From the IMG/VR virus record IMGVR_UViG_3300025732_000019: DNA of 64,000 nt. One strand, written 5' to 3'. Each line of letters opens with the position of its first letter. Position 1 is the stretch's first letter. The notes beneath the pieces were generated by a model. It ran no database searches. It worked only from the letters and a program-made list of their open reading frames with translations, and had not been told where the DNA came from. The translations under genes were made by a program, and so were the position numbers. Shown piece after piece: positions 1 to 64,000 of this stretch. The stretch is from a virus.

Positions 1-1
1 T

Positions 2-106
2 GTGCGATGGAATAAAGCACGGGATCCGAAAACACAAACGTTGGTCGAAGTGCCGGGGTTGACAAATCGACGTAAAGCAGAATACACACTTTTTACAAAG
101 GGTTAG
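2..106 (+). CDS. C-terminal fragment of a GH24 phage lysozyme (partial, runs off the window)
   Basis: Frame 2 reads VRWNKARDPKTQTLVEVPGLTNRRKAEYTLFTKG*, the typical GH24 C-terminus (RWNKA...PGL..RR.AE..LF). Confidence 0.75.
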   Translation: MRWNKARDPKTQTLVEVPGLTNRRKAEYTLFTKG

Positions 107-109
107 CAT

Positions 110-349
110 ATGTACATCATTGTTACTGTCGTTCTTGTAGGCCTCGCATATTGGTTAGGTGTCAGTGTGACTCGATGGATACTTGAACGCGAACACCAGC
201 ACATTGAAACATGGCGTGGCATTGAGCAAGTAGAAGAGCGAATCATACGTCGTATGGATGACGAGGTGCGCAATATGCATCGCCGTCTCGACGCCCTCGT
301 TGAAAACGGGGAGCGAAAGCGATGCGGCTCACAGTGTAATTGTCAGTAA
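110..349 (+). CDS. small membrane-anchored protein, possibly lysis-related
   Basis: N-terminal hydrophobic helix plus coiled coil; directly follows the lysozyme. Confidence 0.55.
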   Translation: MYIIVTVVLVGLAYWLGVSVTRWILEREHQHIETWRGIEQVEERIIRRMDDEVRNMHRRLDALVENGERKRCGSQCNCQ

Positions 350-374
350 GTTTACCGAATAGGGAGAGAAAACG

Positions 375-722
375 ATGCTCATTGTGTATTGTTTAGGAAT
401 TATTGCATGCGTAAGTATCGGATATGTTTTTGGCATGCGGATCTGGAATCGAGTTCGTGCGAATCAACGCCTTGACGATGATGATGTTGACTATCGGTTA
501 GTCGATGAAGAGTTCTATAAGGATTGGCCTGAAGCGTTTGAGTCATGGACGACGCCCGTGACAGATGACACGGATGACACTACGGAACCACCTGCTGCAA
601 TTCAAACATACGAAAAAGCGCGGAAAACGCAAAAGCGTCTGCAGGAAAAGACGAAAGCAAAGCCTCGAAAGAAAACGGGCAGTAAGAAACCAAAGACGGT
701 GACAAAGAGGAAGAAGGCATAA
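375..722 (+). CDS. hypothetical membrane protein with Lys-rich C-terminus
   Basis: SD GGGAG; N-terminal TM segment; basic tail. Confidence 0.6.
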   Translation: MLIVYCLGIIACVSIGYVFGMRIWNRVRANQRLDDDDVDYRLVDEEFYKDWPEAFESWTTPVTDDTDDTTEPPAAIQTYEKARKTQKRLQEKTKAKPRKKTGSKKPKTVTKRKKA

Positions 723-723
723 C

Positions 724-1044
724 ATGGAGAATACTGTGATTCGTATGTTGCACCTCACCACGGGCGAGGATGTGATCGGTCGTATGCGCCTTGATGATCA
801 AGGCGTGACATGGTTGGTTGACGATGCAGTGATGCCAAATATGGCTATCGATCCGTCAACAGGAAGTGTGCGTGTGGGATTATTGCCGGTGCGCCCCTAT
901 GCGGAGACAGATCAGTTGCGGATTTCGACGCTGCATGTAATCTACGACGCGGCGCTGACCGAACAGATGGAAACCGCGTATCGTTCGTATTGCTCGGGTA
1001 TCGTAACATCCGCACCGCCGCTGTCGTCGCTCTTGACGAACTAA
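724..1044 (+). CDS. conserved T4-like phage hypothetical protein (Sm-like fold likely)
   Basis: LHLTTGEDVIG motif typical of small ORFs next to gp43 in T4-like phages. Confidence 0.6.
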   Translation: MENTVIRMLHLTTGEDVIGRMRLDDQGVTWLVDDAVMPNMAIDPSTGSVRVGLLPVRPYAETDQLRISTLHVIYDAALTEQMETAYRSYCSGIVTSAPPLSSLLTN

Positions 1045-1067
1045 CGTGATTGCAGTATCATTAGTAG

Positions 1068-3614
1068 ATGCTGCATCCGTCGCAAAAGCCTAAGTTTTCC
1101 GGCACGTTCGATTCATCGCTACTATACACCTATACCGCTACCATCAGCAATCGTTGCTACATCCGTGGCCGCGATGCTGATGGAGCACCCCACTTTCTCG
1201 AACTCAAGTATCAACCCACATATTATTTGCCGACGACGGAACACACCGGCGTATCGGCGCTCGACGGCACACCATTGTTGCCGCACACATGCGACTCCAT
1301 TGCTGACGGTCGTGAATTTCTTGAATCGCATTCTGACGCGTATGGAAACATTCAACCCGAGTATATGGCGCTATCTGATATGTACGGGGCCACTGAAATC
1401 CTTCCTGACATGTCGCGTCTCTATATCTGGAACATTGATATCGAAGTCGAATCGGATACGGCATTTGCTCCGCCCGATGATCCTTTCAATGCAATCACCA
1501 CGATTACCGTCAAGTGGCGCCACAGCAATCAATCGGGTGTCGTCGTCTATGGCACCAAACCCTACAATCCACCCGACACGATAACCTACAAACAGTGCGC
1601 GGATGAGCGGGCGCTGCTGACAGAGTTTCTACGTGACTGGAGAGGTCAGCGTGACTATCCTGATATCATTACGGGCTGGAACATTCAATTTTACGATATT
1701 CCCTACATCGTCAATCGCATGCGACGGGTGCTCTCGGATGAGCAGACGCTGAAACTGTCACCGTTCGAACGACTGGCAGAACGCCGCGTAACGTTGAATG
1801 GGCGTGATCAAACCGTCGTCGATATTCGCGGCATCAATATTCTCGATTACTACGAACTCTACCGAAAGTTCACATACTCGCAACAGGAAAGTTATCGACT
1901 CGATCACATTGCGCACGTGGAACTCGGAAAACGGAAATTGTCGTATTCAGAATACCAATCACTGGCGCAGTTGTATCGTGAAAACTTCTCCAAGTTTATC
2001 GAGTATAACGTGCGCGACGTGGAACTTGTCGATGAACTCGATCAAAAACTCAAGCTCATCGAACTAGTGTGCGCGTTGGCCTACAGCGCAAAAGCAAACT
2101 ATGTCGATACGTTTCGGCAAGTGCGGCTGTGGGATATCATGATCTACCACTACTTGCGAGAGCGACAGATTCAGATTCCGCCGCGCCGCGAGGTTGAGAA
2201 AACTGAGCAGTATGCAGGCGCGTATGTGAAAGATCCGCTTGTCGGGCAGCATCAATGGGTCGTCTCTTACGATCTTGCGTCGATGTATCCACATATTATT
2301 CGTCAGTGGAATTTGTCGCCGGAAACGATTATTGAGAAGTGTGATACCGCATCCGACATTGACGCGTTGTTGACGCACGCCCCGATTGCAGAACTCTATG
2401 CCGCAGGCGAACACATGGTAGATGGTTACGCGTATGCGGCGAATGGTGTATTGACGCGGCGAGATGCTGAAGGATTTCTCCCGGCGATGCTAAAAACTCT
2501 GTACGACGAACGTGTGAAGTTCAAGCGTTTAGCGACAGAAGCGAAACAGAAACGGGAGACGGTTGCGAAAACGTCGCCCGAATACGCAGAATTGAGCAAG
2601 CTGATCGCAGCGTATAACAATCAGCAACTTGTTCGTAAGGTGAACCTCAACTCTGCGTACGGCGCACTCGGCAGTAACTACTTCCGCTTCTACGATCTCA
2701 ATCTAGCAGAAGCGGTGACAATCACTGGCCAACTCGTCATTCGATGGATTGCGCGTGACGTGAATGCGTATTTGAATACCGTGCTGCGGAGTTCAGCGGA
2801 TTACATCATTGCATCGGATACCGATTCGATCTACATCAATCTCGGGGCGCTTGTCTCCGCACAAGAGGCGTTTCGTGAAAAGAATACGCATCAGATCGTG
2901 ACGATGTTGGATCGCTTCTGCGAACAACGGCTTCAATCTGTTATCGACGCGTCATTGGCATCCCTCGCTAAATATATGAATGTCGCGGTACCGTGCTTAT
3001 CAATGAAGCGAGAGATTATCGCCGATAAGGGTGTTTGGACAGCCAAGAAGCGATACATGTTGAACGTCTACGACACGGAAGGTGTGCGTCATACAGAACC
3101 GAAACTCAAGATGATGGGTATCGAAGCGGTGAAGTCATCGACGCCCACGATTGCGCGTGACATTCTCACGCATGCGATTGAGTTGCTGTTGCGTGGGTCA
3201 CAAGAAGATATCTGGGCATATATCAAGTCATCCCGTGCGCGGTTTGAATCCGCATCGTTCGCAGACATTGCGATGCCTCGTTCTGTGAATGGATTGACAC
3301 GGTATCAGAATGCAGAAAAGGGTATCCCGATTCACGTGAAAGGCGCTATCGTCTACAATAAGAAGATCGCCTCGCAGGGGTTATCACATCTGGAAGCCAT
3401 TCGTGATGGCGCAAAGATTCGATTTGCATATCTGCGAAACATGAACCCGTTTGGTACACACGTGCTCTCTGCACCGCATGAATGCCCACCAGAATGGCAG
3501 ATCGAACGGTACATAGACTATGAGAAGCAATTTCAGATTGCCGTGCTCGATCCGCTCAACGCCATTCTGCAACATGTGCAGTGGAGTGCGGAATACGAGC
3601 CGTCATTATTCTAA
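1068..3614 (+). CDS. gp43: family B DNA polymerase (T4 gp43)
   Basis: Exo motifs DIEV, GWNIQFYDIPY, YNVRD; polymerase motifs SYDLASMYP, KVNLNSAYG, SDTDS, KKRY; C-terminal clamp-binding SLF. Confidence 0.97.
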   Translation: MLHPSQKPKFSGTFDSSLLYTYTATISNRCYIRGRDADGAPHFLELKYQPTYYLPTTEHTGVSALDGTPLLPHTCDSIADGREFLESHSDAYGNIQPEYMALSDMYGATEILPDMSRLYIWNIDIEVESDTAFAPPDDPFNAITTITVKWRHSNQSGVVVYGTKPYNPPDTITYKQCADERALLTEFLRDWRGQRDYPDIITGWNIQFYDIPYIVNRMRRVLSDEQTLKLSPFERLAERRVTLNGRDQTVVDIRGINILDYYELYRKFTYSQQESYRLDHIAHVELGKRKLSYSEYQSLAQLYRENFSKFIEYNVRDVELVDELDQKLKLIELVCALAYSAKANYVDTFRQVRLWDIMIYHYLRERQIQIPPRREVEKTEQYAGAYVKDPLVGQHQWVVSYDLASMYPHIIRQWNLSPETIIEKCDTASDIDALLTHAPIAELYAAGEHMVDGYAYAANGVLTRRDAEGFLPAMLKTLYDERVKFKRLATEAKQKRETVAKTSPEYAELSKLIAAYNNQQLVRKVNLNSAYGALGSNYFRFYDLNLAEAVTITGQLVIRWIARDVNAYLNTVLRSSADYIIASDTDSIYINLGALVSAQEAFREKNTHQIVTMLDRFCEQRLQSVIDASLASLAKYMNVAVPCLSMKREIIADKGVWTAKKRYMLNVYDTEGVRHTEPKLKMMGIEAVKSSTPTIARDILTHAIELLLRGSQEDIWAYIKSSRARFESASFADIAMPRSVNGLTRYQNAEKGIPIHVKGAIVYNKKIASQGLSHLEAIRDGAKIRFAYLRNMNPFGTHVLSAPHECPPEWQIERYIDYEKQFQIAVLDPLNAILQHVQWSAEYEPSLF

Positions 3615-3625
3615 GGAACTATTGT

Positions 3626-4696
3626 ATGCATCGTCACATTCTTCGTGCGCTGTTATTTCTCACAGGGTTATTGCTGTCAAGCATTGCGGCATTCTATTCC
3701 GTGACAGGTCTTGCGCACATCTTTAGTGGTGCGTTAGTGCCTGTCATGGTTATGGGAAGCGCGTTAGAGTTAGCAAAACTCGTTGGCGCGTCATGGGTAT
3801 TTCGGCATTGGCGCGACGCCCCCAAAATGCTGACCGCATACGTCAGCGTGGGTATTCTTGTGCTCATGATGCTCACGGGTGTTGGCATCTTCGGGTATCT
3901 CTCCAGAGCGTATTTGGTGCAGCAAGCTCCGTTGGCGGCAGCGGCCGCCGAACGCACGACACTGGAACGTGCCGTCACATTAGCGAAAGATGCATACACA
4001 CGTGATGAAAATGCGCTCGAAACGTTCTCATCGAAGAATGCCGGCGATCAGATCATTGCTCGGCTCACAGAAAGGGATCGGTTATCGGGAAACTCGGGTG
4101 CGGTCAATGTGCTACGGTCGCAGCAAACACTCCAACGCGAACTACAGACACGTGCTCGCGAGAGTGCCAAAGAATTACAGGTAGCAGAACAAGCACTTGC
4201 CGTCTTCAATCAGCGCACACAAGAGCAAACCGTTGATATTGGCCCATTGCTGTTCATTGCAAAAGCGTGGTATCGTGATACGTCTGTAGATGTGCTGGAT
4301 CGAACCGTCACCATTTTTATTCTCATCATTATCTCGGTGTTCGACCCGATGGCAATTGCGTTACTCCTCGCAGCACAGTCATTGGCACGGGAACCTGTAG
4401 GGTCGACAAACGAACCTGATAAGGTTGACAATACTTCGCCTAACATTGACAATACTCCGGAACTCACGCTAACGCCTGCGGTTCCCGATCCCTCTGCGTT
4501 GTACGTTGTCGCCAGCATACCCCCAAATACGGCAAACACCGTCGTTCCCGAAAGCAATTCAGTCATATCTTCCGCGACAGATACGAGCACGTTGGCCGAT
4601 CCGGTCTTGAGTGCTCCGTTGCCCATCGAACGCCCTAAGCACGCCCGAGCACGTCGAGTACGTTCTGCAGAAGCACATCGACTTTCACATTCATAA
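3626..4696 (+). CDS. multi-TM/coiled-coil membrane protein
   Basis: Several TM helices, central coiled coil, VFDPMAIALL, Pro/Ser-rich tail; ATG at 3626 preferred. Confidence 0.7.
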   Translation: MHRHILRALLFLTGLLLSSIAAFYSVTGLAHIFSGALVPVMVMGSALELAKLVGASWVFRHWRDAPKMLTAYVSVGILVLMMLTGVGIFGYLSRAYLVQQAPLAAAAAERTTLERAVTLAKDAYTRDENALETFSSKNAGDQIIARLTERDRLSGNSGAVNVLRSQQTLQRELQTRARESAKELQVAEQALAVFNQRTQEQTVDIGPLLFIAKAWYRDTSVDVLDRTVTIFILIIISVFDPMAIALLLAAQSLAREPVGSTNEPDKVDNTSPNIDNTPELTLTPAVPDPSALYVVASIPPNTANTVVPESNSVISSATDTSTLADPVLSAPLPIERPKHARARRVRSAEAHRLSHS

Positions 4697-4777
4697 TGTT
4701 GTATCGTGGTATAATGTGATGAACATGTTTCATAAGAATAATACCTTTCACTGTGTGTTTATGGTTTAGGAGTTTTC

Positions 4778-5842
4778 ATGGCCAAAGATTTCTTTCGTCA
4801 GTTTGTAGCAGACATTGACGACCCCGATACAGCATTGGCGTCCGAGGGTAAAAGCGCAGCCGAATATTCTGGCTTTATTGATAGTGGAAGTTATATCCTC
4901 AATGCCGCATTGTCTGGCAGTTTATTTGGTGGACTACCCAACAATAAAGCGTTAGTACTGGCAGGTGATCCCGCTGTGGGCAAGTCATTTTTTGCACTGT
5001 CAATCGCTGCAAATTTTCTTTTGACCAGCGAAAAGGCGCGTGTGGTGTATTTCGATACAGAATCTGCCATCACGAATGATATGCTGACATCGCGAGGCAT
5101 CCAACTCGACAGAATCGTCAAATCAGAACCGGAGTCTATTGAACGCTTTCGAACTGTTGCAGTCAAAATGCTCGATGCATACGCAAAGATTCCCGTTGAA
5201 GACCGGTTCCCGCTACTGTTTATTCTCGACTCTCTTTCAGCACTTCCGAGCGGAAAAGAAGTCGGTGATATTACAGAAGGTAAAGACACCCGCGATATGA
5301 CGAAAAGTCAATTGATTCGTGGCGCGTTTCGTGTCTTGCGTCTTAAGATGGCGAAGTTACAAGTACCGATGATTATTACTTCACACACATATGCGATTAT
5401 CGGGGCGTATGTGCCTACAAAGGAAATCGCCGGCGGGAATGGAGCAAAATACGCGGCCGATACGATTGTGTTGCTAAGTAAGCGAAAAGACCGCGATAGT
5501 GAAAAGGAAGTGGTGGGGAACATTATCACAGCGCGTATGGCAAAGTCGCGACTCACCAAAGAAGAAACAAAGATTGATACGCGCATTCTATTTGACGGCG
5601 GCCTTGATCGCTACTATGGGTTGCTTGAATACGGCGAGAGCGCAGGCATCGTCAAGCGCGTTGGGAACAAGTACGAGTTCCCCGACGGCACCAAGGCATT
5701 CGAGAAGGCGATCTTCGCCACTCCGGAAAAGTTCTTTACTGAAGACGTGCTCAAGCAGATCGACGCGCACATGCAGTCAGTGTTTCTTTACAGTGCTGCC
5801 ACAACGAATACGTCGAACGTGGAAGTTGAGGACGAGGAGTAA
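4778..5842 (+). CDS. uvsX: RecA-like recombinase UvsX
   Basis: DSGSYILNAALSG, Walker A GDPAVGKS, YFDTE, LDSL; SD AGGAG. Confidence 0.95.
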   Translation: MAKDFFRQFVADIDDPDTALASEGKSAAEYSGFIDSGSYILNAALSGSLFGGLPNNKALVLAGDPAVGKSFFALSIAANFLLTSEKARVVYFDTESAITNDMLTSRGIQLDRIVKSEPESIERFRTVAVKMLDAYAKIPVEDRFPLLFILDSLSALPSGKEVGDITEGKDTRDMTKSQLIRGAFRVLRLKMAKLQVPMIITSHTYAIIGAYVPTKEIAGGNGAKYAADTIVLLSKRKDRDSEKEVVGNIITARMAKSRLTKEETKIDTRILFDGGLDRYYGLLEYGESAGIVKRVGNKYEFPDGTKAFEKAIFATPEKFFTEDVLKQIDAHMQSVFLYSAATTNTSNVEVEDEE

Positions 5843-6174
5843 TGGAACCCATCGACACCAATATCCTGACGACGATCATTCCAAGACTCATTCCCGTTAC
5901 GCATGGTGATCCCATCCTTGGGTTGGAGATCATCAAAGGGCCATATATCGGAGTGACGTTCTCATTTAAGCGGTTTGTCGTTTCCAATGGACTGACCCCG
6001 GACGGCATGGTGCCAACAAAGTTTGAGACGGAGGTGCATTCCGCGCCCGAAGGGTTTTATGTGACAGAAGACTTCGATCTGTTCTGCGGTGAAGTGTTGT
6101 TGGCATGGCTGCATCACATTTCGTTGTCAAATTTTGATATACTGCTAAACGCAGAAACTAAAGGTTTGCACTAA
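5842..6174 (+). CDS. hypothetical protein at the T4 gp40 position
   Basis: Translationally coupled between uvsX and gp41; identity rests on position only. Confidence 0.55.
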   Translation: MEPIDTNILTTIIPRLIPVTHGDPILGLEIIKGPYIGVTFSFKRFVVSNGLTPDGMVPTKFETEVHSAPEGFYVTEDFDLFCGEVLLAWLHHISLSNFDILLNAETKGLH

Positions 6175-7604
6175 TGACTTTGTTAGAACAAACGATCCTT
6201 CGCCAGTTGATGGCGTCGCAGGCGTTTGCGGAACAAGTGACTCCGTACTTGAAGCAGGAGTATTTTCCGACAAATAGTTGTGCCACGCTGTACACCGTGT
6301 TCTTAGAGTTTTTTGAGAAGTATCGGCAACTGCCTTCGTTCACCGCTGTGCGGTTGGGCGTTGACAACCAACACGATCTATCGGAAGGCGCCCTGAAAGA
6401 GGCGCTTTCTGCACTCACACAGGTGGAAGCATCGGATGCTCTTAATGAAGAGACACAAAGCGACTACCTTCTCAAAGAGACGGAGAAGTTTTGTCAAGAC
6501 CGCGCATTGTATTGTGCGTTACGCAAAAGCGTCTCGATGCTTGATGACCCGAAAGCCTCTCCACATGCGATTCCCGATCTGCTGAAAGAAGCTCTCGGTG
6601 TGAGCTTCGACACGCACGTTGGTCATGACTTCTTTGCCCAAGCCGAACAACGGTATGACTTTTATCATCAAGCGGAGTCGCGTATTCCGTTTGACTTGAA
6701 CATCTTCAATGACATGACAAAAGGTGGCGTTCCCTCGAAGACATTGAACATTGTTCTCGCAGGTACCAATGTTGGCAAGTCGCTATTTCTTGTGCATCTC
6801 GCAGCCGCGTGTCTGCGTATGAGTAAGAAGGTGCTCTACGTGACGCTGGAAATGGCCGAGGAGCGTATTGCTGAACGCATCGATGCCAACATGCTCGACA
6901 TTCCGATGGATGACTTGATTGCATTACCGCGAGAACGCTACTTGAAGAAGTTGAACACCCTTCAGCAAACCTCAACTGGCCGCGTCATCATCAAAGAATA
7001 CCCTACGGCAACTGCACATACCGGTCACTTTCGAGCGTTGCTGCACGAACTGAAAATGAAGCAGAACTTCAAACCCGATATTCTGTTTGTAGACTATATC
7101 TCGATTTGTGCCTCAGCGCGAATCAAGATGGGTAATGCGATCAACTCCTACACGTACAACAAGTTCATCGCAGAAGAACTGCGAGGCCTCGCTGTCGAAC
7201 AGAACATTCCCGTCTGGACGGCGGCACAGTTCAATCGTCAGGGGTTTGCGTCAAGCGATCCTGACTTGTCAAATGTTGGCGAGAGCTTTGGTATTCCACA
7301 GACAGCAGACTTCATGCTGGCATTGACGACTTCTGAGGAGCTTGAACGCAATAACCAGATTCAAGCGTATGTGCTTAAGAACCGCTATGCAAAACGAAAC
7401 AGCTTTCAAAAGTTTGTTCTCGGTGTCGATACGAGCCGTATGAAACTGTATGAAACAAACCTCAATGGTGCGACGGGAGAGAATGCCGCGCAGCAAAGTG
7501 CCGGATTTCCCAAAGATTTCAATATGCTGCCAGCTTCCGAGGGTATCCGCCGTATGGCATCACGTCGAAAGCCCCTTACACACTTGAAAACCACAGAAGA
7601 CTGA
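6174..7604 (+). CDS. gp41: replicative DnaB-like helicase (gp41)
   Basis: Walker A AGTNVGKS, YVTLEMAEE, VDYI, AEELRGLA, ESFG. Confidence 0.95.
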   Translation: MTLLEQTILRQLMASQAFAEQVTPYLKQEYFPTNSCATLYTVFLEFFEKYRQLPSFTAVRLGVDNQHDLSEGALKEALSALTQVEASDALNEETQSDYLLKETEKFCQDRALYCALRKSVSMLDDPKASPHAIPDLLKEALGVSFDTHVGHDFFAQAEQRYDFYHQAESRIPFDLNIFNDMTKGGVPSKTLNIVLAGTNVGKSLFLVHLAAACLRMSKKVLYVTLEMAEERIAERIDANMLDIPMDDLIALPRERYLKKLNTLQQTSTGRVIIKEYPTATAHTGHFRALLHELKMKQNFKPDILFVDYISICASARIKMGNAINSYTYNKFIAEELRGLAVEQNIPVWTAAQFNRQGFASSDPDLSNVGESFGIPQTADFMLALTTSEELERNNQIQAYVLKNRYAKRNSFQKFVLGVDTSRMKLYETNLNGATGENAAQQSAGFPKDFNMLPASEGIRRMASRRKPLTHLKTTED

Positions 7605-7612
7605 GGTATAAT
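7584..7612 (+). promoter_or_regulatory. sigma70-type promoter
   Basis: TTGAAA-17bp-TATAAT. Confidence 0.6.
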
Positions 7613-7661
7613 AGACGCATGATATTGGGTGCCGCACCTAAATATCGATAAGGAGGTCTTC

Positions 7662-8423
7662 ATGCGTCTTGATGCGCTCCATCGTCGGGTCGTTATGGAT
7701 GCGCGGGTGATACAACAGAAAGTCAATGACGTCTTTCCCCGAAAACTTCCTGCCGAATATCGCGGGCGGGCGACAAATATTCAAGCATTTTTGAATCGTT
7801 TGAATACCGTTACAGAACCTTTTGGTGTGAGAAACGTTATTGTTGATGACCCGCGTTTGCTCAAAAATGTCAACAAAATGACTGCGTACTGGATAGCCGA
7901 ACGAGAACTTCCATACGAACAGTCAATGGCAGACATCCGCCTCGAATGGCATGTACACCCACAAGCACATCGTATAGTGTGGAATGTCCGCACATGGGCG
8001 CAGCGTCGATTCTTTTTCTGGACATTCTTGATGCACGAACTATGTCATCGACATCAGAATATCTATCGGGAAAATCGCGACCAGCACGAATCCCGCACCT
8101 ATCGCTCGGATGCCACGCATGAGGATATACGAAGCGATCAGGAGTATCTTGGCGACTATGATGAAATAGAAGCCTATGCGCACGACGTTGCGTTTGAAAT
8201 GCTTATTCAATTCCCCGAATTGTCATTCACGGAAGCGTTGAGTGCGGTTGCGGGGCAAGCTGATGCAGACGACCCGTCATCGTATAGCTTTTTCATGAAA
8301 GCCTTTGAGACGTCACCCAAACATCCCGCACTGAAGATTTTCCAAAAAAAGATTCGACAATGGTATCGAATCTTGAGTGGAAACATGGAATTTTACCATT
8401 CACTTCATTTGGATATCATATAA
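7662..8423 (+). CDS. HExxH zincin-like protein
   Basis: MHELCH and downstream EIEAYA; SD AAGGAGG before ATG 7662; CTAAATA at 7638. Confidence 0.6.
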   Translation: MRLDALHRRVVMDARVIQQKVNDVFPRKLPAEYRGRATNIQAFLNRLNTVTEPFGVRNVIVDDPRLLKNVNKMTAYWIAERELPYEQSMADIRLEWHVHPQAHRIVWNVRTWAQRRFFFWTFLMHELCHRHQNIYRENRDQHESRTYRSDATHEDIRSDQEYLGDYDEIEAYAHDVAFEMLIQFPELSFTEALSAVAGQADADDPSSYSFFMKAFETSPKHPALKIFQKKIRQWYRILSGNMEFYHSLHLDII

Positions 8424-8433
8424 GTACTGACCT

Positions 8434-9675
8434 ATGACGCTACCATCATTTCGTGGATTTCTCGAAGAATCTGCTCCGACAGGAAAACTCACCCACCTGC
8501 AACATTTAGAAGATTTGGTGCTCGATGAAGGTATTGCCGGGCTGGCGTTGGCGGAAGAAGTTCTCCGAGAATTTCATGTCATGCTGCGCGACGGCGGCGT
8601 GTCCCGTTCCATGAATGTACGCACGAAATGGGATGGTGCACCGTCAGTTGTTTTCGGCCACGATCCCGCTGACGGTCAATTCTTTGTCGCAACAAAAGCT
8701 GCCTTCAGTAAAACTCCCAAGCTGATGAAGACGCACGATCAGATTGTCGCAGCCTATGGCGATTCCGGTGTCGCCAACAAGCTGCATACGTGCTTGAGTG
8801 AACTTGCGCTGTTGCGGCCGAAACACATCTTTCAGGGTGACTTAATTTTCACGGATGACGTGCGGGAACAACATATCGACGGCGCCGACTATCTGACGTT
8901 TCGACCGAATACGATTCTGTATGCGGTGGACAAGCACAGCGAGTTCGGTCAACGCATCGCCCGCGCACAACTTGGAATCGTCTTACACAGCATGTATGAG
9001 GGGCATGGAAACTCCTTTGCGAACTATCATGTCGTCTCAACGTCGCCAATGGCGTTTGCGTCATTAGCGCATTCGAGCCGTGTTGTCGCGATTGATAATA
9101 CCTTCGATGATCTCTCCGGTACTGTCACATTCACCGATACCGAAGAAACGGATTTTGTGTTGGCGATGCATCGGATCCGAGAGATTGCCGGTAAAGTACC
9201 TGCCAGCACCATTTCGCTGTTTTCCACGAAACCCCTGCATCCGCTGATTCAGCAATTTTTGAACGCCCGTGTGCGTAGTGGTGCGCATGCAGGCTCCGGT
9301 AGTCGTGCGTTACAGGAATTGGTCAGCTTTCTGACGGATCGCCGCGATAAGGAAATATCGGAACGAAAAACACCTGAAGGCCAAGACCGCATTCGCGCAC
9401 AGTTTGACGGATGGTTGCGAGATCTGATGCAGCATAAAGACCATGCGGAGATGTGGTTCAATCTGCATGCTGCGCTGAATACCGCCAAAATACTGGTACT
9501 CCGCAAACTGGCACAAGCAAAGAACGTCGCGACGTTTGTACCAACACCCGAAGGCCTCCGCGCTACCAGTCATGAGGGATTCGTGGCAACGTCGCATAGC
9601 GGTCGGATGGTGAAATTGGTGGATCGGTTGGAGTTCTCCCGCAACAATTTTTTGGTGCCTAAGCAGTGGGCATAG
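8434..9675 (+). CDS. conserved T4-like protein with ligase-like KWDG motif (DUF6267-like)
   Basis: THLQHLED, TKWDGAPS, QGD, HEGFV, KLVDRLEFSRNNF; usual neighbour of the phage cytidyltransferase. Confidence 0.7.
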   Translation: MTLPSFRGFLEESAPTGKLTHLQHLEDLVLDEGIAGLALAEEVLREFHVMLRDGGVSRSMNVRTKWDGAPSVVFGHDPADGQFFVATKAAFSKTPKLMKTHDQIVAAYGDSGVANKLHTCLSELALLRPKHIFQGDLIFTDDVREQHIDGADYLTFRPNTILYAVDKHSEFGQRIARAQLGIVLHSMYEGHGNSFANYHVVSTSPMAFASLAHSSRVVAIDNTFDDLSGTVTFTDTEETDFVLAMHRIREIAGKVPASTISLFSTKPLHPLIQQFLNARVRSGAHAGSGSRALQELVSFLTDRRDKEISERKTPEGQDRIRAQFDGWLRDLMQHKDHAEMWFNLHAALNTAKILVLRKLAQAKNVATFVPTPEGLRATSHEGFVATSHSGRMVKLVDRLEFSRNNFLVPKQWA

Positions 9676-9687
9676 GGTTGAAAAACT

Positions 9688-9694
9688 CTAAATA
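9688..9694 (+). promoter_or_regulatory. T4-like late promoter (CTAAATA)
   Basis: Variant of TATAAATA recurring upstream of late genes. Confidence 0.6.
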
Positions 9695-9699
9695 CTCAT

Positions 9700-11523
9700 A
9701 TGCCGTCATTGTATAGACCCATCGTCATTGGATTCGGTCGGTTCAATCCGCCGACGACGGGTCATGCGCAACATATTGAGTTTATTCGCAAACAAGCCGA
9801 GCGGTTGCATGCGGATCATCGCATCTATGCGTCTGTATCGCAGGATCCGAGAAAGAACCCGTTGCCGTTTAGTGAGAAAGTGCGCTTTTTGGAACAACTG
9901 TTCCCACATGCGAAGTTCAGCACGAATGCAGGTGTGCGCACACCATTTGCTGCATTTTCCGAATGTGCAGCGGCAGGCTATACGGATTTGTTCGTTGTGG
10001 TAAGCGGAGAGCGCGTACCGGAGTTTCAACGTTTCGCTAAATACTTTGCGAAGCCTGGCACGCCGGGATACCGTGAAGGATCGTCGATTCCCATGTCGTA
10101 TACGGTAGTCGATTCTGGTCGAAGCATGAACACCGAGCATCGTGTTTCAGGCACACAACAACGTCGATTTGCATCAGACGGAAACTATGCTGCATTTCGA
10201 CAGCACGTGCCAACAACGAGTGATCAAATTGCGAAAAACTTATACCGTAGCGTAAGAGTTCATATGGGATTACACGAAATGTTCAACGTCATATCTGGTC
10301 AGTTTGCCATCAATCTGTTCGAAGCGCACGACACGTATGCCGTCATGGCCATCGAGCACGATAGGGTGGTATGGCAAATGTGGGATGTCGAGAAGAGTGT
10401 AATCACTCTCGCCGCAAAAACAGCACGTGAAAAGCATCCGCATGCGACCGTTTCCGTGGAGAACAAAAGCGGAAAGATCGTCAAGGTGTTCAAGCCGGGC
10501 GAGGCGATTCATGAGGCCAATTCCCCGAACGTGCGCTGTGCTGAATGTGGCGACATTCTAACGCCCAAGGAACGTCAAAAAGCATCCGGCACGTGTGATA
10601 TGTGTGACTTAGAGCATCGCGACAAGATGGATCGCAAGCGGATGTATGAAGACCATATTAAGGTAGGTGACTACGTGCACGCCGGGTTTGCGGTCAAGGG
10701 TGGTGCAGGGTTCTCCGGCCGCGTGGATAAGATCGAGGGCAACCGCGTCTACGTGAACGTCAGCAAAGACAAGTCTGTGCGGATGAAAGATGACCCCAAG
10801 TGGGGCGACCGTATCATTATCGCACCGATGAAAAACGTCACGGTGCAGGAAGCGATTCACGCGACGTTTGGTCAGAAGATGACCGCAGCATCGATTGTCT
10901 ACAAAGCGATCACGGGTGAGCATCGTATTCCGTCGCACCTCGAATCACCGGAAGCATTGGTGAATGCGGCGATACTGGTGTTTGCGGATCCGAATAAGCG
11001 ACTGACACCGGAAGGATGGAAGATTGCCGGGCAAATGCTTCAAAAGATGGATGAACTGGGTGTGAAGTGGAATAAAGCGTCTCTCCGTCCTCTGACCCTT
11101 CGCGCTCTCGGTTTGACGTCGATACACGAAGAACGAATGCCGTTGAAAGGTCATCCGTGGCATCGTAAGAGTGACGAGGAACTTCGGTACATCATTCGCG
11201 ATGCTGGCAAAGCTGCGGAAGCGATGCGTGGCCATAATCGCACGGCGGAAGACAAGTATCGTGACCAAGTGAACGACGCGAGCAGCATTCTCTACTACCG
11301 TCGTAATGGTGGAAAGCGTATCGAAGAGGCCGAAGTCTCCACACCGAAAGAACCGACAGAAGCGGATCGTCTTCGCACAAAACAGCAACAAGAGTTGATC
11401 ACATTGAAACAGCGCCAAGCGAACGATATGATGGCGGCCAAGCTTCGCGATGTACAACAGAAGACACGAGAACAGCAACAGAAACTCAACGCACCGAAGC
11501 CTGCCGCAAAACCGGCATCTTAA
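9700..11523 (+). CDS. cytidyltransferase-like (HIGH nucleotidyltransferase) N-terminal domain fused to several small domains
   Basis: FGRFNPPTTGH, KNPL, VSGT; later CxxC...CxxC, SH3/KOW-like and helical segments. Confidence 0.8.
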   Translation: MPSLYRPIVIGFGRFNPPTTGHAQHIEFIRKQAERLHADHRIYASVSQDPRKNPLPFSEKVRFLEQLFPHAKFSTNAGVRTPFAAFSECAAAGYTDLFVVVSGERVPEFQRFAKYFAKPGTPGYREGSSIPMSYTVVDSGRSMNTEHRVSGTQQRRFASDGNYAAFRQHVPTTSDQIAKNLYRSVRVHMGLHEMFNVISGQFAINLFEAHDTYAVMAIEHDRVVWQMWDVEKSVITLAAKTAREKHPHATVSVENKSGKIVKVFKPGEAIHEANSPNVRCAECGDILTPKERQKASGTCDMCDLEHRDKMDRKRMYEDHIKVGDYVHAGFAVKGGAGFSGRVDKIEGNRVYVNVSKDKSVRMKDDPKWGDRIIIAPMKNVTVQEAIHATFGQKMTAASIVYKAITGEHRIPSHLESPEALVNAAILVFADPNKRLTPEGWKIAGQMLQKMDELGVKWNKASLRPLTLRALGLTSIHEERMPLKGHPWHRKSDEELRYIIRDAGKAAEAMRGHNRTAEDKYRDQVNDASSILYYRRNGGKRIEEAEVSTPKEPTEADRLRTKQQQELITLKQRQANDMMAAKLRDVQQKTREQQQKLNAPKPAAKPAS

Positions 11524-11537
11524 CGAAGGAGTAACAC

Positions 11538-12500
11538 ATGTCTGCATGGGGTGGTAACAGTAACAACGAAAGCAAGCCAAAGTTTCCGTGGATCGTCAAC
11601 GGCGACGGAAAGATGTTTGGCAATAGCTCAACAAACAACAGCGCCAACACGTACGCAACGGAACAGGGATGGGTGTTTCGGTGGCCGTGGGGTGAGGAAG
11701 TGCTTGTCGGCATTGGGCAGTTGGCGACAAACCTTGGCGCGCCGACGATAACTGGTGTGGAACTGGTTTCAGCGGTGTCGAATATCGCATCCGCAAATAT
11801 TCGTTTCCGTCTCGAATGGAACGAACCCGTCACCGTGTCGGGCGGTACACCGTCTATCGTCGCGATTGGTTCGAACGGTGCCGCAAACATCGTATTGACC
11901 TACTCTGCAACGGATTCGGATGCGAACAGCGGTAAGCTGGTGTTCGCAAACACGACACAGAATCTCAACACCGCAGCAAAGGCGGATTGGGCATTCACCG
12001 TCAACTCAACATCAGGTGGCGCCAACTTCACCAACTACGGCGCAATCAAGGATCGCAACAATAGTTCGATTAACATTTCGAGCACATTGGTGGGTTCTGC
12101 GTTGTTGGCCATTGACGCCTACAAGCCTGGTATTGCACCGGGCGGTATCGTCTCCGGCGCAGCACCGTCACCCGCAGCGAACCAGACACTCTCGATCACA
12201 GTCAACTTCAATGAAGCCGTGACAGTGACGGGTTCGCCCAGTGTGGTAGCGGTTTCGAGCAACACAAGCACCATCGCGAACAAGACGCTGGTCTATCATG
12301 CGGCAAGTTCGAACACCACTGCTGGCAACCTTGTGTTCCGTCTGACGGGTATCGATATGACGGGTGCGAACAGTATCGTGTTCACCATCAACGGTTCGTC
12401 AACGCTCGCCAACTGGCCGAACATCGTCGGTATCTCGGGCAACAGCGCACAGAACACACTCGGTGCGTCAGCGAACACCGTCACTGTGGCGGCATCGTAA
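11538..12500 (+). CDS. virion structural protein with two Ig-like repeats
   Basis: YATEQGWV motif; duplicated (W/F)NE.VTV.G.PS...G.LVF; SD AAGGAG. Confidence 0.65.
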   Translation: MSAWGGNSNNESKPKFPWIVNGDGKMFGNSSTNNSANTYATEQGWVFRWPWGEEVLVGIGQLATNLGAPTITGVELVSAVSNIASANIRFRLEWNEPVTVSGGTPSIVAIGSNGAANIVLTYSATDSDANSGKLVFANTTQNLNTAAKADWAFTVNSTSGGANFTNYGAIKDRNNSSINISSTLVGSALLAIDAYKPGIAPGGIVSGAAPSPAANQTLSITVNFNEAVTVTGSPSVVAVSSNTSTIANKTLVYHAASSNTTAGNLVFRLTGIDMTGANSIVFTINGSSTLANWPNIVGISGNSAQNTLGASANTVTVAAS

Positions 12501-12516
12501 TAGCGAGTCTCACGTC

Positions 12517-12852
12517 ATGACACTCTCAATGAAGCAACGTGAACTGTGTCAGGAACTCGGGATTTCGGAGCGGCTGATCGAGGATATCGTATCAGTCGCT
12601 TCGGAACCCGGTCTTCCTTGCCCAGACTGTGAACAATCGCCGTGCAAATGTCAGATTGATGAATTTCCATTTGGATTAGAATCAACGGCCAATCCCGCAA
12701 TTGCGGCACAAGATGCCAAACAGAAGGAAGCCGAACGTGAGAAGAAGTTGAAAGATAAAATGCAGGATACTGTACAAGATGACATGCATCGAAAGTACAA
12801 TGCAAAGCCGGATAAAGTGACACTCTTTCCCTCAACCGATGCGCAAATCTAA
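12517..12852 (+). CDS. hypothetical protein with CxxC-x4-CxC
   Basis: ATG at 12517; coupled to the next gene. Confidence 0.55.
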   Translation: MTLSMKQRELCQELGISERLIEDIVSVASEPGLPCPDCEQSPCKCQIDEFPFGLESTANPAIAAQDAKQKEAEREKKLKDKMQDTVQDDMHRKYNAKPDKVTLFPSTDAQI

Positions 12853-13382
12853 TGCTGATCTCTCACATCTATTGCGATATGGATGGCGTGCTCGCGAATT
12901 TCAAAAGTGCCGCCGAAGATTTTTTTGATATCGATATCGACCGAGACAGTGCTGCATTTGACCGCATTTGGAGTGGTGCGCAAGGTAGTGAACGACTAAA
13001 GAAAGAATGGCCGACATTCTGGATGGATCTCGATCCGATGCCCCATGCGGTCGCCCTCTGGAAAGTCATTAGCCCCTATCATCCGTCTATCCTCACGGCT
13101 ATTCCACAAAATTGGCCGTCGAGCGCAACAGGGAAACTCGTCTGGTGCAAGCGTCACTTACCCAAATTCGGGTATCACCCGCAGCAGACATTTCATGCAG
13201 TGTCGCGCAGTCAAAAGCAGCACTACGCACGTCAAGCTGACGGCACGCCAAATATTCTCATCGACGATTTCACCAAAAATATTCATGAATGGGAACGTGC
13301 CGGTGGGATTGGCATTTTATACACAGATGGAATGACGAGCGTCAATCGCGTCGAAGGTGTACTTCATCGTTTAGATAAATAG
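12852..13382 (+). CDS. HAD-family 5'(3')-deoxyribonucleotidase
   Basis: YCDMDGVL, ILTA, K, ILIDD. Confidence 0.85.
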   Translation: MLISHIYCDMDGVLANFKSAAEDFFDIDIDRDSAAFDRIWSGAQGSERLKKEWPTFWMDLDPMPHAVALWKVISPYHPSILTAIPQNWPSSATGKLVWCKRHLPKFGYHPQQTFHAVSRSQKQHYARQADGTPNILIDDFTKNIHEWERAGGIGILYTDGMTSVNRVEGVLHRLDK

Positions 13383-13405
13383 TCATTGATCACAATGGAG
13401 GCAGT

Positions 13406-13603
13406 ATGTCATCGCATATTTCAGTCAGTGAAGTGGAAGAACGTATCAAGCAGTTGAAGGCGACCGCAGAGCAGCTTGGACAAGAATTACAGAATCTCGA
13501 CGCAGCGCGACAGCAGACATTTTTGCGGGCGCAAATCGTACAGGGTGTGGTCGCGGTGTTAGAAGATCTGGTTCGCACGACTCGCCCCGACGATGGAGTT
13601 TGA
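13406..13603 (+). CDS. small coiled-coil protein
   Basis: SD GGAGG; ATAAATA at 13375. Confidence 0.6.
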   Translation: MSSHISVSEVEERIKQLKATAEQLGQELQNLDAARQQTFLRAQIVQGVVAVLEDLVRTTRPDDGV

Positions 13604-13988
13604 ACAACTAACACCCAAGAATGCGATTCTCTACGCGACGCGTATGTATGATAATCCGCAATGTATCTCTTTTGATGAGTTTGCGGAAGATTATAAGCGG
13701 TTCAAGTATATCAAACGACTGTGCCGCCGGTATGTGTTGTCAAAGCAATTGAGCGAACGGCTGATTCTGAATCATATCATTGGGTTAGTGAATGTGTTTG
13801 GCCCTGAAGCCACCGTGCGATTGTTGTTTGTGAAATGCGACAACGAGCGCACCTATCGTGTGTTAAAACCGTTTCTGTCATATCTCGCAATACTGCCTGA
13901 TGTGATTGTCGGTATCAACGGATATGATATCATCACACGTGATATACCAAATGATGAGCGGATTTGGAAAAAACTACGAGAACTCTAA
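13593..13988 (+). CDS. conserved T4-like hypothetical protein
   Basis: YDNPQC...EF.EDYKRFKYIKRL...RLILNHII...NVFG. Confidence 0.7.
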   Translation: MEFEQLTPKNAILYATRMYDNPQCISFDEFAEDYKRFKYIKRLCRRYVLSKQLSERLILNHIIGLVNVFGPEATVRLLFVKCDNERTYRVLKPFLSYLAILPDVIVGINGYDIITRDIPNDERIWKKLREL

Positions 13989-14896
13989 TGTCTTTACTTC
14001 CACGTCTTCAACGTATCCTTCGTGAATCGCCGGCGATTCTCGATAAGCCCACACGAACGCCTCAAGAAATTGCCGACAAGCACGGCGTGCCTCTTGCGGA
14101 TATCGAAGCACAATTGAAAAAGGGTATTGCTGTCGAGAAGGAACATACATCAGACGAAGCGATTGCTCGGGAGATTGCGCTCGATCATCTTTCAGAAATG
14201 CCCGACTATTACGATAAACTGGCGAAGGTCGAAGAAACAGTTGCGAGGGTTCCCGGTCGATTACCAGAACGAGGAATGATGCCTTCACCCTTTCCAGTTA
14301 CTAACTACCATATTCCGCTACACCAGAATTTTGTCAATGCCCCCGTCCGCCGCGTTTCTCTCCACGATCTTCACGCAACACAACGCACCGTCGATGCGGA
14401 TAACGTCAGACGGTTTATCGACGACCCTACGCTTGGCGGAAAACCCATCGTCGCGAATCTTGACGGCACCCTGACCATTGTAGACGGGCATCATCGTCTT
14501 ACCGCGGCCAAATTGCGTGGTGAAACGTATGCACTCGCGCATGTTGTTGAGGATGCACCAGCGATGGCCGCGGGTCACGGAGCTATTGCAGGGATTGGCG
14601 TGGGCCCAAAGGGTGAACCTGGCGTCATGCTTCCGCGTAAGAAGCGCGTCGATGAAGCCGTCGCGGATACCTTCGGAAACGCGGATGTATTTGATGTCGA
14701 TATGGATTTGGTCATGAACGTACGCGACCCCAAAAAAAATTGGGAACGGTATTCCAAATACGTAGGCATCGATGAAGTCGGTGAAGATATTCGTGCGCAT
14801 GCTCGCAAGCACTGGAAGCGCGACATTATTCTTCGCGACAGTAAGACGGGTGTTATGCGGTTTTTGCGTCGTCGGCAACCTCGCGTGGTGAAGTAA
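13988..14896 (+). CDS. multidomain protein: GIxVEKEHT domain plus ParB/Srx-like domain
   Basis: GIAVEKEHT...IALDHL.E.PDYY; ATQ...IVDGHHRL; TAATG overlap. Confidence 0.7.
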   Translation: MSLLPRLQRILRESPAILDKPTRTPQEIADKHGVPLADIEAQLKKGIAVEKEHTSDEAIAREIALDHLSEMPDYYDKLAKVEETVARVPGRLPERGMMPSPFPVTNYHIPLHQNFVNAPVRRVSLHDLHATQRTVDADNVRRFIDDPTLGGKPIVANLDGTLTIVDGHHRLTAAKLRGETYALAHVVEDAPAMAAGHGAIAGIGVGPKGEPGVMLPRKKRVDEAVADTFGNADVFDVDMDLVMNVRDPKKNWERYSKYVGIDEVGEDIRAHARKHWKRDIILRDSKTGVMRFLRRRQPRVVK

Positions 14897-15381
14897 TGGA
14901 TAACGGATTTGCCGCGCTGCTCGGTTCATTGACAGGATTCTCGGCGAGTTTGGTGCCGCATCTTATCGATCTGTATCGTTCGTATCAAAGTCATACGTAT
15001 AAGATGGAAGAACGTCAGCAAGAGTTGCAAGCTGCGGAAGCGAACTACAAGTTTCAAATAGAGAAAAGCAATACCACGGCCAGTACCGCAGAACTGAAAG
15101 CACTGTTGGCACACGACGAAAATCTGACTAGCAGTAAATGGCTACAAGATCTTCGTGCTAGTGTACGCCCGGTCGTAACGTATATATTCATGCTGTTGTT
15201 CGTATTTGTCAAAGTAGCATCGTTTATTCATTTTGCTAACGATCCTCGGATTGACGTGACGACCGCCGTCACATTATTATGGGATACGGAAACTATTGCG
15301 CTGTTTTCCGCAGTGCTTTCATTTTGGTTCGGGTCGCGTGCGATGGATAGTTATCGCTTATCGACCCGCATTAAGAAGTAA
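14896..15381 (+). CDS. 3TM holin-like membrane protein
   Basis: RASVRPVVTY...SFWFGSR and TM helices. Confidence 0.65.
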   Translation: MDNGFAALLGSLTGFSASLVPHLIDLYRSYQSHTYKMEERQQELQAAEANYKFQIEKSNTTASTAELKALLAHDENLTSSKWLQDLRASVRPVVTYIFMLLFVFVKVASFIHFANDPRIDVTTAVTLLWDTETIALFSAVLSFWFGSRAMDSYRLSTRIKK

Positions 15382-15386
15382 ACTAT

Positions 15387-15845
15387 ATGACGACTCGACG
15401 CTCGGCACGTGCTCGATACCCTCGCGACATTGATTTGGCCACAGAATTGGAAATCGCGAAGCAAGTAGAAACGACGGAAGAAAAAGTCATGAAGAGACTT
15501 GACGAATCGGTGGTGCGATTCGAAACCGTCACACACGAGATGCGAGAAAAGCAAACGTCAGACAGAGCCTATCTTACGGAAAGCGTACAAACCGTGGAAC
15601 GCAACCTCACCGAAAAAATCGAAACCGAAACAAAGCGCCTCACCGCACATTTTGATTCCGCTATCGCCAAGCTCGATGCAAAATGGAGTCAGCAAGTACA
15701 GGAACTGGAAACCCGCGATAGAAATATCGAAAAGCGCGTGGGCCTGCTAGAAAATTGGCGTTGGCTATTGGTTGGTGGTGGAGTGGTCGTATTGTGGATC
15801 GTATCGCAGATCATTCTCGATAAAATTGTGCACACTCCACAGTAA
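15387..15845 (+). CDS. coiled-coil protein with C-terminal TM anchor
   Basis: RVGLLENWRW followed by a hydrophobic tail. Confidence 0.65.
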   Translation: MTTRRSARARYPRDIDLATELEIAKQVETTEEKVMKRLDESVVRFETVTHEMREKQTSDRAYLTESVQTVERNLTEKIETETKRLTAHFDSAIAKLDAKWSQQVQELETRDRNIEKRVGLLENWRWLLVGGGVVVLWIVSQIILDKIVHTPQ

Positions 15846-15868
15846 ACTGTGGTATACTGCATTTTACT

Positions 15869-16888
15869 ATGTCGTTGTGGCGTGATAAAAAATATGTGAA
15901 CCTTCTCGCTGCTCAGTTGCCACGGTTTCGTTGGAAATCGTCTACGATTGCCAATTGCCGATGTGTCTTGTGCGGCGACTCCGCAAAAAGTCAACTCAAA
16001 GCACGCGGCTATTTCTTCCCACACAAGCAATCCTATCTGTATAAATGCCACGATTGTGGTGTGTCGATTCCGTTGGCGGCGTTTCTCTATCGCGTGTCGC
16101 GACAGTTGCATCACGAATATGTTATGGAGAAATGGAAAGACGATGCACCAGAGGTAGTTCCGGCCTCCACACCATCACAGACCGTCTTTACGCCATCTCG
16201 GGTGTTTACACAGCCGAAAGAGATGGAGCAACTATCGGCATCCGTGCTCTCTCCAGAATTGATTGCGGTTCGAGAATTCGTCGAACATCGACAGATACCC
16301 GCATCCGCATTGAAGTATTTGTATGGCACCACACACGCGCACACGTTTCTGCAACCCCTCGTCGGCGATGCGAAAGCCGCCGCAGTCAAGGATGGCCTTT
16401 CCTATCTGGTGATTCCCCTGTGCCTTCCAAACGGCACATGGTATGGTGCACAGTTTCGACTGTTGACACGAAAAGAATATTTGACGTTTCGTTGGGGGCA
16501 CGATCGACTGCGCGTCTTTGGATTGCAGTATTGCAATCTCACACAACCCGTGTATTGCGTCGAAGGCCCGCTCGATGCACTCTGCCTACCCAATGCGTTA
16601 GCAATGTGCGGATCGGATTTGCAGGGAGGCGTCGATGCGCTTCGTGCAGAAGGTCTTGAACCGAAACGCTATGTATTGGTGTGGGATAATGAACCTCGAA
16701 ATACTTCCGTGCGCGCATTGATTACGAAGGCCGTACACAAGGGTGAGCCCGTTGTCATTTGGCCACCGGCACTTCCCAAAGATGTGAATGAAATGGTGCA
16801 GCATGGAATCGACGCGATTGCTCTTATTCGCGCACATACATATCAAGGTATTCGAGCAGAATTGGAGTTACAGCAATGGCAGAAGTGA
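15869..16888 (+). CDS. gp61: DNA primase (gp61)
   Basis: Zn finger CVLCGDS...YKCHDCG; TOPRIM VEGPLD, WDNEPRN, KDVNEM. Confidence 0.93.
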   Translation: MSLWRDKKYVNLLAAQLPRFRWKSSTIANCRCVLCGDSAKSQLKARGYFFPHKQSYLYKCHDCGVSIPLAAFLYRVSRQLHHEYVMEKWKDDAPEVVPASTPSQTVFTPSRVFTQPKEMEQLSASVLSPELIAVREFVEHRQIPASALKYLYGTTHAHTFLQPLVGDAKAAAVKDGLSYLVIPLCLPNGTWYGAQFRLLTRKEYLTFRWGHDRLRVFGLQYCNLTQPVYCVEGPLDALCLPNALAMCGSDLQGGVDALRAEGLEPKRYVLVWDNEPRNTSVRALITKAVHKGEPVVIWPPALPKDVNEMVQHGIDAIALIRAHTYQGIRAELELQQWQK

Positions 16889-17790
16889 AAAATGATAACG
16901 GTATTCTTCGGTTCGCACACACCGCAGATAAGTTTGGTGCCCGACCGGAGAACCCGGACACCGCATTGGCATCAATGCCTGTGCATGACAACGGTCATGT
17001 CGCGCTGCTCTCTGTATATGGCAGTGATGAGTTGATTGTTGATGCCGCACGTATCAGTTATGGAAAAGGCACAAAATCTACACGCAGCACTGCGGCACTC
17101 ATTCGATATCTGTTGCGACACAAGCACACCAGCCCATTCGAACAAGCAGAAGTGACGTTTGTGCTTCGTGCACCCATCTTCGTTGTGCGTCAACTGATTC
17201 GACATCGCACCGCGAATGTCAATGAGTACAGTGCGCGGTACAGCGAATTATCGAATGAGTTTTATCTACCCGGTCGCACCCATTTAGCCGAGCAATCAAA
17301 GACGAACAAGCAAGGTCGTCAAAAGAAGAGTCTGGAAGACCGTCATGATGCGGTGCAGATGGAGTTCGTGCAAGCGCAACAGAACGGCATCGATACGTAT
17401 CAGCGTCTCCTCACAAAGCACAATGTCGCTAGAGAACTCGCACGTGTCGTCACCAGTGTCGGCACCTACACGGAACTCTATTGGAAGTGCGATCTACATA
17501 ACTTCATGCACTTCTTGAACCTTCGCATGGATGAACATGCTCAGCAAGAAATTCGCGACTATGCAAATATTATGTATCAGTGCGCTCTTCCGTTTTTTCC
17601 GATCTCGTTTCAAGCGTGGAATGACTACGTGCGAAACAGCTACACCCTGAGTGCTGCGGAGCGGCGAATGTTGGGGGACATTCTTCGCGCCCACGTGACC
17701 ACGAATACTGCGTGGCCTACCAACACATATGGGATGTCAGATCGGGAATATGCAGAGTTCAAATCGTTTTTAGATCTCACATTAGTATAA
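16876..17790 (+). CDS. thyX: flavin-dependent thymidylate synthase
   Basis: AARISY, HTSPFE, RHRTANVNEYSARY signature, HAQQEIR. Confidence 0.95.
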   Translation: MAEVKNDNGILRFAHTADKFGARPENPDTALASMPVHDNGHVALLSVYGSDELIVDAARISYGKGTKSTRSTAALIRYLLRHKHTSPFEQAEVTFVLRAPIFVVRQLIRHRTANVNEYSARYSELSNEFYLPGRTHLAEQSKTNKQGRQKKSLEDRHDAVQMEFVQAQQNGIDTYQRLLTKHNVARELARVVTSVGTYTELYWKCDLHNFMHFLNLRMDEHAQQEIRDYANIMYQCALPFFPISFQAWNDYVRNSYTLSAAERRMLGDILRAHVTTNTAWPTNTYGMSDREYAEFKSFLDLTLV

Positions 17791-17879
17791 ATGTGTGCAT
17801 AAGGATGTCAATGTAATCAAATGGGATCTTGATCATCAACAGTTTTTAGATTTATGTAAAATCATCACGGAGAGAAACA

Positions 17880-19829
17880 ATGCAAGAGAATAAAGACGAG
17901 TTTGGCATGACACCCTATATGCAGTTTATCCATCTTTCTCGTTATGCGCGGTGGAATCCACAAGAAAACCGTCGTGAAACATGGCAAGAAACCATTACAC
18001 GATATTTTGACTTCTTTGCGAAACATCTCAAGGAACATTACAAATATACGTTATCCGATGCGTTGCGAAAAGAACTTGAAACCGCAGTCTTGAAACTGGA
18101 TGTGATGCCTTCAATGCGGTGTCTCATGACCGCGGGTGAAGCATTAGAACGCGAGAACGTCGCAGGCTATAACTGCTCCTACGTCGCAATCGATTCACCA
18201 CGTGCATTTGACGAGATCTTGTACATTCTCATGAACGGTACCGGCGTCGGGTTCAGCGTCGAGTCACAATGTGTTGACCAGTTACCAAAGATCGCGGATG
18301 AGTTTCATGATACGGAAACATGTCTTATCGTGCGTGATAGTAAGCTCGGGTGGGCGAAAGCGTTCAAAGAACTGATCGCAATGCTGTATGCAGGGCAGAT
18401 TCCCACGTGGGATGTAAGTCGTGTGCGCCCAGCAGGAACGCCGTTGAAGACATTTGGTGGTCGTGCGAGTGGCCCGGAACCGTTGGTGGAACTCTTTAAG
18501 TTCTGTGTGCGCGTATTTCGTGCGGCGGCCGGGCGTCGATTGACGACGCTCGAATGCCACGATATTGTCTGCAAGATCGCGGAAATCGTCGTCGTCGGTG
18601 GCGTGCGACGCAGTGCGCTGATCTCCCTGTCAGATTTGTATGATGACAGAATGCGCCACGCGAAGAACGGCGAATGGTGGAACATGAACTCCCATCGTGC
18701 GCTGTCGAATAACAGCTACGTAGCGCATCGCGAACGCCCCACGCTGACGACATTCATCGATGAGTGGAAGGCGCTCTATGAGAGCAAGAGCGGGGAACGT
18801 GGTGTGTTCTCTCGGTACGGGGCGAAGCAGCAAGCAGAAAAAACCGGTCGGCGCAATGCGGAACATGATTTTGGCACCAATCCGTGCTCGGAGATCATTC
18901 TGCGCAGCCGTGAGTTCTGCAATCTGTCGGAAGTCGTCGTTCGCGCAGACGATACCCTCGACACACTGAAGAACAAAGTGCGGTTGGCCACGATTCTTGG
19001 CACCTTTCAGTCAACATTGACAAACTTCAACTACATCAATAAAGACTGGAAGCGCAACTGCGACGAAGAGCGATTGCTTGGCGTTTCGCTGACCGGTATC
19101 ATGGATAGCAAACTAACCAACGGCACTGAGAAGAACCTCGAAACGCGATTGCAGGAACTGAAGCGCGTGGCCATCGAGACGAACGAACAGTTTGCCGCAA
19201 CGCTCAAGATTCCGCAGAGTGCTGCGATTACGTGCGTCAAGCCGTCAGGAACGGTGTCAAACCTTGTCGATAGCGCCTCTGGCATTCATGCTCGACACTC
19301 CGAATACTACATTCGTACCGTGCGGGCGGATAAGAAAGATCCGTTGGCGCAGATGATGATCGATGCAGGATTCTCTGCAGAGCCCGATGTAATGCGCCCT
19401 GAGCACACATGGGTGTTCTCCTTCCCACAGAAGTCGCCCAAAGGTGCGATCACGCGTCATCAGCGTTCCGCGATTCAGCAGTTAGAGTTTTGGAAAGTGT
19501 ATCAGGACAACTGGTGTGAACATAAGCCGAGTGCGACTATCTACGTCAAGGAAGACGAATGGCTCGACGTCGGCGCGTGGATCTATCGCAATTTCGATAG
19601 CGTGTCAGGGCTGTCGTTTCTTCCGAACTCGGAGCACATTTATCAGCAGGCCCCCTATCAAGACATCACTAAAGTGGAATATGACGAATGGGTGAAAAAG
19701 ATGCCCAAGAACGTAGATTGGTCGCGGTTGTCAGACTATGAAAAGGCGGATAACACGACGGGTGCACAAGAACTCGCGTGTAGCGCGGGAGTATGCGATA
19801 TAGTTGACATCACCTCGCAACGCTCATAA
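17880..19829 (+). CDS. nrdJ: class II (B12-dependent) ribonucleotide reductase
   Basis: NCSY, GGVRRSA, TNPCSEI, CNLSEV, KPSGT, C-terminal CSAGVC; no beta-subunit gene nearby. Confidence 0.88.
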   Translation: MQENKDEFGMTPYMQFIHLSRYARWNPQENRRETWQETITRYFDFFAKHLKEHYKYTLSDALRKELETAVLKLDVMPSMRCLMTAGEALERENVAGYNCSYVAIDSPRAFDEILYILMNGTGVGFSVESQCVDQLPKIADEFHDTETCLIVRDSKLGWAKAFKELIAMLYAGQIPTWDVSRVRPAGTPLKTFGGRASGPEPLVELFKFCVRVFRAAAGRRLTTLECHDIVCKIAEIVVVGGVRRSALISLSDLYDDRMRHAKNGEWWNMNSHRALSNNSYVAHRERPTLTTFIDEWKALYESKSGERGVFSRYGAKQQAEKTGRRNAEHDFGTNPCSEIILRSREFCNLSEVVVRADDTLDTLKNKVRLATILGTFQSTLTNFNYINKDWKRNCDEERLLGVSLTGIMDSKLTNGTEKNLETRLQELKRVAIETNEQFAATLKIPQSAAITCVKPSGTVSNLVDSASGIHARHSEYYIRTVRADKKDPLAQMMIDAGFSAEPDVMRPEHTWVFSFPQKSPKGAITRHQRSAIQQLEFWKVYQDNWCEHKPSATIYVKEDEWLDVGAWIYRNFDSVSGLSFLPNSEHIYQQAPYQDITKVEYDEWVKKMPKNVDWSRLSDYEKADNTTGAQELACSAGVCDIVDITSQRS

Positions 19830-19898
19830 TGCCTGAGAACATGTGTGACGTGTGTATCCGGAGTATGTGAAATATAAGTTTCCCTAAATAGATTGCAT

Positions 19899-20474
19899 AT
19901 GTCACAAGCCGTAAAGGGAAACAAACTACCCATTTTCCGTGGTCACGACTATACCGGAGAAAAAATCGGACGTTGGTTGGTTCTGGGCCAATCGCGCTGT
20001 GAACGATATCCTACCGGAAGGAATTATCGTACAAAATGGTTGTGTCGCTGTGATTGTGGTACTGAAAAATGGATAACTAAGGAAAGCCTTACAAAAGGAA
20101 AAAGTAAGGGATGCTATTCCTGTTCGGTCGAAAATAGTTTCGGAGAAAACAATCCCAATTGGAAGGGAGACGGGGTTGTATCTGGTTCATATTGGTATCG
20201 TATGATACATAGTGCGGAATATCGAAACATCGAAGTTTCCGTAAGCATTGAAAATTTGAACGAGATATGGACGGGTTATTGTGTTTTAACCGGATGGCCT
20301 ATTTCAACCGAAGATGGAACCGCATCCCTCGACAGGATCGACAGCGATGCGGGATATGTGCCCGGTAACATTCAATGGGTTCATAAAGACGTCAACATGA
20401 TGAAAAATCACTTTCCCGAATCACGGTTCATCGAAGTATGCCAAGCGGTAAATGTGCACCTCACCAAACCCTAA
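19899..20474 (+). mobile_element. free-standing HNH homing endonuclease
   Basis: WLCRCDCG N-terminal domain; SLDRIDS..GY..GNIQWV...N; AT-rich; inserted after nrdJ. Confidence 0.75.
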
Positions 20475-20501
20475 ATATCTCTATGTTCCAAGGAGAGATA
20501 C

Positions 20502-20708
20502 ATGGCTAAGAAAAGTATCACCATCGATTGCCCACAGTGCATGAACACATGCACTGTGCATGGCCAGAATGCAGAACTCTCACAGTTTTGCCCGTTCTGT
20601 GGTGAAGTGTTTGTTGCGGCATATGATGACGATGATGACGATGAATCATACGGTGCAGATTTTGATGATGATGATTACCGCTCACTTGCGGATGATGACG
20701 AAGAATAA
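20502..20708 (+). CDS. small Zn-ribbon protein with acidic tail
   Basis: CPQC...CPFCG plus poly-Asp; SD AGGAG. Confidence 0.7.
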   Translation: MAKKSITIDCPQCMNTCTVHGQNAELSQFCPFCGEVFVAAYDDDDDDESYGADFDDDDYRSLADDDEE

Positions 20709-20711
20709 CGC

Positions 20712-21266
20712 ATGACTGTTGGAATTGATTATAGTATGCAGGCACCTGCGGCGTGTGTCTTCTCGGAGACGCCGCAATTCTGGTGCGCGAGTCAACGCTC
20801 GTTTCCAACCTTGCCATCCCTCACCACGACAACGATTTCTGTTACCGAAGTCGTTCCACGTGCGGAACAGATGGCACAAGCGTTGATTCAATGGTTACAG
20901 CATTATCCAGATGTTCGTACCGTGTATATTGAAGACTATGCCTACAATGCAACTGGGCGCGTCTTTCATATCGGTGAACATGCAGGCATCCTCAAATATC
21001 TTTTGTGGTTGTCTCGCTACGATATCGTCGCGGTTCCGCCTACCGTCATTAAGAAGTTTGCGACCGGTAAGGGGAATGCCGATAAGAATCGTATGACGAG
21101 TGCATTCATGAAAGAATACCCCGAGGCGCATCGCTGGCAAGCCACATTCTTCCCTCGCACGGCTGCCACTGCGTCTGTTGCCAAATCCCCTCTTTCTGAT
21201 TTGGCGGATGCTTACTGGATTGCCAAGTATGCGAAAGCATACATTGACAAGACAACAGTAAAATAG
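20712..21266 (+). CDS. RuvC-like Holliday junction resolvase
   Basis: VGIDYS, IEDY, KKFATGKGNADK, DLADAY. Confidence 0.8.
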   Translation: MTVGIDYSMQAPAACVFSETPQFWCASQRSFPTLPSLTTTTISVTEVVPRAEQMAQALIQWLQHYPDVRTVYIEDYAYNATGRVFHIGEHAGILKYLLWLSRYDIVAVPPTVIKKFATGKGNADKNRMTSAFMKEYPEAHRWQATFFPRTAATASVAKSPLSDLADAYWIAKYAKAYIDKTTVK

Positions 21267-21272
21267 TATAAT
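21244..21272 (+). promoter_or_regulatory. consensus sigma70 early promoter
   Basis: TTGACA-17bp-TATAAT. Confidence 0.8.
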
Positions 21273-21294
21273 CTTAACCAAATTAGGAGGTTAT

Positions 21295-22686
21295 ATGAAG
21301 AGTCTGCTACGACTCGTCGCGCTGACATTGGCGCTATGGATAGTGTATTCGCTACTCACGTTTGCAGCATCGACTGAACAGGTATTGCGCGAAACCATAA
21401 ATGGCATCGATGCGCGTTCAGCTATTGTCTTGAACGTGCAGACGGGTGATATTGTGTGGGAGCAGAATGCACACGCGGTATTTCCGATTGCGAGTCTGAC
21501 GAAATTGATGACCGCAGCAGTGGTGATCGACGAACAACTCCCGCTGGATCGGATGACGACGGTGACGGTCGCAGACGTCAAATCCGCTTCGGTTACGTAT
21601 TTGCGGCCGCGTGATACCGTCTCTGTAGAAACACTGATGTATCTCATGATGGTTGGCTCCGACAATGCGGCCGCACGTATTCTCGGTCGACTTGTCGCGC
21701 AAAACACGTGGCGGTTTAGTCAAAAAATGAATACCTTAGCGAATGCGTTGGGTATGGAACGTGCAACGTACGTAGAACCTTCCGGTCTTTTAAGCGGAAA
21801 TCAAGCGTCGGCCGCGGATCTGGTGCAACTGTTGGTTCACGTGCAGCGACAGAGCGAATCGTTTCTACACCACTTATTGAACACACGCATCTATCAAACG
21901 CGCATTGGAAAACGCACAGTTGTCGTCAGTAATACCAATCGGTATCTCAACGATCATTTTCTGGCAACAAAAACTGGATACACCGCCGCAGCCAAATATT
22001 GCCTTGCGTTCATGTTCACCGCAGAGAACGGGCAGCAATATGCTGTGGTGATTCTCGGCGCGCCGTCGAGTTTGACACGATTTGAGATTAGTCAGCAAGT
22101 GTACGATATCTTGAACGAGACAGAAACAGAATCCACCAACATCGATGCGTGTGGGTTTCAGCCGAAAGCGATCAGTGAATCCGGTAAGACATTTATTCGC
22201 AGATTTGAATCGTTGCGACTGACGCCCTACTACGATCATATTGGTTATGCAGTCGGATATGGTATGCACACGTGGCAAGGCCAATCCGTAACGCGACGAT
22301 TCCCGTTCGCAATTACGCCAATGGATGTCGAACAAGAGTTTGACGCACAATTGACGAAATACACACAGGTGGTGAAAAGCAGCGTGTGCGCACCATTGTC
22401 GCAACCGATGATGGATTCGCTCGTCAGTATTGCGTGGAACCTTGGTCGCGTCAATACATCGATTGTCAACAAGTTCGAACGAAATCGCCCGTTGACCGCG
22501 ATTGATTTCTTGACAACCGCCACAGTAAAACGCCGACAGACAGATGCACTCGTCAATCGTCGTTTGCGCGAATATCTGATGTTTACGGGCGATTACGATA
22601 CTGCATTGGAGCGCAATACGAATCACAGTCTTCGTGCCGCAGTCAAGGGATTGCGCGTGGAAGTATATGATAACTCAATGATGTGA
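21295..22686 (+). CDS. exported D-Ala-D-Ala peptidase (S11/PBP7-like) fused to a GH24 lysozyme-like domain
   Basis: Signal/TM segment; SLTK, SDN and KTG motifs; C-terminal FIRRFE..LTPYYD..GYG...LVNRRLRE. Confidence 0.85.
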   Translation: MKSLLRLVALTLALWIVYSLLTFAASTEQVLRETINGIDARSAIVLNVQTGDIVWEQNAHAVFPIASLTKLMTAAVVIDEQLPLDRMTTVTVADVKSASVTYLRPRDTVSVETLMYLMMVGSDNAAARILGRLVAQNTWRFSQKMNTLANALGMERATYVEPSGLLSGNQASAADLVQLLVHVQRQSESFLHHLLNTRIYQTRIGKRTVVVSNTNRYLNDHFLATKTGYTAAAKYCLAFMFTAENGQQYAVVILGAPSSLTRFEISQQVYDILNETETESTNIDACGFQPKAISESGKTFIRRFESLRLTPYYDHIGYAVGYGMHTWQGQSVTRRFPFAITPMDVEQEFDAQLTKYTQVVKSSVCAPLSQPMMDSLVSIAWNLGRVNTSIVNKFERNRPLTAIDFLTTATVKRRQTDALVNRRLREYLMFTGDYDTALERNTNHSLRAAVKGLRVEVYDNSMM

Positions 22687-22698
22687 GATAATGCGCAT

Positions 22699-23268
22699 AT
22701 GAATATTTTTGTTCTTGACGAAAATCCAAAAGTTGCCGCACAGATGCATTGTGATAAGCATGTGTGCAAGATGTCTATCGAATACGCACAGTTGCTTTCG
22801 ACAGCGCATCATATTCATAATACAGATATTGCGCAAACAGGCCATATCTACAAACCGACACATGCAAAGCATCCTGCGACATTGTGGGTATCCGCGCATC
22901 CATTGCACTATGCATGGGTCTTTGAACTCATGCGTGAAACGTGGAACGAATACACATATCGGTATCAGCGTGTGCATGCGTCAAGTCGTTTGCTGTCGGC
23001 ACTTCAGATTGTACCCAATATGGGAACGATTGAAATGCCAACAGCACCCCCTCAGTGTATGCCAAATGCGTGTAAGATATCCGGCAATTCTTGGCAAGCA
23101 ACGGCTACCGCATACCGGCAATATTATATGATCGAAAAACGTGCATTTGCCACGTGGAAGACACGCGAGATTCCCACGTGGTTTATGCCACAAAATTGTG
23201 TTGACTCATTACCCATGTCGCAGTATAATATTTCTCATGAAACGAAATTCTCGTCATTGGGCAGATAA
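22699..23268 (+). CDS. pyrimidine-dimer DNA glycosylase-like protein
   Basis: MNIFVLD...HCDKHVCKM.IEYAQLL, YKPTH..HP, PPQCMP, AYRQYY. Confidence 0.75.
   Translation: MNIFVLDENPKVAAQMHCDKHVCKMSIEYAQLLSTAHHIHNTDIAQTGHIYKPTHAKHPATLWVSAHPLHYAWVFELMRETWNEYTYRYQRVHASSRLLSALQIVPNMGTIEMPTAPPQCMPNACKISGNSWQATATAYRQYYMIEKRAFATWKTREIPTWFMPQNCVDSLPMSQYNISHETKFSSLGR
23201..23229 (+). promoter_or_regulatory. sigma70 promoter
   Basis: TTGACT-17bp-TATAAT. Confidence 0.7.
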
Positions 23269-23506
23269 ACTCACCGCTAAAGACATTCATCGCATCATCA
23301 AACACTTCGAAGAGTGTGAAGCGTATGCAAAACCGTTAGCAGATAAGAAACGGGAACTGTGGATAATTGCACAGAAACGTGCGGCGTACATGCAAGAATT
23401 TTGGCGCAATATGCTTGTTGTGCAGCAAAACAATGAATCTATCGTACCGCATCTTCGCACTCTGCGAAATATCACGTGGTGCGCTGACGAACGTACGGAA
23501 TCGTGA
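23237..23506 (+). CDS. hypothetical protein
   Basis: ATG 7 nt after the -10 box. Confidence 0.5.
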   Translation: MKRNSRHWADKLTAKDIHRIIKHFEECEAYAKPLADKKRELWIIAQKRAAYMQEFWRNMLVVQQNNESIVPHLRTLRNITWCADERTES

Positions 23507-23535
23507 GCAGCAACGTGGAATTAATGACGAATAAC

Positions 23536-23620
23536 GGAGAGGAGCCCAACGGTCGGGAAGCAGTCTTGAAAACTGTCGCCGGTAATACGGTAGCAGGTTC
23601 GAATCCTGTCCTCTCCGCCA
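23536..23620 (+). tRNA. tRNA-Ser(UGA)
   Basis: GGAGAGG/CCTCTCC-G-CCA acceptor, CTTGAAA loop, long variable arm, GTTCGAAT. Confidence 0.9.
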
Positions 23621-23636
23621 TTTTCATGAGGAATAT

Positions 23637-24146
23637 ATGAGTCTACGCAAACCCATTGCATTTAGTTCATTCGGTGGGTATCGTCGATTTACGCGATATT
23701 GGTGGAATGATATTTTTTGGTATCTGACGGGAATAACATTCTATTCATTTGAATGGACATTTGATTATGGTCTGCCAGGATGGTGCCGAGATATTCATGC
23801 ATATTGGCATCGTGCACGATATGGCTGGGCACCACGAGATACGTGGAGCCTCGATGGGTATCTTAATCAAACATTGGCAGGGTCATTAGAATATTTGTCG
23901 GAACATACGCATGGATGCCCCGCCGCATATATCTCCGCAGAAGAGTCTGTTGACGCGGATTGTGATCGATGGGAGGCGGATCTTCGTCGGTGGGCGTTAG
24001 CATTCAGTGAAGACCCGCAGGATGTGGATATTTTTGATGCCGAACACGGATATGCTCGGCACAATGCGGAAGAAAAGCGCCGGCGGCATAACCTGCATCA
24101 GGCGCTAAAAGAAATTGAACCAATGTGGGAGGCATTATGGGATTAG
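23637..24146 (+). CDS. hypothetical protein
   Basis: SD GAGG; Trp-rich ORF. Confidence 0.6.
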   Translation: MSLRKPIAFSSFGGYRRFTRYWWNDIFWYLTGITFYSFEWTFDYGLPGWCRDIHAYWHRARYGWAPRDTWSLDGYLNQTLAGSLEYLSEHTHGCPAAYISAEESVDADCDRWEADLRRWALAFSEDPQDVDIFDAEHGYARHNAEEKRRRHNLHQALKEIEPMWEALWD

Positions 24147-24409
24147 CAAAAAAGAAACTGTATCTCATTGAAACTACGTCGTCATTTCGACTTCGCTATC
24201 TCGTCGAAGCCGACTCTATGCAAGCCGCTGAAGATGAGGTAACGTCTGAACGTGCTGTAGAATGGCAGCAGAAACATCTTGGTGAATCGATTGATGGTGT
24301 CGAGGTTGTCACCCTGCGTCAACTGAAGACGGGCCGATATCACAAGGATAATAAGACGGATGGGTCGCATTGGGTGCCGGTTGAACGATTCATTCACAAA
24401 GGAAAGTAG
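24137..24409 (+). CDS. hypothetical protein
   Basis: SD GGAGG; overlapping operon. Confidence 0.55.
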   Translation: MGLAKKKLYLIETTSSFRLRYLVEADSMQAAEDEVTSERAVEWQQKHLGESIDGVEVVTLRQLKTGRYHKDNKTDGSHWVPVERFIHKGK

Positions 24410-24410
24410 T

Positions 24411-24728
24411 ATGAGTCGGCCAAACCTTGAACTTGATCTTCTTCGCAATATCGCACTCTGCGAACGAGTGCAGACTGACCGCGAATTTGCCAAATCGCTC
24501 TATGCGGCGTTGTGTAATATTGAGTTTCACCATCCTGAGTTGGATGAGCCGTGGGGTTGTACGTGGCGCTATGCGGGTGGGATTGTAGCCGATATGGAAA
24601 ATAACGGCGGCGACTATATAGATTATTACTGCTCAGGCAACGAAGGTCATGTCACCGAGGAACTCCGCAGCATTTTTATGGAGATGGGGTGGGATCCTCA
24701 GCCATATCCCAAGATGAGCAACCAGTAA
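24411..24728 (+). CDS. conserved phage hypothetical protein
   Basis: LYAALCN...CTWRYAGGIVAD...YIDYYCSG. Confidence 0.65.
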   Translation: MSRPNLELDLLRNIALCERVQTDREFAKSLYAALCNIEFHHPELDEPWGCTWRYAGGIVADMENNGGDYIDYYCSGNEGHVTEELRSIFMEMGWDPQPYPKMSNQ

Positions 24729-24732
24729 GCCT

Positions 24733-24975
24733 ATGCGTACATACGCACAAGAACTGGCCAGCGTCGTGCAGCAAGAACTACTTCCCCGACTAAAACGTTT
24801 GGGTGTAACGATTGATGGCTCTCCAATTACGCACGAAGATATGGCATTTTTAGTACATGCCAAGTTGCGCGGAGAGTTATCCCATCGGCAGCTTCGTACG
24901 ATCATGGACGCAATGTGCGATCCAGAATTTCCCACGTTCGTGTCCAAAATGGAGACATCTGATCATGAGCAATAA
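24733..24975 (+). CDS. hypothetical protein
   Basis: Compact operon context. Confidence 0.5.
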   Translation: MRTYAQELASVVQQELLPRLKRLGVTIDGSPITHEDMAFLVHAKLRGELSHRQLRTIMDAMCDPEFPTFVSKMETSDHEQ

Positions 24976-25267
24976 TAATCTTTATATCGTGCCCGAACAA
25001 AAAAAATCTTCTGAAACACAAACGCCATCCTCAGAAACACTGGTGATCGATACGTCGCCAAGCCGTGCGGCAGATCAGCCTGCGATTGAGACGCAGGAAG
25101 AGCGATTGCGCCGAGCAGAAGTGGCGGCTGCCAACATGCAGTATCTGCGACGAATGGTCGAACTTGCAGAACGGCAAGAACGTCGTGTCGTCATGAAGCA
25201 GAAGCGTAAAGCGAAGAACCGAGCCAAGAATAAAGTCGCTCGTCAGTCGCGCAAGCGTAATCGCTAA
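24965..25267 (+). CDS. hypothetical protein with basic C-terminus
   Basis: SD GGAG; ends KNKVARQSRKRNR. Confidence 0.55.
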   Translation: MSNNNLYIVPEQKKSSETQTPSSETLVIDTSPSRAADQPAIETQEERLRRAEVAAANMQYLRRMVELAERQERRVVMKQKRKAKNRAKNKVARQSRKRNR

Positions 25268-25283
25268 TACCTTACTAATCAAC

Positions 25284-25369
25284 GGGGGCGTGGCGTAATG
25301 GCAGCCGCGGAAGCCTTAAGAGCTTTTGTTCGCAAGAACGTGGGGGTTCGAGTCCCTCCGCCCCTACCA
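25284..25369 (+). tRNA. tRNA-Leu(UAA)
   Basis: Cloverleaf, CTTAAGA loop, long variable arm, GTTCGAGT, ACCA end. Confidence 0.9.
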
Positions 25370-25381
25370 CCATTTTTCATC

Positions 25382-25454
25382 GGGGTTGTAGTTCAGTTGG
25401 TTAGAACGCAGCACTGTCACTGCTGAGGCCGCGAGTCCAGTCGCGGGCACCACC
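25382..25454 (+). pseudogene. degenerate tRNA-Asp(GUC)
   Basis: Intact D arm and CAGCA-CTGTCAC-TGCTG anticodon arm; no TTCGA loop; mismatched acceptor; no CCA. Confidence 0.65.
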
Positions 25455-25461
25455 GTCGTAG

Positions 25462-25510
25462 CGTCTCAGATATGAAACCGTAACATACATAGTGTCTCAT
25501 ATCTGAGACG
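25462..25510. repeat. 14-bp perfect inverted repeat
   Basis: CGTCTCAGATATGA-21nt-TCATATCTGAGACG. Confidence 0.85.
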
Positions 25511-25575
25511 TTAGTATTCAATGTCATACATTTACGTCATTTTCAAACTCCTATATAGTATCAGTAACCTTTTTC

Positions 25576-26502
25576 ATGGAGTTTGACATGGCGTTATCTG
25601 TTCGTGAACAATCGTTCTTGCTCGTTGCGGCCGTTGCTCTCGGTATTACACTCGGTGTTCTTGTGCGCCCTGCACCGTCAGGTTCAGATCTGAATGTCAC
25701 ATTAGCGCATCCAGCCCCAAACGTTGCCACACTACAAGTGCCTGTGCCTGTCGTCACCGAAAAAGTGGTGAAAGAGTACGTGCGTGTGGAAGACCGCGCG
25801 GCGCTGACGGCATTGATCGAAGAAAACCGAAAACTCAAAGTGCAGGTGCAAGAACTAAGCGTCACCGTGGCCGAATATCGCAGCGCAGGCACCGGCACTG
25901 CGACGGTGACACCGGCGACACCTGCGTCAGTAGAACCGGAACCCGTGCATGCGGAGTTTAAGGATTGGCGACTGGCATTTACATTGAATGGCACCGATGC
26001 TAACTACACGTTGACACAGAAGTTTGTCATTCTCAACACCGTAGGAAAGAACAAGAAGAATGTGCCAACGCAACTCATTCGATTGTATGAGGTGGGCCCC
26101 GATGAGCAGCGAACCCCCATTCCAACGGTCGAAACCACCACTATTGCCGCAACCGAAAATCTTCCCCATACGTTTTCACATATTACGGTACAAGCGGGGT
26201 TAGGTGCAACATTTTCGACGACAGGAACCACATCTTCGACACGTGCAGGAGTCGTGGCCGTCACGTGGTTACAACGAGGTCGTTCTATTGCTACGGCAGA
26301 CACTCGTTGGTCGTACCTTGCGCCAGCCGTGGCGCTGACGAACACCGAGAAGATTATTGGTATTGTTCCCATTGCGTTCAATCTTGGTAGCCTACCCAAA
26401 CAGCCATTTACCAATGTCTGGATCTCTCCGTTTGTTGGAACCACAGATATTGCTATTCCGCGAGTGACGCGATTCGGAATATTTGGAACAGCAACATTTT
26501 AG
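25576..26502 (+). CDS. membrane-anchored hypothetical protein
   Basis: N-terminal TM, coiled coil, beta-rich C-terminus ending in Phe. Confidence 0.65.
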   Translation: MEFDMALSVREQSFLLVAAVALGITLGVLVRPAPSGSDLNVTLAHPAPNVATLQVPVPVVTEKVVKEYVRVEDRAALTALIEENRKLKVQVQELSVTVAEYRSAGTGTATVTPATPASVEPEPVHAEFKDWRLAFTLNGTDANYTLTQKFVILNTVGKNKKNVPTQLIRLYEVGPDEQRTPIPTVETTTIAATENLPHTFSHITVQAGLGATFSTTGTTSSTRAGVVAVTWLQRGRSIATADTRWSYLAPAVALTNTEKIIGIVPIAFNLGSLPKQPFTNVWISPFVGTTDIAIPRVTRFGIFGTATF

Positions 26503-26503
26503 G

Positions 26504-26532
26504 TTGACGTGCGCATCAACAGATCGTATAAT
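26504..26532 (+). promoter_or_regulatory. sigma70 promoter
   Basis: TTGACG-17bp-TATAAT. Confidence 0.7.
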
Positions 26533-26540
26533 ATACAACT

Positions 26541-26936
26541 ATGAAGTCAAACACATCATCTCAACCGGCATGGTGTTGCCTTACGTGCGGCACTAAGTTT
26601 GGACGCTGGTACGTATCGGGCACATATACCGGCCCTGTTGGGCACCTCGCAACATGGCATCCCGGTACCTGCGGCGTCTGTGGCTATGGACGTGAGGTTA
26701 CGGAACCTCGCGACTTCGGATACCTCATTCCTGCATGGAACAAAAACCTTCACTTCCGCCTTCGGCCAAGAGCAAACAAACTCTCCAAGTTTGGCAAGCT
26801 ACCTCGCAAAGCTGCTAAAGCCCACGAAACACGCAGAAAAAACAAAGCTCGAAAGCGTATGCTCAAAAAGATTGATGATGCGGTTCGTGCACGGCATAAT
26901 GCGTTTGACCCGACGCCGCGCCTACGAAAAGCGTAA
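26541..26936 (+). CDS. Zn-binding basic hypothetical protein
   Basis: CxxCG...CGVCG; basic tail. Confidence 0.55.
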   Translation: MKSNTSSQPAWCCLTCGTKFGRWYVSGTYTGPVGHLATWHPGTCGVCGYGREVTEPRDFGYLIPAWNKNLHFRLRPRANKLSKFGKLPRKAAKAHETRRKNKARKRMLKKIDDAVRARHNAFDPTPRLRKA

Positions 26937-26992
26937 GTGCGCTACAATATACGTTGTCACGTCTGTTTGATACATAGTTGAGGTAATACACA

Positions 26993-27184
26993 ATGCCACG
27001 ATGGGATTTTCAATGTGAACAGTGCCGGTGCGTTATGGAGATCAGTTTTTCGTCATACGCTGCATCGGAAACGGCCACATGCCCGACGTGTCACTCTCCC
27101 CTTCGACGTCTTCCGAGCACCGCAGTTTTTACCATTCATGGATACAACGCAAAAAACCTCTATTCGATCAAAGGAAAATCATGA
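26993..27184 (+). CDS. FmdB-family zinc-ribbon protein
   Basis: MPRWDFQCEQC...CPTC. Confidence 0.75.
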   Translation: MPRWDFQCEQCRCVMEISFSSYAASETATCPTCHSPLRRLPSTAVFTIHGYNAKNLYSIKGKS

Positions 27185-28131
27185 GCACAAACGCTAAAGG
27201 CGGCACAGAACTGATCTGCGCCAATCTTCACGCAGCACTTCCGGAATTAACCAGTCAGGTGCAGATCATCATGTCGCGCCCAGAACAGGTGACGCTAGAA
27301 GACAAACCGCGTATTCTGTGGTTGCAAGATCTACCACAAGACCCTGCTAGTGCATGCCTTCGCGATAAATCGTATCGCACACAGTTCAATCGTATTGTGT
27401 TCTGCTCACATTGGCAGCAACAGCAGTATCAACAGTATTTGGGCATTCCGTATGCAGAAGGCGTTGTCATCAAGAATGCGGTGCCGTTTCGTGAAGCGCA
27501 GTTTCCAAAGCCGCGCACGGAGAACAAGCTCAAGTTTATCTACACTTCGACGCCACATCGTGGATTAGCGGTTCTTGCGGCGGCCGCAGAAGCCCTCTCC
27601 AAGATTCGTCAGGATTGGGAACTGCATGTCTACTCCTCATTCAAGATCTACGGATGGGAAGGAGCGGATGCCCAGTTTGAACCACTCTACACGTTGCTGA
27701 AGAATAATCCCTGCGTCGTCTATCACGGCACACAGCCGAATGATGTCGTGCGTGACGCGTTGCAGTCATCTCATGTGTTTGTCTATCCGTCAATCTATGC
27801 GGAAACCTCATGCATGGCGATTCAGGAAGCCCTCATGTCTGGCTGTCTCGCGATCACCTCAAACTTTGGTGCGCTGCCAGAAACGTGCGCAGAGTGGGCA
27901 TGGATGTTCCCGTTCGACGAACGGCCGGAACTCATGATTCATCGCACGTTAGCTGGCATGCAGCGCGCCTTGGAATCTTACGATGAACCGCTGATGCAGG
28001 AACAACTGCGTGTGCAGAGTCTCTACTATCAGCAGTTCTATGCGTTTGAAGGCCGAGTGCCGACATGGAAGCGATTGCTGGAAATGGTCATTGAAGAAGG
28101 CACGCCGGTGCAGAAGCTGGTTATTGAATAA
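27181..28131 (+). CDS. GT-B (GT4-like) glycosyltransferase
   Basis: GGTE, YTSTPHRGL, YPS...ETSC...EA...GALPET; ATGA overlap at 27181. Confidence 0.85.
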   Translation: MSTNAKGGTELICANLHAALPELTSQVQIIMSRPEQVTLEDKPRILWLQDLPQDPASACLRDKSYRTQFNRIVFCSHWQQQQYQQYLGIPYAEGVVIKNAVPFREAQFPKPRTENKLKFIYTSTPHRGLAVLAAAAEALSKIRQDWELHVYSSFKIYGWEGADAQFEPLYTLLKNNPCVVYHGTQPNDVVRDALQSSHVFVYPSIYAETSCMAIQEALMSGCLAITSNFGALPETCAEWAWMFPFDERPELMIHRTLAGMQRALESYDEPLMQEQLRVQSLYYQQFYAFEGRVPTWKRLLEMVIEEGTPVQKLVIE

Positions 28132-28376
28132 TGGCGCGAGTGATTCCCTTTCCGACGCCGGAGTCAACACCAAACACCACAAATGTGGTGTTGACACGCG
28201 ATGATCACAAAGAACGTCTTATTTCGGAAACGTCATTCTATTGTAAGCGATTGCTAGGATTTTATCGGTCAACCGGATTGTGGCACGACAAATGTAATCG
28301 CCCGATGGGCATGGCGATTCATTCGCTACAAGATGTCTGTAATCTCATGTTGGAGCAAGCACATGTTAAAGAATAA
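28131..28376 (+). CDS. hypothetical protein
   Basis: Coupled ORF. Confidence 0.5.
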   Translation: MARVIPFPTPESTPNTTNVVLTRDDHKERLISETSFYCKRLLGFYRSTGLWHDKCNRPMGMAIHSLQDVCNLMLEQAHVKE

Positions 28377-28815
28377 AAACTTGGGTGAAGTCTTCGAACG
28401 TCAGCAGAAGTTGGTCAAAATTCCCGACAAAGTGGACAACTTACGGCAAAACGATACTCCCGGCATGCGCTACATTTTGCAATTAGCGCATGCTGATGTA
28501 AAATGGTTGTTACCAGAAGGTGCACCACCGTACAAAGCGGATCCGGGCACACATGGATTGACGCCATCGAACTTGTTTCGCGAACTACGAACGCTCTATT
28601 TGTTTCTCGACGGAGGCAATCCAACACTGACACGCTTGCGTCGTGAACAACTGTTTGTGCAACTACTTGAACGTGTACATGTGTCTGAAGCAGAAATGTT
28701 GATTGCCTTGAAAGATAAGAAGTTTGTCAACAAGTATCGATGCCCTAAAAACGTGGTGGAAGAGGCGTTTCCGCAGTTGCTAGAACAACCATTTCAAATT
28801 CGGTTTATTCGGTAG
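28363..28815 (+). CDS. conserved T4-like hypothetical protein
   Basis: LPEGAPPY...RREQLF.QLLE..H..EA..L...KDK...V..AFP. Confidence 0.7.
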   Translation: MLKNKNLGEVFERQQKLVKIPDKVDNLRQNDTPGMRYILQLAHADVKWLLPEGAPPYKADPGTHGLTPSNLFRELRTLYLFLDGGNPTLTRLRREQLFVQLLERVHVSEAEMLIALKDKKFVNKYRCPKNVVEEAFPQLLEQPFQIRFIR

Positions 28816-28830
28816 GAGAGGAACATCGTC

Positions 28831-29031
28831 ATGTCGAGAAGTTGGCAAGGAAAATACCGTGCTCGGGATTCCAAGAAAGTACAGAAGTCAAAGCGCAAAC
28901 GAGAACCCAATGCCTACGACAGCAAGATTGTCAAACCGCCAACAAAAACTGAACTACGTAATACTTTGCAGCATGCTATCTTGACGCAAGACCATGAAGC
29001 ATTTGAAGATTACGATGAATGGGAGTTCTAA
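28831..29031 (+). CDS. hypothetical protein
   Basis: SD GAGG. Confidence 0.55.
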   Translation: MSRSWQGKYRARDSKKVQKSKRKREPNAYDSKIVKPPTKTELRNTLQHAILTQDHEAFEDYDEWEF

Positions 29032-29034
29032 TCG

Positions 29035-29373
29035 ATGAATACCAATGATGACATGCCAACGCCAGATATTTCGAGTGTGGTGCAGTCTGTTATTGCGAAA
29101 AACTTGAACCTTGAGTATGAACGCGTGATTTCCCCATCGCGTCTTATTAACACCGTGATAGGAAGTCTGTGCTTTTTCAGTAGTGTGCGCGCCCTGTCAC
29201 AGGGTACAACCCCAACAGATTTTGTCATTGGTGCGATCGCCGCTGCCGGTTTTTTGCGAGTAGTGGTCGGCCCGATTACTATAGTACAGTTGACTCATGC
29301 ATCGTCTGTTCGCTTCGAGCAATGGTTGATGGAAGAAGACGCGAAAGACGATACGGAGAATAATGATGCCTAA
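29035..29373 (+). CDS. hypothetical membrane protein
   Basis: Hydrophobic segments; operon context. Confidence 0.5.
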   Translation: MNTNDDMPTPDISSVVQSVIAKNLNLEYERVISPSRLINTVIGSLCFFSSVRALSQGTTPTDFVIGAIAAAGFLRVVVGPITIVQLTHASSVRFEQWLMEEDAKDDTENNDA

Positions 29374-29623
29374 TTATGATTTTCAATGCACCTCATGCGG
29401 CTTTACCGTCACCGATATGCAGTTGACAATTGCGAACCGCGACTATCCCACCACGCAGCCGTGCCCGCAGTGCAACGAACTCGGTTCAATTGAGCGGTGT
29501 GCATCCGCGCCCGGTGTGGGGTACACCATCAATCGCGGCGGATTGAAGACGCCTGAAGCGTTCAAAGACATTTTGCGCGACATTAAGAAACGGCACCGTC
29601 GCTCGACCATCAACATCGACTAA
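29363..29623 (+). CDS. FmdB-family zinc-ribbon protein
   Basis: MPNYDFQCTSCG...PCPQC. Confidence 0.75.
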   Translation: MMPNYDFQCTSCGFTVTDMQLTIANRDYPTTQPCPQCNELGSIERCASAPGVGYTINRGGLKTPEAFKDILRDIKKRHRRSTINID

Positions 29624-29627
29624 CATC

Positions 29628-30305
29628 ATGTTTCATCACTATCCTCCACTGTCGCTTCCGACATTGGAGCAGATGAATCTGAAAACCGGTCGCGTTTATC
29701 ACGTGCTCAACGGTGCAGACTCCGGCGTGCATTATCCGTCTATCACACGGGTACTCGGTGCAAAACCCAAACCGCAATTGGAAGCGTGGAAACGGCGCGT
29801 GGGCCATCAAGAAGCACAACGCGTCTCACAAGCTGCGTCTGGGCGTGGTAAGAAACTGCATGCGCTGGTTGAGGAATACGTCGGTAATCATCCCATTGGC
29901 ACAATTGAACCCCACGTCAATGAACTGTGGCAGCATCTATCGCCATGGCTCGATGCGCATATCACGGGTGTCTACGGTCAGGAATGCGATCTCTATTCAC
30001 GCAAACTCGCAGTTGCGGGTCGTACCGACATGATTGCCACCGTTGATGGTGCATTGGCGATTGTCGATTTTAAGCAAGCGAATCGGCCGAAACGCCCCGA
30101 ATATGTTGGCGACTATTACCTTCAAGGTACGTTCTACAGTCTTGCTTTGTATGAACTAACAGGAATGCAAGCAAAACATATTGTTATTCCAGTAGCTTCG
30201 CCAGAAGGATTGCAAGTTTTTGTCACACAACCGAAGCTTCATTACCAAGAACTTTTCAAGCGAATCAAGGATTTTTACATTGATCTGGAGATGCGAAGCG
30301 ATTAG
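29628..30305 (+). CDS. PD-(D/E)XK exonuclease
   Basis: YPSITRVL, RG..LH, AGRTD, IVDFK, Q...Y. Confidence 0.85.
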   Translation: MFHHYPPLSLPTLEQMNLKTGRVYHVLNGADSGVHYPSITRVLGAKPKPQLEAWKRRVGHQEAQRVSQAASGRGKKLHALVEEYVGNHPIGTIEPHVNELWQHLSPWLDAHITGVYGQECDLYSRKLAVAGRTDMIATVDGALAIVDFKQANRPKRPEYVGDYYLQGTFYSLALYELTGMQAKHIVIPVASPEGLQVFVTQPKLHYQELFKRIKDFYIDLEMRSD

Positions 30306-30329
30306 TGTGGTATAATAGATACTAAATGT

Positions 30330-30580
30330 AGTCAATGAAGTAATCGAGACATGTTTTGGACGCGGCTTCGATGCCGCCACCTCCACCAATAAACCTATGG
30401 GGGGTGAAAGGTTTCGACAGAGCAGAGTTGAGGTTATGGAGACTACCGACACGTCGCTGTCGTTAAACAGAGACACACAGAACTGACAACCAGTTCTCAT
30501 TCGCAGCCTGAACGCTGCTTCTGCTTATGATAAACATAAGCGCGGTCTTGGCGTCGTACCGGGCAACAGAAAGCACGCCA
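30330..30580 (+). ncRNA. ssrA: circularly permuted (two-piece) tmRNA; outer ends approximate
   Basis: Acceptor piece ends GCGGC-TTCGAT-GCCGC-CACCTCC-A-CCA at 30388; 11-nt spacer; coding piece starts GGGGGTG at 30400 (G3.U70); tag TDNQFSFAA* at 30482-30511; TGGTATAAT upstream. Confidence 0.85.
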
Positions 30581-30652
30581 TAGTCGTAAGTAGGGGAAAC
30601 GCTATTTACCAGCACGCCGGCTCTGCTGACAACAACCCGGCACCTTTATTAT

Positions 30653-30877
30653 ATGCCTGTGATGAACGTCTCGTCTGAACAACTCACCAAAGAGTTGCAA
30701 TCCATCGTCGCAAGTCATCGTCTCTCGTTTCTCGATGCGGTGTTATACTATTGCGAACAACGCAACATTGAACCCGAAGATATTGCTCTCAAGTTGGGCG
30801 ACCGAATCAAATCGGAGTTAGCGCGAGAAGCGCGGCATCTTCATCTCTTACAGGCGAATACCGAAGAGTTATTCTAA
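30653..30877 (+). CDS. gp33: late transcription coactivator (gp33)
   Basis: FLDAVLYYCE...IEPE...IK.EL..EA..L; gp33-gp59-gp32 gene order. Confidence 0.8.
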   Translation: MPVMNVSSEQLTKELQSIVASHRLSFLDAVLYYCEQRNIEPEDIALKLGDRIKSELAREARHLHLLQANTEELF

Positions 30878-31576
30878 ATGACTGCGGAACAGGTGTATCA
30901 ATTCAGCACCGCGTATCGTTTGTATTTTTCAACAGATTCATACGACTTCATTAAGTATCGCGGAGTCGTCAAACGCGGTGTCTTCATGCAACAGCGTGAC
31001 CGACAGTTTTACTATCGGCTCGCCACCAAGTTTTCTGACTCACAAATCCATGCGGCGCTGATGCTGGCGTATTTCTTCAAACCCAAAGCGTACATTGCGG
31101 ATGTTGTTGCGGCAGAAAATATGAACGCGGGATTAGATTTTTCCACTCGCGCAGAAAACGGTATGCCGCTCTACCTCGCAAACTTGTATGAGTTACGCAA
31201 ACGACTCACACCCGATGCACTCGATGCATGGCTCTATGCGCCGAGACTATCTGACGGAAGCCGAGCGGTACTGCCCGACTGTCTTGCAGACATCATGAAC
31301 CGCAGTCTTCCTCTTGATCTCGCATGTGCGCTCTTGCTGATTCCCCATGACGAATACGGGTATCATTGGCCACAGTATTGGGAAACGCGGGAACCCGCAG
31401 GATTTACGTTTGGGGTACGGTCGTGGTTAACGCGACTTCGAAAGTTCGATCAACTGCTGGCATGGCATCACACCACGTGGCGGCGTGACAGTCGAATTTT
31501 AGCATCACGATTCTGGTCATCCTATACGCAACTCTCATTGATGCCTATTGAAGGAGAGCAGACACTCTTTTCTTGA
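30878..31576 (+). CDS. gp59: helicase loader (gp59-like)
   Basis: F....YDFIKYRG...F..RDR.FY.RL; gene order. Confidence 0.7.
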   Translation: MTAEQVYQFSTAYRLYFSTDSYDFIKYRGVVKRGVFMQQRDRQFYYRLATKFSDSQIHAALMLAYFFKPKAYIADVVAAENMNAGLDFSTRAENGMPLYLANLYELRKRLTPDALDAWLYAPRLSDGSRAVLPDCLADIMNRSLPLDLACALLLIPHDEYGYHWPQYWETREPAGFTFGVRSWLTRLRKFDQLLAWHHTTWRRDSRILASRFWSSYTQLSLMPIEGEQTLFS

Positions 31577-31602
31577 CACACCTAAGTATTTCATCGTATA
31601 AT
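31573..31602 (+). promoter_or_regulatory. sigma70 promoter for gp32
   Basis: TTGACA-18bp-TATAAT. Confidence 0.7.
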
Positions 31603-31643
31603 ACGTTTCATACACCGTCACATTACGTTTATAAGGAGCATAC

Positions 31644-32567
31644 ATGGCAACAAATTTCACGTCTCTCCGTAAGAACCGCGCCTCTCTCTTGACGAAGCTC
31701 ACCGAGGAAGTCAAGAAAACCTCTTCAACTAAAGGCAGTGCCGACGAGCGTTTTTGGAAGCTGTCTGTCGATCCCAAGACGGGCATCGGATACGCACGGA
31801 TTCGGTTTCTGCCGGCGCCGAAGAACGAAGACATTCCGTGGGCACGTGTCTTCTCACATGGGTTTCAGGGCCCCACGGGATTGTGGTTCATTGAGAACTG
31901 CCCGACGACGCTGAGCGATCGGCCATGCCCCGTCTGCAAGAACAACAACAAGCTGTGGAATTCCGGCATCGAATCCGATAAGGCAACGGTGCGTGAGCGT
32001 AAGCGTAAGCAGAGCTACATCAGCAACATTCTGGTGCTTGATGATCCTGCGCATCCGGAAAATAACGGTAAGGCGTTCTTGTATAAGTATGGGCCGAAGA
32101 TCCACCAGAAGATCATGGAACTGCTGGAACCGCAGTTTCCCGATCAGAAGCCCGCAAATCCGTTTGACTTGTGGGAAGGCTGCGATTTCAAACTGAAGTC
32201 TCAGAAGGTTGCAGGGTACCAGAACTATGACAAGTCAGAGTTCGCTGAACCGTCAGAACTGTTTGAAGACGACGACGCGAAGAAAGAAAAGACGTGGGAA
32301 AGCGAATTCTCGCTCACGGAACTCGTGTCGGAAGCCCAGTTCAAGAACTACGAAGAACTCGAAAGCCGCTTCACGCGCACGTTGAGCGGTGAAGTGGAAG
32401 GGCCGTCAACCGCTGCGCAGGCGATTGAGGAGGAAGTGATTCCGAAGAGCGCACCCGTGTCGAAGGCGGCCGCCAAGCCCGCACCGAAGCTGGCGACCAA
32501 GCCCGCGGCTGCTGATGAAGATGACATCAAGAAGTTTTTCTCGGATGTCTTGGATGATGATGAGTAA
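31644..32567 (+). CDS. gp32: ssDNA-binding protein (gp32)
   Basis: DERFWK, IRFLPA, HGFQ, ENCPTT..CPVC, NYDKSEF; acidic tail. Confidence 0.96.
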   Translation: MATNFTSLRKNRASLLTKLTEEVKKTSSTKGSADERFWKLSVDPKTGIGYARIRFLPAPKNEDIPWARVFSHGFQGPTGLWFIENCPTTLSDRPCPVCKNNNKLWNSGIESDKATVRERKRKQSYISNILVLDDPAHPENNGKAFLYKYGPKIHQKIMELLEPQFPDQKPANPFDLWEGCDFKLKSQKVAGYQNYDKSEFAEPSELFEDDDAKKEKTWESEFSLTELVSEAQFKNYEELESRFTRTLSGEVEGPSTAAQAIEEEVIPKSAPVSKAAAKPAPKLATKPAAADEDDIKKFFSDVLDDDE

Positions 32568-32592
32568 GTTTGTGAGATAGTATGTAAGCTAT

Positions 32593-32629
32593 ATATGCCG
32601 TGGTGACTTCTCATCACGGCATATTTTTT
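32593..32629 (+). terminator. intrinsic terminator
   Basis: ATATGCCGTGGTGA-CTTC-TCATCACGGCATAT followed by a T run. Confidence 0.8.
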
Positions 32630-32640
32630 AGAGGATAGCT

Positions 32641-33003
32641 ATGGGGTGGATGATCTTCGGAAACAATATCGTTTGGTTGGCTGCTGTGGTCACAATCAGT
32701 GCCTATAGCTACACCATCTATCGTCGTAATCTCACGTTAGAGCGCACCTGTCGAGACTTGCAAGTGTCAAACATCCGCTTGACGCAGCATCTTGACTTTC
32801 TAATTCGCCGATTTCATTTGACGACGCCGCCGTATGTGACTGATTCCTCGATGTCTAAACTTTCTGAAATCGGTCAACCTATGATAGTGCGGTGTTGGCA
32901 CTGTCAGAAATCACAACAGGAACCACACGACGCGTCATGCCCGTGGTTCTATGTGCAGTCGAATATTGAATACGTCAATCATCGACCGTCGTTGCGTAAC
33001 TGA
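32641..33003 (+). CDS. hypothetical membrane protein
   Basis: N-terminal TM; CxxC...HxxxC. Confidence 0.55.
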   Translation: MGWMIFGNNIVWLAAVVTISAYSYTIYRRNLTLERTCRDLQVSNIRLTQHLDFLIRRFHLTTPPYVTDSSMSKLSEIGQPMIVRCWHCQKSQQEPHDASCPWFYVQSNIEYVNHRPSLRN

Positions 33004-33011
33004 CGTAACGA

Positions 33012-33488
33012 CTAGTCGAAGTTCTTCAGGTGTGCGCGTAACTGCCACGCATGCTTGAGATGCGCTGCCATCCGATCTTGCAGGATATTGGCCAACCCCA
33101 AATCTCCTGCGGATTCGGCCGCGCGAAACGCTTTCGCCAACGACGTTTGCACCTGCGAGTTCACTCCCACCAAATCCTGCAACAGCGGAGTCGGCTGACC
33201 GTTCACCAACTGCGCGTCAGCAATCGTCGCTAATTTTGCGACGTGCGACAGCGTATACGGTGCGTAGACATCATGCTGGCGTAACGCTTCCGCAATCGGA
33301 TCAATCGACTCAAAGACGTCTTCGTAGAGTTGACCGAAATACTTGTGCAGTGGAGCGAACAGCATTCCTTCTACATTCCAATGCGCGCCATGCGCACGAA
33401 GGTACATGACATACAGGTTGGCCATCAATTCTTTCAATGCGGCACTTAAGACAATTTCAGACGGGCTGGGCATATATGGGTTCCTCAT
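33012..33488 (-). CDS. dps: Dps/ferritin-like protein
   Basis: HWNVEG..F..LH..F..LYE....D..AE; H.K..W.L. Confidence 0.9.
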   Translation of the reverse strand: MRNPYMPSPSEIVLSAALKELMANLYVMYLRAHGAHWNVEGMLFAPLHKYFGQLYEDVFESIDPIAEALRQHDVYAPYTLSHVAKLATIADAQLVNGQPTPLLQDLVGVNSQVQTSLAKAFRAAESAGDLGLANILQDRMAAHLKHAWQLRAHLKNFD

Positions 33489-33499
33489 GGTTATTTAGC

Positions 33500-33535
33500 A
33501 AAACAAAAAGGGAAGAAGCCGAAGCCTCTTCCCTT
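33500..33535 (-). terminator. intrinsic terminator with CUUCGG loop
   Basis: AAGGGAAGAGGC-TTCG-GCTTCTTCCCTT followed by a T tract. Confidence 0.8.
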
Positions 33536-33568
33536 ATCCATGCTCACGATCAGTGTTCGTCTATGGTG

Positions 33569-34051
33569 TTACGGTGCTGACGGTGTGACGGTAATCTGCC
33601 GTCGTTTATCCTTTTCTGGCAGTACCCGTTCTAATTGAATGCGTAGAATACCATGCTCAAACGACGCATCTTTTGCGTAGATATCGTCTGCCAACGGGAT
33701 CTCCTTGACGAAGCTTCGGAGTGCAAGACCCCGGTGCAGATATTTGGGTGCTGTTTCCGCATTAGACGGCTCAGGACGCGTTCCTTTGATGGAAAGCACT
33801 CCACGCTCCACCGAGACATCCAAATCGCTTATATCGAATCCTGCAAGCGCAAGTTCAATAGCAAATTCGTGTTCTCCAAACTGGAGAATGTTGTGCGGTG
33901 GATAGTTCTGGGCAGATGCAACGTGCCGAGTGGCATACGCTAATTCATCAAACAATCGGTCGAACCCGACCGAGTATTGGTGAAATTCTTGGGGAAATGA
34001 GGTACTTTCGACAGCCGTCAGAAATTGACGAAGAGGGGTAAGTGCAGTCAT
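33569..34051 (-). CDS. small heat-shock protein Hsp20 (IbpA-like)
   Basis: VGFDRLF, NYPPHNI, ELALAGF, YLHRGLA.RSF, GIL.I.L. Confidence 0.92.
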   Translation of the reverse strand: MTALTPLRQFLTAVESTSFPQEFHQYSVGFDRLFDELAYATRHVASAQNYPPHNILQFGEHEFAIELALAGFDISDLDVSVERGVLSIKGTRPEPSNAETAPKYLHRGLALRSFVKEIPLADDIYAKDASFEHGILRIQLERVLPEKDKRRQITVTPSAP

Positions 34052-34110
34052 GTGTGTTCTCCTATGAGCAACAAAAGCTGTCAGACGCCTCGAAAGCGCG
34101 TCTCACAGCG
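34052..34110 (-). promoter_or_regulatory. ROSE-like RNA thermometer candidate
   Basis: 5' hairpin, then UUGCU next to the AGGAG SD of the sHSP gene. Confidence 0.45.
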
Positions 34111-34213
34111 GGTTATATCTCTATATAGGTGACGTGCGAACCGTCAGGTACTGTGTGCCACCATCCCACGGCATAACTGCCACCAGACCACAACGGTACG
34201 TCATGCATATCGA

Positions 34214-35836
34214 TTAAGGCTTCCAGAAGACATGCACGGGTTCATATTTCATGATCTTCCCATTTTCAAGTTTGAGAAAATTCTTCGCTGTCGCTTCTCC
34301 GTCTTCAGTGACGCGATTCGCGCCAGGCATGTTCATGAGCGCCATCAGCACGGTTTCTTTGTATTCGAAACCAAGTTCTTGCGCGATACGAATGCTATCC
34401 TGCTCCAGCGGAAGATACTTCTTTCCCACTTTTAAGTCAGCAATGTTCCACAACAAATACCGTTTGTGATTCAGGAAGTCGTATGCATTCTGCAACGTTG
34501 GTCGCAAGAACCCATCACGCCACAAATCATATGACGTGTATTTCTTATAGCTCTGGTTCTCGTCTTCACTGTACGCTTCTCGATTGAAATATGGAGGGCT
34601 AGAAAAAACCAGATCACCTGTGCCTTTGAACTTCTGAAAATCCGCAGTCGTGTGAAACAACTCACTCCCCAACTGATGCACGGTATGTGCATGCGGTTCA
34701 TCGAATAACGAGTTTTCAAACCGAATGTGATTGTAGCGTTCTGCAATCGTGCTGTAGATACTCGTGGTCTTCGTATAGAATGCAGGATTCGGATCAGTGC
34801 CAATGTAGCGTAGTTGCTGCATGGCACCTGACGGTAGTTGTCGATTATACGACATCGCACCAATGAGACGCCCGGCCCAACCGGATGACGGATCCCATAT
34901 CGTCACAGAAGGCGCAGTAACGTGCTGCAAAAACGTTTCGTATAACAACTTCGCTGTCAGCGGAGGAAAATTGACCGCATACTGACACATAGAAATACGG
35001 AAGCTGCGAAACAGATTGGGAAACAGCCGCTGCCCCTTCTCGTAGATGCGCAGATGAAACTCATACTCGTCGTTGCGATGCTTTGCTAACACATTGCGAT
35101 ACGCGGTTGATGGTAACAACTGCTCAGCTTCAACACGTTGCAATTCCGCATACGTCAGCGTCATGAGTTCACTGGTGCGCATCTTATCGTTGTAGCCTGT
35201 GTATTGCTGTTCACGGCGCGCTAACGGTTTCGCCTCCAGTAACAATTCTTGCTCACCATACGCCCGCTCATGTGCAGCAAATTGATCAATGAACGTATAT
35301 GCATTGCGCGGTTGAATTTCTGGGCGATGTCGAAGCGTATCTCCACTCACGACTGTTACTGCAAACATGTAGAAGCTATCACGCAGAAAGTGTCGGCGTG
35401 CGTAGGGCAGGTATCGCTGAAACAGTTCTGGCTTCGCGAAGAAGTCATAGATGCTGCGGCCATCATCCTTCTCTGTATAGTTGATGCGCACTCGATACAT
35501 GTTTCCGGCATGCCACGCATTCACGGCACTGCCAAGACTGACATGCGTATTGTGGATCACACGTCGATTCGACAGCGTATCCTGCTTCCACATCTTCTGC
35601 ACATCGAACCCTGCTAACTGCACAAACTCATCATCGATTTCTTGCTCTGACCATCCACGTCGCGGCGGCAAGTTTTCGTCATTCCAATATGATAAGAATG
35701 ACTGACGCATGTGCACGACATACGCCTCAAACTCCGCATCCGTCATCGCAAGAATTTCGTCAAACGTGCGATTGACGGTCAAGTCATCTAATAATGGATG
35801 GATCCGCGCAATCGGAAATGGTTCACGCTTTGTCAT
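34214..35836 (-). CDS. amino (N4-C/N6-A) DNA methyltransferase-like protein
   Basis: WDPSSGWAGR SAM motif, GTDPN, FSSPPYF catalytic motif; TAATG overlap with gp46. Confidence 0.8.
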   Translation of the reverse strand: MTKREPFPIARIHPLLDDLTVNRTFDEILAMTDAEFEAYVVHMRQSFLSYWNDENLPPRRGWSEQEIDDEFVQLAGFDVQKMWKQDTLSNRRVIHNTHVSLGSAVNAWHAGNMYRVRINYTEKDDGRSIYDFFAKPELFQRYLPYARRHFLRDSFYMFAVTVVSGDTLRHRPEIQPRNAYTFIDQFAAHERAYGEQELLLEAKPLARREQQYTGYNDKMRTSELMTLTYAELQRVEAEQLLPSTAYRNVLAKHRNDEYEFHLRIYEKGQRLFPNLFRSFRISMCQYAVNFPPLTAKLLYETFLQHVTAPSVTIWDPSSGWAGRLIGAMSYNRQLPSGAMQQLRYIGTDPNPAFYTKTTSIYSTIAERYNHIRFENSLFDEPHAHTVHQLGSELFHTTADFQKFKGTGDLVFSSPPYFNREAYSEDENQSYKKYTSYDLWRDGFLRPTLQNAYDFLNHKRYLLWNIADLKVGKKYLPLEQDSIRIAQELGFEYKETVLMALMNMPGANRVTEDGEATAKNFLKLENGKIMKYEPVHVFWKP

Positions 35837-37536
35837 TACGCCCGCAGACATGAGAATCCTCGTTCCTTCACAAAGTGCAATACATGGTGAAATTTATCGA
35901 TCATTTGATCTTTATGTGAAATCACAAAAACGTTGGCCTTTTCAAGCGTCTGAATAATCTTCAAAAACTCATCGGTGCCATTTCCATCCAACGAGCTATC
36001 GAACACCTCATCAAGCACTAGCAAGTTACATGAGGCATTGTTCTTAAGTTGTGCAATTGCTCGCCACGTCAGCAATAACGCCAAATCGATACGCTTCTTC
36101 TCACCTTCACTAAACGAATCGTAGGTAAAGTCGTCACGATGCCGTGATTGCATGTGCTCTTCAAATTCCGCATCCAATGTAAAGTAAATCGGAAAATCCA
36201 TGGCCGTCAAATACGTGTTGATCTGCTTATTGATGATCGGCAAATAGTGGTTGATGATGCGCGATTTGATACCGCTATCCTTGAGCAGCGCATTCGCGAC
36301 ATCCAAGACACTCTTGCGTCGTGCAGCATCCGTATGCGTTGTAATCACATCCTGCAATCGTCGTTGAATATCTTCGGCATCAACACCAATCGCGGGTTTG
36401 GGTTCTAATGCTTTCACGCGTTCTTTTGTCAATTGTCGTACACGCTGCTCATATAACGGTTGCTGCGCATGAAGCGTATGCTGTTCCTGCGAGAGCGCGT
36501 GTGCGTCGGCCAACGCGGTTTGATACTCATCAATCTTTTTGGTGTATCGCGTATGCAGTGTTTGACATTGCGCCATCGCTACCGTCAAACTGGCATGTTT
36601 TTCTTCCAACGTCGTAAATTTCTGTTGCTTGAATATTTCGGTAATCATTTGCGCACATGTCGGGCATGTATCATGCGCCTCATAGAACTCATGTTCTTTC
36701 TGAAGCTTCTTTTCTTTCGTCACCATCGCTTTCAATGTTTGTGCATACTCTGTGACTTTTCGTTCCGCTTCCTCACATGCGGTGCGAATTTCATCATAGG
36801 TGCGAATCGCCGTTTCTAATTCTGCAATGCGATCTCGCGTACGCTGCATCGTCGTCTGCGTCTCTGCTAACTGCTGGTCGATGAGCGCGACAGTATGCTC
36901 TTGCTCATCCGTCACGTGCGCGGTGAACGTTTCTGCCATCCGTTTTTGTTCTTCAAGCAATGTACGCTGCTGCGTTAATTGCTCGATCTGCGACTTCACA
37001 TTCGCGAGTTCATCTTTCGTCAGCACACTCATGGTGCTGAAGATCTCAATATCCAATAATGATTCTACAATCTCACGCCGAGCGGCAGATGTCAAGCGCA
37101 TGAACGGCACATACGATGCGCTTCCAAGTACGACGATCTGCATGAAGCTCTTGTAATGCATGCCAAGAATATGCTCTTCCAGCATCGTCTGATAATCCGA
37201 TAGTGATGCTGGCGGGGGGATCAATTCTTGATCGCGATAGATTTCAAACACATTCGGTTTGATACCACGTTTGATGTAATACGCATGCTCATTATGTCGA
37301 AACCAGAGTTCGACGAGTGCATCGCGGCCATTGATTGCATTGATCAGTGTCGGTTTGTTGATGTTGCGTAGGGCACGACCAAACAACGCAAAGCACACCG
37401 CTTCCGTCATCGTCGATTTCCCTGCACCATTTCGACCGATAATCAACGTTGTGGCATGTTGATTCAGCGCAATGTCAATAGGCACATTGCCTGTCGCAAG
37501 GAAATTTTGATAGCGTACGCGCTCAAAAATAATCAT
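35836..37536 (-). CDS. gp46: recombination endonuclease ATPase subunit (gp46, SbcC/Rad50-like)
   Basis: GRNGAGKS, CPTC hook, FSEGEKKRID, LDEVFD. Confidence 0.95.
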   Translation of the reverse strand: MIIFERVRYQNFLATGNVPIDIALNQHATTLIIGRNGAGKSTMTEAVCFALFGRALRNINKPTLINAINGRDALVELWFRHNEHAYYIKRGIKPNVFEIYRDQELIPPPASLSDYQTMLEEHILGMHYKSFMQIVVLGSASYVPFMRLTSAARREIVESLLDIEIFSTMSVLTKDELANVKSQIEQLTQQRTLLEEQKRMAETFTAHVTDEQEHTVALIDQQLAETQTTMQRTRDRIAELETAIRTYDEIRTACEEAERKVTEYAQTLKAMVTKEKKLQKEHEFYEAHDTCPTCAQMITEIFKQQKFTTLEEKHASLTVAMAQCQTLHTRYTKKIDEYQTALADAHALSQEQHTLHAQQPLYEQRVRQLTKERVKALEPKPAIGVDAEDIQRRLQDVITTHTDAARRKSVLDVANALLKDSGIKSRIINHYLPIINKQINTYLTAMDFPIYFTLDAEFEEHMQSRHRDDFTYDSFSEGEKKRIDLALLLTWRAIAQLKNNASCNLLVLDEVFDSSLDGNGTDEFLKIIQTLEKANVFVISHKDQMIDKFHHVLHFVKERGFSCLRA

Positions 37537-37539
37537 AGA

Positions 37540-38643
37540 TTAGATTCGCACCGATTGACTCTGTGTCAACGCCTCACGATACGTATTTTGTAGATACGTC
37601 TGAAGCTCCATTTTATCACAAGTGACGGATAAGTCTGACACATATTCTGTCATCAAGGAGAGTGTATCGATGTCTGCGGATGCTGTATGTTCTGCCTCCG
37701 GGTCATCAATGTGCGCTTGCTGCACGTCATCGACCACAATCACATCCTGCGCATTGACTTTTGCCAATGCATCCATCAGCAAATCAAACCAGTATGGTTG
37801 CGTTTTGGTTTTGACGATCACTTTGACATACGCATTCGCATACGGTGACTGTGCGGTCGTGACGTCTGCCAATATCTGCTCAATATACGAAGGTGGCTGA
37901 TCGGCATCGTCATACACCAATCGCGCAAACATACTATACGGATTCTCAATAAACGTCAATTCGTGTGTGTCGGTATCCAACAAATGAAACCCGCGAGGAT
38001 CGCGATAGTCGCTCCAGACCATCGCATAGGGTGCACCGAGATAGTGAATCGGGCCATTCGACGAACGATGATGAAAGTGCCCTGACATGACGAGTTTGAA
38101 ACGATCAAACAAGTTTGGCGACAGACCCTCATGATTTGGCATACCACGATACATTTGAAACCCGCTGATTTCCAAATGCCCTAACACGATGGCACAGCGA
38201 GAGTGTTCAATATATTTCATCGATGCCGCACGATTGCTATCGCAGACCCACGGTAATAACAAAATATCCGTATTCGCAATACTAATCTCTGTCGGTTCAC
38301 TATGAATGACGAGAGAGGGATCATGACGATACAACTCTTCTACAGAATTGATGTGTGTGCTATCGCGAAGAAAGCAATCGTGATTGCCAATGATGACGTG
38401 CTCAATGATGTTTCGCTGTCGTAGCGGTGCGCGATAGGCCTGCTCAATGAACCGAGCAGTGGAGAAGTTTACAAACTTGCGACGATCACCATAGTCGCCG
38501 CCATGCAATACATGCGTCACATGATGAGTATCCAGTGCCGGAAAAAAGACATCATTCAAAAATTTGTGTTGCCATTCAAGAACAACAGCACTGTCGTTCC
38601 GCACACCGAAGTGACTATCAGATATTACCGCTATCTTTGCCAT
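37540..38643 (-). CDS. gp47: recombination nuclease subunit (gp47, Mre11-like)
   Basis: SDSHFG, GD..DRR, GNHD, GHLE, SGHFH. Confidence 0.95.
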   Translation of the reverse strand: MAKIAVISDSHFGVRNDSAVVLEWQHKFLNDVFFPALDTHHVTHVLHGGDYGDRRKFVNFSTARFIEQAYRAPLRQRNIIEHVIIGNHDCFLRDSTHINSVEELYRHDPSLVIHSEPTEISIANTDILLLPWVCDSNRAASMKYIEHSRCAIVLGHLEISGFQMYRGMPNHEGLSPNLFDRFKLVMSGHFHHRSSNGPIHYLGAPYAMVWSDYRDPRGFHLLDTDTHELTFIENPYSMFARLVYDDADQPPSYIEQILADVTTAQSPYANAYVKVIVKTKTQPYWFDLLMDALAKVNAQDVIVVDDVQQAHIDDPEAEHTASADIDTLSLMTEYVSDLSVTCDKMELQTYLQNTYREALTQSQSVRI

Positions 38644-38644
38644 A

Positions 38645-39217
38645 TTATTCAATCGCCATTTTTGATTTGCGTGTCTTCTTTCGGCTGGTTTTTTGTTTCA
38701 TCTCACGACGACGTTCGCGACGTTTGTCGTGATACTCATCAAATCGTTGAATAAACTCTTGCACATTCTCATACGACAGCATCTCCGTATCGACGTGAAA
38801 GTGGCCACTACCATCCGGAGACGTTTGCGTATCCCCCGAAATGATCGCGTCTTCCATCAAACGATACTTGAGATAGGTGTGCTTGCGTTCTCGCTGAATG
38901 CGCCGCACAAACGCATAGTAGATCACAGAGGTGAAATATCCAAAAGGATTTTTGGATTTGCGTGGATTGAAATTGTGCATATACATCAGACAATTTTCCA
39001 CGCCATCCGAGATCATATCTTCACGAAACGTGTAGTTGATAAAGTTGGGTCGATACGACAGATGTGTCGCAATGCGTAAGAAACATTCACCAACAAATTC
39101 TGGAATGGGCGGCACACGTCGATTCAACTGTTTTGCTTTTCGACACGCACGGCGATAATCACGTAACGCCGCTAAAAATGCTTTATTATCGACGTAATGT
39201 TCGGCACTAGACGACAT
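38645..39217 (-). CDS. gp55: late sigma factor (gp55)
   Basis: HYVDNK.F, LSYRPNFINY..REDMISDG.EN, NPF.YFT, AF.RRI. Confidence 0.95.
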   Translation of the reverse strand: MSSSAEHYVDNKAFLAALRDYRRACRKAKQLNRRVPPIPEFVGECFLRIATHLSYRPNFINYTFREDMISDGVENCLMYMHNFNPRKSKNPFGYFTSVIYYAFVRRIQRERKHTYLKYRLMEDAIISGDTQTSPDGSGHFHVDTEMLSYENVQEFIQRFDEYHDKRRERRREMKQKTSRKKTRKSKMAIE

Positions 39218-39276
39218 GTCACCTCCATAGTTTTTACATTATACTACATGCATGACAACCGCACAAATAAGGGGAG

Positions 39277-39305
39277 TTGACAGCATTACATATTCATGAT
39301 AAACT
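39277..39305 (+). promoter_or_regulatory. sigma70 promoter facing an AT-rich non-coding tract
   Basis: TTGACA-17bp-TAAACT with extended TG; divergent from the gp55 promoter. Confidence 0.55.
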
Positions 39306-39392
39306 AAACGTGAGCAAAGAGAGAGAAAAAAAATACTATATTCTTATAGTATCTAGTACTTAGAATCTTATCAAATCTATAACTTAAGTAAC

Positions 39393-40862
39393 TTAAGTAT
39401 CCGTAGGCATTTTCAGGCATCGATACCAATCTTCCAACGACATTTCATGCATGGAAAATGGAAAGTGCTCACTGGTGTAATATTGTACACGTTGTTCGGC
39501 ATGTCGGAATGTATGATTGACAGAGGCACCCACACGAAGATCATCCACAAAGTCAATCAATTTGGCATGCGTCTTTCCTTCCGCCAATCGTAATCCACGG
39601 CCAATTGACTGCAACACACGAATCTTAGACTTCGATGGGGATGCGAACACTAAGGCATCCAAATTGGGAATATTCACACCAGTAGACATAGTACCGTATG
39701 ATGCCACAATAATATGATCGCGACCCTCCGTCACCAATTGCCGAATGCGTTCTCGCTCATCAGCCGCAATGTCTCCGGAGATGAAATGCACATTCCGATG
39801 AGATGCTAAGTTGCAAATTGCGGCATGCAACGGTTTTCCGTGTTTTTCCACATAGTTAAAAAGCACCAGCACATTTCCACGCGTGGATGCCGCCAATTGA
39901 GCTACAATCTGAAGACGCACGGGATGCTGTACCAAAAACTCCACTTCATCTTGATAGATTGCTCGACGTAGATTCCGACACTCATCTTTCGGGTATTTGA
40001 GCACACACATTTTCACCTGAAGCGGCGTCAGATGCTGTTGTTCCATGAGTTGTTTGGTAGTCGTGACGCGCACCACATCACCAAACAAACCTTCAAGAAT
40101 CAGTCGATGCGCTTGTGTGTCGTCAAGCGTGCCCGTAAATCCAAAGCGGTTTGCAATTGAGACGCACTTTTCTAGCAAGCCCGTCAGTGACTTGGCCTTC
40201 GCAAGATGCACTTCATCGACAATGATCGTTCCAAACTGTTCAAAGTATTCTGGAGGCATCTCATAGATTGACTGCCATGTTGAAACCACGACAGGTGCAT
40301 TAATGTCTTTCTCACGACCAGCTTGAATGGTTTGAATAAAATCTGCATTGAACCCGTACGACACAAAGTCTGATGCCATCTGCGACACCAGACTTGTGGT
40401 TGGCACCACGATCAAGGTACGCTGTTGCAACAAACACGTGAGCAAGTAAATGATCAATGATTTACCACTGCCAGTAGGAGAAAGAACGATTCCACGTTGT
40501 TGTGTGAGCATCGCGACAATCGCGTCATGTTGATATGAGCGCAGTTCGTGAGGCAGTTTTCGTGCTGCGCGTTCCAGACGCGGTATCAGCGATGACGTAT
40601 CCACTACAGCAGGCGGTATCAGATTGGTAACAGGATATTGACGTTGTGCGGCAAACTCTAAGACACGGGCCAGCAATCCTCGATAGATAAGGTGCCCGCG
40701 AAGTTTGAAGAGGTGAATTTTTCCCGACCAATGCCGTTTACGAAACTGCGGCATGAACTTTGCTGACTGCACATCGAATGCGAAGTAATCATGCAGTTCT
40801 CGTGCTACATGATCGTCGCATTCGATTCGCATCCAGACATGGTCAATAGGCACAAGAGTCAT
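39393..40862 (-). CDS. uvsW: UvsW SF2 helicase
   Basis: SPTGSGKS, DEVH, GFTGT, STGVNI, LQSIGRGLR. Confidence 0.95.
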   Translation of the reverse strand: MTLVPIDHVWMRIECDDHVARELHDYFAFDVQSAKFMPQFRKRHWSGKIHLFKLRGHLIYRGLLARVLEFAAQRQYPVTNLIPPAVVDTSSLIPRLERAARKLPHELRSYQHDAIVAMLTQQRGIVLSPTGSGKSLIIYLLTCLLQQRTLIVVPTTSLVSQMASDFVSYGFNADFIQTIQAGREKDINAPVVVSTWQSIYEMPPEYFEQFGTIIVDEVHLAKAKSLTGLLEKCVSIANRFGFTGTLDDTQAHRLILEGLFGDVVRVTTTKQLMEQQHLTPLQVKMCVLKYPKDECRNLRRAIYQDEVEFLVQHPVRLQIVAQLAASTRGNVLVLFNYVEKHGKPLHAAICNLASHRNVHFISGDIAADERERIRQLVTEGRDHIIVASYGTMSTGVNIPNLDALVFASPSKSKIRVLQSIGRGLRLAEGKTHAKLIDFVDDLRVGASVNHTFRHAEQRVQYYTSEHFPFSMHEMSLEDWYRCLKMPTDT

Positions 40863-40878
40863 GTGCCTATTTAGAGGA

Positions 40879-41316
40879 TTAGAGCACGCCGTTACGGAAA
40901 CGTAAGAAGTCGATGCAGTTTTTCACATGGTAGTTGCGTTGGTTGATTTGCTTCAACACATCTTCAAGAAACTTGAGGATTTCTTCAAGCAGTGCTTTCT
41001 TTTTTAACGCGGTTTGAATATCCGGATCGCCTTCGATATAGACATCCACGTTTTGTGAGAGGATTTTCAGAGGCAGAGGATCCCATCCCAGTCTGACACG
41101 TTCCACATCATCCATCTTGCCTAAAAAGTATTCCCACTTCTGTCGATAGAGTAGTTTGTATTCACTATCGACCATGCGATAGCGCAGACGTTCGTGTGAG
41201 TAATACTTCCACCATTTTGCATGCAGCAACGGCACATTACGCGCCGCTTCATCAAGGGCAGATAAGTCGAGATCCGCATCATTCCGCCATTCATTCAAAT
41301 AGTCATCAAGCGTCAT
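40879..41316 (-). CDS. uvsY: UvsY recombination mediator
   Basis: P.LH.KW...KWEY..GK...I..R...KN.IDF.RF; gene order. Confidence 0.88.
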   Translation of the reverse strand: MTLDDYLNEWRNDADLDLSALDEAARNVPLLHAKWWKYYSHERLRYRMVDSEYKLLYRQKWEYFLGKMDDVERVRLGWDPLPLKILSQNVDVYIEGDPDIQTALKKKALLEEILKFLEDVLKQINQRNYHVKNCIDFLRFRNGVL

Positions 41317-41336
41317 GCGGATATGATACTACATGT

Positions 41337-41906
41337 TTACTCTGTATGCAAGCGAATATCGAAATTGGAACATGCAAAAGAGCATGTTGTCGTGAGCAAC
41401 GGCGGTTCACTGTCGGTGGTTTCAAATGAGACGGCCGATAACTCAAAGGGGAAAATGTCATCATAATGAATTTCGGCAATGATCGCACTCGTATCTGGCG
41501 TCAGCACCTGTAGTGTGGCATGTGTTTTTTCCAGCATGATCGCTTTCGGTCGTACTGCTCCTACTAATGATTCTTGCTTGGCGCGAAACTGTACAACTTC
41601 TTCAAACGAATGCGGAAATCCGTATCCCTTCATCCAATAGTACAGACTGAAGTAGTTCTTGAAATGTGCATCGATGATATACTTGACTTCAAATGTGCTG
41701 TAGGAGAGATGATCGCCCGTATGGTGTACGGTGGAGAAGGGGTTGTGTTGCAACACCATACCTGACGTCACACTAGGCAATTGCACTGACTGGATGAAAA
41801 ACGACAAGTCTGGCAGTCTATCAATCGTGAACCGAAAGTGATTGCCGTAGAGGCCGTTTGTGGCCTGCTGAAAGAGTGACGGCGTGTAGTCTTGTGGAAG
41901 TTCCAT
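41337..41906 (-). CDS. gp3: tail completion/terminator protein (gp3)
   Basis: F.F.I.RLP..SFF.Q...LP, D.....NY....WM, D.FP..LS; gene order. Confidence 0.8.
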   Translation of the reverse strand: MELPQDYTPSLFQQATNGLYGNHFRFTIDRLPDLSFFIQSVQLPSVTSGMVLQHNPFSTVHHTGDHLSYSTFEVKYIIDAHFKNYFSLYYWMKGYGFPHSFEEVVQFRAKQESLVGAVRPKAIMLEKTHATLQVLTPDTSAIIAEIHYDDIFPFELSAVSFETTDSEPPLLTTTCSFACSNFDIRLHTE

Positions 41907-41984
41907 ATCAAGTATTTAGGAGTGCGTTGGCGAACAAAATAAACGGATTGTGTTACTGAAAGGTAAAGGTATCTAAATACATGC

Positions 41985-42725
41985 ATGGATTACACACGCA
42001 TTTACCATCAAATTGTAGAACGAGCAAAGACACGCGTGCTTCAAGGATACCACGAGAAGCATCATATTGTGCCAAAAGCTTTGGGAGGCACCGACGATGC
42101 GAATAATCTTGTCTGTCTCACACCCAAAGAACATTTTGTGTGTCATTTGTGTTTGGTGCGCATGTCTACTGGAGTAGCAAAAGCGCGTATGTCACTTGCC
42201 GCCAAACGACTGATTGACAGCCGCAATCCTGCATACGCACATGTGCGAATAACAGGTCGTCTCTATGCGTCTTTACGCGAAACTATTGCGGCAGAGACGA
42301 GAGTGCGCATGTCTGCGGTCAATAAGGGAGTACCTAAAAGTGCGGAATGGAAACGGCAGATGTCGGAGCGAATGAAGGGAAATTCACACGCAAAAGGAAC
42401 AAAACACACTCCTCGTTCAGAAAAAACGCGAGAACTTCTTAGTCAGCGTGCAAAAGAACGGGCCGCAAATGGGCGACATCCGATGGCTGGGCGTTCACAT
42501 TCGAAAGAAACTCGGGAAAAAATATCTCAGGCGAAACGTGGAAAGAAGATGAAGCCTGAACATGTAGAGGCGATGAGGCAACGAATGACTGGAAAAAAAC
42601 GAGGTGTGTATCGGGATGTTCACGTAACCTGCCATCCAGAACGACCGCATTTAGCTAAAGGATTATGTAGTGCATGTTATTGGAAAACATGGAGGAAAAA
42701 GAAAACCGCCGTGGAGTCTGAATAA
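41985..42725 (+). mobile_element. HNH homing endonuclease with NUMOD3-type repeats
   Basis: EKHHIVPK.LGG.D...NLV.LT.KEHF..H; HSKETREKIS repeats; antisense insertion between gp3 and gp23. Confidence 0.85.
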
Positions 42726-42737
42726 ACTCCACGGCGG
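42696..42737 (-). terminator. terminator after gp23
   Basis: CCGCCGTGGAG-loop-CTCCACGGCGG followed by TTTTCTTTTT. Confidence 0.8.
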
Positions 42738-42775
42738 CCATGTTACGCGTACACTATCAAAGTGTACACTTTTTA

Positions 42776-44095
42776 CTACATTAGATTTCTTACGTTGACC
42801 AGCCGATAGTACTGATTCGAACGTGACACAATCGAACCATCCGAAGTGCCGTCAGCGTTGCTGAACGGATTCGCAACCACGCCGTAGCGGGTCTGGAAGC
42901 CGATCTTCGGCTGGAAGCTGTTCGGATCCTGTGCGCGGAGCATCTGCAGCGGCACGTACGGGCAGTAGAACAAACCTGCATCATACGGGCTGTTACCGCG
43001 ATAGCCCACCACGAAGTGCTGAGCATCGTTCACAGGTGCGTACGGATCGATGTAGACCTTGTAGCGACCCTGCAGAGTACCGACATAGGTCGAACCCGTG
43101 TCGTCCACCGACAGCTTGGCGTCATACGCACTGTCGTAGCTCAGGAAATCCGCAGCAGCGAGGGCACTCGCGACGTCTGACGAGCAGAGCACGATGTTAC
43201 CCTTGCCACGACGGGTGGCCTTTGCGATTGCGTTGGCATCGCGCTCGATCTGGAAGAACAGACCCTTGAACCGCTCAACCATCCAGCGGCCATCCGAATC
43301 CGTATCGAGGTCGAACACGCCCGCGGTCGCAACGTTGTTGTTTGCGCCAGCAACGGCACCGAAGTAGATCGTGCGGATGATCTCACGGTTGATTTCCGCG
43401 AGGATTTCCGCCGATAGAATGTTCGCAAGCTCAGTCTCAGCATCCAGACCATGAACCGCCTTCAGATCCTGAGCGATTTCGATGGTGTATTCTGCCTTCA
43501 GCTTACGGGTCTTTGCAGTCACCGTCACCTTGTCGATGGAGAATGCCATCTCGGGGATTGCGGTGTTGCCTGAGGTACCAAGACCTTCACCCACGAGCGT
43601 TGACATACCACCGGCGTAGGTATAGTTGGTGCTGTTCGACAGCGCCGACGAGTTACCTGACGGCAGTGTGCCTGTCTGTGATGCAGGGCTACCGAGGCCT
43701 GCTGACGCGAACGCAGTGTTCGCCTCATAGAACAGAGCTTCATCGCCACCCTGTGACGAGTACTTCGACTTCATTGCGAAGATCAGACCCGTCGGGCCCG
43801 TCATCGGCTGCACGCCGCACAGATCGTACGCGATCAGATTCGGCATTGCACGGCGAATCAGGGAGATCAGGATCGGATCAAAACCCTTAAGGTTCGTCGC
43901 ACTCGGAAACGCACCCGACTGGTTCGCGGGAGCATCTTCGTTGATCTGCTGAGCCTTCGCCATTTCGCGGGCGGTGTTCTCCAGCATCATCGTGGTGACC
44001 TTCTTCTTCCACGACTCCTTGATTTCGGGCAGATCGGGGTGATTGATCACCTTCGACCACTTGTTCTTAACGTCTTCTGACAGAAAATCGGCCAT
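42776..44095 (-). CDS. gp23: major capsid protein (gp23)
   Basis: LIRRAMPNLIAYD.CGVQPMTGPTGLIFAM, AQDLKAVHGLDAE.EL, YCPYVPL, FQPKIGF.TRYG. Confidence 0.98.
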   Translation of the reverse strand: MADFLSEDVKNKWSKVINHPDLPEIKESWKKKVTTMMLENTAREMAKAQQINEDAPANQSGAFPSATNLKGFDPILISLIRRAMPNLIAYDLCGVQPMTGPTGLIFAMKSKYSSQGGDEALFYEANTAFASAGLGSPASQTGTLPSGNSSALSNSTNYTYAGGMSTLVGEGLGTSGNTAIPEMAFSIDKVTVTAKTRKLKAEYTIEIAQDLKAVHGLDAETELANILSAEILAEINREIIRTIYFGAVAGANNNVATAGVFDLDTDSDGRWMVERFKGLFFQIERDANAIAKATRRGKGNIVLCSSDVASALAAADFLSYDSAYDAKLSVDDTGSTYVGTLQGRYKVYIDPYAPVNDAQHFVVGYRGNSPYDAGLFYCPYVPLQMLRAQDPNSFQPKIGFQTRYGVVANPFSNADGTSDGSIVSRSNQYYRLVNVRNLM

Positions 44096-44140
44096 TGTAG
44101 TTAACTCCTAAAAAGCGTGTCTATGACATCGCGTGAAAAC

Positions 44141-44147
44141 TATTTAG
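44141..44147 (-). promoter_or_regulatory. late promoter for gp23
   Basis: TTTTACTAAATA, shared with the gp22 promoter. Confidence 0.75.
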
Positions 44148-44160
44148 TAAAATCCAACTG

Positions 44161-45429
44161 TTACCAGTTTGACTTCACCTGACGAGAGATCGCGTCTGCC
44201 ACCGCATCCGCTTCGCTCTTCACCTTGGTAGTATTCTCACTAACCACCTGCACATTTTCCTCAGGCAGTCGGTCCATCTTTGTTTCCTTTGCACCGAAGT
44301 AACTTTCCTTCAACATCCCCAACTTCTCACGGAAGTCTTTCGCATCCACATAATCAGTGTTTTCAGCGAGCTTAGCCAGCTTCGCCGCTTGTGTTTCACT
44401 CATATTACGAGCAAACTCCGCAACAATACGCTTCTTGTTTGCGGCTTCTGCCAACCGACGCAACTTCAAGTTCTTCGTGTGTTCTTCGTTCAGCTTTGTT
44501 TCCAGAGCTTCAACACGCGAAGTCAACGTCTCGACCACATCAACCTTGCTTTCCGGCACGTCAATGTAGCTTTCCTTGAACAGTGACTGAAGACCATTCA
44601 AGAAATTTTCCGCGAGTTCTGTACGCAGGTTCTTGCGCACGTTCACGCGATTCTCTTCCATCCACGTCTCGACCACCACCGACAGGTAGGTGTTCAGACG
44701 ATCCGTGAGCTTCTGTTCCGCAACCGCGAGCTTCTGCGAGTAGCGAGCCTTGTAGTGCTCGTTCAACTTCGTGCTCACCTGCTTGGTGGTATCCTTGATG
44801 GCGCTCTCGAAGATTGCGGCCACGCGCTTTTGCTGTGACGCATCGAATCCGGCGCTCTCGAAGATGTTTGCTTTTGGCATCTTGACGCGAATGGAGACTG
44901 ACTCTTCGACCTTCTTCTCGTCGTCGTCTTCCTCGTCCATCTTCTTCTCGTCGTCGGCTTCCTCATCCATCTTCTTCTCGTCGTCAGCATCCGCATCCGC
45001 ACTCTCGTGCACGTCGTCTGCCTTCTTCTCGTCGTCGGCCTCTTCAGCGATCTTCTTTTCGTCGTCGTCGGCTTCTTCGTCGACCTTCACGTCAACTTTC
45101 GCCGGCTCGTCTTCCATCGCTTCGTCGAGCGCCTTGTCGAGATCGTCAACCTCTTCGGCCTTGACCTCGTCGTCGCCAAACGCCACTTCCACTTCCTTCT
45201 CGTCGTCTTCCACAACGCCCTTCAGGTGTGAAGGCTCTGCGGCCACTGAACGTGGAATGGATGTATCCTGCCCTTTGACACCCTTCGCGGCGTCAATCTT
45301 AGCAGCATTGGGTTCTGTCTCAGGTGTTGTGCCGCCCAGATCGTCGAACGACGCGCCACCAAGATGTGACGGCTCTTGATTGCGATGCTGCAACTGAGCC
45401 GCTGAAACGGGATTGACTAACTCGCTCAT
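44161..45429 (-). CDS. gp22: prohead core scaffold (gp22)
   Basis: IFESA, YL..VVE.WMEEN, ESYIDVPE, KESYF; DDEKK acidic repeats. Confidence 0.9.
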   Translation of the reverse strand: MSELVNPVSAAQLQHRNQEPSHLGGASFDDLGGTTPETEPNAAKIDAAKGVKGQDTSIPRSVAAEPSHLKGVVEDDEKEVEVAFGDDEVKAEEVDDLDKALDEAMEDEPAKVDVKVDEEADDDEKKIAEEADDEKKADDVHESADADADDEKKMDEEADDEKKMDEEDDDEKKVEESVSIRVKMPKANIFESAGFDASQQKRVAAIFESAIKDTTKQVSTKLNEHYKARYSQKLAVAEQKLTDRLNTYLSVVVETWMEENRVNVRKNLRTELAENFLNGLQSLFKESYIDVPESKVDVVETLTSRVEALETKLNEEHTKNLKLRRLAEAANKKRIVAEFARNMSETQAAKLAKLAENTDYVDAKDFREKLGMLKESYFGAKETKMDRLPEENVQVVSENTTKVKSEADAVADAISRQVKSNW

Positions 45430-45478
45430 TGGGTATCTCCTCTAACTGTTCTGTGGAATTCAAATGAACCACAGATTT

Positions 45479-45485
45479 TATTTAG
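45479..45485 (-). promoter_or_regulatory. late promoter for gp22
   Basis: CTAAATA. Confidence 0.7.
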
Positions 45486-45497
45486 TAAAACGCAGTT

Positions 45498-46175
45498 CTA
45501 TGAAATAGTTGTACCTTGACGTAATGCCTTCATAAACGATTCGAACACCGCACTTTCAATGTGCTTGCGCTGCGGCACCGTTTTCACCGAGGCGGCATGC
45601 AACTGCCGCTCTAACCGTTCAACGGCTGCCGGTGAGAGCACGCCGTTATCCCACACCCATTCACGCTGTTCACGTAAACCGTGTACAAACGCTTCAGGAG
45701 CACTTGGGTCTGCAACGATGTCTGCTGCGGTAGCGAGATAGAAGTCTTCTCCTACGACCGCTGCGTCGTCATTATCGTGCAATGACCCGACACCGCGTGA
45801 CGACACACCAAACTTGACACCTTCGTCGATGAACGACTTGACGATTTTGCCGTATGGGGTATCCATGATCTTCGCACGCCCAACGAAATCGGTGCCGTTT
45901 GGCACCAACTTGGTGATCATGTGCGACACTCGATCCAGATTGATGTGTGGAGAATCAGGATGCCCCAACTCGCCAAGTGCACGATTCTGCTGCACGTATT
46001 CGCGGTTATAGCGTTCGACTTCACGCTCTAGCACCGCATAGGGATAAATGCGACCGTTGCGATTTTTGACTTCTGACTGAAGAAAAACGCCTTCAATCTG
46101 ATAGTTTTTCGAACCGTTGTCGACCGCTTCAATCAGCGGGGTGACACGTTCGAACACTTCGGTAATGAATTTCAT
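45498..46175 (-). CDS. gp21: prohead protease (gp21)
   Basis: IEGVFLQ...NRNGR.Y, GELGHP, GVSSRG.GS, DIVADPSAP. Confidence 0.96.
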   Translation of the reverse strand: MKFITEVFERVTPLIEAVDNGSKNYQIEGVFLQSEVKNRNGRIYPYAVLEREVERYNREYVQQNRALGELGHPDSPHINLDRVSHMITKLVPNGTDFVGRAKIMDTPYGKIVKSFIDEGVKFGVSSRGVGSLHDNDDAAVVGEDFYLATAADIVADPSAPEAFVHGLREQREWVWDNGVLSPAAVERLERQLHAASVKTVPQRKHIESAVFESFMKALRQGTTIS

Positions 46176-46202
46176 GAGTGTTTTCCTAGAAAAAGAAAAT
46201 CG

Positions 46203-46511
46203 TTACTTCTTCCACGACTCATCTTTGGCTTGATATCCCGCATCAACCGACTTAAAGAATTCGTTTTTCTTGTCATCCGGAATATCCGCAGGCGAGTCAT
46301 AGCCGTGCTTCTTCAGCATGCCACGAAAGTATTCTTGATACTTGATGTCATCGGCTGAAGCCGATGCATCGGCTTCTTCCTTGAAAATCGTCTGACGTTC
46401 TGATGCCAAACGATCCGCAACCTTCTGCTGCATAATCTCTGCAAACACTTGATTTGCGTTCGACCACGAGGCCGACTTGACGTTCTGAATGAGTTGTGAA
46501 AGTGAATTCAT
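46203..46511 (-). CDS. prohead core protein (gp67/68 region)
   Basis: Position between gp20 and gp21; YQEYF...LKK.G..SPAD. Confidence 0.6.
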   Translation of the reverse strand: MNSLSQLIQNVKSASWSNANQVFAEIMQQKVADRLASERQTIFKEEADASASADDIKYQEYFRGMLKKHGYDSPADIPDDKKNEFFKSVDAGYQAKDESWKK

Positions 46512-46524
46512 GATGCTTCCTCTA

Positions 46525-47211
46525 TTAGTATCCGGGTACGGCAACAAATCCCGCAGTCTTGCGGAATTCCGTGATCACGGTGTATGACAGTGCTGTACCT
46601 AATGTACCATCGTTATATGTGCTGATGTAAAAATTTCCAGTCGGGTTGAGCACGGGATTATCGAGTTGTGCAGGTAGCGCATTCTTGCCAAAATATCCGG
46701 AACCGGATAAGAGCATTGACGGAGCAACATACGCAGTTGAGTTCGCATAGGCGCCACCGAACCCTAATTCTACCGTCATACCCGCACTGATGGAATACCA
46801 CACACTTGTGATATCCAAGTTTCTTGCTGGCGTGACAAATGCGCTCGAACTCTTGGAATTACAGGTGCCCAATGTAGTATTGCCAAACGTAAACGTCAGC
46901 ACTTCATTATCCGCAAATGCGGTGTTTCCTGTCAGGGCAGTGATTACTGCGGTGTTGACGGCTTTGTTCCATTCCGATACGATTGCATGCGCATTGCTGG
47001 TGGTACCCACAACAACGGCACCGGGTTGAACATACACATTGCTGTTTGCGACCACCAATGAATATGCCCGAGCCGCAAGAGTAGACACATTGATCTTTAG
47101 TGAATCCGTCTCGTTCGCCCCGTTACTGGTGTAATACAAAAAACGAGCGACGAGTCGTGACGACGTGTCGATGAGAATTTGAACGTTTGCGGTTCCTGAT
47201 GAGATGGCCAT
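46525..47211 (-). CDS. virion protein
   Basis: Late promoter at 47221; beta-rich. Confidence 0.6.
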   Translation of the reverse strand: MAISSGTANVQILIDTSSRLVARFLYYTSNGANETDSLKINVSTLAARAYSLVVANSNVYVQPGAVVVGTTSNAHAIVSEWNKAVNTAVITALTGNTAFADNEVLTFTFGNTTLGTCNSKSSSAFVTPARNLDITSVWYSISAGMTVELGFGGAYANSTAYVAPSMLLSGSGYFGKNALPAQLDNPVLNPTGNFYISTYNDGTLGTALSYTVITEFRKTAGFVAVPGY

Positions 47212-47219
47212 AGTTGGTA

Positions 47220-48902
47220 TTATTTAGTATTTGCAGTCGTCTTCGATGCTGGAGGTACAACATCCGATTTCGCTGCCGGGTTAATCTGTACCGTATTGTC
47301 GCGAGTTTCCGAACTGCTATCGGTATCGCGCAATGTGGCATCCGCTTCACGATCAAATGATGACGCTTCTGACGACTCATCTGCCATATCCGCTTGCATA
47401 GAGGATAGATCATCATCCGTCAGTTTGAACACTTCACGCTGAATGTATTGCTGTGAGAAGTACTTGCCGACAAAAGGTTCCAGTGACGTGGCGAGATTCA
47501 CGCGAGCCGTCATGATTTCGTTTTCTTTGAGTTCTTCGAAATACATATCTTGCTGCCACTTGTAGCGAATCTGATCCTTAATTTTGTGCCACTCCGCTTC
47601 AGTCATGACCTTTTTCAGTCGCAATTGTTTTTCAAGTAGTTGATCAAACAAGTACTGAAATTGGGTTTGTAGACGGTGTACGAACTTACTAAACCGCAAT
47701 TCGTCGCGAGTGATTTCTGTTGCGCGGCCCAGTTGAAACCCTTGACCGAATTCCGTACGCGTCGGAGGCAATCCCAAAGCGCGGTACAACTTCTTGCGGA
47801 AGTAATCGACATCTTCCATCTGCGATAGATTCTGCCCTGCAGGTAGCGTCTGTATTTCGGTACCCTTTCCGCCTTCGCGTCGTGGCAACCAAAAGTCTTC
47901 CAGCATCGACATGAACTTGCGGTCGTCGCGAATTTCACCTGTGCCCACATCATAGACCAGCTTATTACGATACCGCTGCATTATGTCGTACAGATATTGT
48001 TCCGCTTTTTGCTTGGGAAGATTACCCACGTCAATGTAGAACACACGACGTTCTGGTGCACGGGAGACGCGATACACCACGCATGAGTCTTCAATCATGC
48101 GTAGGAGATTGAGCGGCTTGATCGCCTTATGCAACCATGAGAGCACGGTCTTCTTATTGGCGTCGTACAGGCCTGACGGGCAAAACGCTATCGAATCGGT
48201 AGTGATACGAATGCCGTTATAATTCAGTAATGCCGCTGTGGGATTTGTGGAACCAGAAATGTTCGAGGGTGCCACAAACCCCATTGGGTTGTAGACGAAG
48301 TACTCGCGTACAACTTCTACGATATCAAACTGTCCTTGCTGATGACGCTTGCGCGCCACTTCACGCACTTTTCGAATCGTGCGCGGATCGACAAGGCGTA
48401 GTTCTTGAATACCGTCTTGGGGATTCTTTTCGTCGATGACGCAGTGCATATAGAGACGGCCATCCACATACCACTGACGCACAATGCTGTATGCATCGCG
48501 GTGGAAGTTCAACATCTTGAGAATGTTGTTAAATTCTGCGTGTAGACGGGCTTCGAATTCTTCTCCCAAATCCACATAATCCAAATTCAGTGAAACGGGA
48601 ATGCGATCCGCATCCTGCACTACAAGTTCATTGACGATTTGATCGACAGCTTCATCAACTTCAGCCACAATCTGCATTTCTCGATAGCGGTTGATGAGTT
48701 GAAAGTCATCAACAACCGTGCCATCAAGATCGAGATAGTATCCAAAGTAGCCACCAGCAGTGCCAAATTGCACATTGAGCGCGCCATCTTGATTATCCGG
48801 TGGAACAAAGCTAACGGTATTCGAGGTTGGGGCGACTAATGATGCAGTTGGGGCCGACGACTTACGATTGAAATCAAATTCAAAGCCAAATAAACGTGGC
48901 AT
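47220..48902 (-). CDS. gp20: portal protein (gp20)
   Basis: WYVDGR, IED..V.YR..RAPERRVFYIDVGNLPK.KAEQY, EDFWLPRREGG.GTEI. Confidence 0.97.
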   Translation of the reverse strand: MPRLFGFEFDFNRKSSAPTASLVAPTSNTVSFVPPDNQDGALNVQFGTAGGYFGYYLDLDGTVVDDFQLINRYREMQIVAEVDEAVDQIVNELVVQDADRIPVSLNLDYVDLGEEFEARLHAEFNNILKMLNFHRDAYSIVRQWYVDGRLYMHCVIDEKNPQDGIQELRLVDPRTIRKVREVARKRHQQGQFDIVEVVREYFVYNPMGFVAPSNISGSTNPTAALLNYNGIRITTDSIAFCPSGLYDANKKTVLSWLHKAIKPLNLLRMIEDSCVVYRVSRAPERRVFYIDVGNLPKQKAEQYLYDIMQRYRNKLVYDVGTGEIRDDRKFMSMLEDFWLPRREGGKGTEIQTLPAGQNLSQMEDVDYFRKKLYRALGLPPTRTEFGQGFQLGRATEITRDELRFSKFVHRLQTQFQYLFDQLLEKQLRLKKVMTEAEWHKIKDQIRYKWQQDMYFEELKENEIMTARVNLATSLEPFVGKYFSQQYIQREVFKLTDDDLSSMQADMADESSEASSFDREADATLRDTDSSSETRDNTVQINPAAKSDVVPPASKTTANTK

Positions 48903-48915
48903 GTAATCACCTTCT

Positions 48916-48941
48916 GAGAGGTACCCCGAAGGGTACCTCTC
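48916..48941 (-). other. 11-bp CUUCGG-capped hairpin between gp19 and gp20
   Basis: GAGAGGTACCC-TTCG-GGGTACCTCTC; no U tract. Confidence 0.7.
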
Positions 48942-48956
48942 GAATATTATCTCTAC

Positions 48957-49547
48957 TTATCCGACGGTAACGTCGACCGTCAGAGTCGGGTTATCGCGTG
49001 TTGGAATCTGACCCGACACTTCCCACCACTGATAGGTGAACTCGCACGTATACGTTTCAATGGAATCATTCGTGCTCCAATCCAGACTAATCGTGCCCAG
49101 ATTGTTAGGAAACGCACCAATGAAGTTGTAGGTACGAAGACGGTTGCCTTCACGACCGAACTGCGTCAGCGACAGATCGCTCACAAAGTTACCTGACTGA
49201 ATGCCGCCACGATACTGCGACGTGGCGGAACGATGCCCTGACATACGATCCATCCACTCTTCGAGTGCCTTACGAATCGCAAAATTCTCATCGTTCATCA
49301 CCGTCACACTCAGCGTCGCAAACGTGCGGTCGCCGAGATAGTTCAGCTTCCGACCAAAATACGAAACGGGAACCGTTCCAATGGTCGAAGCTGGAATTTC
49401 CGACACGCTGACCATGAATCGCGATAGCTGTTCCGCGAGACGGCCAGTCGAAACGCTTGCAGGCCAACGAAGTTCCATCTCAAAGAGCGAGGGACGGGCA
49501 CCGCCGTTGATGAGCGTATTGCGAAACTGATCGAGATTGAATGCCAT
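48957..49547 (-). CDS. gp19: tail tube protein (gp19)
   Basis: GGARPSLFE, GDRTF, NDE.F..R...E.W, FP....I.LDW. Confidence 0.95.
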   Translation of the reverse strand: MAFNLDQFRNTLINGGARPSLFEMELRWPASVSTGRLAEQLSRFMVSVSEIPASTIGTVPVSYFGRKLNYLGDRTFATLSVTVMNDENFAIRKALEEWMDRMSGHRSATSQYRGGIQSGNFVSDLSLTQFGREGNRLRTYNFIGAFPNNLGTISLDWSTNDSIETYTCEFTYQWWEVSGQIPTRDNPTLTVDVTVG

Positions 49548-49588
49548 AACTTGTTATACTCCTTGGCTGTGGAATGCGGTGTAAGTAC

Positions 49589-51685
49589 TTACACCGCCCC
49601 CACGACTTCTTGGAACGAAACGCCTGAACGAACCGCCACGAAATTCAACTGAATGAAGTTGATTGAACGTGAAGGCTTCACATAGATGTCACCCACAAAC
49701 TGATTTGCATCCACCACTGCTGGTGTGTTGTTTGTGGTATCGCACACGACTAAGAAGTCAGTAACGCCGCGGCGTGCTTTCACATCCCGCAGATACGGCT
49801 CCACCACATTCCGGAATGCGGAACGCGTGTACTCGTCGTTGAACTCAAAGAGTTGGCTCTTGGCATAGCGTGCAATCGTCTTTTCCAATGCAATGAAGAG
49901 ACGGCGCACATTGATACGGTCAAACGCACTCGGACGGCTCAGCAACGTCTTATCGCCGTAAAGCACGACGCCCTGTCCGGGGAAGCTCACGACAGGATTG
50001 ACTCCCACCTTGTAGATGTCGTCGCGGTCGGCTTGCTTCGGATTCCACGCCAACTTCACGACGTTCTTGATATTGCCACGCGTGAACCCTGCGGGTGAGA
50101 ACCACGGATCGTTGGTCGTATCCGTGCGTGCTGCCAAACCGGCCATGTCGCCGTTGAGCGGCACCCACCGATAAACGTCGTTATACTTGTCGTAGGTGTA
50201 CTTCCACCCGCTATCCATCACCGCGTAGCTGCTTGAAGGCAGATCGTTACGATCTCCAATCACGTCATCCACTTCGTTGTCTGCGTTGTCGACCACGCTA
50301 GCCTTGAGCGGTGAAACGAACACCACGCAATCCTTGCGAACTTCTGCAATGTTGCTGATGAGGTATCCAGCGGTAGCCATTGACGCGGGGCCCGCTGCGA
50401 GTAACGAGATGTCGTACTGATCCGCATCTGCGAACAGATCGTACGCAGTCTGCACTTCACCCGCACTGATCACTTCGTTCGCGTCGTTGCCGCCATCAAG
50501 CGACTTCGTGTATGGCAATACCGCAGCACCGAACGTCAGACCCGTTGAGGGTGAACCCCAGTTGGTTGTGGTGCCCACGTGACCCATCCACCATACGTAT
50601 GCAGACTGACGGTTGAGCACGTTTGCGTAGTAGTTGGAATCGCCATTGAGCGTCTTTGCATCCGATGCCTTTGACAGGAACGCAAAACGCTCAAGCACGG
50701 TACCGGGAACGCCTGTAAACAGACCGTCTTGGTCGACGACAACCGCGTGCAGTTCATCTGTCGATCCGCTGCGAGCCGTAGCCCAATCACTTGTACCCGG
50801 CGCCGCATCAAACAGTGAGTTATATTCCCACTTGCGCGACCAGTTACCTGTCGTGAATGAACCCGTATCGTCTGCAGCTTCTGCGAGCGTCAATGCCGTG
50901 TTGCTCGCGACGGATGACACTTGATATGACTTTCCGTTCGCCACAATGTAATCACCAGCAAGCAGTTCGCCGGAAAACAATGTGCCTGAGCCAGACACGC
51001 TGGTGCTATCCGCAGTCAGCGAAAGTGTGCCCGTAAGGCCACTGTTGCTAAATGCGCCAGCACTGGGGCACAGACTCACTTTGAGTGAGTTGCCAAGATC
51101 GCCCGGCCATTTTGCGGATGCAAGGCCATATCCGGAAGCACCTGACGCGTAGTTGTTGTCGTGATCCGCATCATTCTGCACCAGCACGCCATACGCGGCG
51201 ACTGTTGCACTTGACACAGCATTCGACAGCGCCGACGTCACCGTCAGCGAGGTGTTGCTGGCAATAGAGTTGACAGTAGCTTCCACGCTACCGGCCAATA
51301 CGATCTTCTGACCAACTTTCAGTTCTGTCTGAAAGAGTGTCCCGGTGCCTGTCAATGCAGTCGCACTAGAATTCGCAACAGTACCTGTCAGCGTCTTGAA
51401 TGCGGCAGTTGCATTCAGTGCTCGCGCACTCAGCGCACGCACCACTTTTAACTGGTTGGAATACGACAGAAACGACTGCGCAGTGAACCAGTATTCGTAG
51501 ACGTTTGTATCTGGTTTGCCAAACTTACGCACCAAGTCTTCTTCCGAACTAACATTGATAACATCGAGGCCTGGGCCCCACTGAAACGGGCCAGCAAAAC
51601 CACCTGCGGAAAGAGAAACTGCTTGAACGCCAGCGGTCAGATCAATTTCTGAAATGTTGACGCCCGGCGAAACTTGAAATGCCAT
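49589..51685 (-). CDS. gp18: tail sheath protein (gp18)
   Basis: SPGV...E.D, F.WGP, PWFSPAG..RG, FDRINVRRLF, KP.RSINFIQLNF. Confidence 0.97.
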   Translation of the reverse strand: MAFQVSPGVNISEIDLTAGVQAVSLSAGGFAGPFQWGPGLDVINVSSEEDLVRKFGKPDTNVYEYWFTAQSFLSYSNQLKVVRALSARALNATAAFKTLTGTVANSSATALTGTGTLFQTELKVGQKIVLAGSVEATVNSIASNTSLTVTSALSNAVSSATVAAYGVLVQNDADHDNNYASGASGYGLASAKWPGDLGNSLKVSLCPSAGAFSNSGLTGTLSLTADSTSVSGSGTLFSGELLAGDYIVANGKSYQVSSVASNTALTLAEAADDTGSFTTGNWSRKWEYNSLFDAAPGTSDWATARSGSTDELHAVVVDQDGLFTGVPGTVLERFAFLSKASDAKTLNGDSNYYANVLNRQSAYVWWMGHVGTTTNWGSPSTGLTFGAAVLPYTKSLDGGNDANEVISAGEVQTAYDLFADADQYDISLLAAGPASMATAGYLISNIAEVRKDCVVFVSPLKASVVDNADNEVDDVIGDRNDLPSSSYAVMDSGWKYTYDKYNDVYRWVPLNGDMAGLAARTDTTNDPWFSPAGFTRGNIKNVVKLAWNPKQADRDDIYKVGVNPVVSFPGQGVVLYGDKTLLSRPSAFDRINVRRLFIALEKTIARYAKSQLFEFNDEYTRSAFRNVVEPYLRDVKARRGVTDFLVVCDTTNNTPAVVDANQFVGDIYVKPSRSINFIQLNFVAVRSGVSFQEVVGAV

Positions 51686-51747
51686 AGAACATTCTCCTAA
51701 TATGGAGTAAGTGACTGAAATAAGCCGTTGTTATGCGGCGACATGGT

Positions 51748-51754
51748 TATTTAG
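51748..51754 (-). promoter_or_regulatory. late promoter for gp18
   Basis: CTAAATA. Confidence 0.65.
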
Positions 51755-51758
51755 GGAT

Positions 51759-53420
51759 TTACGTTTTCCAGAAATCCGTATCCTCCACCACCGCATATCG
51801 TGACGATGTTGCATCTTCCCATGTGACTTCTGGTTGTACATCAAAAAACCCTATAAACGGTTCCTCCAGCGTAACGGGTTCCGCTTGGTTCATGAGCATG
51901 CGACGCATCGACAGACCCACATAATTTTCAAATCCACTTTGTGCCGTCAACCATCCGAGAATCACCAGCGTCATCACACAGTCGTCATGTGCGCCTTCTT
52001 CCGCTTGATAGGTGCCGCCTTTCGCGACAAATGTCGTGAGTTCTCGAAGTGTTTGGTAATCCGTAATCAGCAATTGATCCCGTTCAATCATCGCACGAAG
52101 TTGCGCACACCCAATACGTTTCGTCGCTTGCGTCATGCGCAATCCCATACGCGCTTTGGGATTGAACCCCCCTCCAAGCATTTGCCCTTTTTTGGGATGT
52201 GAGCGCACATAGATCATGTTCTCATACTCTAATTCTGTGTGCAGCGAATCCGCGACCGTCAACCCCACGTCATTGATTTCCACGAGCACGAACGCATTGC
52301 AATAGTATTGGCCGATTTGTTTGACTAGGGGTGCTAACAACTGCGGTGCCAAATTGTTTCGTCGAAACATCGCGACTTGACGAAACGGCGCGACTGAAAT
52401 ATCGAAGACGCTAATGGCCGCATAGTCTTGTTCGTGCCCTTGCGACGTATCGACAGTCATGACATAGACATGCGCGGGATCCCGTTCGTCAGCGCGAATG
52501 GGTTTGACGTAGATCTTGAGATCGCCTCGATCTTCCACAGGCGTCATATACGTCATCTGTGAGAGTTTATAGCCCGGAATCAGCGTGTTTGCGGATCCTT
52601 GGAACGAGCATTCAAACTCTTGCTGGAATGCCTGCTCACCAAGATTCTTGCGCATTTCCTCGGCCCATTGCTCGTCGCGACCGGGCACATCACGCCACGT
52701 AAACCCAATCGTCTTATAGGTATTACGTTTTTCTTCCGAATCATTCCAAATCTTGTAAAACAGATTGTATCCGTTTGGTGTGCTAATGACGAACAACTTC
52801 GTCGTCTTACCAGACGAGATTGCCGGAAACACGGAGGTCATGAACTCACCCGCAATGTTTTCAGGCACGTGCGCAAACTCATCGAGGAACAGAATGTTGA
52901 ACGTGTCGCCGCGGATGGCGCTGGCACTGGTGCTTTCCGCACGTACGCGGGAGTTGTTCGCGAGCATGATGAGCTTCTGATCCCACTTGAGAATGCCTTG
53001 CTTTAGGAAGTTGGGCAGATACTCATACGACTGCTTCAATCGGCGCAACAGCTCAATCGCAGTGTTTTCTTTATTCGCAAGAATGCCAACACTTACATCC
53101 GGATGAAAGGTAATGAACCAGAGAAAATATCCACACACCACGACGGTCGATTTTCCCGACTGACGCGCCATCTTGCAGATAACGAATCGGTTGTTTTCGA
53201 AGACGTCGATGATGCTCTCTTGGAACGGCCACATCTTGAACGGCACGATACCATGATCGACGTGCACGATCTTAACGTAGTTATTGATGAAGTAGAACGG
53301 GTCGTTCGCGCATTTCACATACTCTTCAAGTTCTGCTTGTGTAAGCGAGACTTGTTCGTTGGGAAGCGGCAGGTTGGGGTTCCCGTTATACCCCTTTTCA
53401 GAGCGGGTACTCTTAGGCAT
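51759..53420 (-). CDS. gp17: terminase large subunit (gp17)
   Basis: RQSGKST, LDEFAH, STPNG, QEFEC, HDDCVM. Confidence 0.97.
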   Translation of the reverse strand: MPKSTRSEKGYNGNPNLPLPNEQVSLTQAELEEYVKCANDPFYFINNYVKIVHVDHGIVPFKMWPFQESIIDVFENNRFVICKMARQSGKSTVVVCGYFLWFITFHPDVSVGILANKENTAIELLRRLKQSYEYLPNFLKQGILKWDQKLIMLANNSRVRAESTSASAIRGDTFNILFLDEFAHVPENIAGEFMTSVFPAISSGKTTKLFVISTPNGYNLFYKIWNDSEEKRNTYKTIGFTWRDVPGRDEQWAEEMRKNLGEQAFQQEFECSFQGSANTLIPGYKLSQMTYMTPVEDRGDLKIYVKPIRADERDPAHVYVMTVDTSQGHEQDYAAISVFDISVAPFRQVAMFRRNNLAPQLLAPLVKQIGQYYCNAFVLVEINDVGLTVADSLHTELEYENMIYVRSHPKKGQMLGGGFNPKARMGLRMTQATKRIGCAQLRAMIERDQLLITDYQTLRELTTFVAKGGTYQAEEGAHDDCVMTLVILGWLTAQSGFENYVGLSMRRMLMNQAEPVTLEEPFIGFFDVQPEVTWEDATSSRYAVVEDTDFWKT

Positions 53421-53430
53421 ATGCGTTCAC

Positions 53431-53880
53431 TTACTTAGTGTCTTTTTGGATAGAACGAAGCTCTCGTAACAAATCAGCAGCGCGTCCGACAAACACAGCT
53501 TTTTCGATTGTGACGTTGCTTTCGTTTTGATCCGTTTTGACTTCTGTAGAGGCGTCTTTTCGTGCTTTATGCAAATGCACTAGTTCTTTGTTCGCATTGA
53601 CAATAGCGGTGAGCATCGTGGCGACGACTTCATACGCTCGCGGGCTGTCCCCACTCTGCGCTAACAAAATGGCGCTTTTTGCCGCTTCCTTGACATCATT
53701 GATGCTATCGGTGATCGTGGTGCGGGCATATTGAAAATCTTTTTCTAACGCACCATTCGGAGGGGCCTCGACGGGTTCTGCCACCACAAGTTCAGTCGAT
53801 GTCGTAGTCGCGAGCGCCGTCGATGCATTGGCCACTAACGTGGGTTCGACATCAAATATTTCATCTAATTGTTTCGTCAT
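53431..53880 (-). CDS. gp16: terminase small subunit (gp16)
   Basis: DFQYAR...PRAYEV...AVFVG...DL. Confidence 0.85.
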   Translation of the reverse strand: MTKQLDEIFDVEPTLVANASTALATTTSTELVVAEPVEAPPNGALEKDFQYARTTITDSINDVKEAAKSAILLAQSGDSPRAYEVVATMLTAIVNANKELVHLHKARKDASTEVKTDQNESNVTIEKAVFVGRAADLLRELRSIQKDTK

Positions 53881-53882
53881 AC

Positions 53883-54683
53883 CTAATCAGGTTCGTATGT
53901 GAAGTCTTCCGTAATCGTCGTATTCGACGTAATCGTTGTTGACGTACTGTTGATCGTCTGATTCGCGGGATCCGCTTGCACCGTGATCGTCACCTTTGGC
54001 AGCGTGTTCGCATTCGGTGCTGACAGATCTTCATACGGAGAGTTATACAGATTGACGATGACTTCTTCGATACGCTTACTATCCTTGACTGGGCCATAAA
54101 AGAACACCTTCATCGAAAATTCCAGTGTCCAGATAATGACGCGGCGCGTGACAAAATCGCCTTCATAATTATCCGAATGTGACACGCTTTGCAGCGTAAT
54201 CGGCACCACATCAACAAGATCCGGATAGTTCGCTAACGGTCGAACAGCAATCGTATAATCGGGAGTGAAGAATGGAAGAATCTGTTCAACAATCTGCATA
54301 CCATCCTGTTGCAGTTTTGTCAAGACGGAAAGCGTCATCGTTAGCGTATACGGCACCCCGACATACAATTTTGCTAACTTATGTTCTTCATTGCTGTTGA
54401 ACTTGAGATTATTGAGCGTGTTCATCTTCCGCGACGGATCGTATGCGATATTCGACAACTCATACGAAATGCGCGGCACGACTTGTGCCACACCACGCAG
54501 AAATTCTGGATCTTGCGTGAGTCGCGTCAACCATCGCTCTTTGGGGCCGTATTCTAACGGCACCTGTTCACGAAACGTCTCGGCGCCGCTTTCATTCTCA
54601 CGGGTAATCGTGATGCTGTCAAACAGTGACCCAAACGCTAACAGATAGCGACGGAGAAGAAGATGCTTGAAATGCGTGTGCAT
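53883..54683 (-). CDS. gp15: tail sheath stabiliser (gp15)
   Basis: FGSLF, VPL.YGPK, YDP.RK, QIVEQILPFF.P, YEGDF..RR. Confidence 0.92.
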   Translation of the reverse strand: MHTHFKHLLLRRYLLAFGSLFDSITITRENESGAETFREQVPLEYGPKERWLTRLTQDPEFLRGVAQVVPRISYELSNIAYDPSRKMNTLNNLKFNSNEEHKLAKLYVGVPYTLTMTLSVLTKLQQDGMQIVEQILPFFTPDYTIAVRPLANYPDLVDVVPITLQSVSHSDNYEGDFVTRRVIIWTLEFSMKVFFYGPVKDSKRIEEVIVNLYNSPYEDLSAPNANTLPKVTITVQADPANQTINSTSTTITSNTTITEDFTYEPD

Positions 54684-54686
54684 ATG

Positions 54687-55559
54687 CTAATCGTCTAACA
54701 TGTGTGTGCCGCGAGTGACAACGACACCCAAGGGATTGCCTTGCAAGAACTCGTTGTCGCTGATCGGATCGTGAATCGTCGGTGCCGTATTCGGTGTGGT
54801 ATTGCTGACGACCCATGCCGCGTTACTGTTCGCACCACGTACCGTGGTGACATTCGCGAAGGTGCCCGTGATCTGCTGCACCAAGAGCGTGCGCGTATTC
54901 GCTGTCCATTGATAGACTTCGCCCGTCGCTGTCGCGGATGCAAGGTTCGCACCTTGATAGGCAGTTTCACCAATCGTGAAGGTACCATTTCCGCCCGCGT
55001 TCATGACGAGCGCAATCGTGTATGCATCACGTGAGGCGACAGCATCGACATCAGTATTGCCAGTGTTGACGACTTCGTTCGTGAAGTTCATCATCTCACA
55101 CCGAAGCTCATAGGTGTAAAGTTTACCTAACTGGAACAGTTCTTCTTTGTTTTCCACAAATCGGATTTCAAACAAATACCGATTTGTCGGCGTCATCTGA
55201 ATATAGATAAGATCATTTTCGCGAGGTCGCACAATCGTTGCATCACCTGCCGTCACCGTATTTGCAAACCGTCGCTGCGACACAACGAGTGTGATCTGAT
55301 CTTCGATGTGTAACCCGAATTTGCTGATGAACTCAGATTGACCCGTAAATGCTTCGTACGACTTGACGTACATCTCGACTTCAATCGCATCTTGAAAGTT
55401 CGCTAGTGGATCTTCGCCCAGAAACGCATCGATGTTGCCTTCAGAACGCGGCAAGTAGTAGACGTTGTGGCCGTAGATCTGAATGGATTCATCAATCAGA
55501 TCGGCGACCAAATTTTGCTCTGTAGCAAATGTCGTCTGATTAAAATAGGGATTGATCAT
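54687..55559 (-). CDS. gp14: neck protein (gp14)
   Basis: EQ.L..DL..ESI.IYG..VYYLPR, SKFG, RP.E.DLIY, FQLGK. Confidence 0.92.
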   Translation of the reverse strand: MINPYFNQTTFATEQNLVADLIDESIQIYGHNVYYLPRSEGNIDAFLGEDPLANFQDAIEVEMYVKSYEAFTGQSEFISKFGLHIEDQITLVVSQRRFANTVTAGDATIVRPRENDLIYIQMTPTNRYLFEIRFVENKEELFQLGKLYTYELRCEMMNFTNEVVNTGNTDVDAVASRDAYTIALVMNAGGNGTFTIGETAYQGANLASATATGEVYQWTANTRTLLVQQITGTFANVTTVRGANSNAAWVVSNTTPNTAPTIHDPISDNEFLQGNPLGVVVTRGTHMLDD

Positions 55560-55565
55560 GACGGT

Positions 55566-56579
55566 TTAGCCAACAATAAACTGCGGCGGTTCCTGAAACT
55601 CTGTGCGCACTTGTTCTTCCAAATCGCGAATTTCCTGTTGCGCTTCTGACAGAATCGCACGACCGTCAAGATTCACTCCGCCGGGTAATGCGATGCCCGT
55701 GTACTTGGAAAGATTCAACCCCCATTGACGCTTGATCAAGGATGTGGCATACCGCTGCAACCACCGATCACTCCATACATCGGTATACGCTGCGGGGTCG
55801 ATGGTGCGATACCCTTCAAGCACAATGTGCTGACCGGGCGCGAATGTTGCATACCAGTTCACATCGACGTAGAGACGATTCATGTGTCGTGAGAAGCGCA
55901 CCGATGGCCGACCACGGAATGTGTCGTTCAGCAACTGCTGATACGAACGACCAATGTGATACGGGATGATTGAATTGGAGGTGAAGTTCGACAACAGCGA
56001 GATATTGAACTGCGACTGCGGGTCGAACAGAATATCCGCAGAGATGCGCGAATCGAACGGGGGAAATACCTTTGTAATGCCAATCACCGAATCGACAACG
56101 GGAAACCATTTGTTGTCCATGTCGCCAAACGTCACACCGTTGGCTGCCACAGTACCAGTCGCGCCCGATTGCTTGCCCAGAACAACTTCTCCCGCCACAA
56201 ACGTCTTGCGAGCGGTATCACTGTAACTATCTGTGGTCGCAGCGCCGGTATTGGATGAGGCGACCGTAAAGAAAATAATGGAAGTTGAATTGACGGTACG
56301 CGTGACGATGCCTTGCACGTTTGACGTTTGACCGACAATCATTTCACTATTGGTAAAGGTTCCCGTGGTCGCTCCGGTAAACAGTAGTGTGCTGCCCGTT
56401 ACCTCATGGCGCATATACGTCTTGACCACCGCATCCATGTGATACTGCTGATAGACGTATAGCGACTCATCGATGCGATCTTCCACTTGCGCATCAGAGA
56501 CGTTGATCTGAAGTACACCATCGCCAAGAGCGCGAAGGCAATACGATTTGAAATCGTTACGTGTAGTTGGAATGGCCAT
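55566..56579 (-). CDS. gp13: neck protein (gp13)
   Basis: YCLR.LG....INV...Q.EDR, K.QWG.NL.KY.G..LPGG. Confidence 0.92.
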   Translation of the reverse strand: MAIPTTRNDFKSYCLRALGDGVLQINVSDAQVEDRIDESLYVYQQYHMDAVVKTYMRHEVTGSTLLFTGATTGTFTNSEMIVGQTSNVQGIVTRTVNSTSIIFFTVASSNTGAATTDSYSDTARKTFVAGEVVLGKQSGATGTVAANGVTFGDMDNKWFPVVDSVIGITKVFPPFDSRISADILFDPQSQFNISLLSNFTSNSIIPYHIGRSYQQLLNDTFRGRPSVRFSRHMNRLYVDVNWYATFAPGQHIVLEGYRTIDPAAYTDVWSDRWLQRYATSLIKRQWGLNLSKYTGIALPGGVNLDGRAILSEAQQEIRDLEEQVRTEFQEPPQFIVG

Positions 56580-56585
56580 AAAAGG

Positions 56586-57941
56586 TTACGAAGCCCATTT
56601 ATTGGTACCGACAGGCAGCACGAGGCGGCCTCCGGTGCTATCGAAACGTGCAATCGCATTGACACTGACATTCGCTCGCAAATCCGCGGCCCCCAATACG
56701 GCGAGTGTGCTATTGAGTGTGGTGGCGCCTGTGACCCCGAATGTACTCAGCGCATTGACTGCGCCTGTCACGCCCAAGGTACTCAGCGCATTGACTGCGC
56801 CTGTCACACCGAAAGTGCTCAATGCATTCACCGCGCCGGTCACGGATGCGGTATTGCTGAACGTGGCCGCCCCGGTAATACTTGCGGTTCCACCTATCGT
56901 CACATTACCGAATAGCGAATTGCCTACGACGTGTAACGGAGATGTGGGTGAACTGATATTCACGCCGACACGGTTGTTGACGGTATCGACAAACAAGACG
57001 TTGCTATCAACCGCGACGTTACTGGTAAATGACGCCACACCCGTCACATTGACGGTATCACTGAATGTGGCGGCGCCAGACACAGATAATGTCGTGCTGG
57101 TGCCTGCAGGTGCCGCCAATAACCGCCAACGACCTGTGGCTGTGGTGTACAATAGCGGAATTGAACCACCGGGTGGCACGTCAACATCTTGGTTGGAGAC
57201 AGTCTTGAATCGGTTCAGGGCGCTCGATGACGGGTCTTCACTCTTGAGCGTAATCTTATAGGAACCGGATAGGTTCTGAAGGTATAGTACTTTAGCACCG
57301 ATAGACAGGTTTGTGGGAGCGACAATACCCGTCAGAATAATATTCTGCGTATCCGGATTCATGTGCACGACTTGCGCATCGTGCAATCCACTGGGATTGT
57401 AATTGTCGTATTGTGCTGACGACACGGTAGCCGCAATAACTGCTCCACTTTCGCTGAACAGAATTGACCGCATGTAGGCGGTGTTCGATGCCACCAGATT
57501 GTTCGCAACGGAAACGTTGCTTGCAAATGATGCAACATTACCGATTGTCAGTGGCCCAGATGCGGTAAATGTGACCGCACCATTAAATGTGGCGGCAGCA
57601 TTCACCGATAGCGGGCTGGCGTTAACGACGGTTCCACCGGGCGACTGGAATAGTGTCGTATTCGCGGACACACTGACGACCAGCGCGGAACTATTGACAG
57701 AGACGTTGGCGCCAAATGTCGAGTTTCCCGCAAGAAAAAGACCACTCAAGTTCGCGAGCGTTTTTCCGCCATTAAGCGACAGACTCGTATTTGTATGGGA
57801 AGAATTACCAATCGTGAAGGCACCGATAGCATTGCCGCCCACAACGACGGTATTGCTATTCAAAAGATCAATAACCGTATTGGTACGGGTGACCCATGTG
57901 CGGAACGTATCGGTAGTTTGTATCGGTGTAATCAGTGGCAT
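56586..57941 (-). CDS. fibre-like virion protein
   Basis: S/T/N/V/G-rich beta repeats; LFVDTVNNRVGVN...P...LHV.G; termini shared with 61985-63697. Confidence 0.75.
   Translation of the reverse strand: MPLITPIQTTDTFRTWVTRTNTVIDLLNSNTVVVGGNAIGAFTIGNSSHTNTSLSLNGGKTLANLSGLFLAGNSTFGANVSVNSSALVVSVSANTTLFQSPGGTVVNASPLSVNAAATFNGAVTFTASGPLTIGNVASFASNVSVANNLVASNTAYMRSILFSESGAVIAATVSSAQYDNYNPSGLHDAQVVHMNPDTQNIILTGIVAPTNLSIGAKVLYLQNLSGSYKITLKSEDPSSSALNRFKTVSNQDVDVPPGGSIPLLYTTATGRWRLLAAPAGTSTTLSVSGAATFSDTVNVTGVASFTSNVAVDSNVLFVDTVNNRVGVNISSPTSPLHVVGNSLFGNVTIGGTASITGAATFSNTASVTGAVNALSTFGVTGAVNALSTLGVTGAVNALSTFGVTGATTLNSTLAVLGAADLRANVSVNAIARFDSTGGRLVLPVGTNKWAS
56725..56843 (-). repeat. 36-bp tandem repeat x3.3 (VTGAVNALST[F/L]G)
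   Basis: Units start at 56725, 56761, 56797 and 56833. Confidence 0.85.
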
Positions 57942-57950
57942 AGATGTCTA

Positions 57951-57957
57951 TATTTAG
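57951..57957 (-). promoter_or_regulatory. late promoter
   Basis: CTAAATA, 9 nt from the ATG. Confidence 0.6.
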
Positions 57958-59258
57958 GTAAAAGTTGTCATGACTCCCATTTCCACGTTCGGTGTACGAA
58001 TCAGGGGCGCGGGTGTGCCCACATGATATTGTTCACACAAGGTGCGCACGTCGATTTTTGCTTGCCAATCACTATAGCAATATGGAAACTGATATGGTAT
58101 TTCTCGAATCCACGCCGCAACATTACTTGCGTCTGACGGAGACATTTCCGTCAGACGTGCAGGATTAAACAGCACCGCTGTAGGGTTCCAGTCGCGCCAT
58201 GTGCCGTCTTGAATACGAGCCGCAGTAAACCGTGCTGTCGGAGAAATCGGATGTTGGGCACGATGAATCGCGTCAGCGTTCGTATCCACTCCCGCAATAC
58301 GAATATCTGGTCTATATATAGTTAGTCGTCGCAGCAGATGCCCATTTCCGCATCCGAGATCCAACACACGTGCCTGCTCCGGTAATTGCGTCGCTAACGC
58401 AGGGATCATATCTTCGTGAGTCGTACGCATGCCTTCTGCAGACGAAAATTGATTATCCTTCCATAGCGTCTTTCGAACACGCTCATAGTGCCCCGTACGA
58501 AAGAACTGCTGTTTCTGCGGCGTCCAGTCGCTGCGTGTTGAGATCTTCAACGCAGGTGTGACGATCTCCGCAATACCAAATAGTCGTGACCACTTTAGCG
58601 GCCATGACAAGACTTCACGAATGGTGTGCATCTCCTCACGGTATCCATGTGCGCAACCCAAATCAAACATCGCGTGACCGATGCGTTGCGACGCGTCGCA
58701 CGTATAGGAACACGGCATATGCGACACCAAACGCAGGCCCATCCAGCGCAATAGGGTGCTCGCGTAGGGGTCGCTATTCGGATGCGCACCCTCGCGTGTT
58801 TGTTCCCACGTGCTATCGACACGACCCGCGCCCCATGTGGCATCATACGCGTCTCGGCAGCAGGCGGGATAGCCTAAGAGTTCGCCATACTGCGCATCGG
58901 TTTGTGGAAACGCCCGGTCATAGTATTGCGGGTTCAAATACAAAACCCGATAGACGAATTTTCCATCGCGAATGGGTTGAGAGGTGCTGCTATACGAAGA
59001 GGCAACACCTACGGTAGTTTGTGGTACGCATAGAATGTTATGCCGCGCAGCCCAGCGGGTGGCCTCAATAAGACCATCGGAAGGAACATTCTGAAACGCG
59101 GCGGGTCGCAGACCGTGCACAACAGCCAATCGTTCGACATCTTGATACGCATTACTCGCACGCGTGAACAATGGTTGCCACCACTCGCGTTCATCAGCAC
59201 TGCGCCATGACCATCGTGTCCAATCCGGGAGTACCGGAACATTATCTCTTGTTGACAT
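57954..59258 (-). CDS. Cys-motif (DUF483-like) domain fused to class I SAM methyltransferase
   Basis: LLGYPACC, HMPCSYTC; VLDLGCGNG, GVD; SD GGAG before ATG 59258. Confidence 0.75.
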   Translation of the reverse strand: MSTRDNVPVLPDWTRWSWRSADEREWWQPLFTRASNAYQDVERLAVVHGLRPAAFQNVPSDGLIEATRWAARHNILCVPQTTVGVASSYSSTSQPIRDGKFVYRVLYLNPQYYDRAFPQTDAQYGELLGYPACCRDAYDATWGAGRVDSTWEQTREGAHPNSDPYASTLLRWMGLRLVSHMPCSYTCDASQRIGHAMFDLGCAHGYREEMHTIREVLSWPLKWSRLFGIAEIVTPALKISTRSDWTPQKQQFFRTGHYERVRKTLWKDNQFSSAEGMRTTHEDMIPALATQLPEQARVLDLGCGNGHLLRRLTIYRPDIRIAGVDTNADAIHRAQHPISPTARFTAARIQDGTWRDWNPTAVLFNPARLTEMSPSDASNVAAWIREIPYQFPYCYSDWQAKIDVRTLCEQYHVGTPAPLIRTPNVEMGVMTTFT

Positions 59259-60585
59259 CTGTATGATCTCCATGATCAGAATAATCACCGTGGGGAACGT
59301 CATCGTGCGTATGGGGCTGTGTATCCGTATGATCGCCGTGCTGGTCACCGTGCTTCGTCGCGGGTGTGGTGCTCGATGACGGCTGCGTGTACTTACTCAA
59401 ATATGGCGTTTCTTCTTGCGACCATGCGGCGTACATCTGCGCTTCAATTTCTGTGCGCTTGGGGTGCTCGGAAAACGGCACTTCACCCGCGGCGCGAAGT
59501 CGTCGTGCGCCTTCCGCAAATAGACGCTTGAAGGTGCCGCAGTACGTGGAGCGCATGCGCCAATCGTGATTCGCGCCTTCACCGGGGCATTGCCCGTAAC
59601 ACATGAGCCAATATTCACATCCCTGACATCCACCGTATTCCTGCGGCGTGACATACAACGCAAGTTGTCGTTCAAAATGTCGAGCACCGGGATGACCGAT
59701 AAACGTTGAAGCACCGTTTTTCGTGCCGCATCCTTCGGCCGGCAACCAGTTTTGACCATCCTTATTGGTGCGTGAACAATGCGACGGCGAACCATCATTC
59801 TCAATACCATTTACTGCACTGGTATTCCACGGGTCGCAAGGTTTCCAATGACATACGACTGAATCTCCGTTCCCGCGCTGGAGTTTCAGGATCTCGTCAA
59901 ACTTGGAGATGCGCAACTGTTTGAATGAAGGCAGGATATTCCAGATCTCAATCAGCCGATCTGCAATCTCCTCACTAGGAAGATACAGTTCGTGCGCTTT
60001 ATGATCCATCTCCATCAAATGCATATTGACATGACGCACACCCATTGTGTCTAGTTCGTGCAACCATTCAAGAAATCGAGGAAAGCGATCCGCTCGGCAG
60101 TTGCCGGCATGCAGCGTCACGATCAAACTGGGGAGTAAATGCGGAGTGGTGACCGCGCGGCCGCAGAGTTCTTTCAATGCCCACATGGTACGTTGTGTCT
60201 GTTTTCGTGTCGCCTCTAAAGTGCCTGCCCATCGACTATCGTTCAGTTCATCGGGGCCATCCATTGAGATGCCCACATGCGTGTTATATTTGATGAAGAG
60301 TTCGATGTGTTTTTCGGTAATGAGCGACGCATTCGTTTGCACACCCGAATGGCCAAAACGTGTGTGCGCGATCTGTAACAGTTCGTCTAGATCTTTGAGA
60401 GAAAGAATGAGAGCTTCGCCCCCAAACAAGGAGAAGTATTCGTCCGGCTTGAGCTTGTCGATGGCTGCAAGCACGGCCTTACGGTCATACTTGTGAGATT
60501 TTTGCACATTGCGCATTTCCGTTTCGTAACAATACTTGCATTGTATGTTGCACGTAACACCTACAGGTCTAACTTCAATACTCAT
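59242..60585 (-). CDS. radical SAM/SPASM maturase with His-x-Asp tail
   Basis: CNIQCKYC, GGE, QTN, ISMDG; SPASM C...C...CQGCEYWLMCYGQC...YC. Confidence 0.92.
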   Translation of the reverse strand: MSIEVRPVGVTCNIQCKYCYETEMRNVQKSHKYDRKAVLAAIDKLKPDEYFSLFGGEALILSLKDLDELLQIAHTRFGHSGVQTNASLITEKHIELFIKYNTHVGISMDGPDELNDSRWAGTLEATRKQTQRTMWALKELCGRAVTTPHLLPSLIVTLHAGNCRADRFPRFLEWLHELDTMGVRHVNMHLMEMDHKAHELYLPSEEIADRLIEIWNILPSFKQLRISKFDEILKLQRGNGDSVVCHWKPCDPWNTSAVNGIENDGSPSHCSRTNKDGQNWLPAEGCGTKNGASTFIGHPGARHFERQLALYVTPQEYGGCQGCEYWLMCYGQCPGEGANHDWRMRSTYCGTFKRLFAEGARRLRAAGEVPFSEHPKRTEIEAQMYAAWSQEETPYLSKYTQPSSSTTPATKHGDQHGDHTDTQPHTHDDVPHGDYSDHGDHTDVNKR

Positions 60586-60601
60586 AATAAACTACTTTCT
60601 C

Positions 60602-61261
60602 CTATGAACCTACGTAGACGGGTTGATCGTTATGTGCGACGTCACTGTGTGTGTCGTCATGAGAGGAACTATCGCTATGCACAGAATCCGTATGCACATC
60701 GACGTGCCCATCGCTGAAATAATCGGCATGATCCGCATGATTGTCGGTATGAGTGTCACCATAATCTGTATGCCACTCTGGCGCATCGTTGTGAAAATAC
60801 GTATCGGTATGTACGTCATCATGATACGAGTCGGAATAGTCTGTATGAGATGAATAATAATCGTCGTGATCACTATAGCCGGCCGCGTCGCCATGACTTA
60901 CACTATCACTATGTGAGTCAGTGTGTGCAATATCATCATGCACCGCATACTCATAGTTATTGTTCCCGATAATCCGCAGTTGTACGTTTCCAGTGGAGGC
61001 ACTCGTGCCTCCGCTATTCGACACCCAAATAGAACCCGCAATAGCGCCTGTGCGGTTCGCAATCGATGTGACGTTGAGTGTGCGGGCAAACCCACTGGCA
61101 TCAACATAGCGAAGATTGGTGCCTTCCACCCACAACGAACCCACAATAGCACCAGATGCTAAACCGGTATTGCTGCCAATCGCGTACCACTCGACACCAG
61201 ATGCATCGATGTAATGTACGGTGTTTCCGGCGACCCAAATGCTACCTGCTGTTTTTGCCAT
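60602..61261 (-). CDS. His-x-Asp repeat protein 2 (19 HxD)
   Basis: GS[I/L]WV x3 N-terminal domain plus HxD/YxD repeat region. Confidence 0.85.
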   Translation of the reverse strand: MAKTAGSIWVAGNTVHYIDASGVEWYAIGSNTGLASGAIVGSLWVEGTNLRYVDASGFARTLNVTSIANRTGAIAGSIWVSNSGGTSASTGNVQLRIIGNNNYEYAVHDDIAHTDSHSDSVSHGDAAGYSDHDDYYSSHTDYSDSYHDDVHTDTYFHNDAPEWHTDYGDTHTDNHADHADYFSDGHVDVHTDSVHSDSSSHDDTHSDVAHNDQPVYVGS

Positions 61262-61265
61262 AATC

Positions 61266-61982
61266 TTATCCTACGTAGACGGGCTGATCGTTATGCGCAA
61301 CGTCACTGTGCGTCACATCCGCATGTGCCACATCGTTGTGTGTGGCACTATCGCTATGTGAATCGCTATGCACAGAATCCGTATGCGAATCGACGTGCCC
61401 ATCGTTGAAATAATCGCCATGATCGGCGTGATTATCGGTATGAGAGTCGCCATAATCTTCATGATACTCCGGCGCATCGTTGTGATAATATGTATCGGTG
61501 TGCGAGTCATCATGATACGAGTCGGAATAGTCTGTATGAGATGAATAATAATCATTGTGATCACTATAGCCGGCAGTATCACTATGTGAATCGTAATGAG
61601 TTACGCTATCGGTGTGCGTAATGTCGCTATGCGGCACATCGGTATGCGACACATCATCATGCACTGCATACTCGTAATTATTGGTGCCGATGATGCGAAG
61701 TTGCACATTACCGGTATTCGCGCTGGTGCCCGAGGTGTTCGACACCCATAGCGACCCCGCGACAGAATTAGCGCGGCTCGCAATCGTCGCGACATTCAGT
61801 GTGCGCTTGTATTGGTTCTCGTCGATGTACGCGAGATTACTGTTTTCGACCCAGATGGAACCGGCGACCGCATTCGAGACAAGACCTGTATTGCTCCCAA
61901 TCGCATACCATTCAACGCCCGAAGCGTCAATATAATGAAACGTGTTTCCGGATACCCACACACTGCCTGCGGTCTTAGCCAT
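61266..61982 (-). CDS. His-x-Asp repeat protein 1 (23 HxD)
   Basis: Paralog of 60602-61261. Confidence 0.85.
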   Translation of the reverse strand: MAKTAGSVWVSGNTFHYIDASGVEWYAIGSNTGLVSNAVAGSIWVENSNLAYIDENQYKRTLNVATIASRANSVAGSLWVSNTSGTSANTGNVQLRIIGTNNYEYAVHDDVSHTDVPHSDITHTDSVTHYDSHSDTAGYSDHNDYYSSHTDYSDSYHDDSHTDTYYHNDAPEYHEDYGDSHTDNHADHGDYFNDGHVDSHTDSVHSDSHSDSATHNDVAHADVTHSDVAHNDQPVYVG

Positions 61983-61984
61983 GA

Positions 61985-63697
61985 TTATGTTGTCGCGTAC
62001 TTATTCGCACCTACCGGCACGACGAGTCTTCCGGAAGTCGTGTCACATCGCACGATACCGTTGGCGCTGACAGAGCCGGCACTCCCGCTGACGCGAAGCA
62101 ATTCAAGTAATGATTGATTGTCTGTATTTGCAGTGCCCACATATCCGATGATGACGTTGCCTGCATCCGCACGCAGTACCGCACCAGCACGTGTGCCGCG
62201 TGTGCGATAGGTATCGCTGTTGGTACCGGCTTCGCAGTTGAATGCGATGAAAGGCGCGCCAGTGGTTTCACTGCCAATAACGGACTGAAACCCATCGTTG
62301 GCCGCGCCGAACTCCATTGACGACCCGCTGCGTCGCACACTCAGGAGTGCGCTGGTGACGGAACCGTTCACCGCAGCATTTCCCACATAGACACCTGTGC
62401 TGTTCGCAACGATCAGGTTCGCGCCTATTGTGGTGTTGCCCGATACGGTAAGTGTACTGAGAGTACCAAGACCGGTGATGCCGGTATACGCACCCGACAA
62501 CTGCGCGTTGGCCAATGTGCCCGTAGTAATGTTCGTCGCGTTCGTATAGTAGGAAGCGGCTTGACCATTGAGATACGTGGTGTTATTCGCCGAATACGAT
62601 GTACCCGTAAACACGGTAGAGTTGACGACAGCGCCATTCAACCCGATACTGCCTGCGGTAATCGCGGTGTTGACGGAACTGTTGCCAACAAAGTACGCGG
62701 ACACATTCAACGAGACGTTTGCGCCCAGCGATACGCTACTGACGAGCAGCGCGGAACTATTCAGACTGGTATTGACAGAGGAGTTTCCAAGTGTGAGTAC
62801 ACTGCCGGTAAACGACAGGTTCGCTGATGCATCAATCGCGTTGGTGCTGGTGTTCCAATATTGCACCGCACCATTTCCACCTGCGCTACTTCCACCCGAG
62901 ACGGTACTCCAATACGCAGTCGTTCCATTTGACGTGAGCACCTGTCCAGAAGTGCCAGTGCTACCATTAGCAGTAATGGTTCGATCTACGGGCACCACGA
63001 GGCCCGTCGTAATCGCGGAAGACGTAATCGTCGTATTGACGCTACTGTTCCCTATGACAATCGCTGACGTGTTACTGACCACATTCGCGCCGACGGCCAG
63101 TGCTGTAGTATTGGCCACGACGTTGCCTGTCGTCACGGTTGTGAATGACGGAGTGTCCGAGATCGAAACCGCAACGCTTCCCGATGATGCATTGACGGAG
63201 ATTGGTAGTTGCCCAGCAAGTGCGGTGACACCAAGATTCGTGATGACGCCGGTGCTGTTACTATAGCCAATACCCGCACCATTGCTTACCGCGGCACGTG
63301 CGCGAGTATCGGTATAGTATTGATTGGTGCCTTCGGGAACAGCCGTCGTATTGATCGCGGCGCCATTGAGAGTGAGTGTGCCACTGACCGTCAGATTACC
63401 GGTACTTGTGTTTGTGCTCACATTCAATGTGGCAATTGATGCGTTTCCGCTGACGACCAGCGCGACGGTATTGATCGTGGCGTTGACAGTTAGATTGGCG
63501 TTTGCAGAGGTGTTTCCACGCAGACTCGTCGTCGCGAGAACCGTCAGCGTATTCGTCGTGATCTGCTCGACGACCAAATTACCGGAGATGTCACCAATTT
63601 TCAATACATTCGTGTTGAGTTCCGTCGCTACCGCATTGACGGTTGTGACAAGATCTTCGAACGTATTTGCAAGTGTCAGTGGATCGATAGTGGCCAT
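61985..63697 (-). CDS. fibre-like virion protein
   Basis: VPEGTNQYYTDTRARAA, GTSGQVLTSNG, YLNGQAASYY fibre motifs. Confidence 0.8.
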   Translation of the reverse strand: MATIDPLTLANTFEDLVTTVNAVATELNTNVLKIGDISGNLVVEQITTNTLTVLATTSLRGNTSANANLTVNATINTVALVVSGNASIATLNVSTNTSTGNLTVSGTLTLNGAAINTTAVPEGTNQYYTDTRARAAVSNGAGIGYSNSTGVITNLGVTALAGQLPISVNASSGSVAVSISDTPSFTTVTTGNVVANTTALAVGANVVSNTSAIVIGNSSVNTTITSSAITTGLVVPVDRTITANGSTGTSGQVLTSNGTTAYWSTVSGGSSAGGNGAVQYWNTSTNAIDASANLSFTGSVLTLGNSSVNTSLNSSALLVSSVSLGANVSLNVSAYFVGNSSVNTAITAGSIGLNGAVVNSTVFTGTSYSANNTTYLNGQAASYYTNATNITTGTLANAQLSGAYTGITGLGTLSTLTVSGNTTIGANLIVANSTGVYVGNAAVNGSVTSALLSVRRSGSSMEFGAANDGFQSVIGSETTGAPFIAFNCEAGTNSDTYRTRGTRAGAVLRADAGNVIIGYVGTANTDNQSLLELLRVSGSAGSVSANGIVRCDTTSGRLVVPVGANKYATT

Positions 63698-63702
63698 ACC
63701 GA

Positions 63703-63709
63703 TATTTAG
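63703..63709 (-). promoter_or_regulatory. late promoter heading the fibre-HxD-rSAM-MTase operon
   Basis: CTAAATA, 5 nt from the ATG. Confidence 0.65.
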
Positions 63710-63802
63710 AAGACTGCACGGGACACCCCCGACGAATGGCTGTTTGGGATGTCCGATGAGTTGGATGTAGAATACTTCGTGGAAATGCTTACCAACGAGT
63801 AG

Positions 63803-64000
63803 TTAGGCCAATGCGAGAAGTGCCGCGGTGATCTCCGCGGCTCGTGCCTCACTCAACAAGTTCTTTCCCACCAGCATCGTAAAAATCTGCGTGATACGCG
63901 GGTCTGCGAGATTAATGCGATCCGCGAGATTGAACTGCGTAATCGCCCAGAATACTTCTGCATCATTATAGGGGGCGTCTGCGGTCGGATGATACTTATT
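63803..64000 (-). CDS. partial hypothetical protein (C-terminus), fibre-associated type
   Basis: ...ADRINLADPRITQIFTMLVGKNLLSEARAAEI...*. Confidence 0.55.
   Translation of the reverse strand, partial: NKYHPTADAPYNDAEVFWAITQFNLADRINLADPRITQIFTMLVGKNLLSEARAAEITAALLALA

Follow-up and report, generated by a model that had tools for sequence, protein, structure and literature searches.

A radical SAM/SPASM cassette with His-x-Asp repeat proteins in the tail-fibre region of a T4-like phage: a candidate system for fibre-tip protein maturation

Genes of the cassette

The window, a 64,000-nt stretch of viral DNA (IMG/VR record IMGVR_UViG_3300025732_000019), originates from a T4-like phage, and the cassette sits in it between two fibre genes. 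According to the gene calls, all cassette genes are on the minus strand. The features are listed below with the evidence for each.

63703-63709, minus strand: CTAAATA late-promoter-like motif, 5 nt before the fibre-1 ATG
61985-63697, minus strand: fibre-like protein 1, 570 aa, no His (gene call)
61988-62032, minus strand: fibre-1 C-terminal tag, last 15 residues (alignment)
61266-61982, minus strand: His-x-Asp protein 1 (HxD1), 238 aa (gene call)
61662-61982, minus strand: HxD1 N-terminal cap domain, three beta-hairpin repeats (AF2, alignments)
61269-61661, minus strand: HxD1 repeat tail, 23 His-x-Asp motifs (motif count, AF2)
60602-61261, minus strand: HxD2, 219 aa, cap domain and 19 His-x-Asp motifs (sequence)
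59242-60585, minus strand: radical SAM (rSAM)/SPASM enzyme, 447 aa (PF04055, Cys motifs)
59245-59352, minus strand: rSAM C-terminal tail, 7 HxD motifs (sequence)
57954-59258, minus strand: Cys-domain/methyltransferase, whole gene (gene call)
58419-59258, minus strand: DUF483-like domain (alignment, AF2)
57954-58418, minus strand: class I SAM-dependent methyltransferase domain, fused to the DUF483-like domain (Pfam)
57951-57957, minus strand: second CTAAATA motif, 9 nt before the fibre-2 ATG
56586-57941, minus strand: fibre-like protein 2, 451 aa (gene call)
56589-56630, minus strand: fibre-2 C-terminal tag (sequence)
55566-56579, minus strand: gp13-like gene (gene call)

The gene order given in the initial annotation (fibre, HxD1, HxD2, rSAM, Cys-domain/methyltransferase, second fibre, gp13-like gene) was confirmed, and re-measurement of the gaps (2, 4 and 16 nt) and of the 17-nt overlap gave the same values. 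It should be noted that the overlap assumes ATG 59258 as the start of the last enzyme, with which the N-termini of homologues agree. The CTAAATA motif claimed ahead of the fibre gene is present and is late-promoter-like by sequence. This motif has 16 copies in the window, and since 12 of them sit 1-24 nt 5' of the start of an ORF (ORFs of at least 60 aa), it can be regarded as a real gene-start signal. Tail-fibre PHROGs were found upstream of the cassette and neck genes downstream, with fibre 2 directly preceding the neck genes gp13/gp14/gp15.

Repeat tails and their putative maturation enzymes

HxD1 and HxD2 are 79% identical. In their C-terminal halves every His is followed by Asp at +2 (23/23 and 19/19, respectively), exactly as had been counted by hand, and 20,000 shuffles of the tails gave on average 4.8 and 4.3 such motifs, with maxima of 13 and 12. 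One further His per protein, H16, is located in the N-terminal domain. The YSD/YGD triplets also reported there are real, YSD occurring twice and YGD being present in each tail, but only 6 of the 14 Tyr in HxD1 and 4 of the 11 in HxD2 obey the x-D/N rule. The HxD1 tail contains no Lys, Arg or Cys and ends with a conserved D-Q-P-V-Y-V-G. Its AF2 pLDDT is mostly below 60 over most of the tail (block means 44-63), so it is not expected to be a regular fold on its own; the AF2 model thereby agrees with the proposed view of the "precursor", in which a long multi-motif tail follows a folded domain.

Across the family (65 distinct proteins, 2444 His in repeat regions), the +2 residue is D in 86% and N in 10% of cases, and the repeat regions contain hardly any Lys, Arg, Cys or Trp. 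The spacing of the motifs is irregular (3-9, mode 5), as is more readily expected of enzyme sites used independently than of a solenoid fold. The candidate substrates bear 9-93 motifs on folded, often very large proteins, and Laminin_G_3, Gly_rich_2 and DUF2341 domains were found in the long forms.

The rSAM enzyme belongs to the radical SAM superfamily based on PF04055 (53.7 bits, cutoff 29.5), and its cluster motif CX3CX2C (C12/C16/C19) and GGE are invariant in 22 sequences. Read by eye, the SPASM pattern with two auxiliary clusters (CX9-15GX4C ... CX2CX5CX3C ... C) is represented by C250, G265, C270, C320, C323, C329, C333 and C349, all invariant in the 22 sequences; a Pfam profile search returned no separate SPASM match at E <= 0.01. 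Most rSAMs of the phage clade carry their own HGDHTD-type C-terminal tail, which is conserved in that clade.

As had been anticipated, NCBIfam profiles placed the enzyme near cyclophane (triceptide) synthases and anaerobic sulfatase maturases; each of the 22 members tested had anaerobic sulfatase maturase, AmcB, YhhB, GrrM/OscB, FxsB and XyeB as its closest curated families. The scores were below the cutoffs both for triceptide synthases (AmcB 69.9 vs. 425, YhhB 45.7 vs. 445, GrrM 37.5 vs. 310 and XyeB 36.3 vs. 450 bits) and for the sulfatase maturase (69.2 vs. 349 bits), and the PDB match to anSME covers only residues 2-116. Because the enzyme reaches about 70 bits against cutoffs of 349-425 in the nearest families, no reaction type is transferable, and judged by its sequence it joins no curated family. 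A sulfatase-type substrate motif, C/S-x-P/A-x-R, was ruled out, as the HxD tails are without Arg or Cys. The HxsB model gave 30 bits against a cutoff of 370, and its match begins at profile position 91, which indicates that the N-terminal RRE is absent. Membership in the HXS system was also ruled out: the window has a single rSAM, no RRE, and HxD rather than HxS repeats.

In the adjacent gene product, the DUF483-like domain (AF2 pLDDT 92.8) has invariant residues E42, C133, C134, D148, R176 and C187 and near-invariant H180 and C183. Its PF04467 score is 15.8 bits, with 20.4 for phiLo and 24.6 for a cyanobacterial homologue (gathering threshold 25). The ESM Atlas clusters resembling this domain are 100% viral, with PF04467 in 28-43% of their members, and comparison with PDB structures found no clear fold. 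The fused domain is assigned to class I SAM-dependent methyltransferases by Methyltransf_31, _23 and _25 (34.1, 31.2 and 29.5 bits, all above the cutoff of 27) and by the consensus VLDLGCGNG.

His-x-Asp is a classic iron-binding pair, and in T4-type fibre tips iron is held by His-x-His motifs. It is conceivable, though rather unlikely, that metal binding is the main role of the HxD tail, as a filament in which His and Asp would hold columns of Fe, Zn, Mn or Ni in a similar way, and that the rSAM performs chemistry other than ring formation, such as epimerisation to D-residues, ether formation, conversion of Asp to aminomalonate or an HXS-like +8 Da change. Such a reading accords with the His-x-Asp pairing, with the composition of the tail (16% His, 17% Asp and no basic residues), with the lack of a predicted fold for the apo tail, with the equal closeness of the rSAM to the anaerobic sulfatase maturase and to cyclophane synthases, and with the non-cyclophane mass change known for HXS. 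However, a regular trimeric metal column is difficult to build on the irregular 3-9 residue spacing, metal binding alone leaves a dedicated rSAM in nearly every locus unexplained, and D/N is strictly kept at +2 (96%), in agreement with a requirement at the beta-carbon of that residue.

Recurrence of the gene set and a proposed fibre-end cap

Dozens of phages and many bacteria have this gene set as well. Of 65 viral loci, nearly all have an HxD-rich ORF adjoining the rSAM, mostly directly upstream, and in 59 of the 65 a DUF483-like ORF is located downstream; 19 control loci with distant rSAMs contained neither. The possibility that rSAM homologues are unlinked to HxD proteins elsewhere was checked and clearly fails, i.e., the link is general. 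The adjacent candidate substrates with aromatic-x-x motifs that characterise triceptide systems are thus represented, in almost every viral locus, by H-x-D/N ORFs.

In bacterial or haloarchaeal genomes, all 27 family loci pair the rSAM with DUF483 (as a fused ORF in four), and their HxD partners include peptides of 63-155 aa. About 8 of these loci have no HxD ORF within 6 kb. Four cellular loci have in common a conserved leader type, FSRRxLxxAGW, and one of them (L092) encodes a PqqD-like protein alongside. By sequence, short leader-bearing HxD peptides together with a PqqD-like protein represent a RiPP architecture in some cellular versions. The recurrence of the gene set in phages and bacteria suggests that a fibre-tip protein of the virion is probably the target of chemical modification by these enzymes.

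A different function was proposed in 2024 for a three-gene rSAM module of Thermus phages and prophages, namely DNA modification (10.1101/2024.08.14.607894). Accordingly, the rSAM and the DUF483/methyltransferase protein would modify phage DNA, and the HxD protein would be an unrelated neighbour. The same work reports that homologues adjoin deazapurine DNA-modification genes in cyanobacteria, and the one cyanobacterial locus examined by us has QueC-like and tRNA-methyltransferase-type domains nearby. However, that locus also has genes for a PqqD-like peptide-binding protein and for a peptide that starts with a leader and terminates in two HxD motifs. Furthermore, the enzyme is of the SPASM peptide-maturase type, the phage-clade enzyme itself bears HxD motifs, and HxD adjacency is near-universal in viruses. 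The evidence does not favour DNA modification, and we consider it very improbable.

Residues 1-107 of HxD1 were modelled by AF2 with pLDDT above 90 and contain three copies of a repeat of the type G-S-x-W-x-E-G ... H-Y-x-D, whose G/W columns are invariant in the cap domain alignments. Since about 40 of 129 longer cap-domain proteins have no HxD tail, the cap seems to be a more general module. Fibre 1 matched no Pfam, NCBIfam or PHROG family in profile searches, and the fibres are without family assignment. The second fibre had been described as a paralogue of the first; the two do share about 35 N-terminal and 41 C-terminal residues, but the rest differs, so they are not full paralogues. Both terminate in one conserved C-terminal tag, and in the alignment conservation is confined to the last ~13 residues. 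The tag was found in 29 of the 65 viral loci, in 23 of them at the end of the product of the gene upstream of the HxD gene, and in none of the controls (0/19 and 0/53). In 15 of the best 150 cap-domain proteins, the tag motif precedes the cap by about 10 residues in the same chain.

A complex model of the HxD N-terminal domain with three fibre tails reached an ipSAE of 0.84 (best control 0.00), the three tails contacting the three repeats at residues 1-12, 37-47 and 72-83. The runs had at least 97% of contacts in common, with partner pLDDT of at least 85. An ipSAE of 0.84 was attained by 58 of 80 solved complexes and by 2 of 110 mismatched pairs, counts that hold only roughly here because our own alignments and three copies were used. 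The N-terminal domain is thus predicted, by modelling only, to hold three fibre tags. The conserved tag, the gene fusions and the complex model lend support to the initially suggested structural role, here placed at a fibre end.

By analogy with HxsA, it may also be that the cassette is non-structural and that HxD proteins are rSAM-matured intracellular or periplasmic effectors not kept on the virion, acting in superinfection exclusion, anti-defence or as fibre assembly chaperones. HxsA, a matured repeat protein, acts in the periplasm against phage DNA entry, some bacterial HxD proteins have twin-arginine-like leaders or membrane anchors, and fibre-tip partners such as chaperones are often encoded beside fibres yet do not stay attached. 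This appears improbable for the phage proteins, which have no signal peptide and whose repeats are fused to lectin-like/glycine-rich fibre domains or to a cap for which binding to fibre ends is predicted; in the window, a late-type start motif precedes the genes, and structural genes surround them.

Based on the above results, we suggest that the cassette is probably one copy of a widespread protein-maturation system that combines a three-socket cap, a candidate rSAM substrate tail and a location at the virion fibre end. The N-terminal domain is most likely a single-chain, pseudo-threefold cap gripping the three C-terminal tags of a fibre assumed to be trimeric; the window would have two caps for two tagged fibres. 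The His-x-Asp string may serve as the substrate of the rSAM/SPASM enzyme, assisted by the DUF483-like domain and, in the window, by the fused methyltransferase. The enzymes would act while late genes are expressed in the infected cell, and the tail, once modified, would be placed at the free end of the virion fibre. Our best guess for the chemistry is a triceptide-type ring between His C2 and the beta-carbon of Asp/Asn at +2, with a change of -2 Da per motif and possibly methylation afterwards. As a result, a floppy acidic tail may be converted into a protease-resistant, metal- or pH-responsive filament. The full version of this scheme is more tentative: a ribosomally made protein tail turned into a His-Asp cyclophane chain by RiPP-type enzymes of the phage, methylated in some lineages and snapped by the cap onto a trimeric fibre tag, may act as a protease-proof, metal-/pH-sensing host-contact filament.

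Small natural products of bacteria are the known setting of radical SAM peptide chemistry, to which a single bacterial defence protein was added in 2026. The present data tie an enzyme class of this kind to host-contact fibres in viruses across bacteria and archaea. If the proposal is true, radical-SAM post-translational chemistry would here be seen for the first time on a structural protein of a virus. The modification, if real, would be a further level at which phages construct and toughen their receptor-binding parts, and enzymologists would gain a multi-site cyclase that is processive by nature and has a new partner domain (DUF483-like). In addition, a simple tag-and-cap joint is suggested, which could be used to read or engineer fibre assembly.

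Comparison with known systems

In Salmonella phage S16, gp38 is a monomeric tip adhesin on the trimeric fibre gp37. There, as proposed here, a single chain on the end of a three-chain fibre forms the distal tip. No sequence or fold likeness was found, however, and in the cassette a short C-terminal tag would sit in a three-repeat cap, the distal part being a candidate enzyme-modified repeat string.

For the triceptide synthases HaaB (HAA), YhhB (HNR) and HtkB (HTK), crosslinks from His C2 to C-beta at +2 are established (PMC11499958). These enzymes share with the window rSAM the rSAM/SPASM organization without an N-terminal RRE and an aromatic-x-x substrate motif, often in multiple copies. In contrast, the window rSAM scores 46-70 bits against cutoffs of 425-445, the motif here is H-x-D/N on folded proteins instead of short peptides, and the HxD system has an obligatory DUF483-like partner and is virus-encoded among fibre genes.

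The initial statement that no phage system like this had been described does not stand, as it is preceded by the above Thermus-phage module and by the HXS antiphage system (PMC13128918), a published case of an rSAM-matured repeat-bearing protein, HxsA. In HXS, too, the matured protein is not a small peptide; it joins a binding domain to His-x-small-residue repeats in tandem. The rSAM is likewise aided by a small partner protein, and the system bears on phage-host contact. HXS itself is bacterial and defensive: it has two rSAMs, each with an RRE, its HxS repeats are basic and five in number, and the product is cleaved at the N-terminus and then exported, whereas the HxD cassette has one rSAM, many acidic HxD repeats and a DUF483/methyltransferase partner and is phage-encoded.

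The cultured Thermus phages Cumys and phiMa (PQ109079, MH673674) carry the cassette as the same three genes in the same order, located after baseplate and collar-fibre genes. Their rSAM is 37-38% identical to that of the window, and the 343-aa protein upstream combines 54 HxD motifs with the cap domain seen in the window; it is preceded by a 97-aa protein with the terminal tag. Their DUF483 protein, unlike that of the window, has no methyltransferase fusion. The repeats, the tag and the idea of a substrate are absent from the published account (10.1101/2024.08.14.607894). With these cultured phages and the 63-aa bacterial candidate substrates, the idea of HxD protein maturation is directly testable.

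Gene layout and surroundings of the cassette

The cassette is carried on a viral contig of 94.7 kb. Re-measurement of the window genes agreed with the initial annotation: the gaps are 2, 4 and 16 nt long, and the overlap is 17 nt.

Genes of the cassette in the window and the genes beyond it
61985-63697, minus strand: fibre-like protein 1
61266-61982, minus strand: HxD1, cap domain plus His-x-Asp repeat tail
60602-61261, minus strand: HxD2, cap domain plus His-x-Asp repeat tail
59242-60585, minus strand: radical SAM/SPASM enzyme (rSAM)
57954-59258, minus strand: two-domain enzyme (DUF483-like + methyltransferase)
56586-57941, minus strand: fibre-like protein 2
Beyond fibre 2: T4-type neck genes, namely gp13-like head-tail adaptor, gp14 (PF11649) and gp15 (PF16724)

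Based on the gene order, fibre 2 occupies what we take to be the position of the T4 whisker gene wac, just before gp13. In the neck gene, the cultured phages closest to this one are T4-like cyanophages (~42% identity), and the 5.8-kb cassette region gave zero megablast matches among 50,697 phage records. Proteins of tail-fibre PHROGs are located upstream of the cassette; four tandem paralogues (~480-507 aa) of phrog_19111, a family without a name, precede the tail-fibre genes (L165:1968-9534, in the genome upstream of the window end).

The window has 16 copies of the sequence CTAAATA. For 12 of them, an ORF of 60 aa or more starts 1-24 nt downstream, and both fibre genes are among these ORFs.

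Start-linked copies of CTAAATA
2968, 7638, 9688, 19884, 20471, 41973: plus strand
63709, 57957, 47227, 41919, 40874, 33498: minus strand

Because 12/16 copies adjoin ORF starts, CTAAATA is considered a real start-linked signal. It had been proposed as a late promoter; the link to starts was borne out, and the late timing is putative. Should it act as a -10-type late promoter, many late transcripts would have little or no leader.

His-x-Asp proteins, fibre tag and cap domain

The count of Asp at +2 for every His in the C-terminal halves of HxD1 (23/23) and HxD2 (19/19) was confirmed. When the tail residues were shuffled, a mean of 4.8 and 4.3 His, respectively, had Asp at +2, and never more than 13. 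Both tails lack Lys, Arg and Cys. Across 65 distinct family proteins, the residue at +2 is Asp for 86% and Asn for 10% of the 2444 repeat-region His residues, and the motifs are irregularly spaced (3 to 9 residues, mode 5). In the AlphaFold model of HxD1, the N-terminal 107 residues have pLDDT >90, and most of the repeat tail has a block-mean pLDDT of 44-63. Irregular spacing and low tail pLDDT are as expected for a string of independent enzyme sites and not for a regular fold.

No families for the HxD proteins or fibre 1 were found in Pfam, NCBIfam and PHROGs, the single match of HxD2 (Atu4866) being below threshold. In long-form HxD proteins there are lectin-like and glycine-rich domains of kinds that are typical of the proteins with which phages recognise their hosts. 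Short-form proteins end in D-x-P-x-Y/F-V/I-G-P, with Pro invariant in 27 sequences. This motif could have another HxD protein's cap as its partner or could be an enzyme recognition site.

End motif D-x-P-x-Y/F-V/I-G-P in the window (AF2 pLDDT 84, short strand)
61269-61290
60605-60628

Both fibre-like proteins close with the same short C-terminal tag; they are the sole two tagged ORFs in the genome and match the HxD proteins in number. Their description as paralogous applies to the two ends, which are common, but the rest of the sequences is not shared. Among the 65 viral loci holding the rSAM family, the tag ends some ORF in 29, and in 23 the tagged ORF directly precedes the HxD gene; it is absent from control loci (0/19 viral and 0/53 bacterial). 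In the aligned tagged proteins, only about the final 13 residues are conserved.

A word-indexed search with the cap domain gave only 18 proteins, all without names, and an exhaustive profile search was far larger (635 cluster representatives). Among the best 150 of these 635 matches, 86 of the 129 longer proteins contain at least five Hx[DN] motifs, and 15 of the 150 have tag motif and cap in a single chain, the tag coming first and the cap ~10 residues later; by sequence this is a Rosetta-stone fusion. About 40 of the 129 longer proteins (P0146-P0287) have a cap, a domain of three hairpin repeats, without an HxD tail; in some a Cys-rich end follows, and in others the cap forms the C-terminal end of a larger protein. 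The cap domain is therefore a wider phage module. In a VIA-align wide search, its top match was the beta-prism II lectin-type bacteriocin LLPA, an identity that was rejected, Z 4.0 being too weak to name the fold. A BFVD search gave one significant match only, a 342-aa viral protein without a name.

The cap domain was also modelled in complex with the C-terminal 80 residues of fibre 1, present in three copies. The complex reached an ipSAE of 0.84 (best control 0.00), a mark attained by 58/80 solved complexes and 2/110 mismatched pairs, although these counts are only rough here because our own alignments and three copies were supplied. Contact agreement between runs was at least 97% and partner pLDDT at least 85, with three tails (residues 67-80 of each fragment) placed on three cap repeats. 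The model supports a predicted docking of three fibre tails on one cap domain. The HxD proteins would be caps for tagged fibre ends.

The radical SAM enzyme and its DUF483-like partner

The CX3CX2C and GGE motifs and the full SPASM cysteine pattern of the rSAM are invariant, and an N-terminal RRE is absent. For 22/22 members tested, the nearest curated families were the anaerobic sulfatase maturase and the cyclophane synthases AmcB, DynA, YhhB, GrrM/OscB, FxsB and XyeB, with scores of ~70 bits vs cutoffs of 349-450. These profile scores place the enzyme in the neighbourhood of those families and as a member of none. In PADLOC, the only matches were generic ones to viperin-type rSAM and methyltransferase. 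More than 700 rSAM relatives were found in metagenomes. Most phage-clade rSAMs end in an HGDHTD-type motif, and some contain as many as 32 HxD motifs within the enzyme itself; most bacterial members are without such a tail. At two loci (L007:6001-9451 and L011:6001-9390), the HxD gene and the DUF483/methyltransferase gene flank two tandem rSAM paralogues, each with a long HxD tail; the arrangement recalls the HxsB/HxsC pair.

The DUF483-like domain was modelled confidently (pLDDT 92.8). Its invariant residues E42, C133, C134, D148, R176 and C187 and near-invariant H180 and C183 suggest a metal or cluster site. Neither Foldseek against PDB nor the VIA-align wide search gave a solved structure accounting for the fold; at E <= 0.001, Foldseek returned zero PDB matches for this model and that of HxD1. 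The top VIA-align matches, 2guk (function unknown, Z 7.7) and the NleE cysteine methyltransferase (Z 4.4), were rejected as too weak to name the fold, and the CC/CxxxC domain was also considered as an ATE1-like aminoacyl-transferase, which had no fold-search support. Structural look-alikes in the ESM Atlas were all viral. The methyltransferase half is of the common class I type. Thermus phages lack it, and the rSAM and the DUF483-like domain therefore form the system's core.

Distribution, proposed modification and known systems

Thermus phages Cumys, phiMa and phiLo encode rSAM homologues (37-40% identity). In Cumys and phiMa, the protein encoded before the rSAM has 343 aa, the N-domain seen in HxD1 and HxD2, and 54 HxD motifs; the one encoded after the rSAM is annotated as DUF483 and is a homologue of the two-domain enzyme's N-terminal half. 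In phiLo, IS605-type transposase genes occupy the expected HxD position, and a 433-aa ORF with 72 HxD motifs lies ~4 kb downstream on the other strand (L003:11807-13108, minus).

One outcome named as refuting the initial proposal was a lack of linkage between rSAM and HxD genes elsewhere. An HxD-rich ORF adjoins the rSAM, mostly directly upstream, in nearly all of 65 viral loci, with a DUF483-like ORF downstream in 59/65; most exceptional loci are cut by a contig end. At control loci with more distant rSAMs, either ORF was found in 0/19. Cellular loci (many bacterial phyla and two haloarchaeal lineages) pair the rSAM with a DUF483-like protein in 27/27, fused in one ORF in 4/27, and have an HxD ORF nearby in about 19/27, some being 63-155-aa peptides. 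The test therefore favours the rSAM-HxD link.

Fused rSAM-DUF483-like ORFs (Nannocystis and Bryobacterales genomes)
L089:6001-8667
L091:6001-7977
L093:6001-8061
L097:6001-8037

Bacterial HxD precursors with the FSRRxLxxAGWxxPV-type leader
L085:8784-9206
L088:8219-9022
L092:5254-5835
L107:8277-8546

The Bryobacterales fused loci are adjoined by 63-87-aa HxD peptides. The leader conserved in four cellular precursors looks like a twin-arginine signal, and its role would be that of an export signal or a RiPP leader. At one of these four loci, from a cyanobacterium, a PqqD-like protein is encoded beside the leader peptide, an arrangement that, judged by its genes, is classical RiPP architecture. 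DNA modification has been suggested for the rSAM module of Thermus phages (10.1101/2024.08.14.607894); this reading is not favoured, because the cyanobacterial locus, which is of that type, has genes for the PqqD-like protein and for a leader peptide with HxD motifs at its end.

On Nanohaloarchaeal and Halorubellus contigs, the same type of cap-plus-HxD protein is encoded along with the rSAM and its DUF483 partner (L109:687-1349, L110:4701-5660), and the system therefore spans the bacteria-archaea boundary. The archaeal copies are presumably carried on viruses.

Based on the above results, we suggest that the rSAM and the DUF483-like domain would jointly modify the HxD tails during infection, inside the host cell. 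The likeliest reaction would be ring closure from His C2 to the C-beta of Asp/Asn, as is established for HAA, HNR and HTK motifs (PMC11499958); the almost invariable D/N at +2 agrees with a requirement at the C-beta of this residue. Thioether, Lys-Trp and sulfatase-type chemistries are excluded on composition, because Cys, Lys, Trp and Arg are missing from the tails. The reaction may instead be epimerisation, ether formation, aminomalonate formation or a change like the +8 Da one of the HXS antiphage system (PMC13128918), and the tails may serve mainly in metal binding.

Neither HxD repeats together with rSAM enzymes nor the modification of phage fibres by an rSAM was the subject of any paper returned by full-text searches. 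The rSAM module of Thermus phages was already noticed in 2024 (10.1101/2024.08.14.607894), and the HXS system is a published precedent for a protein substrate (PMC13128918).

Follow-up and report, generated by a model that had tools for sequence, protein, structure and literature searches.

The radical SAM (rSAM)/SPASM enzyme encoded in the window, the 64,000-nucleotide stretch of viral DNA that was analysed, ends in a tail that is predicted to be disordered, obeys a strict H-x-D syntax, is conserved across the enzyme family and uses a dialect distinct from that of the H-x-D arrays in the neighbouring proteins. The preferred reading, to which a probability of roughly 40% is assigned, is that this tail is a conserved substrate mimic acting in cis, i.e., a pseudo-substrate and tether, on a leader-independent rSAM/SPASM maturase. 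The common view is that rSAM maturases locate their substrates via leader peptides and RRE domains, or by direct motif recognition. Enzymes that bear copies of their target motif on a disordered tail would, as a family, introduce a new principle of control or recognition.

The enzyme and the genes surrounding it comprise the following features:

61985–63697, minus strand: fibre-like protein of 570 aa, upstream flank of the cassette (translation)
61266–61982, minus strand: paralogous H-x-D-array protein of 238 aa, presumed substrate, with 23 H-x-D and 7 [YFW]-x-D
60602–61261, minus strand: H-x-D-array protein of 219 aa, presumed substrate (translation, motif counts)
59242–60585, minus strand: rSAM/SPASM enzyme of 447 aa (PF04055, fold matches, Cys pattern)
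59242–59376, minus strand: C-terminal tail of the enzyme, predicted to be disordered, residues 404–447 plus stop (translation, AF2, shuffles, homologues)
57954–59258, minus strand: fusion of a DUF483-like Cys-motif domain and a class I SAM methyltransferase (MTase), 434 aa from ATG 59258
56586–57941, minus strand: fibre-like protein of 451 aa, downstream flank of the cassette (translation)

The co-oriented genes from 61982 to 57954 form a cassette of array protein, rSAM/SPASM enzyme and DUF483-like protein, and the same trio is found at the loci L001, L003–L018, L020 and L022. Using a home-made DUF483 HMM, a matching gene was detected directly after the last rSAM gene in 23/23 loci searched. 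In the window, the DUF483-MTase gene, the start of which was placed by comparison with the L003 and L020 homologues, shares 17 nt with the end of the rSAM gene, stop included, and its product matched Pfam methyltransferase families. The 219-aa array protein begins with a head of three N-terminal GSxWV...L.Y.D..G repeats, followed by 19 H-x-D and seven [YFW]-x-D motifs, and ends in HNDQPVYVGS. It shares about 71% nucleotide identity with its 238-aa paralogue and has no sequence match in Pfam, PHROG or PDB; family searches with the array proteins in PHROGs, PDB sequences and the ESM Atlas gave no matches either. A total of 517 H-x-D, 74 Y-x-D, 17 W-x-D and 10 F-x-D motifs was counted in 18 array proteins from 15 loci. 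The flanking 570-aa fibre-like protein has no family match in Pfam or PHROGs. Homologues of the downstream 451-aa fibre-like protein adjoin the cassette in L003 and L022, and the genes gp13/gp14/gp15 then follow in L003, L020 and L022. The system appears to modify phage virion-fibre proteins post-translationally; no experimental demonstration of such a modification by a system of this kind was found in the literature searched.

The enzyme scores 53.7 bits against PF04055 (cutoff 29.5), which places it in the rSAM superfamily. Its CxxxCxxC motif consists of C12, C16 and C19 (encoded at 60529–60552) and, as it begins at residue 12, leaves no space for an N-terminal RRE domain. SPASM was defined as a C-terminal domain with seven to eight cysteines and two auxiliary 4Fe-4S clusters. 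The enzyme contains eight such cysteines between C245 and C349 (encoded at 59539–59853), and C245, C250, C270, C320, C323, C329, C333 and C349 are invariant in 117 homologues. The AF2 model of the core has a pLDDT of about 95. Foldseek returned ChlB (9gm3/9gmc, E 4e-12) as the best match, followed by anSMEcpe (4k36-39), while CteB and SuiB are further SPASM fold matches. By Cys pattern and fold, the enzyme belongs to the SPASM subfamily, with two auxiliary 4Fe-4S clusters predicted. The SPASM domain proposed in the first-pass annotation is thus backed by the eight invariant cysteines and the fold matches, not by a Pfam SPASM model, since the listed matches at E ≤ 0.01 comprise only Radical_SAM and Fer4_12.

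The C-terminus of the enzyme reads ...SSSTTPATKHGDQHGDHTDTQPHTHDDVPHGDYSDHGDHTDVNKR, with a Ser/Thr/Pro linker followed by seven H-x-D and one Y-S-D within 44 residues. The first-pass annotation had reported these motif counts and a Ser/Thr linker preceding them, and a recount of the translation agrees on both. It had placed this stretch at 59242–59360; the 37 residues quoted correspond to 59245–59355 and the stop to 59242–59244, the given end coordinate, 59360, being five bases too far. When the residues of the tail were shuffled 100,000 times, the mean was 2.1 [HY]-x-D, and no shuffle reached eight. Only three ORFs of the 94.6-kb contig are dense in H-x-D, namely those of the two neighbouring repeat proteins (23 and 19) and of the enzyme with its tail (7), and the next-ranked ORF has three motifs in about 560 aa. 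AF2 assigns a pLDDT below 50 across residues 404–447, which predicts disorder, and the tail is not docked in the model of the window enzyme. In the AF2 model of a minimal-tail homologue, the first YHGD is located in a short hairpin (residues 401–410, mean pLDDT 84). An artefact of an overlapping gene was considered and rejected: an alternative frame can be read from GTG 59348 onwards, but comparison with homologues puts the DUF483 start at ATG 59258. With this most likely start, just 17 nt of the tail coding region are shared with another gene.

At least one H-x-D follows the core in 110 of the 117 close homologues (42–100% identity), and HGDHxD is present in 80 of the 117. Per 100 aa, their tails contain 11.2 H-x-D versus 0.15 in their cores. 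The tail was also found in 76/98 stand-alone representatives (50% clustering), in Thermus phage enzymes at 35–40% identity and in enzymes of IMG/VR loci at 34–41% identity. Its conservation spans T4-like aquatic phages and Thermus phages, in addition to many metagenome representatives at 50% clustering, and its copy number among relatives ranges from 0 to about 25 motifs. In the loci compared, only the rSAM enzyme bears the tail and the DUF483/MTase protein never does. The comparison of homologues indicates that the tail is a built-in feature of this enzyme family. Because the tail is conserved across the family and the cassette is present at every readable locus, the outcome that would have refuted the first-pass proposal, a tail not conserved among homologues, is not observed. 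The proposed tie between the enzyme and the repeat proteins gains support from the shared syntax, the family-wide tail and the H-x-D-array/rSAM/DUF483 cassette at each of these loci.

Analysis of 157 tails revealed a six-fold enrichment of H.D (1130 observed versus 193 expected), together with a depletion of H.H (6 versus 154), D.D (48 versus 201) and H.E (5 versus 47). The order of residues deviates from the composition expectation with z = 82. The composition itself is 13% His, 14% Asp and 12% Gly. The tail dialect is (P)HGD / HGDHTD, whereas the arrays mostly read A/S/T-H-T/S-D. Specifically, position X2 of H-x-D is Gly in 55% and Thr in 19% of cases in tails, in contrast to Thr (30%), Ser (23%) and Gly (10%) in arrays, and the residue preceding His is Asp or Pro in tails and Ala, Ser or Thr in arrays. 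The first motif position is almost purely His in tails, while 16% are Tyr, Trp or Phe in arrays. The earlier proposal of one grammar for tail and repeat proteins therefore holds for the H-x-D syntax but not for the dialect. The Gly-rich dialect differs from that of the arrays, which could mean that the site reading the arrays does not recognise the tail.

An unlikely alternative is a specific metal-binding tail, with Fe, Zn, Ni or Mn chelated by His–Asp pairs spaced i/i+2. Such a tail may act as a metallochaperone that loads the H-x-D arrays, which may themselves form a metal-stapled needle comparable to that of T4 gp37 with its HxH iron sites, or the tail could provide a local iron supply to the three Fe-S clusters of the enzyme. 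The His, Asp and Gly content of the tails is consistent with this role, as is the HGDHTD unit, whose six residues include two His and two Asp. Furthermore, H-x-D arrays in fibre-region proteins plausibly bind metals, and the motif number of the tail loosely tracks that of the array, a modest correlation (rho 0.53, p 0.02, n 18) in which phylogeny was not corrected for and which also speaks for the substrate-mimic reading. HH and HxH occur in generic His-rich metal tails, yet the tails analysed show a 25-fold depletion of H.H; a syntax this strict argues against a generic metal tail, while a specific one is less affected. The single HGD of the minimal-tail clade is conserved though it is a poor chelator. 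Fusion to DUF483 should leave the need for a metallochaperone intact, yet fused enzymes lack the tail.

Among 35 rSAM-DUF483 fusions, the tail was counted as missing in 32; no H-x-D follows the core in 26/35, and only 3/35 have two or more. One fusion adjoins an H-x-D-array gene. Within the fused clade, two members are devoid of DUF483 and carry 24 and 18 H-x-D instead, and three short enzymes have neither tail nor DUF483. Tail and covalent DUF483 fusion appear to be mutually exclusive in these sequences, mainly in one large clade, so that the anticorrelation corresponds to few independent events. In two tandem rSAM pairs the second enzyme has no tail, and the P0040 lineage (12 contigs) encodes a single tail-less rSAM enzyme with a separate DUF483 protein and an H-x-D-array ORF, which implies that the tail can be lost without fusion. 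Judging by its absence from DUF483 fusions, tandem second rSAM enzymes and P0040, the tail is dispensable in some settings.

Triceptide synthases form a cross-link between an aromatic ring and Cβ, with a mass change of −2 Da per motif. Members of this group (ChlB, HtkB, HaaB, YhhB, XyeB, OscB/GrrM and AmcB) have the rSAM and SPASM fold in common with the window enzyme, and the ChlB structures represent a triceptide synthase with the leader of its precursor and with a precursor mutant. The sub-threshold NCBIfam matches of the enzyme are AmcB, anSME, DynA, DarW, YhhB, GrrM/OscB and XyeB. AmcB shows the highest similarity (1.9e-19, 69.9 bits versus a cutoff of 425), and the scores for YhhB (45.7/445), GrrM/OscB (37.5/310) and XyeB (36.3/450) are likewise far below their cutoffs; by these models, the enzyme falls outside the curated cyclophane-maturase families AmcB, YhhB, XyeB and GrrM/OscB. 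Triceptide substrates are aromatic-X-X triplets with His as a known first residue; HtkB joins His-C2 to Lys-Cβ, and HaaB and YhhB act on His motifs too (PMC11499958). The array motifs fit the aromatic-X2-X3 definition of such substrates (PMC11499958). Unlike triceptide systems, the window system has no leader-peptide/RRE logic, and the cassette includes an obligate DUF483(-methyltransferase) partner. The substrates of the window family also differ, being phage fibre-region proteins of 219–430 aa with 19–54 motifs and Asp at position 3. An enzyme tail bearing the motif was not found described for any triceptide synthase.

The second-ranked fold match, anSME (PDB 4k36-4k39), resembles the window enzyme in having eight cysteines, two fully Cys-ligated auxiliary clusters and no RRE, and it acts on proteins by targeting a short internal motif. 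The anSME model aligns enzyme residues 4–365 to positions 3–359 of 363 (E 3e-19). The score against TIGR03942 is 69.2 bits versus a cutoff of 349.45, which places the enzyme outside anSME. No C/S-x-P/A-x-R target occurs in the neighbours, and no cassette gene matched a sulfatase family in Pfam. In contrast to the window enzyme, anSME has neither a substrate-like tail nor a DUF483 partner. The His-Xaa-Ser system (HxsA, HxsB/HxsC) likewise pairs repeats of His-x-small residue with rSAM maturases, the third residue being Ser rather than the Asp of the window family. The HxsB model gives 30 bits (cutoff 370) with matches that start at model position 91, indicating that the N-terminal HxsB domain is absent from the window enzyme. 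In the Thermus phages Cumys and phiMa, the "rSAM module" (PMC11437467) consists of the same three genes as the window cassette (array protein, rSAM, DUF483). The C-terminus of the Cumys enzyme reads ...PEHGDYTDHGDAPHGDHWDG. The passages of this 2024 paper on radical SAM, DUF483 and RiPPs suggest DNA modification and mention neither H-x-D arrays nor the enzyme tail (PMC11437467). Literature searches on H-x-D, radical SAM and tail fibres and on rSAM-precursor fusions yielded no earlier description of the tail.

A fused core peptide as in borosins is improbable. In this case the C-terminus would be a target of the enzyme that bears it, with modification in cis or between the partners of a dimer, and the modified tail would be the product, either released or left attached. 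In borosin precursors of the OphMA type, the modifying enzyme and its core peptide share one polypeptide, with the core peptide C-terminal (PMC7878506); the window tail is similarly near the active site in sequence and predicted to be disordered. Some members have 18–25 motifs in tails of about 125–315 residues, a motif count like that of free-standing arrays. However, borosins rely on an α-N-methyltransferase, i.e., another enzyme class and chemistry, and their tail is the sole substrate and is released as the product, whereas the window system has large separate substrates and its cassette encodes no protease. Separate array proteins with 19–54 motifs are present at the loci checked, minimal tails consist of one motif only, and long tails repeat the tail dialect instead of array sequences. 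The genomic context is that of a virion-fibre module rather than of a secreted-peptide cluster.

Two phages whose rSAM DNA is 95.8% identical share 42 of 44 tail residues, whereas their array regions differ widely, with indels; the whole array protein has 69% identity and its head is nearly unchanged. This comparison indicates that the tail evolves more slowly than the arrays. In the nearest relative, L025, three codon differences lie within the tail, too few for dN/dS. An origin of the tail by recent copying or gene conversion of array DNA was considered and rejected, as blastn-short finds only shared words of 7–9 nt, about one motif each. That the tail is a largely neutral low-complexity appendage, kept by replication slippage of CAY-GGN-GAY repeats and with no specific role of its sequence, would agree with its 0 to about 25 copies among relatives, its loss in several lineages and the disorder predicted by AF2, but is very unlikely given a motif kept across enzymes of 34–100% identity, phages of very different hosts and 50%-clustered metagenome representatives, a residue order far from the composition expectation (z = 82), the 42/44 identity in a phage pair with widely diverged, indel-containing array regions, and a co-encoded DUF483/MTase without such a tail.

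In the preferred reading of the tail as a substrate mimic, it would display the triplet that the enzyme recognises, as (P)HGD / HGDHTD, in one to about 25 copies. The enzyme most likely makes aromatic-to-Cβ cross-links of the triceptide type on [H/Y/F/W]-x-D triplets of the arrays. The tail would be engaged by the sites that read the arrays, namely the rSAM peptide cleft, in cis or in a second molecule, and/or a putative H-x-D-binding surface of DUF483. As a tether, it may hold the separate rSAM and DUF483-methyltransferase polypeptides to each other and to the multivalent array. If any accessible H-x-D is acted on, the tail is probably cross-linked as well. More doubtful is the idea that the HGD/HGDHTD tail constitutes a new recognition device, a multivalent pseudo-substrate in place of leader/RRE logic that couples the rSAM enzyme to the DUF483-methyltransferase and the virion H-x-D arrays and is consumed by cross-linking during its work. 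A tail consumed in this way would provide a built-in timer or stoichiometry control per enzyme molecule in phage fibre assembly.

Since the tail is located on the enzyme itself, a single expressed protein, compared as wild type and CxxxCxxC mutant, could reveal the H-x-D chemistry by intact mass. The tail thus offers inexpensive experimental access to an uncharacterised system, with no need to handle the repeat-rich fibre proteins, and its role as pseudo-substrate, tether or metal binder is now open to experiment. Minor variants of the motif occur as well. HxN is found in both the arrays and the tail of L004, and in the arrays but not the tails of L008 and L009. Y.D is not enriched in tails (29 versus 26 expected), whereas the in-register D-Y-x-D-H is (8 versus 0.4).

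After a Ser/Thr/Pro linker, the window's radical SAM/SPASM enzyme (rSAM) terminates in KHGDQHGDHTDTQPHTHDDVPHGDYSDHGDHTDVNKR. A recount of this tail agrees with the seven H-x-D and one Y-S-D triplets of the first-pass annotation, and the Ser/Thr linker described there is present. When the tail residues were shuffled 100,000 times, a mean of 2.1 such motifs was obtained and never eight, so their order is non-random beyond mere composition. Residues 404-447, which comprise the tail, are predicted to be disordered, with a pLDDT below 50 in the AlphaFold2 model. The 94.6-kb contig to which the window belongs contains only three H-x-D-rich ORFs, namely the two upstream repeat proteins (array proteins, presumed substrates) and the rSAM with its tail. 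The rSAM gene lies within a co-oriented block of minus-strand genes.

Features of the rSAM gene block
Minus strand: fibre-like protein, 570 aa
61266-61982, minus: array protein, 238 aa
60602-61261, minus: paralogous array protein, 219 aa
59242-60585, minus: rSAM ORF, 447 aa (translation)
59245-59355, minus: the 37 tail residues cited in the first-pass annotation; stop codon at 59242-59244
57954-59258, minus: DUF483-like domain fused to a class I methyltransferase; 17-nt overlap with the rSAM stop
Minus strand: fibre-like protein, 451 aa

Both array proteins open with three GSxWV repeats as a head, behind which lie 23 (238 aa) or 19 (219 aa) H-x-D and seven [YFW]-x-D motifs. The window stems from an uncultured T4-like phage. 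Its T4-like terminase shows about 45% identity to the terminases of cyanomyoviruses and of Methylophilales phage Melnitz. The cassette of array protein, rSAM and DUF483-like gene recurs in three Thermus phages (Cumys, phiMa, phiLo) and in all loci fetched from metagenomes or IMG/VR, with the DUF483-like gene immediately after the last rSAM in 23/23 loci searched. In loci L003, L020, and L022 it sits just before gp13, followed in L003 and L022 by gp14 and gp15 homologues. The cassette is already known from the literature: a three-gene "rSAM module" of Cumys and phiMa was spotted in 2024 and guessed to modify DNA; the repeats go unmentioned in the passages searched (PMC11437467). No earlier description was found of the conserved tail, of its dialect or of its exclusion by DUF483 fusion, which therefore appear to be new. 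In some phages, genes for 2OG-Fe(II) oxygenases and a conserved H-E-x-G-H protein of ~300 aa lie beside the cassette (L004 10039-10626; L020 902-1588, 3998-4570) and may encode further tailoring enzymes. In L022, an HxD-array ORF (8119-9219, plus strand) was overlooked by the gene caller, which placed three small minus-strand genes there. In a departure from the other array proteins, its array is N-terminal and joined by a Ser/Pro/Ala-rich linker to a C-terminal region that appears beta-rich and Ig-like by eye, and the GSxWV head is absent.

The rSAM carries its radical SAM motif near the N-terminus (C12/C16/C19), matches Pfam Radical_SAM above threshold, and contains eight further cysteines that are invariant across 117 homologues. 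Its core is confidently modelled (residues 1-403, pLDDT about 95, pTM 0.87; AlphaFold2, 117 sequences). Among solved structures, ChlB, a triceptide cyclophane synthase (9gm3/9gmc, E 4e-12), and anSMEcpe are the closest. The top NCBIfam similarities, to the cyclophane-forming AmcB and anSME, are all far below curated cutoffs. The enzyme thus represents a family of its own that shares its fold with leader-independent or cyclophane-type SPASM enzymes; an N-terminal RRE is absent. The array motifs conform to the aromatic-X2-X3 definition of triceptide synthases, for which His is already known as first residue (PMC11499958). By analogy, cross-linking of His, Tyr, Trp or Phe to the Asp C-beta would be the most likely chemistry in the arrays.

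The first-pass annotation tied the tail to the repeat proteins; this link finds support and turns out to be a hallmark of the enzyme family. Conservation of the tail was checked in 117 homologues (42-100% identity). One or more H-x-D follow the core in 110 of them and two or more in 96; the hexamer HGDHxD is present in 80. Per 100 aa, the tails contain 11.2 motifs and the cores 0.15. The more distant Cumys enzyme retains the tail (C-terminus ...PEHGDYTDHGDAPHGDHWDG), the phiLo tail has nine motifs, and tails are present in the L015, L017, and L018 enzymes at 34-41% identity. In an exhaustive profile search over 1.84 billion representatives, 98 of the best 150 are stand-alone enzymes, and in 76 of these two or more motifs follow the core. 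The minimal form, ...KGMVPVPGGYHGDHTDA, has a single motif, and the largest tails carry about 25, on enzymes as long as 673 aa. AlphaFold2 models a short hairpin at IPV-PG-GYH in P0057, a homologue with a minimal tail; mean pLDDT is 84 over the ten residues 401-410, and the final five residues drop to 60. A second short motif, hydrophobic-[VIL]-P-V, occurs in 38/200 tails vs about five expected, often at the extreme C-terminus or just ahead of YHGD (P0021-P0068, P0001, P0003 and many representatives). It is missing from the window's own tail and resembles the C-terminal peptide common to the window's two fibres (..GRLVLPVGTNKWAS, ..GRLVVPVGANKYATT).

The residue syntax of 157 pooled tails is very strict. 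For pairs at i and i+2, H.D was observed 1130 times vs 193 expected from shuffles (z = 82), H.H 6 vs 154, D.D 48 vs 201, and H.E 5 vs 47. Tail and repeat proteins share this H-x-D grammar, but the dialect differs.

Motif residues in tails and in 18 array proteins
Middle residue (X2): tails Gly 55%, Thr 19%; arrays Thr 30%, Ser 23%, Gly 10%
Residue preceding His: tails Asp 34%, Pro 22%; arrays Ala, Ser or Thr
First motif residue: tails His almost exclusively; arrays 16% Tyr/Trp/Phe

In long tails, (V)PHGD(x)HGDHTD recurs as the repeat unit; they are not copies of array sequence. An origin of the tail as a recent DNA copy of the arrays was rejected, the DNA common to the window's tail and arrays being limited to single-motif 9-mers. 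Another phage, with 95.8% DNA identity to the window in the rSAM gene, has a tail identical at 42/44 positions. Its array protein (window 60602-61261 vs L025:105-785) is 69% identical overall, with a nearly unchanged head and a widely differing array region with indels. The tail is therefore subject to a constraint of its own, and the arrays diversify fast. Such hypervariability would be expected of a host-contact surface.

The tail is mostly missing where rSAM and DUF483 are fused. Such fusions account for 35 of the best 150 representatives, two of them also with a methyltransferase, and DUF483 starts at the expected start of the tail. No H-x-D follows the core in 26 fusions, and two or more in only three. 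Tail absence is associated with fusion (Fisher p 4e-13), although most fusions form one clade and hence represent few independent events. Two members nested in this clade lack DUF483 and carry 24 and 18 motifs instead; three short members have neither. One fusion adjoins a convergent HxD-array gene, so fused enzymes presumably act on the same kind of substrate as stand-alone ones. P0135 and P0143 combine rSAM, DUF483, and methyltransferase on single polypeptides, which by Rosetta-stone logic argues for joint action of the window's rSAM and DUF483-methyltransferase; P0135 adjoins a convergent HxD/HxN-array gene (L023 6001-8745 and 8763-9575). P0108 and P0114, two phage enzymes without a tail, each come second in a tandem rSAM pair with a tailed first member. 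In the P0040 lineage, the only rSAM lacks a tail, DUF483 is encoded separately, and an HxD-array ORF overlooked by the gene caller is present. Tandem paralogues occur in several phages (L004 2727-7233; L020 4571-7236; L008, L011, L013). Of the two enzymes in L004 and L020, only the first is tailed; the second, adjoining DUF483, is tail-less. L011 and L013 pair a long first tail (19-24 motifs, ending ...GKKVxLW) with a short second one, the reverse of L008.

A role as a cis substrate mimic fits these facts best, with a probability of roughly 0.4. A leader-less, H-x-D-recognising enzyme would bear the same motif on a flexible tail, providing a high local H-x-D concentration at its cleft and helping to keep the two-polypeptide machine (rSAM, DUF483) and the multivalent array together. 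Loss of the tail upon covalent DUF483 fusion suggests this holding function, and the tail-less DUF483/methyltransferase protein points the same way. The tail itself is probably modified, if accessible HxD motifs suffice for catalysis. A specific metal-binding tail is unlikely given the depletion of H.H, the existence of single-motif tails and the loss upon fusion. Rather doubtful is a true fused core peptide as in borosins, against which stand the large separate arrays, the cassette without a protease and the distinct tail dialect. A neutral low-complexity tail is improbable, as conservation and syntax contradict it. The remaining probability falls to roles outside these four readings. The enzyme by itself would suffice for a direct test of what the tail does.

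Ahead of its likely start, the DUF483 reading frame contains no stop for 30-400 nt and runs through the region encoding the rSAM tail (window 59242-59348; L001, L003, L007), probably as a by-product of stop-free CAY-GGN-GAY repeats. Large insertions, intein-like in appearance, occur in the homologues P0036 (residues ~20-155) and P0190 (~330-700); that of P0036 follows the last Cys of CxxxCxxC and ends ...THNC.
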